From Octopus vulgaris (taxonomy: Eukaryota), in assembly GCA_951406725.2 (NCBI GenBank), contig OX597836.1:32674001-32738000 (forward strand): DNA of 64,000 nt, read 5' to 3'. Within the stretch, counting starts at the first letter, position 1. Every line of letters begins with the position of its first letter. This document shows positions 1 to 64,000 of the stretch, piece after piece. The position numbers and the translations under genes are program-made. A model generated the notes under the pieces. That model was not told the origin of the DNA. It made no database searches and saw only the letters and a list, made by a program, of their open reading frames with translations.

Positions 1-69
1 CATCACGTCCCTGAAACTGAACAAATCCCTGAGGATGAAGGAGAAAAAAGTCGAAAGTCCTTGATAACG
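1..69 (+). CDS. Possible 3' end of an upstream exon of the otoferlin-like gene (charged linker HHVPETEQIPEDEGEKSRKSLIT)
   Basis: Open, non-repetitive, acidic/basic frame followed by ACG|GTAACA in phase 0, compatible with the phase-0 acceptor at 15752. No conserved motif confirms it. Confidence 0.35.
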
Positions 70-246
70 GTAACATTGATCTTTGAGGATTTTGGTTGCT
101 TCAGCCTCCTTGGGATTCTTTCGTCCCCTGGTGATAGCTTCATCTATTACTCCTTGACATGCTCCTTTCCTATTTAATTAACGTCTCTCTATATATATAT
201 ATATGTATATATGTATGCATGTATATATGTGTCTTTGTGTATATGC

Positions 247-278
<32 letters not shown>

Positions 279-993
279 GAATACGTGTGTTTATATGTGT
301 GGGTGGGAGGCTGTTGTGTGTGTATGTGTGTGTAATATTTCTTCTTAAATATATATGTATATATTTCTGCTCTTGCTCATATTTTATGTATGTGATGGTT
401 TTTTCTTGATGTTGATTGTTTATTTTTCTTTCAACGCTTCGTCTCTCTTTTGGAATCAATGTAAAACAACAAAAGATCTATTTCTTTCTTTTTTTTTTTT
501 TGTTAATTAATTATGTCTGAATTGAAATAACAACAAAAAAAAGGCAACATGACAGGTTCAGTTATTGTAATAAAAATTTTTTAATCAATGAAATATTTGC
601 ACAGGTGTAGCTGTGGGATAAGGAGCTTGCTACTTAACCACACGGTTCTGAGTTCAGTCCTACTGCAAGGCACCTTGTGCAAGTGTCTTCAACTACAGTC
701 CCAGATCGACCAGAGATTTGTGAGAGGAGTTAGTAGACAGAAACTGTAAAAATCTGACCATACATATACACACGCGTGCGCATGCGTGTATGTGTGTAGG
801 CAAATCAAAAATAAAAACACAAACAACAAAAGTCGAAAGGATGTACTAAGTAAATGTATTATGTTGACGCCCTGTTTAAGATGGAAAAAAAATTGGCAGC
901 GGGGTAACATCTCAAGCATGGCTCTTTGTCAGAAAGAGGAAAGAGTAAAGGTCCAGAGAGAAAGAAAAGAATAGTCTGAGAAAAGCACATGTG

Positions 994-1032
<39 letters not shown>

Positions 1033-1165
1033 TAGACACATATAGACACACACACACATGTATACATATATTCATAAATGAGTGTGTGTGTGTATATATA
1101 TATTCCCATCGGCAGTTCCCCAGCATGGCCACAGCCTTAGGGCTGTAGCATGTAAGATAATTAAA

Positions 1166-1215
<50 letters not shown>

Positions 1216-1599
1216 TAGAAGACACCTACCTAAAATGCCATACAGTGGAACTGAACCCAAGACCTTATAGTTGGAAAGCAAACTCCTTACCACACAGTCA
1301 TGCCTGCGCATGTTTTCATTATTAACAGAAAAAGTTTCTTTTGTATCTTCCAAATATGTTTGATGGGCAAGCTGGTAGACACATTGGTACAGTAGACAAA
1401 AATCTTTAGCAGTATTCTTTCTTCCAGCTCTTTCTGTTCTGAGTTCAAATCCCACTGAGGTCAACTTTGCCTTTCATCCTTATCGAAGTCTATGAAATAA
1501 AGTACTTAGTTGGTTGTGATCGACTGACACCACCCCAAAAATTTGCTGGCTTTGTGCCATAATTTGAAACCATCATCATCATTATTATTATTATTATCA

Positions 1600-1654
<55 letters not shown>

Positions 1655-1778
1655 TATGAACTCAAATTCATCCTTTCGGGGTTGATAAATTAAGTACCAG
1701 TTATACACTGGGGTCAATGAAATCAACTTATTCTCTTCCCCTCCAAAAAATGGCTGACCTTGTGGCAAAATTTGCAAC

Positions 1779-1836
<58 letters not shown>

Positions 1837-1866
1837 AATAACAATAATAATAATAATAATAATAAT

Positions 1867-2342
1867 TGTCTTGGTATAAAAGATGGGCTACAGCAAATAT
1901 TCTGCTCAATACCACAGATTTGCTTGTCAGTTGTTTGACCTTAACCAGTTGAGCATGTCCCTTAGTGGCTGACGATATGTGCATCTCTGATCACGAGCAG
2001 AAGTAGTTGGGGAGCATCATAGCCATGTGTTGAGAGGGATTCTTTGGGGTTTGAATAATTCACCTCTGGAAACATGGGTGGTTCTTTCAACATCCTTAAA
2101 CAACCCTTATTCAGGGACCTTTTGAACGGGATGGGCTACTCAACCAGAAGAAATTTCTAACTGGGCCCCACCTGCAAGGTCATGTGTTGTTTATCTTGAT
2201 ATGAGATCACCATGTCACGCACATATGGTTGTGATGCATGTGCCTGGTGTACCCTTATCAGACGGGTAGTCATGATGGGTATATTGGGCTTCGTATATTT
2301 TACCCCAGTGTCACTTTGATGGCATGAACTGCTCTCTCACTC
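1867..2342 (+). mobile_element. Retroelement 3' region inserted in (AAT)n
   Basis: Closely similar to the reverse complement of 52376-52850; (AAT)n on both sides. Confidence 0.7.
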
Positions 2343-3000
2343 AATAATAATAATAATAATAATATTAAGAAGGCAACAAGCTGGCAGAATCATAAGCAGA
2401 CAAGACAAAGCACTTAGCAACATTTCTTTTGTCTCTATGATCTAGGTTCAAATTCTGCCGAGATCGACTTTGCTTTCATCCATTCAAGGTCAATAAAAAC
2501 AAATACCAATTAAGCAGAGGAGCCGATATAATCAATTTACCCCATTCTCGAAGTTATTGGTCTTGTGCCAAAGTTTTGAAATCATTATTATTATTATTGT
2601 TATTATTCTCCTCTTAAAGGCAGTGAACTGGTGGAATCGTTAGCACGCCAGGCAAAATAGTGGAATTTCGTCTGTCCTTACATTCTGAGTTCAAATTCTA
2701 TCAAGGTCAACATCCTTTTGGGGTCAATAAATTAAGTACCAGTTGAGTACTGGGGTCGATGTAATTGACTATCCCCCTCCCAACAAATTTCAGACCTTGT
2801 GCCTACAGTAGAAAGGATTATTATTAATACTGTTATTATTGTTATTATTCCCCTCTTGAAAGTGGTTAAATCTAAGTGGAAATGAAAAGTAAATGAGTTA
2901 TTTGCTGTGAAATTGAGTATGGAATTTTGGGATGCCCAGTGTGTGTGTGATGTGTGCATGCATGTGTGTGCATGCACACGTGTGTGTGTGTGTGTGTGCA

Positions 3001-3061
<61 letters not shown>

Positions 3062-4899
3062 TGTTTTACCATAATTTTTAATCTGAAACTCAGTGCCAGA
3101 TGTAATAATAATAATGGTAATAACAATAAATGGTAATAATAATAATAATAATAGTAATAATAATAATAATAATAATGATAATAATAACAATCATAATAAT
3201 AATATACAAAACAATACATTACATAATGTTGCATTAATATTGCATAAAACAAAAAAAATGTAATATGTATATGTATGTTTACACACATAAATACACACAC
3301 ATGCACACACACGTACACACACGCATGCCCATACACACATGCACATGCATATGTCTGCGTGTGTGTGTGTGTGTGTGTGTTCATGCCTGTATGTGTGAGT
3401 GATTATGCATCTTACAGTTTACCTTTGTATTTTGAATGAACATTGTTATTCATTCTTGCATGGTGCAAGTTTATTTTCATCCCATCATTTCCATCAAACA
3501 CATCCGGGTTTTTGAACAAAATTTTAATCCCCCCCCCCCTCGGCTATCAGAAAGAATCTGAAAGAGTCCTTAACATTCCTCTATAACTGAAAACCTTTTG
3601 TCCTTCAAAACAAACATTATATTTCTGTATCTGTCTCAGGTGGTTAAAGCGTTGGGCTCACAATCATGAGGTAGTGAGTTCAATCTCCATAAACAAACTT
3701 ACCTGGGCTTGTGCCTTGGAGGGGAACTTTCTAAGTGCAATCACTTAGCCATTCATGACCGAAGGAGGTCTTTTTACCTCTAATGCTGTATACATTACTT
3801 GGAATAGTTTTTTGTTCTGTCATAATCAGAAGATAAGTGTCATAGGCATTTTTCTAATAAGGTTTGAAACAGGGTTCAAAAATTGATTCAGGTTGTCTAT
3901 CATGTTTTTTCAGTTGATGGAGAAATATTCAAATTTGCCAAGCTTGTATATCTATCATCTAAGTTTACACATAAATCTAGATATAAATACGGATATTTAT
4001 ATAGCTATAAGATATCTATCTATTTCCATATCTCACCATATGGAGATATTTTCATCACAGTTCAACCATCACTTACAAACTGAAAGATGAAAGCAACCTT
4101 TATCTGAGGAAATTCCTTGTCCAGAAGCATTGATGAAAATCTTACTTTTTATTAGTACACCTATGCCTTCTTCTCGCCAATACCTTTATCTCTACATCCA
4201 GTTTATAATACCAGCTAGTAATGTCCTGCTACCAACATCTTCATAACACTATACCATATATGAGCTGGATCCTGTTGGTCTCATTTCTACTTGAATAATC
4301 CCTGATCAAGCAGACTTATGGTGAACGTTGTTCCAGTCATGGCAATCCCTGGTTGTAATTTCTGGCATGTCCGGTAACCTCTGTGAAGGCACATGACTTA
4401 GCAGCTAAGGTATTCAGCTGATGGTTATAAGTTCAGGAGTTCTATTTCCAAAAGTGAATTGTATCCTTCAGCAAGACACTTTGTTTCATGTTACTCCAGT
4501 TCACTCAGTTAGGAAAAGTAAGTTCTACCTGTAGTTCGATGGGCCAGCCTGGTTTGGTGTTTCATGATGAAACTCCCTGAGAACTACATCAAGGGGACGG
4601 ACATGTGTCTGTGGAGGGCTCAGCCAATTGCGTGTTAATTTCACAAGCAGGCTGTTCCATTGATCAGATCAACTGGAACACTCATTGTTGTAACCGAAAG
4701 AGTACCAGGGCTTAGTAACCTCAAGGTTTCCTTGTTTGTAGCAATACGTGAGCTGTATCTTTGTGTCTATAAAATTAGATAAACTTAGATATGTTTTGGT
4801 CAAAAATTGGCTCAGACCATGTCTGACTCAACCACACATCCTGATAGAATCTGTTAAGTCTTATAGGCACATGGTGTATAAAATCACACACATAGTTCA

Positions 4900-5468
4900 T
4901 AGCAGATAAGATTTGACTGGCATGCAGTAACTGGACACCTCCTACTGATGAATTCCAGTAGAATGAAATTATGTGATAAGAGAGTCCCAGCATCCATGAC
5001 AGATGATTCTCGTCTGCTACAGAGTATCTGTACATTTTTATGCACCAAGCACTGATATCATAGCATCTCTTGAGACTAATAATGCAGTATTTGGTGTTCT
5101 AACAAGGCATCAACATTAAGTTGGGTATAATGATTACTTTTGTTATTAGTACTGCATCCATCATTAATAATTAGTTTTTAACAGGCTTGCTTGATATTTG
5201 CAATACCAGTGTCAGTAAAGATGCTGATATTCTACATTATATCTTAGCAGCAAGATTTGACTGGCATGTGGTGAGCAGACATCTCCCACTGATGATTACC
5301 AGTAGAATGAAATCAGGGGATATGAGACTTCCAGTACCCATGACAGACAATTCTTTTCTGCTATAATTTATGTGTGTGTGCACCAAACCCCTAAATGAGA
5401 GTATCTCTTGAGGCTAGTAATGCAGTATTTGTTATTCTAACAAGGCATCCTGGTTAAGTTGGATATAA
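4900..5468 (+). repeat. Diverged 344-bp-period direct repeat with a hammerhead-like core in each unit
   Basis: aagatttgactggcat...ctgatga(a/t)t(t/a)ccagtagaatgaaa...tcttgag(a/g)cta(a/g)taatgcagtatttg occurs twice; ctgatga at 4945 and 5289. Confidence 0.7.
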
Positions 5469-6253
5469 GCCGTTTTGCAAATAATATATATGTGTGTGTG
5501 TTTATGTGGTGTGTGTGAGTATGTGTGTGTGTATGTGCTTGTGTGGGTGTATGGTGTGGGAATGTGTGTTAGTGGGTGGATGTGTGCTTGTGTGGGATGT
5601 GTGTATATGTGGTGTATGTGAGTGTGTGTGCTTGTGTGGTGTGTGTGTGTGAGTGTATTGTGTGCATGTGAGTGTGTGTGGTTGTGCCTGTGTGGTGTAT
5701 GTGTGGGCTTGTGTAGTGTGTGCATGTGTGTGTGTAGCTATGTGTATGAGTATACATGCATATATGTATGACAGGTATGTATGTATGAAGGCATATGGCT
5801 TATTGGTTAGGGTAGTCATGAGTTCAATTCCTGATGGTGAATTCTGACCTTAAGCAAGACACTTTATTTCACATTTTCTCCTGTCCACTCGGCTGGCAAA
5901 AATGAGTAGTACCTGTAATTCAAAGGGGCCAGCCTGGTTACATTCTGTGTTACACTGAATCTCCCTGAGAACTTTGTTAAGGGTAGGCATGTTTGTGGAG
6001 TGCTCAGCCACCACTAACACATTAATTTCATGAACAGGCTGTTCCATACATTGGATCAACTGGAACCCTCATCGTCATAACCAACAGTCCCAGTTTTATA
6101 TTTACATCGATAGGCATGGGAGTATATGCATGTGTATGTCTGCGTGCTGGCATATACGCATATAAATGCATGTGTGTGTGTTTGTATATATCTGTGTGTG
6201 TGTGTATACATACATAAATATACACACACACACACATACATATATATATGTAT

Positions 6254-6293
<40 letters not shown>

Positions 6294-6551
6294 AAGTCAT
6301 ATGTATATATATATATATATATATATTATATGTGTGTGTATATATATATATATATATACATATATAAATATACACACACACATCCACATATATATATATG
6401 TATATACATAAATATATATACATATATAAATATATATATCAAAGCCATATGTATATATATATTATATATATATATGACTTTGGTAGCTTATGAATGCATT
6501 CTCTATTATATACACTACCCTAAATTATGTTGCATCGTGCCCTATACCAAT

Positions 6552-8550
6552 AGATAGATAGACAGATAGAGAGATGATGGCAATCCACTTTGACCGAGGA
6601 AAACCGTTACTGACCATTAGGAACATTGTGCACTCAGGACTACCTTATACTTTACAATTGCAGCTCCATTGGTGACTAACAAGCCCTGCTCTTGACAAAT
6701 ATATGCAATTGCTAACATTGCAGACTAAGCTTTCCCCATTCATTACACTCGCAGTGCATTTCTGAGCAGCACACTTAAATTTTACATGAAGAATATGTAC
6801 TCTTTCAAAGGTATCGACTCCCTCCTTTACCTGTTTCCTCTATCCATGGCGATGACAAACATTGCTCTTCCAGTCATCCTCCCACATTTCACTGGCCTTT
6901 GATGAGGACTTTACACAGTCTTTAAATCACAGTCTTGGCTTTTGGCTGTTTGGGGATCCTGCTATCCTTCATTCTAACTTGGTGTCCTGTCCAACATAAC
7001 CAGTGTTTGTGCACCATTGCCTCAATACTCAGGATATATCGGCTTTCCTCAGGACCTGTGTATCTGAAGTTTTTAAAGTCCAGCCAGCATATAAGAATGT
7101 TTCTCAGACATCTCTGATGGAAGCATTCAAGGACCTCTAATTGACGTTTGTAAAGGGTCCATGTCTCAAATGAGTAAAGGAGTGATGTCAGTACACATGC
7201 TCAGTACACAGCAATTTTTGTTTCCCTTGTGATGCCATGCTGGGACCAGACAAGAGACTTAAGAGACTGGAAGGAATCAGTTGCTCTCTGCAGTCTGAAA
7301 GATATTTCATCATACAGGGAGCAAGAACGGCTGAATGTGCAGCCCAGGTAGACAAACTTGTCTACCACTTTCAGTATTGTTCCTTCAACCAACAGAGCTG
7401 GTTCCACATATTTGTTTCCTGGTGCAGGATGGAACATTATAACAGTCTTGTGCAGGCTAATGCTGAATCCAAATGCCTTGCAAGAAGCAGAAATACAATT
7501 CACAAGTATTTGCATATCATCTGCTGTATGAGTGACTAAGTCACAGTCATCTGCATAAAGGAGGTCACAAATAAGAGACTGGAAAACTTTTGAATTGGCA
7601 GCAAATTGATGTAGGTTAAAAAGATCTAGAGAAAAGAGAGTTGGTGCAAGGATGTCACCCTGCTTGACATCGTTCTCTACAGGGATGGGTCCCACCATGC
7701 CACCACCAACATTGACCCAGGCCTCCATCCCACCATGAATTGATTTGATTATTGATACAAAGTTATCCTCACATCGAAGTTTGCCAAATATTTTCCACAG
7801 GGAGGCCCTATTCAGTATCAAAGGCCTTGGTTAAATCAATGAATACCTGGACAAGATCCATATTCTACTCATAGCATTTTTCCTGCATCTGTCTTTCTGT
7901 GAAAATCATATCCATCATTCCTCTTCTAGGTCAGAAACCACATTGCGATTCAGATAGGACATCATTTACAAGACACCTATTCAGGTGGGTAAGAAGAATA
8001 CTTGCCAGTAGAGCAATACCTCTGTAGTTGCCACACTGTACTCTGGCTCCCTCTCCTTTATAGAGAAAAAGAATAATTGCATCCTTCCAGTCCTTAGGCA
8101 TTGCACCATCCGTCCAGATTATACCAAGTTCACGAAGGGACTGTTTGATGTGATGACCACTAAATTGCAGGACCTCAGCATAAATACCATCCTAACCTGG
8201 TGCCTTACCAAGATTCAATTTACTTATTGCTGCCATTACCTCATTTATTGAGGACGTAGAATTTAAGGAGCTAATGACAGGTCTCTGTTGCATAGTGTCA
8301 ATCATTGCTTCATCCAAAACTGGCTCGTGGTTTAAGGGTTCAGAAAAATGTTCAATCCAGCAACCCGTGATCTCTCTTTATTAGTAAACAGAGTAGAAGA
8401 CTCCTTGGAAAGCAAAGGGGCTGATGCAGAGTTCTTAGGCCCATAAACTTGCTTCATAAGATAGTAAAGCTTTTTGCCGTCATTTGCATCAGAAGCAGCC
8501 TGAACGTCATGAGCAAGATACCCTCACCAGGTATCTTGAGAGATTGCTGC
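6552..8550 (-). mobile_element. Decayed, 5'-truncated RTE-clade LINE (reverse transcriptase and C-terminus)
   Basis: ORF 7201-7821 has QGDILAPTLFS, LLYADD and KFVYLG. Near 6660-6722 is a C-terminal CNVSNCIYLSRAGLVSHQ zinc-knuckle-like motif. Stops and frameshifts are present; both ends abut (GATA)n. Confidence 0.88.
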
Positions 8551-8587
<37 letters not shown>

Positions 8588-9186
8588 CATACATACATAC
8601 ATACATACATACATACATACATACATACATACACACACACATACATACATACATACATACATACATACATACATACATACATGCATACACATACATGTAT
8701 ACATACATAAACATATACATATATAACTGAACTATTCCAGCTGCCCCTTTCCTTTTAAAACCACATCCTCATTCCTCATTCTACATTTACCATTTCTCAT
8801 TTTGGCATATTGATTGAAAATATGCACTGAATTTTCTTCTATTCCTTCTCTTTCTGTCAATGACACCAGGACGGCATGACTAGAATAGTTATACTAATCC
8901 ACTAAATTTAAATTTCAACTTGTATTTTTTAAACAAAATATTTTTCTAAATATCTAGATTAGATTAACAATAGTTTGTTTTCTTTTTTTTTGTGGGGGTT
9001 TTTCTCTCCTTTCTTTATCTTTGCTTATTTTTCTGTTGTAATTTTGCAGGTTTGTCTTTTCAAGCTTTTTGTGTCATGGTTTTGCCAAACTGTACTTCTT
9101 TAGCGGCTTCATTTCTTTCATTATTATTATCATGATCATTATTATTGTTGTTATTATTACTATTCTTGTTATTATTATTATTATTA

Positions 9187-9237
<51 letters not shown>

Positions 9238-9316
9238 CTATTATTATTATGAAATTACAAAAGACAAAATAGTTCCATCCATATTGCATGCTTAACAAAA
9301 ATATTGCAGAGTGGGC

Positions 9317-9359
<43 letters not shown>

Positions 9360-9516
9360 TAACTGTTTCAGATTTAAGGACTGCTTTACGTAGCTATATC
9401 TTTAGAAGTTGTTTGAAGTTTTTGCATTTGGAATATTTGAATTTCATTTCTTTCAATTAGCATGTTTTTCCGTATACTAAGCTAATGTTAAATGTATATA
9501 CACATGCATACACACA

Positions 9517-9556
<40 letters not shown>

Positions 9557-9846
9557 TGTATATATATATAGTGTACTGTTCCATGATGGTAGGATCAACA
9601 AAAAAATTACTCCATCTGGTGAGAGATAAATGATGTTTAATAAATGCAATATATCTTTTAATGTGCTACTATTCATTTCATGTGCTGTCCACATGGCATA
9701 ATGAACTACAATTTTAGTTCCTTATTCCATGTGAGTAGTGTCTGATGATTGTGCTAGGACACCAGACATGTTAAAAAACACTGTTTGACATGCTCTCAGT
9801 ACATGAAACTAACAGTGCCACATAAAAACACATATTGTATGTGTGT

Positions 9847-9935
<89 letters not shown>

Positions 9936-9969
9936 CACACACACGCACACACGCGCAAAGGTTGTCATT

Positions 9970-10028
9970 ATAGTACCTGGAGTTTCGATTGTCGGAGCGA
10001 AGAGCTACGATACATTCTCATCAGCTAT
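9970..10028 (-). ncRNA. Type-I hammerhead ribozyme, family C, intact core
   Basis: Minus strand: AUAG-CUGAUGA-GAAUGU(19 nt)ACAAUC-GAAACU-CCA-GGUA-CUAU. An inverted partial copy (acattcgaaactctgagtactataatgacaacc) lies at 10191-10223. Confidence 0.7.
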
Positions 10029-11620
10029 TAATGGCAACAGATGCTATGAAAAACCATTGAATAAAAAGGAAGTTACTCTAATAGATGGAAAAAGAAACCT
10101 TATTCTCACAATACATAGACATAAACCTCCTGCATTCACAACATCCACATATGTACACACTCACATAAACATGTATATGCACAGGCACATACATTCGAAA
10201 CTCTGAGTACTATAATGACAACCTTTTACTGCTTGTTCTAAATTATATATATAAATAATCCTCTATTTATCTAATATCGAGGTCTCATTCTTTTGTTGTT
10301 ACTTGTTATTATTATTATTATTGTTATTATTGTTAATAACAAAGGGTAAAATTAATTAATTTAGAATTAATCAATAATTTCACCAAGTAGAATTCGGCAT
10401 GAAAAAGGACCATTTCACAGTAAACTTAAGTAATACTTTATAATTAGGGTTCAGCAAAAATTTGCTTTACCACATACCGAAGTTTAATATATATATACTA
10501 CAGCACTCCACCGGTTACAATGACAAGGGTTCCAAGTAATCCAATCAATGGAACAGCCTGCTCGTGAAATTAATGTGCAAGTGGCTGAGCATTCCACAGA
10601 CATGTGTACCATTAACATAGTTCTCAGGGAGATTCAGCATGACACAGTGTGACAAGGCTGGCCCTTTTGAAATACAGGTACAACAGAAACAGGAAGAAAG
10701 AGTGAGAGAAAATTGTGGTGAAAGAGTACAGCAGGGTTCGCCACCACCTCCTGCAGGAGCCTTGTGGAGCTTTAAGTGTTTTTGCTCAATAAACACTCAC
10801 AACGCCTGGTCTGGGAATCGAAACTGCAATCCTATGGCCACAAGTCTGCTGCCCTAACATGAATATCTTTTTAATAGTTTCCTCTGATTTTAATTACTGA
10901 CTTATGTCAATTAGGGAGATACCTCCATTAGATAGGAATCTGTGTAAACTATCTTTCCTTGTTTACAACGGTAGACTCCAGTACACGGTAACACGCATGT
11001 GCACCAGTATGCTCATGCACCAGTACACACACAGACACACACATATACACACTTAAACATGTATACATTGTTGATGTCATAAGAATTAATAAAATTTGGA
11101 GAGAACGTGAAATAATTCTTATTTGGAACTGGATCTTGAAGCACATATAAAGCACATATTTTACTCAGACGGGTCCCCATAACCATTTGATGTCTAAAAG
11201 AATCCCCTTATATAGGTGTAGCCATAGCTGTGTGCTACAAAGTTTGCATCCCAATTACATGGTTCCAGGTTCAGTCCCATAGCATGTCAACTTGGGCAAG
11301 TGTTTTCTACTATAGCCTCAGGCTGACCAAAACCTTGTGAGTGGATTTGGTCGATGGAAACTGAAAGAAGCCCATCGTGTATATATGTATGGATCTGTGT
11401 TGATCTTTGTACCTGTGCTTGTCACCCACCACCACTTGACAACCAGTGTTGGTGTATTTACATCCCCATAACTTAGTGGTTCAGCAAAAGTAACCAATAG
11501 AATAAGTACAAAGCTTTAAAAAAAATTAAGTATTGGGGTTGAGCTGCTAAACTAAAATTTTTCAATGCAGTGCCCCAGCATGGCCGCAGTTTAATGAATG
11601 AAACAAGTAAAACATAAAAG

Positions 11621-11660
<40 letters not shown>

Positions 11661-11969
11661 ATGTGTATGTGTGTGTGTGAACAAGAACAAGACTGCATAA
11701 TTCAATAACCAGTTAATGACATTTATAAAACAAGATAAATCAATCATAAGTCTGTGATATTTCAATGCAAACTGAAAGAAAAGAGGTACCATCCAGGGAA
11801 ATGGCACCTAACTGTACAGACAAGGTTCTTTACTTCGTTGAATTTTATTAAATAAAAATGAGTTAGGCACTACAATGAATACTTTGAAAATTTTTTAAAC
11901 TTTTGTTGCTTAAAAGTGTGATTTTTCATTTTACTACATTTTTTTAAAAAATTTTTTATTTTGCCTTCT

Positions 11970-12562
11970 TTAACCCTTTTGTTACCAAATTCCAATTGAA
12001 AATCACTGCCTTTGTTTAAATTCATTTTGAAAATGTTCAAGAATTTTGAGATATAACAATAATTATTAAGCTGATGTTTGGAACATTAATTAGCTTGGAA
12101 CATTAATTAGTATTAATTAGTTTGGAACATTAATTACAAAGAAATTTGGAGAGATTTTAATTTAGATCACTCTAAACCTTTCGTTGTTATATTTCTATTG
12201 AAATTCACTGCCTTTCGCTTAATTAATTTTGAAAATGATGAAGAGTTTTGTGAGATAATGATACTTATTAAACTGATGTCTGGAACATTAATTAACATAT
12301 TCTAATGAAAGATTTTAATTTCGATCATTTTGACCCTTTCGCTACCATATTTCAATTGCAGCACACTGCATTTGCTTCAATTAATTTCAAAATTAATGAA
12401 GGATTTCATAAAAATAACTCTATCATTAATAAGTTAGAGTCTGAGATATAAATTAACATGGAATTTTAATGGAAATTTTTGATTTGGATTGCTTTAAAAA
12501 GTGGAAGTTTTTATCAAAGGACCAGGGACAGTCTCAGGCGAGTTGGTACCAAAAAGGTGAAT
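11970..12562. repeat. AT-rich interspersed element with about 160-bp tandem subunits starting ttaacccttt
   Basis: Subunits at about 11971, 12174 and 12331. The same family lies at 27160-28510, where an inverted copy has ttaacccttt...aaagggtcaa ends (possible TTAA MITE). Confidence 0.6.
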
Positions 12563-12725
12563 GAAAAATAAATAAATGAACTTTATATGTATTTCCTTTC
12601 AGTTTTTCAGCCATTTGAAGAATCCTTTCTTCAAATATTAATTGATTGTTGGATTTAGGATTGCTTAGAAAATGCATATTTTTCTACATTAAATATAGAC
12701 ATTAATTTAATAAAAGTTACTAAAT

Positions 12726-12756
<31 letters not shown>

Positions 12757-14070
12757 TACACACACACACAGAGTTAATCATAAGTTTTAAACAAATAAAC
12801 CAGCTTTACATCATAAATTGAATACTTTCTTCTCTGTCTATATTTAACTTTAATCCCCTTTTACTACAGAAAACCGTTTTATAAACCATTCTATTTTTGT
12901 TGAGTAATCCCATATTTGAAACTATTTTCTGTTGAAATATGGCAAGTTTATTTGAGGCAATATAAGTTGCAGAAAATACCATTCCTATTTTTTGGTAGAT
13001 ATTTAACTTCATTACTGGGACAATCTTGGAATCTAATTTCACTGTTAAAGGGTTAAGGGACTTCATCAAACCTGTGATCAAAGACATTCCAACCATGACT
13101 GTCCTACTTTTTTTCCAGACACACTGAATTCAGGGACTGCATTATCCAATGTTTCTTACTTTATTTTAACCATTTTATTGCGGAAATCAAATATATTCAC
13201 TCAAAATTTCATTACCCTTAACAACAGAAAATAGTTTTATATACCAATCTGTATTTTGTTGAGGAATGTCATGTTTGAAATTATTTCCTGTTGTGATATG
13301 GCAAGTTTGTTGAGGTAGTGTGCCTTGCAGAAAATAACAGTTCTATTTTTTGGCTGATATTTAACATCATTATTTGAATAACCAGAAATTTAATTTCACA
13401 GCTAAAGGATTAAACAAAATAAATGGTCTTTTTTTATATATATATTTTTAAATGTATGAAACTTCATGATGTATATTTTCTTACTTTCACTTGTTTTCAA
13501 AATCTCTCATCTTAATGTTTCCATTTTACTGCGTTTATATTTGTTTTCATACTTGATCAAATTATTTCATTTCTAAATTATGATTTCTTCTCATTCAATG
13601 TTAATAAATATTTTCAAATAATCATCTCACAACAACATTAAAACCTAAAACTGTAAATATTTTCTGGTATACAAGTCAACATAGTATATAGTGTAGACAT
13701 GTGGTGTAAACATTCAAACATTGTCACCATCTTTCCAAAACCTGCTGCATTTCACATGGAATTTCTAGTCCTTGTCAACCTATCTCTTTTGGGCTATAAA
13801 TTTTGATTTGAAAAATTTGACTTGTATGCTGGAAAATACAGTATAAATGCTAATCTCTTTTAACTTGGTAAATACTTTGATATGTAATAATAGATGGATT
13901 AAGCCCATCAAATCAAACCCAATCAGCAATTTATTATCGGTAAATTATGTTAGCAGACCTACTTCCTTATATTTTAATAATCGAAATCCCATTTGGTGAA
14001 ATTTGAACTCAAACCACTGAAGCAGTGACATTAACAACTTGGGAAAGTATTGATTCAAAAATTTCTCTTA

Positions 14071-14115
14071 GTTGTTCTGATGAAGCCTTTTGAAGCAGAA
14101 ACACATGTCCACAGC
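14071..14115 (+). ncRNA. Degenerate hammerhead-like motif
   Basis: gttgtt-ctgatga-agccttttgaagca-gaaac-acat-gtc-cacagc: core intact, stems I and II eroded. Confidence 0.4.
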
Positions 14116-14641
14116 TCTCATTTTGTTTCCAGATAATCAAACTGCTTTTTAGCTTATGGCGAGTTAATTTTGAAGAAATTCTTGATACTTGAGATTTTCT
14201 CACCTTCTTATCTGGAGTTCATTCCTTTAAATACCAAGAGAATGATCCAACATCTCCTGGAAGAAGAGAGAATTTCAGTAAATTAAGAATATATGTTTTA
14301 TGCTAATTAATATACTTTTATTTGCCTTAGTTGTTCAAATATATGACTCTAGCCAATCAGAGCTATTTTGCTTTGCCCATGTTACACATACACACACACA
14401 CACACACATTTTAGCTGATTTTACTTATTAGTTTCATGCATGAGAGTTTGGGAAATCTAATTTCAACACCAACACTCATCAGGAGCAATAGAAAAATATG
14501 ACCTAAGCTTTTTGCGTGTATCAAAATGCCATGCTAGACAAGGGAATTCACCCATACCATATTACATGCGTGATTGCTTCCCTTGACTTATCCAGTCTTA
14601 GTGTCATCTACTTTAAAATGTAGCCGATTTGTTAGTATTAC

Positions 14642-14685
<44 letters not shown>

Positions 14686-15244
14686 CCCTTTCTACTATAT
14701 GCACAAGGCCTGAAATTTTGGAGAGGAGACTAGTCAATTACATTGACCCCCAATATTTCACTGGTACTTAATTTATCAACTCCAAGAAGATGGAAGTCAA
14801 AGTCAACCTTGACGAAATCTAAACTCAGAACGTAGTGGCAGACGAAATACTACTAAGTATTTCGTCTATCATGGGTAGTTTGCCTTTCAGCTCTTTCAGA
14901 ATCGATAACATAAGTACCATGAGTTGGTAACTGGAGTTGATATAATTGACTTACTCCCTTCCCAAAACTGCTGGCATTGTGCCAAAATCTTAAACCATTA
15001 TTATTATTATCAAAGGCTGTGAGCTGGCAGAATCGTTATGTGCTGGGCGAAATGCTTATTATTATTATTATTATTATCATTATTATTATTATTATCATTA
15101 TTATTCAAATTCCACCTAGGTCGACATTGCTTTTCACCCTTCCAGGGTTGATAAATTGAGTTCTAGTGAAACACCGGGGTCAATGTAATCAACGAGACCC
15201 CCTTCCCACCCCAAATTTCAGGCCTTGTGCCTTTAGTAGAAAGG

Positions 15245-15283
<39 letters not shown>

Positions 15284-15751
15284 TAAGGCAAAACTTTTAG
15301 CTTGCTGGGCAAAATGCTTCATGGTATTTCATCCACCCTTACGTTTTGAGTTCACATTCTACCAAGGACAACTTCACCTTTCATCCTTTTAGGGTCAATA
15401 GATTAAGTACCAGTGATTGACTTAACCCCTACCCCCAAAATTTCAGGCCTTGTGCCTTTAGTAGAAAGAATTATTATTAAAGCAGCTAGCTAACAGAATC
15501 ATTAGCATGCTGGGCGAAATGCTTAGCAGTATTTCGTCTGTCTTTACGTTCTGAGTTCAAATTCCACCCAGATCAATTTTGCCTTTCATCCTTTCGGGGG
15601 TCAATAAACTAAGGACCAGTGAATTTCTGGTATCGATGTAATCGATTTCCCCACTCTCTGAAATTGCTGAACTTGAGGTAAAATTTGAACGCATCATCAA
15701 TATCATCATCATCATCATCATCATTATTGCTATTGTTGTCGATTATTTTAG

Positions 15752-15886
15752 GTATTCCCTCATGAGCTTGAAAACCAGCATGAATACAACAACTTCACTG
15801 ACTGGTTACACACGTTTGAGTTGTATCGAGGAAAGAAAGTGAGTGGCGATGATGCAGATGAAAGCAGAGTTGTTGGGAAATTCAAA
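15752..15886 (+). CDS. OTOF: Otoferlin-like (type-II ferlin) exon, [45 protein letters not shown]
   Basis: tttttag acceptor and gtaagt donor, 135 nt, phase 0/0. Matches the recalled otoferlin segment VYPKELE...FEDWLHTFNLLRGK...RIVGRFK. Confidence 0.93.
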
Positions 15887-16107
15887 GTAAGTACACATAT
15901 GCAAATACACATACATACACACACACACACAAACACATATGTATACATGCACACACACATTTATACATACACAGACACATGAATGCATGCACTCACACAC
16001 ACATGTGCATGTGCACACATGCTCACATATATATGTACATATACACAAACAAGCATGCAGACACACATGCGCACTGACACGTACATACACGTGCACACAC
16101 AGGCACT

Positions 16108-16162
<55 letters not shown>

Positions 16163-16197
16163 CAGGTTCTTGTTAATTTTATTACCTTGAAAATTTA

Positions 16198-16396
16198 TAC
16201 AGCATTTTCCAGCATACAAGTCAAATTTTTCCGACCAAAATTTACAACCAAAAGAAGGTTAAATGAATTTATACGTCAAGACGACTTTGGAGGACCCAAA
16301 ATTTCAAGTAAAATGCATCAGGATTTGGAAAGATTTTGGGATGATTATTGAATATTCACACACAACTTATGACCTGTATGCTGGAAAATTCACTAA
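16198..16396. mobile_element. MITE with ttttccagcatacaagtc TIRs (related copy at about 13650-13843)
   Basis: ttttccagcatacaagtca ... tgacctgtatgctggaaaa; the same inverted termini occur at 13660-13836. Confidence 0.55.
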
Positions 16397-16814
16397 CTTT
16401 AACCTCAATTCCATGCTACAGTAAGGAAGTCCTTCTGATCTAACCACAGGATTTAATTTAATAACAACAAAGTTAAATACTTATCGATATGATGATGGTA
16501 GTTTCTTGTGGTCTGATAAACATGCTTCTGCAATTCCTTGCTGAAAGACCTGCGCAACTGATTTTGTTTATAGTGATTAAATGTATCTGCCATACATTGA
16601 CTCACTCCATCCATCAAATCAATGTTACCTAAACACGTGCACAGTGTACCATGCATCAGGTGTTGAAATGATGACATAGTTACCTGAGATGAAGTGTTTT
16701 GCTCAAGAACACAATGCACCACCCGGTCTAGGAATTGAAACCATGATCTCGTCATTGTGAAGATAAAGCCCTAACCACTGGACTATGCATCTTTGACATT
16801 GGCTACAATATTGT

Positions 16815-17630
16815 GTTTGAATATTATTTTTGAATCTGTACTTCTTTATAGCTTTTCTGCATGGACATTAAACAAGAGACCTGATAAGGAGCTTGACAGT
16901 ACATACATGAGAATGCTTTATGCTGTTCTTGATCTTTCTAGGTAGCACAACCCTACAAAGCAGCAACTATGTGGCAGTCTTCCTGCTATCATCTTAGTAA
17001 TCAGAGAAAGGAGATTATATTATGCACGATGCTGCTGGAGAAGCAAGGGGGACATACCTAGCAATATCATTCAGTGGAAACCCACCCATGGACATACTCT
17101 TTTTACTCTTTTACTTGTTTCAGTTATTTGACTGCGGCCATGCTGGAGCACCGCCTTTAGTCGAGCAAATCGATCCCAGGACTTATTCTTTGTAAGCCCA
17201 GTACTTATTCTATCGGTCTCTTTTGCCGAACCGCTAAGTGACGGGAATGTAAACATACCAGCATCGGTTGTCAAGCAATGCTAGGGAGACAAACACAGAC
17301 ACACAAACACACAAACATACACACGCACATATATATATATACATACATATATACGACAGGCTTCTTTCAGTTTCCGTCTACCAAATCTACTCACAAGGCT
17401 TTGGTTGGCCCGAGGCTATAGTAGAAGACACTTGCCCAAGATGCCACGCAGTGGGACTGAACCCGGAACCATGTGGTTGGTAAGCAAGCTACTTACCACA
17501 CAGCCACTCCTGTAGATATTGGCAAACCTAGAAGAGCATATATTGATCAATTTATGGGAGACATGGGATATCAGATTGAGGATATGAAGACTGCTATGAA
17601 AGATCAAGGCATTCGGTATTGAAGAGTTAT
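16815..17630 (+). mobile_element. 3' fragment of a second RTE-like LINE, split by a SINE
   Basis: Translates as AWTLNKRPDKELDSTYMRML...PTKQQLCGSLP...RERRLYYARCCWRSK...WKPTHGH and resumes after the SINE as GKPRRAYIDQ...EDMKTAMKD, typical of the RTE ORF C-terminus. Confidence 0.7.
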
Positions 17631-18615
17631 ATTGATCCAGACATGACCAACAAACTGACACTCCATTGGTTATGACTGTGAGAGTTCCAGTTAATCCGAT
17701 CAATGGAACAGCCAGCTTGTGACATTAATGTGCAAGTGACTGAGTACTCCACAGATACGTGTACCCTTAATGTAGTTCACAGAGAGGTTCAGCATGACAC
17801 AGAATGTTACAAGATTGACCCTTTGAATACCAGGCACAACTCATTTTTGCCAGCTGAGTGGACTGGAGCTATGCGAAATAAAATGTCTTGCTCAAGGACT
17901 CAACACACCACTGGATATTGAACTCATGACCTTACAACAGTGTGCCAAATGCCCTTACCACTATGCCACGTGTGTCTTCAACCAAGCAGTCCATCGAAAG
18001 AAAATTTTGAAGACCATGTTTTTATTATAGTTGCCAGATCTGGTGGAAGGTGACAAGGTCCCCAGGTTCCACAGGCCATCAAAGACAACTACCCGTTAAT
18101 GTTCGATTTGATCTACTCTAAGTCAACACCAGTGGAAAAAATGCCATGACAAGTAATTTTAGCTGTCATTTCCAGCAGGTCGATCAACATCGAAGTGGTT
18201 TCTTCTTTGTCTCATCGAGAATATATACTTGATGTTGTTATTGTTGTTTAGCTCCAGGTTGGCCCTTGTCAGGCGATATATGATCAGAGATAGCCCTGTT
18301 GTGGACCTTGTTTCATACACAGTATAACTAGGACTATATCTACATCTCTCGGTAGTTTCTTAACATTTGCTAAGATGATACGATGTTATAAGCAGTAGAT
18401 TTAGCTGTTATTTTTAGCATGTAGCCGATCGGGCAGAGGTTTACATATAGCTTTTTCGATTGAATTTGCCAACCTATTCAAGAACAGTAACTCGTGTAAA
18501 AATATTTAAAGTTATCTCCCTTATACAAAACGAGCGAATTTTTGAAGTTTTGGGCTGAATTTTATCGGCTTACAAATGTAACTCTCCTGAAAGACACATT
18601 TTTAAATCTTTACAA

Positions 18616-18800
<185 letters not shown>

Positions 18801-18986
18801 TCCCCTGTCTGTCTTTCTCTCTCTGTATCTCTTTTGTTTTTTCGAAAGCATAAATGTCAGAAATAATAATAATAACAATAATAATAATAATTATCATTAT
18901 TGTTATTGTTGTTGTCATTGGTATTGTTGTTGTTCCTGCTGCTAAATCATCAGTAAATTTTAACTTCTGTTTATTTTTATTTTTAG

Positions 18987-19130
18987 GGTTCTTTAAAAAT
19001 CTACAAGATCCCTCTCCCACCTGACATAGAAGATACGACCATCACTGGAGGCGACCCACAGTACGGCCTTTTCCAAGGTTTACCAAGCAACGACCCTATC
19101 AAGGTGTTAGTGAGAGTTTATATTGTCAAG
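18987..19130 (+). CDS. OTOF: Otoferlin-like exon, [48 protein letters not shown] (start of C2 domain)
   Basis: Polypyrimidine tract with ttttag, donor gtatgt, 144 nt, phase 0/0. Matches the recalled GSLCVYKVPLP...[23 protein letters not shown]. Confidence 0.95.
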
Positions 19131-19139
19131 GTATGTGTT

Positions 19140-20150
19140 ATATGTCTTACAGGAAACCTTTATAACTTACAGGGGGTGCATTGAATAAAAAGTAAAGATA
19201 TGAATGACTGAGATCATAGGAGTCCTACATAGAAACCCCTACAAGGACCATTGAATCAAATGTAAGTGTTAATGGGTGCCCTATAGGAAAACCTCTATCA
19301 CTTTTGTGGGGACCATTATATCAAGGGTGAAGATGTGAATGGCTGAGATGATATGGACCTTACATAGAAGTCCCTGTAACTTAAGGGTCATTGTATCAAA
19401 CTTGAGTGTTGATAGGGGTTTTACCAAGGAAACTCTAGCTTAGGGGCCAGAGAGTGAATGGTTTTAGATGATAGGGGCCTTATTCCAAAACCTTAGGGAT
19501 CAACTCGAAAGTAAAAATGTGAATGGCTGAGATGACAGGGACCTTACACAGAAACACTATGACTTGAGCCCATTGAATCAAACGTGGTAGGTGTCTTTTG
19601 GAGTACCTCTACAGTTTAAGGGCCATTAAAGCAAATATGAGACTATGAATGGTTAAAGTGATAGGTATCTTACATACAAACCCTATAACTTAAGGACCAC
19701 TTAGTCAAACATGTTCAGTCATAAGTGTCTTATAAAAGAAACTCTATAACTTTTTAAGGGACCATTAACTCAGGAGTGAAGATATGAATGACAGATGATA
19801 GGGACCTTACACAGAAACCCCTATAACTTACAGACCATTGTGTCAAACTCAACTGTTGATAGGGGTTTTATCAAGTAAACTTTGTAGTTTAGGGTCCAGT
19901 GAAGTGAATGTGAGAAAATGAATGGCTTAGATGATAGGGTCTTATATTGAAACCCCTGTAACTTTTATAGGAACCATTAACTTGAAAGTAAAAATGGTGG
20001 ATGGAGAGATGATAGGGAGGTTACAGAGAAACTCCAACAGCTTAAGGACTATAGGGCCAAATGTGAAAGTTCATGTCTTACAGGGGAACCTGTATGGTTT
20101 AGGGGGCCATTGTAATAAAGGTGAAGAGGGTAAGTGGCTGAGATGAAAAT
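19140..20150. repeat. Old diverged minisatellite (about 65-bp subunits, about 130-bp dimer)
   Basis: The recurrent motif gaatggctgagatgatagggaccttacacagaaacccctataactt..gaccattg occurs about nine times. Confidence 0.7.
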
Positions 20151-20479
20151 TATGCCAGAAAACTGGGAGGTTCATAGTTCAAATCCAGTCCCTCATCATC
20201 ATCACCATCATCATCATCAACATTGTTTCAACACTTTTTTAAAAGATGTGTCAAAACAATTGTAGTCGTTTTTAATAAAAAAAAATGTCGTTCATTCCAT
20301 TTTCTATTGGTTATCTGTTTACATGTGTGTGTGTGTGTGTGTATGTGTGTGTGTATGTGTGTGTGTGTGTGTGTATGTGTGTGTGTGTGTGTATGTGTGT
20401 GTGTGTGAGTGTATGTTGAGGTGCTGAAAAGCTCCTGGCTTTGAGTAAAAGAAAATACAGGAAGATCAGTTAAGTATGA

Positions 20480-20895
20480 TACCAGAATCGTTAGCATGCT
20501 GGGCAAAATGCTTTGTGGCATTTCATCTGTTCTTACATTCTGAGTTCAAATTCTGCCGAGGTCGCATTTGCCTTTCATCATTTCAGGGTCGATAAATTAA
20601 GTACTAGTTGCATGCGGGGGGGTTGATCTAATCAACAGACCCCATCTCCAAAATTTTGGGGCCTTGTGCCTAGAGTAGAAAAGAATCATTAGCATGCCAG
20701 GTAAAATGCTTAGCGATATGTCACCTGTCACTACAAACTGAGTTCAAATTATACTGAGATTGACTTTGCCTTTCATCCTTTCGGGGTCGATAAATTAAGT
20801 GCCAGTGAAACACTGGGGTCGATGTAATCAGCTTAATCCCTTTCTCCAAATTTGAGGCCTTGTACCTTTAGTAGAAAGGATTATTATTATTATTA

Positions 20896-20938
<43 letters not shown>

Positions 20939-21150
20939 GGCAAGCTAGTAGAATATTTAGCATGTCAGACAAAATGTTTTGCAGCATTTCGGCAGTCTTT
21001 ATGTTCTAAGTTCAAATTCCACTGGGATTGACTTTACCTTTCATCCTTTTGGGGTCGATAAATTAAGTACCAGTTACATACTGAGGTTGATATAATCAAC
21101 TTACCCCAACCCAAAACTGCTGTCTTTGAGCCTAAATTTGAAACCATTTA
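20480..21150 (+). mobile_element. Tandem cluster of SINE family 2
   Basis: Repeated gaatcgttagcatgctgggcaaaatg...gagttcaaattc...gcctttcatcctttcggggtcgataaattaagtacc...gtagaaaggattattatt. Other clusters at about 1360-1780, 2370-2830, 14680-15700 and 36680-37095. The central block resembles the Deu/Nin-type SINE domain (from memory). Confidence 0.75.
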
Positions 21151-21925
21151 CAATCTGAAGCTATCTATCTATCTATTCATCCGTTCAGTCGAAGTCGACT
21201 CTCAGTTACTCGTTGGATCAGTGTCCTCCAGTCAGTTCTATCCTGGGCCGCTTCTTTCAGATTGGCTATGTCCATTCCGGTATCACTCTTGATGGTGTCA
21301 AGCCAGTGGGTTCTTGGTCGGCCTCTTCCTCTCTTGCCACTGACCATTCCGAGCATGATGTCCTTCTCCAGGGATTTTCTCTGCAGATTAATACTTCTTG
21401 TATTTAACGTTTTTTGGGGGGTTTTTTTTATTGATTTGGTATGTTTTAGCCTAAGCTTTTAGTACATTTGCCCTAAACTTGACATGTTTAGCATTTAAAA
21501 TATATATCCATAACCATTGGATATTCATGTATTTATAGATATTTCTCTGTAGCATTCCTACATTTGCATTTATGAATAACTGACCTCTTTTTTTTTCTAT
21601 TTTTTTAATTACTTTTCATTTAACATTTGTATGTTTGTGTAACTTGTCAATTCCAATTACATGTTATAGGCACAGGCGTGGGCATGTGATAACAAATGGG
21701 CTTCTCATCCACATGGTTCCAGGTTCAGTCCCACTGTGTGGCACCTTGGACAAGTGTCTTCTACTATAGCAGAACCAAAACCTTGTGAGTGGATTTGGTA
21801 GACAGGAACTGAAAGAAGCCTGCTGTATATATACATATATATCTATATATACATACATACATATAAATATATATATATAATACACACACACACACATATA
21901 TGCACATATATATGTGTGTGTGTAT

Positions 21926-21996
21926 AAGTGTGTGGTTCAGTGGTAGAATGCTCGCCTGCCATGTGGGCAGCCCAGGTTTGATTCCTGGCCAATGCA
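21926..21996 (+). pseudogene. tRNA-Gly(GCC) pseudogene
   Basis: gtggttcagtggtagaatgctcgcctGCCatgtgggcagcccaggtttgattcctggccaatgca matches the eukaryotic tRNA-Gly-GCC. The 5' acceptor strand is replaced by aagtgt and several CpGs have decayed, including the B-box TTCG to TTTG. Confidence 0.85.
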
Positions 21997-23110
21997 CAGG
22001 TTTCTTTTTATAGGTGCAGGAGTGGCTGTGTGGTAAGTAGCTTGCTTACCAACCATATGGTTCCAGGTTCAGTCCCACTGTGTGGCACCTTGGGCAAGTG
22101 TCTTCTACTATATCCTCAGGCTGACCAAAACCTTGTGAGTGGATTTGGCAGACGGAAACTGAAAGAAGCCTGTTATATATATGTATATATGTGTGTGTAT
22201 ATGTTTGTGTGTCTGTGTTTGTCCCCCCGCCCCAACATCGCTTGACAACCGATGCTGGTGTGTTCATGTCCCCATAACTTAGTGGCTTGGTAAAAGAGAC
22301 CAATAGAATAAGTACTAAGCTTACAAAGAATAAGTCCTGGGGTCGATTTGCTCGACTAAAGGCAGTGCTCCAGCATGGCCACAGTCAAATGACTGAAACA
22401 AGTAAAAGAGTATATGCATAGATATATATATTTTTTAAAGGGTTGACTGTGAATTCGTCCTTTAACTGGATTAGTTTCCAAAAAATTTCTAACGTCGTTT
22501 CTTCATACTTTACTTTGAATTTACAGGTGTAAATTAGCATAGATATGGAAATTTATATAGGTATATTAAGTATATGATTTGACTTATAAGACAAAGTTCA
22601 ACAAATTCAATCATATTTATCGTAAATGGAGGAGATTAGATGTTAATATGAATTGAAATTATTTTTATTCATGTAGCTGTACAATTGTTTCATACAGAAA
22701 GGCAATAAATTCATTTTAAGAATCTGGGTTGTCAAAGAGTATTCGTCAGTAGCAAAAATTAAGGAACGGTAAAAAAGAAAAGCTAAAAAGACGTTAGAAT
22801 TACATAGGTATGGTGTTCATAATGTGTAAGTGTTCTTAGAGTCATGTCTATTTAAAACAAGACTCTTGTTTTAGGCATGACTCCATACAAAAGTTATCAT
22901 AGGCTCATCAAACAAATATAACTCGTCAAGCTTGTAGAATTGAATAAGAAGGAGTCCAAGACAGCTTTTAAGCACTGTGCTTAATTATCAATTTAGCAGT
23001 AACATCAATTCCTGTTCAGAATTTTAGGCCCACACGCTTGTACAAGATATTTATAGGGTGACACTATCTCTAAGGGTAGAGGGTTTTACTAGCAACATAG
23101 ATTTTATATA

Positions 23111-23750
23111 CACAGGGTGCGAAAGATATTTGAGGACAGATTTATGTTTATAAAAAAAAACAGATATGATATAACAGGTAATCAAAAAATGCTATGAGGA
23201 TAAAAATAAACCTTCTTTTCTATAATGTTATTCAATAAAGCCACTTTCATCTTCACCAACTGCTTCTATATGAGATCTAAATCATCTACATGCTCAAATC
23301 AAGTGGTCCTGGTTCATTTTGGATATTACTTTGATAATGGCAGCTTTCAAAGAATCTTTAATGTTATGGGCATATTCATTGACCTCTCTCTCAACAATGC
23401 TCCACATGTAATAATCCAATGGATTAAGATCTGGGGAATTAGGAGGCCAAATGTTAAGGGTTATGTGATCATAAAAATCTTCAGCTATCCATTCCTGTGT
23501 TACTAGAGCCATGTGGGATAGCGCAAAGTCTTACTGAAACACATTTGGCCTTCCATTGCATACACTGTCTATCCAGGGCTTAACAATTATTTCCAGGACC
23601 TCAATGTAGGTGGCAGAGTTAACTCTAAGGCCTTGTGGAAAGAAGTAAGGAGGCATCGCGTGTCCTTCATTGCTGACAACCCCTGAAACCATGACAGTTC
23701 CAGGAAATTTTGTATGCATAACACTTGGAACTTCACAAGGGTCTGAAAAA
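23111..23750 (-). mobile_element. Tc1/mariner-superfamily DD37D (maT-type) transposase relic
   Basis: VFQ*DFALSH...WPPNSPDLNPLD with exactly 37 residues between the second and third catalytic Asp. One in-frame stop; CAGGGTG-type terminus at 23113. Confidence 0.85.
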
Positions 23751-24603
23751 AATTGTCAGAATATTTAGTGTATTGTAGAAGTAGTAGCAATTTATTGTAC
23801 CTAAACTCTAACAACAAAATCTTATATGGACCCTAAAGGGTTATATGGGCCCCTGTTGGGAACCACTGAGCTGAACCCATCAAGGTGGTGCCCCAGCATG
23901 GCTGGAATCCAATGACTGAAACAACTCAAAAACAAAAGCAAAAAAAAAAAGCAAGAGAAAAATAGGGTCTGTCATTGTTCTATGAGGGTGGTCTTGGGTA
24001 GGTAAGGTAAGGGCCAAACAACAAGTGATATTTCTAACCTACCAAACACTCCTTCTTCCCCCTCCACTCTCACCTAAGGAGCCCTACCTTCCCACCTTTT
24101 ACCATTGTTATTCATTCATTCAGTGCTCTGACTTGACAGCCTCTCATCCCCAAAAACTGACTTCTTTCCAAACAATAGAAACAAACTATTTGCCTTTATC
24201 AAAAGCCACATAGCAGCCTATCCTTGCCTTCCTTTCCTTCTTTCTTTCTTTCTTCCTTTCCTTCTTTCTCTTCCTTTCTTTCTTTCTCTTTCTTTCTTTC
24301 TCTCTCTCTCTCTCTCTTCTTCTTCTTCTTCTTCTTCTTCTTCCTCTCTTTCACTTTGTGTTTCTTTCTTTCTTCCACCTTGCTTTTCTTTTTTCTTTCT
24401 TCCTTTCTATCTTTCATTCATTCATTTGTTCTGTAGTCCTTCCTTCCTTCCTTCCTTCTTTTTTACTTCACTCTTTCTCTCTTCCTTTCTTCCCTTCCTT
24501 CCTTCTTTCTCTTCTTTCTGTCTTCTTCCTTCTGTTCATTCCTTCTTTCTTTCCTTCCTTCTTTCTTTCCTTCCTTCCAAGTCAGAGAATGTAAGAATCA
24601 TAG

Positions 24604-24658
<55 letters not shown>

Positions 24659-25619
24659 GGTGGTGGTGGTGGTGGTGGTGGTGGTGGTGGTGAGCTTCCC
24701 ATTGTTTGTGGTTAGAAATATGTAATTATAATATTTATGGCATGTCTAGCTGTGTGCTAGCAAAAGACAGACACCCCTACCCCTCTTCCACCCTCCCTTC
24801 CTCTTTCCTCCCCACCCTGAAGAAGAAGACAGGGCATAGAGTGACTGGGTGGGGAGTAAAGAGACTGGTCACTGACATACACCCCATGTTATTGTTTTTT
24901 TTTATATTATTTTGCTCTGTCCCTTTATTTTTGTTTCTTTGAAGGAAGGTCTCCCCACCCCACTCTCTCCCTCCACCACCCCTTCTCACCATCCCTACAC
25001 TTTTTGCTTCATTTTATTGTTTTGTTATTTACCAAGGGGTTTCTTTATTGGCCACAAGGGCTGAACACAAAAACAAATATGGACAATACAAAACAAGGGA
25101 CACACATAAAAAAAACCCACATAAACAATAAAATAACAATGACAACAAGAAAATTCTAACAACTGTAATTTCTAATAGTTGGGACTTCCACCCAGGGCCA
25201 ACCAACCAAAGCACCCCACACATCTTGGTTACCCTGACCACTAAGAGCACCTCTTTACCTCTAAACCACTTGGGGCCTACAAGTGAGAATGTTCAGGACA
25301 AATTGTCTGTTGGTTCCTAACTTATATACTCTCTTTTCTATTTTACTTTCTTTCTTCCTGTTTCTCTCTTTCCCTTTTTCTCTTTGATTCCCCCTCTCTT
25401 TCTCTCTCTGTTTATCTTTCCTCTCTCTCTTCCATTCTCTCTCTGTTTATCTTTCCCCTCTCTCTCTCTTTATTTGTTTATCTTTCCTCTTTCACTCCTC
25501 TCTTTCTCTCTCCTTTCTTTTCTCTTTACCTTTCATTCAATCTTTATTTGTTTTCATTTCTTTCTAACTTTTTTCTTTTTCAGTCAACTTTTTTCATTCT
25601 CACACCAAATCTTTCTCTT

Positions 25620-25662
<43 letters not shown>

Positions 25663-26578
25663 TCTCTCTTTCCATCTCTCTCCTTCCCTTTCTCCATCTT
25701 TCTCTCCCTCTCCCCACCACCAGTCTCTTTCTCATACATCCTTTTCAACCCATGGCATGGGTTGGACAGTTTGACAGGAGCTGACCAGCTGAGGAGCTGC
25801 ACCAAACTCCAGTCTGATTTAGCAAGGTTCTTAAAGCTGGATGCCCTTCCTAACACCAACCACTTTACAGAGTGTACTGGATGCTTTTACACAGCACCCA
25901 GTACAGGTGTATTTAAATGGCACCAGCACAGGTGCTTTTTACGTGGCACTAGTACCCATGAGCCTGCAAGGTTAGAAATCTGTCACCTGCATCTCAGCTG
26001 GAGCGAGATGCAGGTGACAGCCTGTATGCAAGAATAACCATGCTTTTACTTAGCTCAACATATCTTTCCAAGCACACTAAACAGCCAGGAGCCTCAGTCC
26101 CCTGTCATCCCCTCTATGAGTCCCAACGTCTGTACATCTTTTCTCACCACTTCATCCCACATTCTCTTGGATCTAATTCTTTTACGTTTGTTTCTTTTAC
26201 TTCTTTCACACATTTCACTGCAGCCATGCTGGAGCACCACCTTTAGTCGAATAAATTGACCCTAAGACTTATTCTTTGCAAGCCTAGTACTTATTCTATC
26301 ATTCTCTTTTGCCAAACCACTAGGTTACAAGGATGTAAATACACCAAAAAAGTGATGGTGGAGGGGGACAAATACTGACACACAAGCACACATACAAACA
26401 TGCATGCACACACACACACACACACACACATGTACACAATGGGCTTCTTTCAGTTCCTGTCAACTAAATTCACTCACAAGGTTTTGGTCAGCCCGAGGCT
26501 ATAGTAGAAGACACCCAAGGTGCCATGGAATGGGACTGAACCCTTAGACGGTTATTTTAACCTCTGACTTCGCTACCC

Positions 26579-26627
<49 letters not shown>

Positions 26628-26998
26628 ATGTATGTAGAGATGGATGGATGGATGGATGGATGCATCTATTAGTATAAATTCCATGGGCTATTTTAATTAT
26701 TTCTCAGTCTGACATTACTCCCTTTTCTGTTTCAATTTGATATCCGTTTTTTACTCTCTCTCTCTCTTTCTGATATCTAATATATCAGAAAGCAATATCA
26801 TCATCATAATCATCCTAATCATCATCATCATAGTCATCATAATTATTATCACCCTCGTCATCGTTAACTTTCTTATTTTCATCTTGATTGTCATCATTCA
26901 AAACTCATAAATCAAATATAAACAATGACGTTATGGACTTCAACTAATGGCAATATATTTAATGCTTAATGGTATCCCTATGTTTAATAATTTCACAG

Positions 26999-27126
26999 GC
27001 GAATGACCTTCATCCTTCTGATATTAATGGAAAAGCAGATCCGTACCTTGTTATAAGACTTGGCAAAACCGTCATTAATGGAAAGGACAACTACATATCG
27101 AAACAACTGAATCCTGTCTTTGGCAA
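26999..27126 (+). CDS. OTOF: Otoferlin-like exon, [42 protein letters not shown](K), C2 domain
   Basis: tttcacag acceptor and gtaagt donor, 128 nt, phase 0/2. Carries the ferlin C2 motifs DINGKADPY and [13 protein letters not shown]. Confidence 0.96.
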
Positions 27127-27700
27127 GTAAGTGCGCAGTTCAACTTAGTCCTTTTTTATATTTAACTCTTTTATTACCATATTTCAATTGAAAAGTACTG
27201 CTTTTATTCTTTTATTAATTCCAAAAAATAATGAAGAATTCAATAAAATAACTTTGTTGTTACTAAGCTGGTGTTTGGAAGATAAATAAACCTGAAAGTT
27301 TCATGGAAGGTTTAGATTTAGATCACTTTAACCCTTTTGTTACCATATTTAAACTTTTAAAAAACACTGTTTTTGCTTCTATTAATTTTGAAAATTATGA
27401 AGAATTTAGTAAAATAATTTTGGCATTGTTAAGCTGGTGTTTGGAACATAAATCAAAGTGAAATTGTGATGAAAGGTTTAGTTAGATCCTTTAACCATTT
27501 TGTTGCCATATTTCAATTGAAAAACACTGTTTTTATGTCTATTAACCCTTTCAATACCAACCCGGCTGAAACCACCTTTGACTCTTTAGTACAAATGTCT
27601 TGTTTTCAAAAGATCTGAATTAAAATCTTCCACCAAACCTTAGTCACAATTTATGTTCCTAACACCAGCTTAATGATAACTAAGTTATTTTACTAAATTC

Positions 27701-27905
27701 TGTAGTGTGATGGAGGAAAAAGACAACAGAAAAAGAAGCAAAAGAGAGAAAGAAATACAGAGACTTTACCTGTTGACCTAGGCAGGATGAGCTACGCATG
27801 CCCCCGTGACTCTTCTGCTGGCCCCAGCAGTCTTCACCTCCGTTTACCTCATCTGCAATCCTCTCCACCAACACCACATAGCTCATCACAGCCCATAACA
27901 CCACA
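27701..27905. mobile_element. Solo LTR (205 bp)
   Basis: TGTAGTG...CACCACA termini flanked by a perfect 5-bp TSD, AATTC (27696-27700 and 27906-27910). Confidence 0.75.
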
Positions 27906-27914
27906 AATTCTTTA

Positions 27915-28317
27915 TTTATATATATAAAACTGAAGTTGTCTGTGTGTGTGTGTGGCAGGTTTGGTAGCCTTCAACTAACACTATCTCCTCCGAGACCCTG
28001 CGACGCAAGTTGACCAAAATTGGGAGTATGATAGAAGAAGGCTTGCTCTTCATTCCATAGAAGACAAAATTCAAATTGGACCATGTTAAGACCAAAAATT
28101 ATTTACATCAAAAAGGTGGGGTTTTTTCTATGAAAATCCCTATTTTTTACAATTTTTTTACTGCTTTGTCGCCATTTTTTGGTGTATTTCAACCAGAAAA
28201 ATGTTCACTTAAAGAGATTAACAAGCTACATAATGCAAAATTTTTACTTTTCAAAAATTCCAATTCTAAAGGGTCGAAAAGAAAACAAACCCGAGCAACG
28301 CCAGGCTATACTGCTAG
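27915..28317 (+). mobile_element. Non-autonomous Helitron
   Basis: 5' t(t)tatatatataaaa end, 3' hairpin cccgagcaacgccagg then CTAG; inserted at A|T without a TSD. Confidence 0.75.
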
Positions 28318-28761
28318 TTATATTTAAAATTAATTGAAAGAAACACAGAGCATCTCAAAATAAATATGGTAACGAAAGGGTCAATTCTGAAATATAACGG
28401 AAACTTTAGTAAAATAACTTTGTTGTTACTAAGCTGGTATTTGGAACATAAATGAACATGAAATTTTCGTGGAATGTCTTAAATCAAATCACTTTGAAAC
28501 AGAATGTTTGTATCATAGAAACAGGTCAATACCTAATATTTTGACAAAATCCTCATCATATCCTGCTATCTCCACCAGCAGAAGAATGTGTACTAGTATG
28601 AGACAGTTGCCTCCATTGTATGAATCTTAGTTATCAGCTATACCTCATCTTAGTTTCATTAGCCATACTCTTTCTATGCTAGTTTAGGGCATGTTAGAAA
28701 TAATATCAATTTTGGAATTTTCTTTCCCCTAGATCAGTAATTCTCAACTAGTCTCCTAGAT

Positions 28762-29114
28762 CAGTAGTTCTCAACCAGGGTTCATATGGCCCCTGAAGGT
28801 CCATATAAGGATCTGGTGGGGTCCACCCTACAAAATAGTAAATTAGGGATCCACAATAGTATTTTAAGGGGCCCTGGAAAAATTTTGCTTTAGAATGTAT
28901 GCAATGGTACGTATTGCAAAAATCAGCAAGTTTTTCTTTCTCTTGACATTTTTCATAGTTCAACCTACACAAGTTAATGTGAGAAAAACAAAATGGGAAT
29001 TTTGAAAGAAGTTTCTTTAAAACTAGTTTTTAGCAGAGAATAGCCAAGGAGGTCCACTAGCATAAAATAGTAATCAAAGGGGTCCATAGATAAAAAAATG
29101 ATTGAGAACCCCTG
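28762..29114. mobile_element. hAT-type MITE
   Basis: TIRs cagtagttctcaa / ttgagaacccctg and a near-perfect 8-bp TSD (tcctagat / tcctagag). A decayed relative lies at about 51711-51927. Confidence 0.7.
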
Positions 29115-29214
29115 TCCTAGAGAGAGGGGCATGGATTAGTGGTTTGGATGCTGGATTCATGATCATCAGGTTGTAATTTCAATTCCTGGAATGGACAATG
29201 CATTGTGTTCTTGT

Positions 29215-29545
29215 GTTCAGATGGTGCTTTTTTATGTGCCACTGGCACAGGAGCTAGTGAGGGGTTACTGGCATCAACCACATTCGGATGGTGCTTTTTA
29301 CATGTCACTGGCACAGGAGCCAGTCAGGGGGTACTGGCAATAGTCACAATCATTTGGTGCTTTTTACGTGCCACCGGCATGGGAGTCAGTCAGGCAGACC
29401 TGGCATTGACCACATTCAGATGGTGCTTTTTATGTGCTACCGGCATGGGAGCCAGTCCGGGAGTACTGGCATTGGCCACATTCAGATGGTGCTTTTTACA
29501 TGTCACCAGCACAGGGAGCCAGTCAGGAGCACCAGCCCCAGCTAC
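29215..29545 (-). repeat. 66-bp tandem array (about 5 units) belonging to SINE-like family 4
   Basis: ggtgcttttta recurs every 66 bp. The same unit lies on the opposite strand at 34040-34300 and heads copies ending catggaaagcggacgttaaacgatgatg (39495-39810, 39900-40100, 40755-41022, 51224-51470). Confidence 0.8.
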
Positions 29546-29942
29546 AATATTGGTTTTACTTGACTCAAAAGGTCTTCTCAAGCAGATTATATCACCCGAT
29601 ATGTCTCAACTTATGTCTGTATTTGGTTCCAAGACGTCTGACTTTACTTGAAAAATGACGTAATAAGAAAAAAACATTTTCAAAAATTTATTAGCTCATA
29701 TCTGTTTCAATAAATAATTTGTACACATTTTCACTTGTATTTTATTTAATTCTCCACTTCAGTTTTAGTTTTTAGATGCTTTTTTTCTTTGTTTTTATTT
29801 TTATGCTTTTGAATATAATTGCTGAGACCAACATAAAGTTGGTTAAATCAAGTGAAGTTGATTAAATTCCTTAAAAATATGCATAAAGTTGAAAAAGATG
29901 TAACTAAAAAAACAAGATTAAGTTGAACTATGCCTGTGTGTA

Positions 29943-29990
<48 letters not shown>

Positions 29991-30998
29991 CATTTATGTG
30001 TGTGTATGTATATGTATAGGCATGTATGTCTGTATATGTGTGTGTGTATATATATGTGTGTATATATATGTGTGTGTGTTTATGCAATTATGTTTGTGTG
30101 TGTGTATATATATATTTATATATATATATATATATATATATTCATTTATGTGTGTGTGTGTGTATATGTATAGGCATGTATGTCTGTATATGTGTGTGTA
30201 TATATATGTGTGTATATGTGTGTGTGTTTATGCAATTATGTTTGTGTGTGTGTGAGTGTAGTGGCCAAGTAGTTAAGGTGTTGCACTCATGATTTAGCAA
30301 TCTTGATGTCAATTCCTAGACTGGGTGGTACATTGTGTTCTTGAGCAAAACACTTCATCCCACATGGCTCTGCCATCACTTCGACACCTGATGCATGGTA
30401 CACAGTGCACCCGTTTAGACAACATCGATTTGATGGAAAGAGTGAGCCAATGTGTGGCATGAGCATTTGGTTACCATAAACAAATTATTTGTACAAATCG
30501 TTTGGCAAAAATGCTCATACATTGTCTTCAATGGGAGAGTCCATCATATCTATATATTTATAAATATGAAATATTTTATAATTAAGGAGTGGCTGTGTGG
30601 TAAGTTGCTTGCTTACCAACCACATGGTTCTGGTTTCAGTCCCAATGCGTAGCACCTTGGGCAAGTGTCTTCTACTATAGCCTCGGGCCAACCAAAGCCT
30701 TGTGAGTGGATTTGGCAGGCGGAAACTGAAAGAAGCCCGTCGTATATATGTATATATGTGTGTGTGTGTGCGTGTGTGTTTGTGTGTCTGTGTTTGTCCC
30801 CCTAGCATTGCTTGACATCCGATGCTGGTGTGTTTATGTCCCCGTCACTTAGCGGTTCGGCAAAAGAGACCTATAGAATAAGTACTGGGCTTACAAAGAA
30901 TAAGTCCTGGGGTCGAGTTGCTCGATTAAAGGTGGTGCTCCAGCATGGCTGCAGTCAAATGACTGAAACAAATAAAAGAATAAAAGAGTAAAAAGAGT

Positions 30999-31270
30999 AT
31001 ATACATAAATATAATTATAATCAGGGGTCAGTTAATTGCTTCGCCACATACCGAAATAAGAAATAGAAGCTGATGCCATTTCAACTACCATAAGTATCTC
31101 TGAGACAATAATACACTTTTTTATGTAGGCAAAAAGAAAAATGGTGAATCCACACATGTTATTGTCTCGGAGATACTTATGGTAGTTGAAATAGCATTAG
31201 CTTCTATTTCTAATTTCAGTATATGGTGAAGCAATTAGCTGACCCATGATTATAATTACATTTATGTATA
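30999..31270. repeat. Inverted repeat with arms of about 112 bp
   Basis: 30999-31111 is the reverse complement of 31159-31270, with scattered transitions. Confidence 0.85.
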
Positions 31271-31813
31271 TAATTATAGACTATTTTGTATAATTCACCT
31301 ATAAAGGTTATTTTAATGTACTGACTACTTGGTAAAATTATTAATTATTGATCAATTAATTAATTGATTAATTATTTAATTAATCTTACCCTATATTATT
31401 ATTATTTATATATATATATATATATGTGTGTGTATTTTTATGAATATGTGGACTAAGTGGAACAGGAGGATACATGTGGATAGAAAGTGGACGTTAAACA
31501 ATGATGATGATATAGATATATCTTTTATCTTTTACCTGTTTCAGTTATTAGACTGCGTCCATGCTGGGGCACCGCCTTGAAGAATTTTTAATCAAATGAA
31601 TTGACCCCAGTACTTATTTTTTTAAGCCTGGTACTTATTCTATCAGGCTCTTTTGCCGAACTGCTAAGTTACGGAGACATAACCACACCAGCACCAGTTG
31701 TCAAGTGGTGATGAGGTGGACAAACAGACACGCACAAACATAGATATATATACACACATATATATACATATATATATATATACATATATATATATTTATA
31801 TACATACATATTT

Positions 31814-31850
<37 letters not shown>

Positions 31851-32699
31851 TATATACAACAGGCTTCTTTCAGTTTCTAACTACCGAATCCACTCTCAAG
31901 GCATTTGTTGGCCCAAGGCTATAGTAGAAGGCACTCGCCCAAGGTGTCACACAATGGGACTGAACCTAGAACCACAAGGTTGGCAAGCAAGCTTCTTACC
32001 ACATGCATATGTGCAAGTACATGTGTGTGTGTATGTGTGTGTATGAGTGTGTATACCTTAAAAATTCTTAGTATACCCTTTTGTATATTGCATACCATCC
32101 CTTACCACTTTTTTTCTTTTTTTTTCCACACTTTATGTTTTGTGTTCTTTCTCTGTAAAACCCTGAGTGTAAGTTTCGTGTGTGTTTTGTATCTTTCCGA
32201 GCCCTTGTGGTTAAGAGCAAAAAGACCGTCATCATCATCATTATCTTTAGCATCATCGTTATCATCATCACCACCGCCACCACCACCCATTAGAAATCTG
32301 CAAAAAAAAAAGCACAAAAACAAAAAAAAAATACAGAAAAGGATAAAGAAACCAAAAATTCCAATTAACTACATAATTTACACACTTGTTATTTTATAGC
32401 TTTCAAAATATTTGACGCAAAGTTGCTTGCAGCTAATGAATAAGACTGAAATTTAATTAGTCAGCGAAAAATGAATAAATACATAAACAAATAAATAAAT
32501 AGATGGATAAATAAACAAATAAATAAATAAATAAACAAAAAAAAGTTGTTTTCAAAGTTTGCTATTTAATGAGTTTGTCTGGGAAAGCAAGACATCACCA
32601 CCCATTGCCTGTGGTGGCGATTTGGTCGGTGCTGTCACAAAGATCTAAAGAAAGGTCTTAAACATTGACTGATATCAGAGGCGGTAATGCAGGGTTGTG

Positions 32700-32945
32700 G
32701 AGACACGTGGCTTAGTGGTTAAGGGTGTTGCACTCATGACCGTAAGATTTTGGTTTCGATTCCTGTACCGGGCGACACATTGTGTTCTTGAGTAAAACAC
32801 TTCATTTCACATTACCCCAGTCCACTCAGCTGGCAAATATGAGTCATCCTGCGAGGGACTGGCGTCCTGTCCAGGTGGGGTAATTTATACGCCATAGAAA
32901 CTGGGAAACCAGCCCTACTGAGTCTCCATGACTCGGGAGGAATTT
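32700..32945 (+). mobile_element. tRNA-derived SINE family 3, representative copy
   Basis: A box tggcttagtgg, B box ggtttcgattcc, then tgtgttcttgagtaaaacactt. Relatives at about 4390-4710, 5790-6090, 30258-30545 and 57722-57980 (+), and 16500-16795, 17655-17975 and 55700-55995 (-). Confidence 0.75.
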
Positions 32946-33322
32946 TTATCTCCTTTTTTTTTAATGCAGGGTTTAAGAACTGGAGGTTTTTCTTTGTTTG
33001 TGTTATGTCGCACGTTCGGATGACTGCTATTCAGCTCCTTTCCACTACTCTATTCTGACTTCGACGTCTAGGCTTCTCCCTCTATATCTACATATTGGGC
33101 TAGCCTACTTCATCGTCTGGGGGCGTCCACACAACAATTTGTTTTATTGTAGGGTTGGCCATGGCCATCTAGTTAAGAAGGTCGCTTTGCAGTCACATGG
33201 TTTCAAGTTCAGTCCTGCTGCACAACACCTTTGGAAAGCGTCTTTTATTATAACTCTGGACTGATCAATGCCTTAAGTTTGGTAGACAGAAACTGTGAAG
33301 ATGCCCATTGTGTGTGAGTGTT

Positions 33323-33371
<49 letters not shown>

Positions 33372-34039
33372 AGAGAGAGAGAGAGAGATGTATTATATAT
33401 ATATAGCCAATACAAAGAAAACAGGTTCCTCTTATAAGGATGAAAACATTCAATTTATCACTGGCTTTACTGTTTAATACCCAATTTATTAAAGAAAAAC
33501 TTTATAATTCACATGTGTATGTATTAGATTTATAAAAATGGAAAGTAAATGGAGAAAAGCAATTGTCAATTCAAAAATTAAAATTTCTCAACATAATATT
33601 ATATTATATTATATTTATATAATAATATAATATGATAAATACAAATTACATGCAATTTTTTCAATTCTTACCCATAATAAAATTATAAAAATCCATGTTT
33701 GTAAGAATCTCTTCAGTATAATGTTTGATATATGAGGAGTGACAGAACAATATAAGCCCTTGATGGAAAAAACTAGATTTTTCTGTCAAGAGGGCTTATA
33801 TGCCGATTGTTAGATTGTTTTCTTTAGTCATTGTGCAGTGATCGCTTATAAGCTTTAAGCTTATAAAATGCTGTTATTATTATTTACAGAACTGTAAAAT
33901 AGACACTGCTTACCAAAAGCCATTGCAGAATATATATGTATGGGGTGTGAGATTGAGTCAGGATGACACTTCAGATTTGCTTTAATATTATTATTACTAT
34001 TGTTGCTGTTGTTATTTAAATCAATTTTAACACAATTCT

Positions 34040-34300
34040 TTGATGCCAGTGCCCACTGACTGGCTCCTGTACCCGTAGCACGTAAAAAGCACCATCCGAA
34101 TGTGGTCAATGCCAAGTTCAACTGACTGGCTCCCGTGCCGGTGGTATGTAAAAAGCACCACCCAAACATGATCGATGCCAGTGCCACCTGACTGGCTCCC
34201 ATGCCTGTGGCATGTAAAAAGCATCATCCAAATGTGGTTGATGCCAGTGCCACATGAGTGGCTTCCATGTCAGTGGCATGTAAAAAGCACCCACTACACT
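34040..34300 (+). repeat. 66-bp tandem array (4 units)
   Basis: aaaaagca at 34084, 34150, 34216 and 34282. Confidence 0.8.
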
Positions 34301-35297
34301 TTATCGTTACTGTTGTTTTAACATCCTCCTTTCCATGCTTGCATGGGTCGGACAGAGCTTATTGAGGTAGGTTTTCTGTGGTTGGATGCCCTTCTTGTCA
34401 CTAACACTCACCAATTTCCAAACAAAGTAAATATCCCCCAGCCCCCAGGGGGCAGAAATGTCATTGTAGAATATTAGAAATAGATGACATCCATTTACAA
34501 GATTCACACAATGCCAGAACTAGAAGACACAAACATTCTCACATTCACACTACACATACATGTATACATACATGCATATATACATACATGCATACATACA
34601 TACATACATACATACATACATACATACATACATACATACATACATACATACATACATACATACACACACATGTATGTGTGTGTATGTATATATATTTTTA
34701 TATATATATATGTTTTCATCCAAAATGGAGACAAACACCATTTGTCCATGTGATCAGCTTGAAAAAGTGTTAAGATATTTTTCTTAACATGAAACCAATG
34801 GTAGCCTTAATACACACACTTAGTGGTTCAGCAAAAGAGACTGATAGAATAAGTACTAGGCTTACAAAAGAATAAGTCCTGGGGTCGATTTTTTTTACTG
34901 AAGGCAGCATCCCAGCATGACCACAGTAAGATGACTGAAACAAATAAAAGAATAAAATAATAAACGAAAATCTCAAAATATGATAATATATATATATTTA
35001 TATATACTATGCTCCATTGTAATGTGTATATTGTGTGTTTTGATTTTTAAGTTGCCAGATATACTCAGCCAGTGTCTAAATTCCACTGGTCCTGACCCCC
35101 AGCATCATACCCCTTCCCCCAATCACTTTTACTATCTCTGTAGGATGACCATAACTTGAACCCAATTGGTTGCTTAAACTACAATCATTCCTTGACATCT
35201 ACAAGTATTTTTACAGCTAACTCTAAGGAAATATCAAACACTAATATATATTTCTTTATTGCCCACAAGGGGCTAAACACTAATATATCTATCACTG

Positions 35298-35359
<62 letters not shown>

Positions 35360-35677
35360 GGAGGAACCCCTTGCAACTACAACTTGTAATTGTAAAAATA
35401 CAGTCAAGTGCCCTTTGAAAGGAAATTGTTTCTCAAAACTTATCATTTATAGATGTCAAGTGATTACCAGTGCAACTCAATGAGAATAAGTAGGCACTAT
35501 GCCCAACAGATTTAAGAAGCACTTTTACATGCATGCCCACTCTTCTTCACTGGCTGAGTACATCTGGCAACTTAAAAAAATATGTATGTATATATTATTT
35601 ATATATATAATTTAGAGAAAAAACCTCTATTAAACAATTCAATAATGAAAAATGTTATTCACACTATATAGAAAACA

Positions 35678-36069
35678 TCTTTATTTATAAAAGTGAGGTT
35701 GTGTGCTGTCTGTCTCCTATGATTTAGATTCCTAACTACTCCCATATTTTTTGGTGCATTTTAACCAAAACTATCTTATAGTCGTGATTCATATCGAGCC
35801 CTTCTGGGTATTAGCGCGCGTCTACGATGAGTCTACGATTTAAAAAATAATTTAGCATCAATTTTTCCCATTTTTAATGCATTTTTGGCATATATAAGGG
35901 AAGTAACTCTCTAAAAATTTATTATTAAATCTCAGAACGTAAAAAGCTACAGTAACAACCCCCCTTTGTGGTTAGCCATATTGGGATGGCTATTATACTT
36001 TACATCTCTAAAAATGCTTATATAGTGATTTCCCTTACAAACCTAAGCAACGCCGGGCAATACTGCTAG
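35678..36069 (+). mobile_element. Non-autonomous Helitron
   Basis: Starts TC and ends gcaacgccgggcaatactgCTAG. Removing it restores gaaaaca|tatactac, which matches the opposite arm of the host inverted repeat, so insertion is at A|T with no TSD. Confidence 0.85.
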
Positions 36070-36310
36070 TATACTACAAAAACCTTATTCTAAAAATCAA
36101 TAAAGTAAAATAAATAGTAAATAGTTTTTATAGTATATGTTTTCTATATGGTGTGAATAACATCTTTCATTATTGAATTGTTTAATAGAGGTTTTTCTCT
36201 AAATTATATATATATATATATATATATTATATATTGTGAAATTTGATTTAAAATTGTTAAATTGAATTTTTCCCTGTAAGTTTTGGAATTATATTCCCTA
36301 CTACTACTAC

Positions 36311-36375
<65 letters not shown>

Positions 36376-37651
36376 ATGGGCTTCTTTCAATTTCTGACTT
36401 TCCAAATCCATGATGATATCAATATTCATTATAATCATCAGCAAATCTAGTGACAACAAGCTAATCTGGAGGCTACAACTTCATCATTTCACTTCACCTG
36501 CTAAAAATAGTAGCTAAATTCCCCTTCAAAATACACCATGTAGTTTTGTAAAAGGAAGACACATTGAATAATGTAGTCTTAGATCCACAATGCCAGGTAA
36601 ATGAATGGGATGGTCATTGCTGGAATGCCATTGATCATATGTAGGGATGACTTAGGAGATAAACACCAACATTTATTTCTTTATTGCCCACAGTGGGGCT
36701 AAACATAGAGGGGACAAACAAGGACAGATAAAGGGATTAAGTCGATTACATTGACCCCAGTGTGTAACTGGTACTTATTTAAGTGGTCCTGAAAGGATGA
36801 AAGGCTAAGTCAATGTCAGTGGAATTTGAACTCTGAGCGTAGCGGCAGATGAAATACCGCTTAGCTGTTCACCTGGCGTGCTAACAATTCTGCCAGCTCA
36901 CTGCCTTAAAAACCATTATTAATAATCCTTTCTACTATAGACACAAGGATTGAAATGTGTGCGAAGGGGGAAAGTTGAAAGGATGAAGGACAAAGTTGAC
37001 CTCAGCAGAATTTGAACTCAGAACGCAAAGACGGGTGAAATGCTGCTAAACATTTTCCTTGGTCTGCTAACAGTTCTGCCAGCTCGCTGCCTTAAAATCA
37101 ACAGTAATGATACCTATCGAGAAAGTGCAGGCCAGGTGTGTTTACCCTAATGCCAGCACCTGAGAAGTTCTCTCAAGAAGTTCTCTGAATATTTTTCATT
37201 CCCTTGATGTCAAATTAAGTCTCTCCGAGCTTGATATATGATCATAACAGAAAGCATTCAGTTATTTAAATCTCCTCCATAAAGATATTCTGCTGTATTT
37301 AAAAGATTAATTCTAATTTAAATATGTAATTCGATTCTGTTTTTTACTTTGTTTTGTGCGAGTAAATTTTTAAAGGCTTAAAAGTAATATTCTAAACTTT
37401 TAGATAAATAGATAGATGGATGGTATGGTTTAGTTGATGGATGGGTTGATGGGCAGGCTGGCTTTTCCCCCCCCTCTATTTACATTTTAGATCATCATCA
37501 TCATCATTGATTTTTATGTCTGCTTGTCCATGCTCACATTGGTTGGACAAAATTATGTTGGGATGGATTTTATATGACTGGATACCCTTCCTGTTACTTG
37601 TCTCCAAGTAAGGTAATATTTCCTCATAACAAGCTATGCTTTTATAGAAAA

Positions 37652-38143
37652 CTAGCAGTATCGCCCGGCGTTGCTCGGGTTTGTAAGGGAAATAACTATA
37701 AAGCATTTTTAGAGAGTTATAGCCAAAAAATAGCAAAAAATGCATTAAAACTGGAAAAAAATTATGGTAAATTTTTTTTTAAATCGTTGACTCATCGTAG
37801 ACATTTTTAGAGAGTTACTGCCCTTTATTTAAAAAATATGCGTTAAAATGGAAAAAAATTATGGTAAATTATTTTTAAAATCGTAGACTCATCGTAGACA
37901 TTTTTAGAGAGTTACTGCCCTTTATTTAAAAAATATGCGTTAAAATGGAAAAAAATTATGGTAAATTATTTTTAAAATTGTAGACTCATCGTAGACGTGC
38001 ACTAATACCCAGAAGGGCTCGATATGAATCACGACTATAAGATACCCGGTTTTGGTTAAACTGCATCGCAAAATGTGGGAGTAGTTAGGAATCTAAATCG
38101 AAGGGGACAGACACTCACACAACTACAGTTTTATATATAAAGA
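37652..38143 (-). mobile_element. Non-autonomous Helitron with an internal 97-bp tandem repeat
   Basis: Reverse-complement relative of 35678-36069 (ctagcagtatcgcccggcgttgctcggg...ttttatatataaaga). ctcatcgtagac recurs at 37791, 37888 and 37985. Confidence 0.85.
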
Positions 38144-39457
38144 TTAGGAATGAAGGACACCTTGATGTGTAATATGATCTCAAGGCAAAGAGACAGTAGC
38201 ACATATGGTCACAAAATATATATACATGATAAAATTAAATTAACCCTATCGCACCATGTTCCCTGTATAGCGGAAATAACCTAAACATAATCTCTACCAG
38301 ATTCATGTTAAATTAATGAAATTATAGGTGCAGGAGTGGCTGTGTGGTAAGTAGCTTGCTTACCAACCACATTGTTCTGGGTTCAGTCCCACTGTGTGGC
38401 ACCTTGGGCATGTGTCTTCTACTATAGCCTCAGGCCGACCAGAGTCTTGTGAGTGGATTTGGTAGACGGAAACTGAAAAGAAGCCCGTTATCATCATCAT
38501 CATCATCGTTTAGTGTCTGCTTTCCATGCTAGCATGGGTTGGACATGGGTTGTATATATGTATATGTATATATATGTGTGTCTGTGTGTTTGTCCCCCCA
38601 ACATCGCTTGAGAACCGATACTGGTGTGTTTACGTCCCCATAAGGTAGAAGTCTGGCAAAAGAGACCAATAGAATAAGTACTAGGCTTACAAAGAGTAAG
38701 TCCTGGGGTAGACTTGCTCGACTAAAGGCGGTGCTCCAGCATGGCCACAGTCAAATGACTGTAACAAGTAAAAGAGTAACACATAGGGAAAAGAAGATAA
38801 AATACTGAAAATAGACAATTGATCATGTTGCAGCTTTGTAGTCAAGTGTGTTTATGACTCATTGTTAATGACCTCCCCCATAGCTGTTTACTTTTGTTTT
38901 TAATTGAAAAACGAATTTTTAGTGATGAAATGAGCTTGTGATGAACCTAGCATCTCATCTGGTAAACAAACAAAGCCTAGACTCTTTACAGTTGAGGAAA
39001 TTATTGATGATATTTATTCTTCAGACAAAGAGTGTACACTTACACAGGCAACAAGAGTAATGTAGACAGTCAAATTGGTGAAAGAGATGAGGAAATTAAC
39101 AATTCGGCTGGACAAATATAGTAGTTGACAGATCTATGTTGTTATTCTCGTGAATTTGTTTTGTACTTCTGTCCATTAGTGAGAGAAAGACTTATTCTTA
39201 TTATTCGCCTAAACATTTTCTTCTTGTGTTTCTGTCAAATGTGTGGCTCTTCTCACATAGCAAGTACCCTGCCACGTGTGGGAACATATATCTGCACATA
39301 GAAGCAGCAGATTTGTATAGGATTGCAGTGTTGGTTCCAGTCTCTGCATTCTCAGGCATCTTTTCAGTTCCCTCTGCCATCATGGGCTTCCTTGCTAGGG
39401 TGCTACCTTTGGCTATGATTGTCAGCTTCCCCATCTAGTCACTGCTCTGTTGTACTG

Positions 39458-39495
<38 letters not shown>

Positions 39496-41020
39496 CATCA
39501 TCATTTAACGTCTACTTTCCATGCTAGCATGGGTTGGACGATTTGACTGAGGTCTGGCAAACCAGTTGGCTGCGCCAGGCTCCAATCTGATCTGGCAGAG
39601 TTTCTACCACTGGATGCCCTTCCTAATGCCAGCCACTCCGAGAGTGTAGTGGGTGCTTTTACATGCCACCGGCATGAGGGCCAGTCAGGCAGTACTGGCA
39701 ATGGCCACACTCAAACGGTGCTTTTTATGTGCCACATGCACAGGAGCCAGTCCAGGGGCACTGGCAACAACCTCGCTTGAATGTTTTAATCATGTGCCAC
39801 CAGCACAAGTGCTAGTAAGGGGACACAGGTAACGATATATATATATATGTATATATATATGAGGCTGGCGAACACAGATGCCAGACGTTCGCCAGCCTCG
39901 TCTGGCACCTGTGTCGGTGGCACATAAAATCACCCACTACACTCTCGGAGTGGTTGGCGTTAGGAAGGGCATCCAGCTGTAGAAACACTGCCAGATCTGT
40001 CTGGCCTGGTGCAGCCTTCGGGCTTCCCAGACCCCAGTTGAACCATCCAACCCATGCTAGCATGGAAAGCGGACGTTAAACGATGATGATGATGATGATG
40101 ATATATATATATATATAAAATATAATTAAGATTCAGTTGAATTAGGTACTTAAATTGGGGCACCAAGCCAGTTCGGTATTGTCCATGAAGCTCGAAGTTA
40201 GGTGAACAAAATGCAAATAAGTAATAAGGATATCCAGGTATCAATGCATCATTGCAAGCAGCTCCATTTAATCAGGCCGTAATGCATTGATACCTGGACA
40301 CCCTTGTTACTTATTTTAATATATATGTGCTGTCTCAACTGGCACCGAGATGCATTATATACTATTTGTGTGAAAAAATCCTAAATGTAAAATTTTATCT
40401 TTAATTTTACCTTCATCTTTTACTTGTTTCAGTCATTAGCCTCTGGCCATGCCGGGGCACCACCTTGAAGAATTTTTGTTGAACTAATCAACCCCAGTAC
40501 TTATTTCCTTTCTAAGCCTCATGATTATTCTATCGGTCCCTTTTGCCTTACCACTAAGTTACAGGGACATAAACACACCAACACTAGTTTTCTAGTGGTG
40601 GTGGGGGACAAACATAGACACAAAGACACTTAAACTACAAATGTTGTGTCCTGGCTTGTCCTCTCTGTCTTTGTATTGTCTATCTGTCTGTATGTTTTTA
40701 TTGTTTTCTGTTACATTCTTATTCCATTTTTTGGATTTGTATATATATATATACTGGCACCTGTGCCGGTGGCATGTGTAAAAAGATTCGAGTGAGGTCA
40801 TTGCCAGTACTGCCTGACTGGCCCCCATGCCGGTGGCACGTAAAAAGCACCCACTACACTCTCGGAGTGGCGTTAGGAAAGGCATCCAGCTGTAGAAACT
40901 CTGCCAGATCAAGATTGGGGCGCCTGGTGCAGCCATCTGGTTTGCCAGCCCTCAGTCAAAATCGTCCAACCCATGCTAGCATGGAAAGCAGATGTTAAAC
41001 GACGACGACGATGATGATGA

Positions 41021-41095
<75 letters not shown>

Positions 41096-41251
41096 AAGAG
41101 AGAGAAAGAGAGAGAGACACACACATACACACAAAGAAAATAATTTTTTTCATGATGTAATTGATTGTTCATCAATAAAAAACATGTTTGAAACAGCTGA
41201 ACCTCAACCCATCTCTGTTATAATATGTGTGCATGTGTGTGTATTTTAATA

Positions 41252-41282
<31 letters not shown>

Positions 41283-42658
41283 ACATGTATATATGACAGG
41301 CCTTCTATACAGTTCCCTGGTGCTGTTTCATAGTAGTTGGTCAAGGCGTTGGAAGCACAGCAGGGCCAGATGCATGTGGTCCTAGCTGACATAATGTCCA
41401 CAACCAGACAAGCTGTCAGTTGGGTCATGTAGGTTTTCTGGTACTCGATGTATAACGGGTGCAAACAGCACGATTCAATCACCGAATGTCAACACTCCCT
41501 TTATAGCGACCCCTAAGTTATGGTCCCTTGTTTCAATTTTTCTTCACCAGTCATAGAGTTCTTGTGAAAAATAAAAGTTCATGGCCACCTCTTTCTGACT
41601 TTCTTTATTTTTTTTGTTTTCTTCTGACTAAATCATATTGAAGAATAATTAACAGCTCCACTCCTCCCCTTTCGAAGAGAAAAAAAAAGGGGCAATCCCA
41701 AGCGGCATATGCTTCAATAATTCATACATGAATATTTCAAAATATCCACCACCACCACCACCACCATTACTACCAACTCCATCTTCACCATTTCCCCCAA
41801 CATCATCACCATAACAGCTATCACCACCTCCACCCCACTACTCTCATCATCATCATTACCACCACCATCTTCACTGCCGCCTTCTTTACTACCGTCACCT
41901 TCACCACCACCGTCATCACCACTACCATCACCACCACTTCGACCAACTCCACTACCACACCACCACCATCACCACCTTTACTACCACCACCACCACCACC
42001 ATCACCACCTCCACTACCATCACCATAACAACTGATTATCACCACCTCCACCCCCACTACCATCATCACCTTCACCATCCCCACCACTACCACTGCTACC
42101 ACCACCATCTCCATCACCACCACCACACCACCACCACCACTTCCACTACCACCACCTCCACACCCACCAAACCTTACTAACATTTTACAGCTGGTTATGG
42201 AACCTAAACTGTAAGCAATCTATAAAAATGTGTTAATGCTTTTATGCTACACTTTTTAATTATAACGAATTTGATTTAATTAAATGCAACATTTCTTAGA
42301 AGTTAAATTAAGCTATACAAAACTAAATATGGCATGGAAATCAGTTATAAATCTTTTGCTTATTTTTTTTTTCGTGTGTTTACTTGTTTCAGTCATAGAC
42401 TGTGGTCATGCTGGAGCACTGCATTTGACAATTCTTAGTCCAATAACTTAACACCAGTAAATTTTTTTTTTTTTAAACCTAGTACTTATTCTATCAGTTT
42501 CTTTTGCCAAACTGCTAAGTTATGGGGACATAAACACACCAACACAAGTTGTCAAGTGTTGGTAGGGCAACAAACAGAGACAGAAACATAAACACAACGT
42601 ATATGGTTAGCAATTTGAGTTGCAAGACTCCTGATGTGAAATTGTGTGTTGAAACAGA

Positions 42659-43049
42659 TATTGTCGTATTTTGGGATGGTCATTTTTTTTTTTGTGCCAA
42701 ATAAACCCGTGCAGTATACATATATTTTTTCTTCACTCGCTTATTACTGTTCTTATTCTATTAATTTAATTCCTGTCCATTGTTCGGAAATCCTTCATCA
42801 AACATCTGTGACCTCTTCAACGACACTTTTAATTTCCGTGTGTATTCTTGTCCCACTTACAGCATTCTATTCTCGAAAATTGTCGCTGAAGACATCACAG
42901 ATGTATGACGAAAGATTTCCGGACCATGGACATGAGTTAAAATAATAAAAGAAGAATAGTAATACACGAGTGAAGACAAAATTATATAGAGAGTGCGTGT
43001 GTTTATTTGGCAAAAGAAGAAAATTACCATCTTGAAATACAGCAACATA
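42659..43049. repeat. Diverged inverted repeat with arms of about 168 bp and hammerhead-like inner ends
   Basis: 42659-42825 versus 42881-43049. The right arm starts tgtcg-ctgaaga-catcacagatgtatgac-gaaa-gatttc-cggac. Confidence 0.7.
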
Positions 43050-43725
43050 TATATATATATATATAATATTAGGGAGTGTATACAAACTTACAGGGAAAAA
43101 TTAGATTTAGGATTAAATCAAATTTCACAGTATAAATATAAATTAAATTAGAGATAAAACCACTATTAGGCAACTCAAACAATGATATAAATTTTAAAAT
43201 TTCAAATTTTAATAATTTAAATTTTAAATTTTATATTTTATATATATATTGTATATTATATTAATTATTTTTTGTTTTTTATGTTTTGGTTTATGTCTAT
43301 CACTGTATGAGTTGCCTAATAGTGGTTTTATCTCTAATTTAATTTATATATATATATCATCATCGTTTAACATCCGTTTTCCACGCTAGCACGGGTTGGA
43401 CGGATATATATATGTATATATATATAGAGAGAGAGAGAGACAGTCAGAAAGAGAGAGAGAGAGAGATACACATATACATATATATATATGTTTTATATAA
43501 TTCATATAATTTTTTTGTCTCAAAATATCCCCCTGCTACTAACACCATGATTCAGTGTGGCTGTGTGGTAAGTAGCTTGCTAACCAACCACATGGTTCCA
43601 GGTTCAGTCCCACTGCGTGGCACCTTGGGCAAGCGTCTTCTACTATAGCCTTGGACCAACCAAAGCCTTGTTAGTGGATTTGGTAGGCGGAAACTGAAAG
43701 AAGCCCCTCATATATATTTATATAT

Positions 43726-43766
<41 letters not shown>

Positions 43767-44003
43767 ATATGTATGCGTGTGTTTGTGTGTCTATGTTTGT
43801 CCCCCCAACATCGCTTGACAATCGATTGTGGTGTGTTTAAGTCCCCATAACTTAGTGGTTCGGTAAAAGAGACCAATAGAATAAGTACTAGGCTTACAAA
43901 GAATAAGTCCTGGGGTCGATTTGCTCGACTAAAGGCACTGCTCCAGCATGACCACAGTCAAATGACTGAAATAAATAAAAGAATATATATGCATGTATGT
44001 ATA

Positions 44004-44107
<104 letters not shown>

Positions 44108-44108
44108 C

Positions 44109-44149
<41 letters not shown>

Positions 44150-45806
44150 TATACACACACAAATATATATATATGTATGTATATGTGTGTGTTTTTGTGT
44201 CTGTGTTTGGCCCCTTTCCGCCACCACTTGACAGCCAATGTTGGTGCTTTTCCTTCCCCGTAACTTAGCAGTTCAGCATAAGAGACCAATAGAATAAGTA
44301 CTAAGCTTACAAAACTAAGTCCGGGTGGAGGGGGCGTTGATTTCTTCACCTAAAAAAAAAACTATTTAAGGCAGTGCTCCAGCATGATCATAGTCAAATG
44401 ACTGAAACAAGTAAAAGAATAAAAGAAAAATTTTTAGTTTTCTGTAATTTACATAATTTTATACAATTTTTTTCCTCTCTTGCCATCTCCCCTTTCTTTT
44501 TCTCCATGATACTAATTTCCTTATAGAAAAAAAGGGATATTTTTCAAAATTTTGAAAAAAAAAACTTTCAGAAATTCCACATAATCTTCACTCTTTTTTC
44601 TAATTTCTTATTAAATTGACGAACAAGGCTTAAATTATTAAATTACTTCATTTAAAGTAATGTTGTTTAATATACCCTACAATATGGTACAGTACCATAC
44701 GGCACCATTCCTTTATAATTGCTTTTTATTTGGCTCCTTATTCCCACCCAGTTATTTTGTTTTTTATTTTATTCTGTTTCATTTTTGTTTGTTTTTACCT
44801 CCATCACAAGAATTAGTTTTTAATTACCAAGTAATGAGTATTAAGGAATTTACATCTTTCATAGTCGTAAGAATGTTTAACTAAATGCAGTGCAATCCAT
44901 TGTGATTAGCTGCCCTTCTTTATCAGTTCATCATCACCGTCATCATCATCATTATCACCATCATCATCTTTCTCCTCCTCCTTATCATCATCAACCTCAT
45001 CATTACCATCATCATCCTTCTCCTCCTCCTCCTCCTCCTCATATTCATCATCATATTCATCACCACCATCATCATCATCATCATCACCATCATCATTAAT
45101 CATCATCTTTCTTCTCACTCTCCTTGTCATCATCAACCTCATCCTTACCATCATCATCATCATCCTTTCTTCTCCTCCTCCTCCTCCTCATCATCATCTT
45201 CATTTCTTCTCCTCCTCCATCTCATCATCATCATCTTCCTTCTCCTCCTCCTCCTCATCATCATCATCGTCATCATCGTTGTCATCATTATCATCTTCAT
45301 TGTCATCATTTTAACATTCATTTTTCTATGCTTTGCAAGGCTCTGGTGCAATTTATTTGAGGCAGATATTCTATGGCCAGATGCCCTCTCTGTCACCAAC
45401 CCTCACCTGTTTCCAAGCAGGATATTTTCCCAATGGCCAGATGTGTTCTCACCGAATATCAAAAATGGTACTGCTTCATTATGTACATTATTTACATTTG
45501 ATGGATATTTGTCCTCATCTTGTTTGTTGTTAACACAGTGTTTCGGCTGATATACCCTCCAGCCTTCATCAGGTGTCTTGGGGAAATTTCGAACCAGGGT
45601 ACTGCTTGTTTGACAGTGAAACTCATTTACAACAATAGTCCATGGATGGAATTTATTAATATTTCAATGCATCGCTACGCACATTTCCACAGATCCTGTA
45701 TCTATTAAGATCATAGCCCATATTCCAGGGATGATTGCAGTACAGTCCATAGTATCCATGGACATCAGGTTGATCATGTTCACACATTCATTTCTGGCCA
45801 GTCATA

Positions 45807-45866
45807 TAGCGACCATTGGTTTCACACCTATAAAGCACTTAGCAGTATAGGCGACTCATCAGGCTC
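45807..45866 (-). ncRNA. Type-I hammerhead ribozyme, family B, intact core
   Basis: Minus strand: GAGC-CUGAUGA-GUCGCCUAUA(13 nt)UAUAGGUGU-GAAACC-AAU-GGUC-GCUA, GUC cleavage triplet. A second copy lies at 46304-46363. Confidence 0.75.
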
Positions 45867-45881
45867 AAAAGTTATTTGCTT

Positions 45882-45941
45882 GAGTCTGATGAGTTGCCTA
45901 TACTGCGAAGCACATTATAGATGCAAAACCAATGGTCACTC
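45882..45941 (+). ncRNA. Family-B hammerhead motif with G12A (GAAA to AAAA)
   Basis: GAGU-CUGAUGA-GUUGCCUAUA...UAUAGAUGC-AAAACC-AAU-GGUC-ACUC. A second copy lies at 46379-46438. Confidence 0.65.
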
Positions 45942-46535
45942 TACGACCAGTCATAACGTCTAACTTCCATATACATTATTTACATTATTTACATTCAATG
46001 GATATTTGTCCTCATCTTGCTTGTTGTTAACACAGTGTTTCGGCTGATATACCCTCCAGCCTTCATCAGGTGTCTTGGGGAAATTTCAAACCAGGGTACT
46101 GCTTGTTTGACAGTGAAACTCATTTACAACAATAGTCCATGGATGGAATTTATTAATATTTCAATGCATCGCTACACACATTTCCACAGATCCTGTATCT
46201 ATTAAGATCATAGCCCATATTCCAGGGATGATTGCAGTACAGTCCATAGTATCCATGGACATCAGGTTGATCATGTTCACACATTCATTTCTGGCCAGTC
46301 ATATAGTGACCGTTGGTTTCACACCTATAAAGCACTGAGCAGTATAGGCGACTCGTCAGGCTCAAAAGCTGTTTGTTTGAGTCTGATGAGTTGCCTATAC
46401 TGCGAAGCACATTATAGATGCAAAACCAACGGTCACTCTACGACCAGTCATAACGTCTAACTTGCATATAACTTAGAATAACTTAGAAAGGTTTTGGCCA
46501 GTATTGGCCCAGGCCATGTCTAACTTAATAGCACC

Positions 46536-46708
46536 ACATTATTTACATTTGACGGATATTTGTCCTCATCTTGCTTGTTGTTAACACAACATTTCGGCTG
46601 ATATACCCTCCAGCCTTCTTCGGGTGTCTTGGGCATATGGCGTAGTGGTTAAGAGTGTGGGCTACAAACCCTAAGATCCCGAGTTCGATTCCAAGCAGTG
46701 TCCTGAAC

Positions 46709-46752
<44 letters not shown>

Positions 46753-46932
46753 CGAAAATACCTTAAGAATGAGAACCCAGGTTCGAAATTTCCCCACGAC
46801 ACCTGAAGAACGCTGGAGGGTATATCAGCTGAAACGTTGTGTTAACAACAAACAAGATGAGGACAAATATCCGTCAAATATAAATAATGTAAATAATGTA
46901 CATAATTCCTCATCTCTTAAATATAGAACTGT
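46536..46932 (+). mobile_element. Short tRNA-headed, hammerhead-bearing element with an upstream inverted partial copy of its 3' end (Penelope-like architecture)
   Basis: Inverted tail at 46536-46633; A box TGGCGTAGTGG at 46638-46648; B box GAGTTCGATTCC at 46681-46692; (AAT)n; HHR at 46798-46843; tail ending catctcttaaatatagaactgt. Confidence 0.7.
46798..46843 (+). ncRNA. Family-A hammerhead motif, stem II closing pair broken
   Basis: gacac-ctgaaga-a-cgctg...cagct-gaaac-gtt-gtgtt. Other mutated family-A copies are on the minus strand at about 46583-46628, 45532-45577 and 46029-46074. Confidence 0.6.
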
Positions 46933-46938
46933 CTTAAC

Positions 46939-47175
46939 ATGATATCACTTCTGCACACACCCTATTTGCCAGATTTAGTACCTGTGGAGTTCCATCTCTT
47001 CTCCAAGAAGAAAATATACCTCAAAGGTTGCTATTTTAATGCCATTGTCAAGATCCAGAGCAAATCACAGAAGATCTACTTGCTTACGGAGAACAACTTC
47101 CAGGTCAGATTCCAAAAGTGGCAGCAATGCTGAGACTAGTGCATTGCTGCACAAGGTGACTTTTTCAAAGGATAT
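46939..47175 (+). mobile_element. Mariner transposase C-terminal relic
   Basis: HTPYLPDLVPVEFHLFSK...LKG..F...FQKWQQC*D*CIAAQGDFFKG resembles the mariner HPPYSPDLAPxDFxLF...CIxxxGDYFE. Confidence 0.75.
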
Positions 47176-47576
47176 CTTTGATATCACCTCGTAAGTGCAA
47201 CACACTAGCCACTAAGCCACATGCCCTTTTATTTGTTTCAGTCATTTGGATGTGGCCATGCTGGAGCACTGCCTTTAGTTGAGTAAATCGACTTTGTAAG
47301 CCTAGTACTTATTCTATTGGTTTCTTTTGCCGAACTGCTAAGTTATGGAGACATAAACACATCAACATCAGTTGTCAAGCGATGGTGGGGGGACACAAAC
47401 ACAAACACAGAAACATATATATGCATATATATATATATATATATATACATTCAAACATATAACATCCCTTATATGTTTGAATGTATATTATATAGTCTAT
47501 TGACTATTTTTTTCCTTCTCACTAGACCGCTGGTAGCGGAGAATTTTTCTAGAATTTTTTGCTACCCTAAAATTTA

Positions 47577-47628
<52 letters not shown>

Positions 47629-48239
47629 TACATCATCATCATCATCGTTTAGTGTCCGCTTCCATGCTGGCATGGGTAGGACGGTGCAACTGGGGTCTGG
47701 GAAGCCAGAAGGCTGCACCAGGCCCAGTCTGATCTGGCAATGTTTCTACGGCTTGATGCTCTTCCTAACGCCAACCACTCCATGAGTGTAGTGGATGCTT
47801 TTTACGTCCCACTGGCACATATATTTATATATATATATATATATACTTGATGGACTTCTTTCATTTTCTGTCTACGAAATCGACTCATAAACCTTTGGTT
47901 GGCCCAAGGCTATAGAAAAGGACACTTGCCCAAGGTGCCAGACAGTGGAACTGAACCTGGAACCATATGGTTGGGAAGCAAGCTTCTTACCACGCAGCTG
48001 CTCCTGGAATGAACATGTGTAGAAAACTATGCAAGATTAGATTGAAGGTGGGTTGGCACTAGGAAATATTCCTCATAGAATTTGGCTCCAGTAAAAAAAC
48101 AAAAAAACTTGTCAACACAATGCAGCATCATGGGTAGGATGTAAATTAATACATGCGCAGAAATTTTACAGATACACGCATAAATATGTGTCTTTGTGTA
48201 TGTATAGATTTGTATATGCTTAGTACGTGTATGTATGTG

Positions 48240-48248
48240 TACATGTAC

Positions 48249-48288
<40 letters not shown>

Positions 48289-48341
48289 TATATATTATAC
48301 ATGCTTTATATATATGTATGTATATACATATATATACTATA

Positions 48342-48379
<38 letters not shown>

Positions 48380-48390
48380 CATACATACAC

Positions 48391-48446
<56 letters not shown>

Positions 48447-48564
48447 TATATATATATATGTATAAGTATATATGTATATATATATATATATATATATAAG
48501 TACATATATATGTATAGGCATGTATGTATAATATATATATGTGTTATGTATTCATGGGTATATA

Positions 48565-48613
<49 letters not shown>

Positions 48614-49670
48614 GTGTGTGTATACATATATATGAACCTGAAAACCCCGATACTTTCCACCGATGGAATAAAGATGTAATTCCACCATAAACCACTAATC
48701 ATCACCTCTTCCGCCTCCAAACACCACCAGCCACCCAAAACCCACCCATCCACCTCTTTCCCTAATATCCCTCCAATATCCACTAATATCCATCGTTACA
48801 CATCATCACTGTCATACCATTACATCATCACCACCGCCACCACCACTACCAGCGCCACCACCACATGTGCTGATGACATCTCCACCACCACCACTACCAC
48901 CATTACATCATCACCACCTCCACTGCCAACACCACCTGTGCCACCACCGACACCCAGCAGCAGCAGCAGCACCGCCACCACCTTTGTAGCTTGTTTCTAA
49001 TGTCCTAACCACCACTTCCACCCACCACCACCACCACCACTAGTACTAAATTCATCTCTAGCCTCATCCCACCCACACCTCTCCCACTTCCTTTTTATAA
49101 ATATGCACACCTGTCAATTTAATTGGTCTGCATAAATTTTTCGAATTGCATTGTTTTGCTCCTCCTTCTCCTCCCCATCATCATCAGTATTTACATCATC
49201 ACCACAACTATCATTACCTTCATCACCGTCATCATCATCATCATCATCATCATGACCAACACCATCACCATCATCACCACCACTACCACCACCATCACCA
49301 TCTTCATCTTTATCACCCTCATCATCATCATCACCATCAACACCACCACCACCACCACCATCATCTTCATCACCCTCATTACCAACGTCGTTATCATCAT
49401 CATTATCATCATCATCATCATCATCATTATCATCATCATCATCATTAACATCAGCATCAATATTAGCATCATCGAAATGTCGTCGTCATCATCATCATTG
49501 TCATGAGGTATCGTTAAAAGGCTACTGTTGAGTATATGCATCACTGTCTGTCTGTTTGTCTCTATCCCTGATAGACAGGCAGGCAGACAGACAGATTTTC
49601 TGAAAATATGTTGTTCAAGTCACTTGCGATCTCTTGCGCCTCTTCTTCCATCATCATGCTGTCATCACCC

Positions 49671-49718
<48 letters not shown>

Positions 49719-50377
49719 CCATCATCAACATCATCATCATCGTTATCATCATTTATAACAACATCGTTGTCAACATCATCACCATCATTTTCATCATCAT
49801 CCTCATCATCATTGCCTTCAGCATGTGCAGCAGCATCATCACCATCAGTAAAAGCAACAGCAGCAACTCTACCATCATCAGCAGCAGCAGTAGCAGCAAC
49901 AGCAGCAGCAGCAGCAATAACAGCAAATCTGTCATCATGCTCATCATCATCATCACGATCATTATCATCATCAAGTAACTTCAACAAGTATGTAATAGTG
50001 ATGTTTTTTTTTGTCTCCTCCTCCACCCACACCTTCATATTTCCCTCCCCCACCATAACATCTGGCATCGACACCCTCCCCTCCACATCCACCACCACTT
50101 CGCATGTCTTCATACTCTTCACTCCTTGAACTTGCATTGCATCTTCTGGTTTACTGCCCTCACATACCATCACCACCACCACCACCTCGATCACACGCAA
50201 TACACACACACACACACATACACTCCTCCATCATCGATTGTGGCTTCACTTCTGTCAGCATCATGTCATTGCAACCACTATCATCATCATCATCGTTGTC
50301 ATCACTATCATCATCAACACCTACAACAAACCCCCAATACCACCGTTATCATCATCATCATCATCAACATCATCATT

Positions 50378-50426
<49 letters not shown>

Positions 50427-50480
50427 CCATCATCATTATCATCATCATTATTTTTGCTATCCCCATCATCATCATCACTA
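48240..50480. repeat. Large compound microsatellite field, (AT)n then (CAC/CAT/CAG)n
   Basis: Directly visible. Similar fields lie at 18621-18792 (CT), 24225-24690, 41745-42170, 44925-45310 and 61010-61360. Confidence 0.95.
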
Positions 50481-51063
50481 TCATTACCGGCTCACCATTA
50501 TGCAACACAACAGGTATTTTGTTCTGAGGAAGTTTTTACCTGATTTGAAGGGGTTTTTTCTAAGGTTTTTTTTTTGGAGATTTGCTGAATCCAAGAATAG
50601 AATCCATTTTTTTACCACCATGTCTAGATGTCAAGATACCCAAATCCTTCACCCTCACCCAATCATCAGTGGGTGATATGCATGATACAGTCATTCTCCC
50701 CCTGGGGCAACAAAGCAGATGCAGCAAATATCCTTGTTCTTTATGTTATGTGGAACAGAAGAACCAGGGATAAATATTGGGTGATCAAAGAATGGCCACA
50801 GCAAACATCAGTTCCTGAATCGTTTAATGTGGTTGAAAAGCCTTTAGTTCAACCAGGAAAAACACCATCCTGTCTTCACTCCATATCAGTTCGTTTAGCG
50901 GTTTGTTAAAGCGCTGGATAAAGACATACCATGCTTTCACTACATCTGTGGCACACTTCTTAGTCTGTACTGTGAAAAAATAAAAGCTGGAGTATCTGAT
51001 GGGTCACAAATCAGAAAATTTAATGAATTGCATTGAAGCAGCAGCTTGGAACTCATTTGTAAT

Positions 51064-51175
51064 ACAGTTCTCTGTTTAAGAGATGAGGAATTATTTTCAT
51101 TATTTACATTATTTACATTTGACAGATATTAGTCCTTATCTTGTTTGTTGATGACACAACGTTTCCAGGCAGTGA

Positions 51176-51225
<50 letters not shown>

Positions 51226-51620
51226 GCACGTAAAAAGCACCAATCCGATCGTGGCCATTGCCAGCCTTGCCTGGCACCTGTGCCGGTGGCATGTAAAAAG
51301 CACCCACTACACTCATGGAGTGGTTATCATTAGGAAGGGCATCCAGCTGTAGAAACACTGCCAGATCAGACTGGAGCCTGGTGCAGCCTTCTGGCTTCCC
51401 AGATCCCCGGTCGAACCATCCAACCCGTGCTAGCATGGAGAACGGACATTAAATGATGATGATGATGATGAATAACATCGAAAAATACCTTAGGAATGAG
51501 AACCCAGGTTCGAAATTTCCCCCAAGACACCTGATGAAGGCTGGAGAATATATCAGCCGAAACGTTGTGTTAACGACAAACAAGATGAGGACAGATATCG
51601 ATCAAATGTAAATAATGTAA
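51064..51620 (+). mobile_element. Second, 5'-truncated copy of the same element, with a SINE nested in its (AAT)n tract
   Basis: Inverted tail 51064-51165 is joined via ttc to caggcagtgacctga(aat)n. Nested SINE at about 51224-51470; HHR at 51526-51571. Confidence 0.7.
51526..51571 (+). ncRNA. Minimal type-I hammerhead ribozyme, family A, intact core
   Basis: GACAC-CUGAUGA-A-GGCUG(GAGAAUAUAU)CAGCC-GAAAC-GUU-GUGUU: stem I 5 bp, stem II 5 bp, loopless palindromic stem III (AACGUU). Confidence 0.75.
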
Positions 51621-52339
51621 AAATGCCATGTCTGCATGTCTTCAGAAAATATTGTAGATTTCAGTTGTTAAAAGATTTCTTTCCTCTGTGCAATAGTCAT
51701 TCATAACTGGGGTCCACCTGACCTTTTGGGGGTGGGGACCCATATAAGATTTTGTTGCTAAAATTTATATGCTATATAAATTGCTTACGTTTCTACACAA
51801 CACAAAAAATATTTCAGTTTTATTTTCTCATACAATTTCTACTAATATTTAAATATAGAAATACAGTAAGATGTTTTTTTTATATACTTCAAATGGCTAT
51901 GGGGGTCCAGTGAGTTGAGAAACACTGATTTAAAAGAATGAGAAAACGTGATTTCAGTAGGCCACACCATAACTATTTCAAACTTAATTGAATCTAATTG
52001 AATATAATTAAATTAAGGAGTTTATTCAGGGCTAGGCATAAGCTTTGTTCAGAGAGGTGATAGAGGTGGGCCACAACATTTAAAAAAATTATTCTGTTGC
52101 AAAGCTGCTTTATTTTATTTTGTTTTAATTTGATCTTATTTATATTTTAATTTAATTTTTAATTTTTTAAATTTAATTTTTCAGGTTTTTTTTTTGTTTT
52201 TGTTTTTTTTTTTCATCTTAGACATGTTTTGGTGATTGGACTGTACCCATACTGCAGCACTGCCTTGAAAGCTTTACGTTGAACAACTCCATCCCAATAA
52301 TACTTGTGCTTTATTATTATCATTGTTATTATTATGAGG

Positions 52340-52375
<36 letters not shown>

Positions 52376-52930
52376 GAGTGAGAGAGATGTGCATGCCATC
52401 AAAGTGACACTGGGGTAAAATATACGAAGCCCAGTATACCCTTCATGACTACCCTTCTGATAAGGGTACACCAGGCACATGCATCACAACCATATGTGCA
52501 CGACATGGTGATCTCATATCAAGATAAACAGTGCATGATCTTGCAGGTGGGGCCCAGTTAGAATTTTCTTCTGGTCAAGTAGCCCATCCCGCTCAAAAGG
52601 TCCCTGAATAAGGATTGTTTAAGGATGTTGAACGAACCACCCATGTTTCCAAAGGTGAATTATCCAAACCTCCAAAAATTCCTCTCAACACATGGGTATG
52701 ATGCTCCCCCACTACTTCTGCTCGTGATCTAAGATGCACATATCGTCAGCCACTAAGGGACATGCTCAACTGGTTATGGTCAAATAACTGACAAGCAAAT
52801 CTGTGGTATTGAGCAGAATATTTGCTGTAGCCCATCTTTTATACCAAGACAAAACAATGTACATGATAACACTTCCAATCAGTTAAGATCAGAAGCCATG
52901 AGAGCCAATGTCTAGTACTTTATCAGGGCA
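52376..52930 (-). mobile_element. Longer copy of the (AAT)n-embedded retroelement
   Basis: Same 3' end (ctctctcactc then (aat)n) and about 80 bp more 5' sequence; (ATT)n on both sides. Confidence 0.7.
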
Positions 52931-53807
52931 TTTATTATTATTATTATTATTAGTAGTAGTAGTAGTATTAGTTTATGTTTGACTTTTGCTTTACATTTGT
53001 ACAAGTTAGCTCCAAGTCTCACCCAGAGACTTCAAGAGACAACAAGTTGGAAGTTCATGTTGGTTGTCTCTTGAGGTCTCTGGGTGGTTTGTACTTTTTC
53101 TATCTGTCACTTTTGCCAAAGAGCTAAGTTACAGGGCCATAAACAAACCAGCACCAATTGTCAAGCAGTGTGTGTCTGGTGACAAACACAGACACAAAGA
53201 CACACACAAAAACATACATACATACATGCATACATAAATAAATGCAATCATACATACATACATACATACATACACACATACATACAACCATACATTCATA
53301 GAAACATATATACATACGCATATACACATATATGTACATACAAACAGACACACACACACACATACATACACACATGCCACAGGTTTCAACACAGTTTCCA
53401 TTTTCTAATTTCCTTCCCAAGGCATAAGACATTTGTCAGACAGTAAGACTGAATCCAAAACCATGCAGCTGCAAAGCAAAATTCTTTCTCTCACCTCCCG
53501 CTTTCATACCCCCCACCCCACCCTACAATGTCATTCTGAAAATAAACAATCACATCGTCTACACCTTGAAGCTACAAGATAATGCATGATTAATTCAAAA
53601 CAATGGTAATAAATAATCAATAGAACTTGACAGAATAATCTGAATTCTAAAAGATAAAAATCTAACATGAAATCTGTGGTGTGCCCCCTGGTGAGGTGAT
53701 AATCTTTTCTAGATTAAGTTAAGTTGAGGCTGATTTGAAAATTTGAAATTCACATCAAAGGGTAAAGGTTTCTAAAATATACAGATTTAATTTTTGTTTT
53801 CTACACA

Positions 53808-54226
53808 TAGGCGCAGGAGTGGCTGTGTGGTAAGTAGCTTGCTAACCAACCACATGGTTCCGGGTTCAGTCCCACTGCGTGGCATCTTGGGCAAGTGTCT
53901 TCTGCTATAGCCCCGGGCCCACCAATGCCTTGTGAGTGGATTTGGTAGACGGAAACTGAAAGAAGCCTGTCGTATATATGTATATATATATATATATATA
54001 AATATGTATGTGTGTTTGTGTGTCTGTGTTTGTCCCCCTAGCATTGCTTGACAACCGATGCTGGTGTGTTTACGTCCCCGTCACTTAGCGGTTCGGCAAA
54101 AAGAGACCGATAGAATAAGTACTGGGCTTACAAAGAATAAGTCCCGGGGTCGATTTGCTCGAATAAAGGCGGTGCTCCAGCATGGCCGCAGTCAAATGAC
54201 TGAAACAAGTAAAAGAGTAAAAGAAA
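53808..54226 (+). mobile_element. tRNA-derived SINE family 1, representative full copy
   Basis: Head ggcgcaggagtggctgtgtggtaag...gggttcagtccc, internal TA/TG microsatellite, tail gactgaaacaagtaaaagag. Other copies at about 11220-11618, 22011-22410, 30585-30998, 38325-38778 and 43555-43983 (+), and 17096-17512, 26185-26545, 31521-32005 and 47230-48003 (-). Confidence 0.85.
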
Positions 54227-57200
54227 AGAATGAGTATTATAAAGTTCTTAAAGTTCTTTCTTGTTGGTAGCCATGTATAGCGCTATTTCATCATTTTCTG
54301 TAATTATCAGCATGGCATAACTTGAGATAAATCAGCTTAAGCTAAATTCAACCATTTTATGAAGTTAGACATTTCTTGTAAAGAGGAAATAGTTTATTAT
54401 AATTTAATAAAAGGTATTCTTTTCATCTTCCATCCTTAATTCTTACCCCCATCTCAAGAAGGAGAAAGAAGCCAGCATTGTTCTGTATCTCTTCTTATTT
54501 CGTTTCTGTCACTTTCTTTCCTTCTCTCTTGTCTCTCTCTATTTCTCCTTCTCTGTCTGTCTATCTCCCTCCCCACCACCACCACCGCTTTTCTGTACAT
54601 TTGTTTTAAAAAAGTGTTCTGCATATATAATAAACCCATGTCTCCAGAGGAATAAAAATCTGTTCTGTTCACTACTCCTTCCCCTCATTCCTTGTCTCAC
54701 CCTTCTTTCCTCTTTGTCTAATCCCCTCCCTCCCTTCCTCCCTCTCTCTCACACTCCTCTTTCTCTACCTTCCCCTTATCTCTCTCCTTACCCCTCTGCC
54801 TCCTTCTCTCTCGCTCCCCCTCTCTGTCTATCCTCTCTGCATGCTCTCTGTGTCTGCCTGTCCCTCTGTCTCTGTCTGTCTGTCTCTTTCTCTCTCTCCC
54901 TCTCTCTCTTCCTTTTCTCTCTCTCACCCTCTCTTTTTTCCTTCTCTCTCTCCCCTCTCTCTCTTTCTCTCATTCATTCATTCACCTTGTACCTATGCTT
55001 CAGTGTTAGTGGTGATATGTAGTGAGCAGTAGGTGGTAATAGACAGAGAGACACAAACAGTCAATGAAACAGAAAGAGGGAGAGAGAGAGACAGAGACAG
55101 AGACAGTGAGGCAGTGATACCCAACAGACATAGACATAAAACTGTGAAAGAGAGAGAGGGGGAGAAGGTGAAGCTTGATTTATGATGTTGTACAGAACAA
55201 ATTTTTTACCTTTTTCTTTTGCTTTTTACATACTTAATTCTCCGCCCACTCCCTTGTTATTTTTTTTACCTGTAGAAAAAAAACAGAAAGGCTGACATTG
55301 TCCTTCCATTATCAATGCATCATTGTAAACACAGTGGTTATATTTCAACTTTATGCATTTTTTTTATTTACATTGATTATTTTATCCCCTTCCCCCCCAC
55401 CTCTCCACCCTTCTTTTTATTAATTTAACTATTTTGGCTGTTTTTCTTCATTCAATTATTTATTTGTTTATGTATTCATTGTAAATAAAAAAAAATTTAC
55501 AAGTGACACCCCCCCCCCCCCCGCAAGACCCTCTACCTGTTAACATTGTTTATTTTATATTGTTGTCCATTATTATAATAAAGGATTGCTGTTGATATTG
55601 TGAATAAAATTAGTGCCTTTACCTGCTCCCTAAAACCTCATTAAGGCTTCAACAACATGGACAGCAGTAGCAACAACAACATCTACAACTGCATTAAAGA
55701 CTCCCTTCAGTCATGAATGACCATGGGATTGCACCTAGAAAGTTTCCCTTCGAGGCACAAGTCTGGGCAAGGTTCTTTATGGAAGACCAGCAGTTGCCCA
55801 TGGATACCAGCCTCTGATGTTATCCAAGGGAAAGGCAAAGGATGATACAGCTTGGCACCAGTGATGCCACAACTCATTTCTACAGCTGAGTGAACTGGAG
55901 CAATGTGAAATAAAGTGTCTTGCTCAAGAACACAACACACAGCCTGATCTGGGAACTGAACTCACTACCTCATGATTGTGAGCCCAACACTCTGAATACA
56001 TTTATTGTATCTGTCCCTTTTCTCATGACTGTTGGAGTGTGATTTAAGAAAGGATTCCAGTGAAAGTAATAACCAGCTGCACAAAAGATGAGGGATGAAA
56101 TTATGAGCAATTTTGCTCACATAATAAGTACAGCAGATGAGTAAATAGTGCCATAGACAGAAGAATGATGGAGGGATAGATGTTAGTAAGATGAGTTGTA
56201 TGTGGCAGACTTGACTGGGACCAATTGGGTGTGGAAGCATAAGGATAAAAGATATGCTTTTAGGACCTAATTTTTGCTGGGATGGACTGTAAAATCCTCA
56301 ATCATCACAGTATTTTGTTATTGCCTTCACAAAGCTCGACATCTGGAGTTCATCACTATTTCATCCCACATTTTCTTGGGTCTTCCTCTTCTACAAGTTC
56401 CATCCACATATGATAAATGGCACTTCTTTATGCAGCTGTCCCTATCCATATGTATCCCATGATCATACCAGCACAGTTAACCCTCTTTAACGCCACATTT
56501 GATACCTCTTATGCCTAATTTTTCTCTCAACACTTTGCACTTTGTTATACATGTACACTGTCATTGCACAACTAGTAGAAAATGCCAGCTTCATTTCTAT
56601 CAAGCCATTCCATGTCTTCCACATTCATATACCACGTTTCACTACATGGTAGTGAAACATAGGATGCTCATTCACAAGCACCATACAATGTGTCTTTCAC
56701 CATGAAACCCAAGAGAGAAAGGCCAGCCCTTAGTTACCGACAGAGGCAATAACTCTCCGAATTTGCTCTACCACATGTCTGGCCAGGGGGAAATAAAAGA
56801 TATTAGGAGATGATTTGAGATTGACCTAAGCACACAAAAAAACCCACCACCACCACCACCAACTACTACTACTACTACTAATTGTAAACTTAGCAAAAAA
56901 TGACTCAGCTGTTTGGCTTAGCAAGGGAAAAATGTAAGACTGTTTAGTTAGTTGGAAAATTGGGTTTTAATCTTTCACATAAACAGTAATTAGATTAGAA
57001 GCAAAATGAAAAAACAAACCAAAAACTGCAATTTCCTTGTTAACCGGTTTAATGGTAAGCACTAAAGGCAAATCACCACACTTGAGAATATTCACTTTAA
57101 GGAGCTACTAAAAATAATAACAAACCATATCAGATTCAGTGCAGATAATGATTAAGATGGATGCCATGTAAGTTGGTTTCTAGGTTTTCTAGCAGAATAT

Positions 57201-59243
57201 CCAACCACAAAGATATCATTTCCTTAAACAGCGATTTTACAAACTTTTCTCAATTGGCTGACATAATCACCAACATCACCACCACCACCACCATTGCTGT
57301 CACTACTTCCACTGCCACCATCGTACCACCTTTGCTGCCGCCACTGCCCCTGGCTACACTAATAACCATGTACCTCTTAATTTGTGGAAACTCTCGTTTT
57401 ATTTTCTGTTAGAAATTCACAGAAGTTTTACATTTTGCTTCGTCTTTGTTCTAAGCTAATTGCAGATTAAAGATGGTTAAATCTGAAGAATACTCTGCAA
57501 TTGTCTGGCACTATGAGACAACATAACCAACGGCTCAAAGTAGAATAAATTAGCTTACTTTGTAGCAGAGGGAAAGTCTAGCATTTTGGGTGGGACCAAT
57601 TCTCAGAGACAAAGAAAGACAGAGAGAGAGAGGTTTTCTGAGGGTACCAAATATATGAGGACAGAGAAATAGGAGGCTTGTTAAAGCATTGGATGAAATA
57701 CCTTGTGGTGTTTATTCTGGTGAAGGCGCATGGCCTAGTTATCAGGGTGTTGCACTGACAATCAGGAGATTGTGGTTTCGATTCCTGGACCAGTTGATGC
57801 TTTGTGTCCTTGAGCAAAACACTTCATATGTTTTGTAGTGAACACTTGTTCAGGCAACATCGAATTGATGAAGGAAATGGGCACAAACATTTGATCACTA
57901 TACACAAATCATTTGTGCAGGTTGTTCAATAAGGAATTACAGAAATGTCTTTCTCTGACTACAAGAGTCTACCATCATTTATTTGGTTTATCTAATTCTG
58001 AATTCAAATCCAGTCACAATTAACTTTGTCTTTATTTTTTTTTTACCTCCATCTTGCTGGGATACACAGGAGTGAGGATGAAATATGAGCAGTTTTGCTG
58101 TCTTGTAATTACAGCAGCAGAATGAATAGTGCCATAGACAGAAGAGTGATGGAGGGATGGGTTTAAGAAAATGACCTATTGGGAAAGACTTGATAGGGAC
58201 AGACTGGATGTAGGAGCTTAGACATAAATTATATGGTTACAGGATTTCGTTTTTGCAGAAATGGATGGGTGTTCTCAGGCACAGCAATAAAGTACCAGTC
58301 AAGGGTGATGAGTGGCACAAACGTTGCAGTATCAGACAGGTTGCCTACGTTTTTTTCTGGTTCTTTGTACACTGAGTTCAAATCCTGCAGAAGTCTAATA
58401 AAGTGGTAGACTTAAACTATCACCTTGTTTAATGTTACGATCTGGTCCCTGGGCACCTCCAGCAAAGTCCTCTCTGTGACAAATATTTAGACCAAATCTC
58501 CAGTTTGAGAGCTCCAGTATCAGCTTGGTATGGTTTCCATGTCTTCCAGCCATAGAAACCATGCACTTCCTAATGTCAACCATTCTACATGCTTTTATAT
58601 GCAACCAGCACTAGCAAAGTTGCCTATTAATTTGCGAGACGAGAAAATACCAAGAGAAAGGAAAAGGAAAAAAGGCCCTTCTGACTAAATGGTGCTTGGG
58701 TTGGGTTAGTATTTGAGATGAGGAGGAAGGACAATGGTTCTATGTCAGATGTTGAGGGATTAAAATGTGATGGAAGGAAAAGCACAAGTGTCTTGTTGTA
58801 TATAAGGTTATTCCACATTATACAGGGATGAAAGTAGCAGGAAAGAAGGTGGAGAGGGTGGTGATGGGATGCCAGAGCATCTTAAGATACAAGAAGATGG
58901 GTATAAGAGAGGATACAGAGAGTGTAGGATGAGTCATAGCATTGTGAAGGGAGACTAGATTATAAGCAAAAAAGAATTAAATTTCCTTGTAAATTGGTTT
59001 AACTCTTTAGCATTCAGGTTATTTTGTCAAATGTAATGTTTATTTTTTCACATTGTTTAGAATTAATCATTCATTAAGTTGTAGTTTTGAGATTTCAATG
59101 GTGTGGTTGTTTTTTTTATAATGACATTGTAGAGTAGGTGTGAAAGGCCAGATATGTAGTTGAAATTTATAGAAAAAAAGACGAAGACAAGTGTATGAAC
59201 AGCAAGCAAGTATATTAGTTTGACACTTGTGAAAATGAAAAGT

Positions 59244-59279
59244 CTTTTACATTTCGAGCCTATGCTCTTCAACAGAAAG
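59244..59279 (-). ncRNA. Minimal hammerhead-like motif with A6U core variant
   Basis: Minus strand: CUUU-CUGUUGA-A-GAGC(AUAG)GCUC-GAAAU-GUA-AAAG. Confidence 0.55.
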
Positions 59280-60083
59280 GAACATGAGAAAATAGGCAGA
59301 GAGAAAATAAAAAGACTAGTAGATTTTAGTGGTTCAGCATGGCAAATGATTTGTAAAATAGTTGGAAAGAAACTGGTCAGTAGGTGTGAGAGGCCAGATA
59401 TATAACTAGTTTGGACCTTTAGCATTCAGATTAATCTGTTGAGTGTACTTCTTACTTCTTCACATTGTTTCGAATTAATCAGGTATTATCTAGTGGCTAT
59501 AAAGATTTCAATGATGTGACTATTTAATTTTATAATGACATTATAGGGTAGGTGTAAGAGACAAGATGTGGCTGGTTTGAACATAAAACAGGTGGAATAT
59601 TTTGGTCTGATATATCTGGTTTAAATTTTAAAGAGTTAATTGCAAGTACCGATGGCAGATCACCTCTAGAATCACTCGCTAGAAATATAGCATACAAATC
59701 TCACCTGGTCTTTCACATGCCCTGCAGGGTACCCAAACCAAACTGTGATGTAACATTCTGAATCTGACAAGCCTCTCTTCCAACATCCAAACCCGAGTTT
59801 CCTGGCTGAGATGCTTACAGAATAAATCCATCTGAACATGGCACTGTCATTTCGTATGAGACCCCATTTCAGATTGTGACATTGACAGACGAGATCTCAC
59901 TGACACAGAACAGAACACTATGAATGCAAAACATTGTAGATGTGACCTCTTACATAAGTTAGTTTTCAAACATACATGCGTACACATATAGATAGATAGA
60001 TAAATAAAAAAAAATAGATACATACATGCACACGTATGTATGTATATCATCATCGTTTAATGGTCTGTTATTTTCCATGCTGG

Positions 60084-60129
<46 letters not shown>

Positions 60130-60395
60130 GCACATATATATAGACAGATAGATAGATAGACGTTTGGATGGATGGATGGATGGATGGATAGATAAACGAA
60201 CGGACGGACGGACAGACAGACAGATAGATAGACATGCATGCATTCATACATATATAAATGAAGTCTTGTATAAAATCTTTAATCATTTACAACTGTTAAG
60301 AATGACAAATTTAACCAGTATTTCTTTTAGTGGTACTTCTTAAAGGTTATACACATACGTACTTACATACATAGATATATACATACATGTGTGTG

Positions 60396-60453
<58 letters not shown>

Positions 60454-61312
60454 TATATATATTTATATATATATACTATTTTATATATATATATATATAC
60501 ACACACACACATATATGTGTCTGTATATGTGTGTGTATATATATATATATGCTTAGCTTCTTTACGTTTGTAAGAAAAGGAAAAAGAAAAAAAACTTTTC
60601 TTTTTCATCCCTTCAAATTCCTTAAATTTCTTTTTTGTTTCTTTTCTGTTTTTTTTTTTGTTTCTTTTTTGTTGTTTATTCTAAATTGTTTCTTTGTTTG
60701 TTTGTTTTTCTTATGTCAGCTGCAGAGAACAACGATTGTTGTTGAACTTTTTTCTCACAATAAGGAAATAGTTTAAACTGAATATTGCACTTTGACATAA
60801 CAAGATTATAATCATGCAGCTGGATGGCTGGCCAGCTGGTCTGTTGGTTGGTTGGCTGGTTGATTGGATGGGTGGATGGATGGATGGGTGGGTGGGTGGA
60901 TGGTGAAGTCTCTTTTTTAACACAAGAAAAGAATAGTTGTTCTGTTCGCCAAAGCTTTTTAATTGCACTTCACTTAATAATTTGCTATTAGTTAATTAGT
61001 TAGTTACTTGGTAGTAGTGGTGGTGGTGCCTGTGGTGGTGGTGGTGGTGGTGGCGGTGGTGGTTATGGTGGTAGTGGTAGTGGTGATGGAGGTGGTGATG
61101 GTGGTGGTGGTGGGGATTGTGGTAGTAGTGGCTGTGGTGGTGGTGGTGGTGATGATTGTGGTAGTAGTGGTTGTGGTGGCAGTAGTGGTGGTGGTGGTGG
61201 TGGTCGTCGTCGTAATAGATGTTGTGGTAGTAGTTGTAATCGTGGTAGTAGTGCTGATGGTAGTGGTTCTGATGGTAGTAGTAGTATTGTGTTGGTAGTG
61301 GTGATAGTAGTG

Positions 61313-61360
<48 letters not shown>

Positions 61361-62078
61361 ATTTTTGTTTTTCATTTTGATTAAAAAAACTCGAATAAGC
61401 ATTTGGACATGGAATTAAGTAATGCATGTCATTGCTAATTTCTGTTCATTTGATGGAGAATAATTAATGAAATCAGAAAATGTACCGCTTGAAGTTTGTC
61501 TGCTTTTTTTTTTTTTAATGTTTTAAAACACCATTTCTTTGAGATAAGATTTTTTTTTTTTTTTTTTTTGCTCAAAGATAATGAAATTATTAACTCTGCT
61601 GCAATAGCAACAACAACAAAAATAACAAGAAAAAGCAAAACCAAAAAAAAAAAGCAAATAAAAAACACTTAATTAAAAGTGACCTCCCTCCCTCATTCTC
61701 TCTGTTTCTTTTACAGACATGCACACACATATACATACATACATACATACATACATACATACATACACGCATACACGTATGCTCACACATATATGCATTC
61801 GTGAGATTTTGTCTATCAAACAAATTTTTTATTTATTTGTTTTTGTTTTTGTTTTTTGTCTCTTTGATTAAGTTCTTGGTAACTAACCATTCCTCAAAGG
61901 GAAACAGTCTAGACAGAGATATGTTCAGAGATATTTCTCAGCAACCCAACCTTTAACATTCTGATAAGCCAAAAGAAACACTTTTTGGCAGAAATGATTT
62001 CCATTCTGGTCTCTTATTTTTCTGTTCTCACTCCGATTCCATTTTATTTTCATCCTCAGGTCTTTTCTTCTTCTCTTT

Positions 62079-62111
<33 letters not shown>

Positions 62112-62332
62112 TTTTTCTCTCTTTCTTTATTTATTCATTTATTTATTTAGGCATGGTTGTGTGGTTAAGAAGCTTGCTTCCAAATCAGGTGGTCTTGGGT
62201 TCAGTCCCACAGCATGACACCTTGGCTAAATGTCAACTATAGTCCTGGGGCCAACCAAAGCCTTCTGTGTGAATTTGGCAAAAGGAAACAGGAAGAAGCC
62301 ATTGTGCATACATATATCTATGTATGTATACT

Positions 62333-62402
<70 letters not shown>

Positions 62403-62488
62403 AGTATGTATGCACACACACATATATATATGTATGTACACACATATATATATATGTATGTATGTACATGCATACATATATCTGTATG

Positions 62489-62540
<52 letters not shown>

Positions 62541-62596
62541 TATATAGGTAGTAAGATAGATAGGTAGGTAGATACATACATACATACATACATACA

Positions 62597-62629
<33 letters not shown>

Positions 62630-62636
62630 TTATATA

Positions 62637-62984
62637 CAAATTAAAATCCAGAAAATGGAGATGTAGCCTTACTATGATTTATTAACTGCAAAACTTCAGC
62701 ATGTTCACTTACAGTTGTTTCGATTTTGCCCAAAAGAATTAAATTCCAGTAATTAAAAAAAAGACACATCATTAGGTTAATACATGTTTTGGATGAATAA
62801 CATGTAATAACCTAACAATATGTCGTTTTTACTCCTCTGATGAGATTTTGCCCAATAAAATGTTTTAATTACTGGAATTTAATTCTTTTGGGCAAAATCG
62901 AAACAGCTGTGAGTGAACATGTTGAAGTTTTGCAGTTAATAAATCATAGTAAGGCTACTTCTCCATTTTCTGGATTTTAATTTG
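62637..62984. repeat. Inverted repeat with arms of about 122 bp overlapping a hammerhead motif
   Basis: 62637-62758 versus 62863-62984, only a few mismatches. Confidence 0.9.
62831..62915 (+). ncRNA. Hammerhead motif, family D, 12-bp stem II, cleavage triplet GUG
   Basis: CUGAUGA-GAUUUUGCCCAA(32 nt)UUGGGCAAAAUC-GAAAC-AGCU-GUG. The inverted upstream arm preserves GUA at the triplet. Stem I is weak. Confidence 0.65.
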
Positions 62985-63203
62985 AAAATTTATAAACCAA
63001 GACTTGTATTTAAACCCATTATTTTAGGAATATTACTATTCACAACAAAATAATAGGTAACAAACCAGTAATTCACTGGATATTTTCTATCCCTTAAAGT
63101 GATTTATTTAACCTCTCTCTCTCTCTCTCTCTCTGACCTCGTGTGTACCGTTGGCGATCTTTTTCCGTCAGTCTTCCCTTCTCTGGATTTTTCCTTCTCC
63201 TAT

Positions 63204-63238
63204 GTTTCCGACGAAGAGCTCCGCTCGAAACGTTAAAC
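63204..63238 (+). ncRNA. Minimal hammerhead-like motif with U4C core variant
   Basis: GUUU-CCGACGA-A-GAGC(UCC)GCUC-GAAAC-GUU-AAAC; all three stems pair. Confidence 0.6.
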
Positions 63239-63330
63239 CCTCCTTCTTTCCTAAGCATCCAATAATACTATATTTGTTCCACGTCCTCGCGTTGTTGTGT
63301 TTTTTTGTGCTTTCTTGTTTGAATTAACTT

Positions 63331-63381
<51 letters not shown>

Positions 63382-63391
63382 ATACACACAC

Positions 63392-63422
<31 letters not shown>

Positions 63423-63427
63423 AACAT

Positions 63428-63485
<58 letters not shown>

Positions 63486-63504
63486 GCATACATATATATG
63501 TATA

Positions 63505-63547
<43 letters not shown>

Positions 63548-63826
63548 GGGACTAGCAGACCAGCCTAATTGACCAGTTATTTTGTTGTTTTTACATTCAT
63601 CACCACCCCACCTTTTAACTACGCCATTATTGACCCACTTTTCTTCAGCCCTGCCAGATCTTTCTACCCACTTTGGAAACTGCTGCTCTAAATGATCATT
63701 TGGTGTACTAGAAATAGAAACCAAATCTACTCTTATCTTCTTCTTCTTCAAAAAAAAAAAGAGAAGTGTAATTCGATAATGTATTCCTAGATACCACATG
63801 TACATTATGTCATTGTCCATTGTTGA

Positions 63827-64000
<174 letters not shown>

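What the first reader, a model, noticed from the sequence alone, without database searches (positions are those of the whole stretch)
45484..46469. 497-bp tandem duplication carrying six hammerhead motifs from two unrelated families
Seen: each unit has one family-A motif (minus strand, triplet mutated) and a divergent back-to-back pair of family-B motifs. With the adjacent element this gives eight HHR motifs in 1.4 kb. Established: tandem HHR-bounded repeats (retrozymes) yield monomeric and circular RNAs in several animals, including a mollusc. Inference: an antisense transcript cut at both minus-strand GUC sites (45811 and 46308) would release a 497-nt monomer able to circularise, although stem I of the second copy has a mismatch. 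A plain local duplication is an equally valid explanation.
Basis: partly seen in the sequence, partly recalled or inferred. Interest (0 to 1): 0.72.

Follow-up and report, generated by a model that had tools for sequence, protein, structure and literature searches.

The report
Duplicated pile of dead retroelement ends
The 497-base doublet is a one-off patchwork of broken ends of common jumping elements that carry hammerhead motifs, most of them mutated; it likely arose by uneven recombination between two copies of an abundant repeat and is unlikely to make a circular RNA, so it is ordinary.

Summary
The duplication (482 of 497 bases identical) and the eight hammerhead motifs are real. The retrozyme reading is not supported. 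The unit is a patchwork of four unrelated pieces: the end of an abundant tRNA-headed repeat (A), 36 bases of host repeat, a third repeat (S) and a fold-back end of an old Penelope-like element (B). B lies behind Hydra-clade reverse-transcriptase and endonuclease remnants elsewhere; opposite-strand hammerhead pairs are a published trait of such elements. The S/B join occurs at three places in the genome: both units and a source-like copy 93 kb away. The middle A copy is a hybrid of the two flanking A copies, the footprint of unequal crossover. Only 1 of 6 motifs in the tandem keeps core, triplet and a 3-pair stem I, and it is predicted to be locked in the fold-back hairpin (about 65 kcal/mol). 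Family copies decay without sign of selection on the catalytic core. Earlier scan notes already describe family A, and genuine ~490-nt retrozyme families, elsewhere in this genome. Ordinary; low interest.

The parts
45467..45476 (+). Target-site duplication of the solo A1 insertion (second copy 45598-45607)
   Evidence: Sequence; alignment
45477..45597 (-). A1: solo 3' fragment of the abundant tRNA-headed hammerhead repeat; minimal type I core intact, cleavage triplet mutated
45598..45633 (+). X: 36 bases of the older host repeat that A1 interrupted (duplicated at 46095-46130); the host repeat is cut off here
45631..45790 (-). S: 5'-truncated copy of a third dispersed family whose majority sequence is hammerhead-like with a ~110-nt stem II insert; this copy lacks the CUGAAGA strand
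45791..45873 (-). B- arm, unit 1: type I hammerhead motif of a Hydra-clade Penelope-like end; core, GUC and 3-pair stem I present (the only such motif in the tandem)
45875..45968 (+). B+ arm, unit 1: same family, catalytic G12->A; forms a fold-back hairpin with B- (about 80% complementary)
45974..46094 (-). A2: hybrid A copy at the duplication junction; left part from the A3 lineage, right part from A1
46128..46287 (-). S, unit 2
46288..46370 (-). B- arm, unit 2: core intact, stem I broken; 46307 and 46312 match the opposite arm (likely hairpin-templated conversion)
46372..46465 (+). B+ arm, unit 2: catalytic G12->A
46466..46537 (-). Y: 72-bp 3' end of a young LINE, identical at 40 of 40 scored places; sits in the B+/A3 join, absent from unit 1 and from L003
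46538..46633 (-). A3: inverted, truncated arm of the adjacent tRNA-headed element
46631..46935 (+). tRNA-like head, (AAT)n, A4 hammerhead motif (stem II mismatched) and one-sided tail: full tRNA-headed element
46936..47175 (+). Right flank: an unrelated repeat that lacks its upstream part here (transposase-like reading recalled, no Pfam match)

Best explanation
The 497-bp unit is a patchwork of decayed ends of separate repeat families, likely doubled once by unequal crossover between two same-direction copies of an abundant repeat, and its hammerhead motifs are likely inactive passengers. Steps: (1) shown: B is the hammerhead-bearing 3' end of an old Hydra-clade Penelope-like element, inserted as a fold-back pair; A belongs to a tRNA-headed repeat with the same insertion style. 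(2) inferred: S, B and a tRNA-headed element piled up at a site 93 kb upstream (L003), where the tRNA-headed element has a 12-bp target duplication. (3) inferred: that pile was copied into this site at the DNA level, replacing host sequence, next to a solo A copy. (4) inferred from diagnostic bases: A1 and A3, then 497 bp apart in direct orientation, recombined unequally and left the hybrid A2. (5) inferred: a young LINE end then inserted after unit 2, and the hairpin arms converted each other locally.
For: Whole-unit search: 2 full copies (both here) and 1 partial copy among 66 matches (40 of 2903 candidates scored); full pattern scan: S/B join at 3 places only. A, B, S are separately dispersed. 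28 of 30 loci (27 of 29 distinct) fetched with an endonuclease remnant have B 0-200 nt downstream on the same strand; these remnants match open 670-681 aa frames (tblastn E down to 1e-54) that carry the DKT, CxCX5C, CxxC and CxH motifs (motifs read by eye against PMC8557442 section 11). B's stem III/loop equals that of Hydra-1_oBim, and Penelope-13_HM is listed with motifs on both strands (supplement). A2 shares the B+ tail join with L003, shares a base at 46020 with A3 that 1 of 76 other A copies has, and shares 'AC' with A1. Decay looks neutral: mismatch in core non-CpG sites 72/537 versus 359/3198 outside, in 60 other B arms; among 48 exact core-tail matches G12->A in 15 and the tolerated C11.1->U in 20. 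Hammerhead fold costs about 65 kcal/mol against the hairpin; helix pair probabilities round to 0 in the read-through RNA. Flanks of L003 and of this site are not homologous; both flanking repeats are cut off and no target duplication was found for the pile.
Against: One CpG position (A-alignment column 102) is shared by A1 and A2 but not A3, against a single clean crossover; it is also in the L003 arm and in 22 of 76 other copies. A3 and the L003 inverted arm share no rare derived base and differ more (about 10 in 100) than the S/B parts (about 4 in 100), so their common descent rests on the joins; the A/tRNA join recurs at 17 places. The copied pile ends exactly at the tail end of the tRNA-headed element, which also fits retrotransposition. 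No contig spans the tandem. B- of unit 1 and of L003 keeps an intact core with a G-C pair at stem I where the family majority has A-U. Folding is prediction only.
Confidence: 0.8

Rival explanations
1. Same patchwork and crossover, but the pile reached this site through RNA: a read-through transcript ending at the tail of the tRNA-headed element was reverse-transcribed by a Penelope-type enzyme and carried about 500 nt of upstream sequence (5' transduction), passing the dead plus-strand B ribozyme.
For: The copy ends at the element's natural 3' end and starts inside a (TAA)n tail; B+ is G12->A in all three copies.
Against: Donor and copy lie 93 kb apart in 2.8 Gb (chance for a random insertion about 7e-5, my arithmetic); no target duplication and both flanking repeats truncated, whereas A-family insertions here have 10-12 bp duplications.
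Confidence: 0.12
2. The tandem is an assembly artefact: two alleles of a single unit joined at the A repeats.
For: In one sample the unit-1-type and unit-2-type contig pieces have similar low depths (17.4 and 22.9) beside 50.6 for a shared piece, which alleles would also give; a haplotype switch in A would also leave a hybrid.
Against: In a second study the two types have depths 40.3 and 65.5 against 69.8 for a unique-looking flank, more than two alleles of one unit allow; a haplotype carrying the doublet fits the first sample too. Contig depths are rough.
Confidence: 0.05
3. One reading: a minus-strand transcript is cut at 45811 and 46308 and the 497-nt piece circularises, a newborn retrozyme.
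For: Both minus-strand B motifs keep core and GUC; tandem type I motifs with a palindromic stem III can work as dimers (PMC4209133, PMC7229834 passages).
Against: Unit not dispersed; stem I of unit 2 broken; the unit-2 change weakens the dimer helix (-5.6 versus -8.2 kcal/mol); the antisense arm precedes each motif and wins by about 65 kcal/mol; no promoter or host exon was identified.
Confidence: 0.03

Closest known systems
Hydra-clade Penelope-like elements and their fold-back insertions (Craig et al. 2021, PMC8557442; Hydra-1_oBim, Penelope-13_HM)
   Same: Type I hammerhead at the 3' end behind a C-terminal GIY-YIG-type frame; same stem III/loop as Hydra-1_oBim; inverted 5'-truncated copy; tail at one end only; TA-rich targets.
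   Different: Here only ~90-nt stubs remain; stem II is longer (32 nt); B is a separate, old family with no open frame found; it is embedded in a patchwork.
Minimal hammerheads of metazoan PLEs (Cervera and de la Pena 2014, PMC4209133)
   Same: Family A has the minimal stem III, an extra base before stem II and a long stem II; opposite-strand pairs 100-700 bp apart and scattered single motifs are described there.
   Different: Family A carries a tRNA-like head; no autonomous partner was found in my sample.
Metazoan non-LTR retrozymes (PMC7229834; bioRxiv 10.64898/2026.07.22.740005)
   Same: Tandem units of a few hundred bases with a same-strand type I motif in each unit.
   Different: Retrozymes are families with many genomic copies and one ribozyme per homogeneous unit; this unit is single-locus, composite, contains its own antisense ribozyme arm, and only one unit has a complete motif.
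Unequal crossover between interspersed repeats (general knowledge, recalled)
   Same: Duplication bounded by direct repeats with a hybrid repeat at the join.
   Different: Very short scale (about 120-bp homology, 497-bp unit).

Membership tests
Non-LTR retrozyme | Tandem units of 150-450(+) bp each with a type I hammerhead on one strand | tested here: met
   Two units, B- motif in each
Non-LTR retrozyme | Complete hammerhead in at least two consecutive units | tested here: not met
   Unit 2 stem I has 0 consecutive pairs from the cut; 1 of 6 motifs complete
Non-LTR retrozyme | Unit dispersed as a family in the genome | tested here: not met
   S/B join at 3 places, all within 94 kb; whole unit 2 copies
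Non-LTR retrozyme | Ribozyme fold accessible in the transcript | tested here: not met
   Predicted only: about 65 kcal/mol penalty, pair probabilities about 0
Non-LTR retrozyme | Monomeric linear and circular RNAs; self-cleavage | not testable with these tools
   No RNA holder listed; bench test needed
Hydra-clade PLE end (family B) | Hammerhead lies 3' of an RT plus C-terminal endonuclease frame | tested here: met
   28 of 30 loci; RT and EN remnants match open frames; GIY-YIG Pfam match of L224 is weak (E 0.014, below cut-off)
Hydra-clade PLE end (family B) | DKT, CxCX5C linker, CxxC and CxH around E/N | tested here: met
   Read by eye in related open frames L224/L225; B's own remnants are too decayed to show all of them
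Hydra-clade PLE end (family B) | Placement in the Hydra clade by phylogeny with reference elements | not tested
   No tree built
Hydra-clade PLE end (family B) | Inverted 5'-truncated arm and one-sided tail | tested here: met
   All 19 distinct other loci examined show both arms (palindromic query, so biased); tail on one arm
Repeat-mediated unequal crossover | Direct repeats bound the unit and the junction copy is a hybrid | tested here: met
   one CpG site disagrees
Type I hammerhead (family S) | Core strands, stem I and stem III in register; G10.1-C11.1 closing pair | tested here: inconclusive
   77% of cells paired versus 10-52% when slid, no covariation above shuffles; closing pair not canonical

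The most novel reading that the evidence does not exclude
A tRNA-headed, hammerhead-bearing repeat that rides on Penelope-type enzymes carried about 500 nt of upstream DNA, including two other element ends, to a new site (5' transduction by a Penelope-type route), and a later crossover placed two same-strand hammerheads in tandem: a snapshot of how retrozyme-like units can be assembled from debris.
Probability: 0.12. Interest if true: 0.5.

Novelty: new member of a known kind. Interest (0 to 1): 0.17.

Why it matters
Mainly as a caution: in a genome full of Penelope-derived hammerhead stubs, local recombination can produce tandem 'hammerhead-bounded' units that mimic retrozymes; dispersal of the whole unit and fold accessibility separate the two. 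It also adds an old Hydra-clade family and shows small-scale repair footprints at hammerhead palindromes. It opens no long-standing question.

Tried and rejected
Rfam at gathering and E-value thresholds: no hammerhead family, only generic hairpin (miRNA) matches below threshold. Segmental duplication between L003 and the window: rejected, flanks share only common repeats. Autonomous partner for A or S: none among 30 GIY-YIG loci or 56 loci around Hydra-type RT matches; this is a small sample. A/tRNA join as proof of shared descent: weakened, it recurs at 17 places. No RNA holder listed; one guessed-RNA run covered only the high-copy parts: no evidence either way. No contig spans the tandem. 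Host gene: none recognised among 58 long frames. Protein search in the wrong frame found nothing; the right frame gave 2 unnamed relatives. Three of 24 rows in alignment A2 were on the wrong strand, so it was not used (redone). First structure string for S was out of register (redone). Arm-identity figures printed at the end were out of register and not used. Pfam found nothing for the right-flank repeat. Paper searches for a tRNA-derived SINE moved by Penelope with a hammerhead (0 papers) and for PLE transduction (1 unrelated listing) found no description; subscription papers and Repbase/Dfam were not searchable.

Full report
Observation. The tandem is real in the assembly: 45477-46470, period 497, 15 of 497 positions differ. 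Seven CUGANGA cores lie in 45477-46935 and an eighth A copy has a changed core, so the count of eight holds. They are not chance: 3 descriptor matches against 0.0035 in shuffles. Rfam has no matching hammerhead family. The genome is a 2.8-Gb animal genome; its repeats are octopus-like (match to Hydra-1_oBim below; earlier scan notes say the same).

Anatomy. Each unit is four unrelated pieces. A (minus) is the 3' part of a very abundant tRNA-headed repeat: 2903 candidates, many loci with an inverted truncated arm and a one-sided tail. A1 has its own 10-bp target duplication inside an older host repeat, of which X is the remainder. S is a third family (1083 candidates). B is a fourth (900 candidates); all 19 distinct other B loci examined are fold-back pairs, though the query was itself palindromic. 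The whole unit is not dispersed: two full copies and one partial copy (L003, 93 kb upstream) among 66 matches; a full pattern scan with two mismatches finds the S/B join at exactly these three places.

What B is. A longer fold-back copy (L156) has endonuclease-like coding remnants before the motif. Of 30 loci fetched with that remnant, 28 (27 of 29 distinct) have B directly downstream on the same strand. Longer copies show RT motifs. They match open frames of 605-681 aa in this genome, which carry the DKT, CxCX5C, CxxC and CxH motifs given for the Hydra clade (PMC8557442 section 11). The supplement lists Hydra-1_oBim with the same stem III and loop as B, and Penelope-13_HM with an inverted 5' copy and motifs on both strands. 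PMC4209133 section 5 reports opposite-strand pairs 100-700 bp apart as truncated PLEs. So the back-to-back pair is the known insertion shape. No tree was built.

State of the ribozymes. In the tandem, both A motifs have a mutated triplet, both B+ motifs have G12->A, B- of unit 2 has no stem I, and only B- of unit 1 is complete: 1 of 6. Of 60 other B arms, 12 keep the whole core and 4 also keep three stem I pairs; core sites are no better kept than others (13.4% versus 11.2% mismatch). Among 48 exact matches to the core-tail stretch, G12->A occurs in 15 and the tolerated neighbour change in 20, as plain CpG decay would give. That G12 is needed for catalysis is recalled knowledge. In any read-through RNA the arms pair with each other: forcing the hammerhead costs 65-67 kcal/mol, against 9-14 for the arm alone, and its helices have pair probabilities of about 0. 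On the minus strand the antisense arm is made first.

How the doublet arose. The join between the B+ tail and A is the same in unit 1 and L003. After unit 2 the same join holds a 72-bp end of a young LINE (identical at 40 of 40 scored places; RT domain; the CR1-like label is recalled). Before that insertion A1 and A3 stood 497 bp apart in the same direction. A2 has the A3-type left end and a base shared with A3 that 1 of 76 other copies has, but A1's right end and flank: a hybrid, crossover within about 14 bases. One CpG site disagrees. In unit 2, complementary changes at 46312 and 46430 plus 46307 make the arms pair perfectly, likely by hairpin-templated conversion, and this breaks stem I. 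By the scale in PMC13282606 (distance 0.09 about 25 million years) the duplication would be a few million years old; this is rough.

How the pile came here. At L003 the tRNA-headed element has a 12-bp target duplication and S keeps its microsatellite tail, so L003 looks like the source. Flanks are not homologous. Here both flanking repeats are cut off and no target duplication was found. With the short distance this favours a DNA-level copy during repair; the right end at the element's tail keeps 5' transduction open. Shared descent of the A parts rests on joins only.

Independent data. DNA runs hold both unit-specific variants and the B+/A join, so these are not sequencing errors, but no contig spans both units; depths fit a real doublet in one study and are ambiguous in another. 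RNA data were uninformative.

Comparison. It resembles a retrozyme only in layout; two defining features tested are not met (complete motif in consecutive units, criterion from bioRxiv 10.64898/2026.07.22.740005; dispersal, PMC7229834). Earlier scan notes describe family A as a likely Penelope-moved SINE and genuine ~490-nt retrozyme families elsewhere in this genome; sequence look-ups with B and A stretches and the near look-up returned nothing. I had read A this way before seeing them; they are unchecked notes.

Papers seen: PMC8557442 passages, section 11, supplement search and part 2 of 59; PMC4209133 passages and section 5; PMC7229834 passages; bioRxiv 2026.07.22.740005 part 1 of 5 (supplements closed); PMC13282606 part 1 of 3; PMC10886601 three passages, not relevant; search listings. 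The O. vulgaris repeat library of PMC13282606 was not seen and may already hold these families.

Verdict. Real duplication, real but mostly dead motifs, ordinary origin. Interest 0.17.

Noticed in passing
window 45631-45790 and L064-L080, L157: Family S has a hammerhead-like majority sequence with a 6-8 pair stem I, palindromic stem III and a ~110-nt stem II insert with a non-canonical junction; often in fold-back pairs; no coding partner found.
   Followed up: partly
window 46538-46935: tRNA-headed repeat with a minimal hammerhead and Penelope-type insertion shape; 14 of 76 other copies keep core and triplet; already noted by the scan elsewhere.
   Followed up: partly
L224:1514-3523 (+), L225:1878-3920 (-), L226, L227: Open 605-681 aa Hydra-type frames of two younger families; L224/L227 end in a type I motif with a 31-nt stem II and a CCGAAGA core strand; no motif seen within 500 nt behind L225/L226.
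   Followed up: partly
L142:2164-4506 and others: A Penelope-like family with many open 781-aa RT plus GIY-YIG frames and a long repetitive 3' region; no canonical motif directly behind it by my descriptor.
   Followed up: no
L003:1800-1858: A 56-nt insertion in the B+ motif copied from about 530 bp upstream at the same locus (L003:1219-1263), a templated-repair footprint; the tRNA head there has an internal deletion.
   Followed up: partly
window 46466-46537; L244-L263: Very young LINE family inserting into TA repeats, 3' ends identical at many places.
   Followed up: partly
window 10024 (-), 51531 (+); neighbours L081-L094: Further type I motifs of at least three other families within 204 kb, with stem II inserts of 12-74 nt; the A copy at 51531 is intact.
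   Followed up: no
L068:1485-1998: An independent locus where an S fold-back and a B fold-back lie side by side, suggesting shared target preference.
   Followed up: no
window 21932-21989: Rfam tRNA match (37 bits), partial; probably a SINE head.
   Followed up: no
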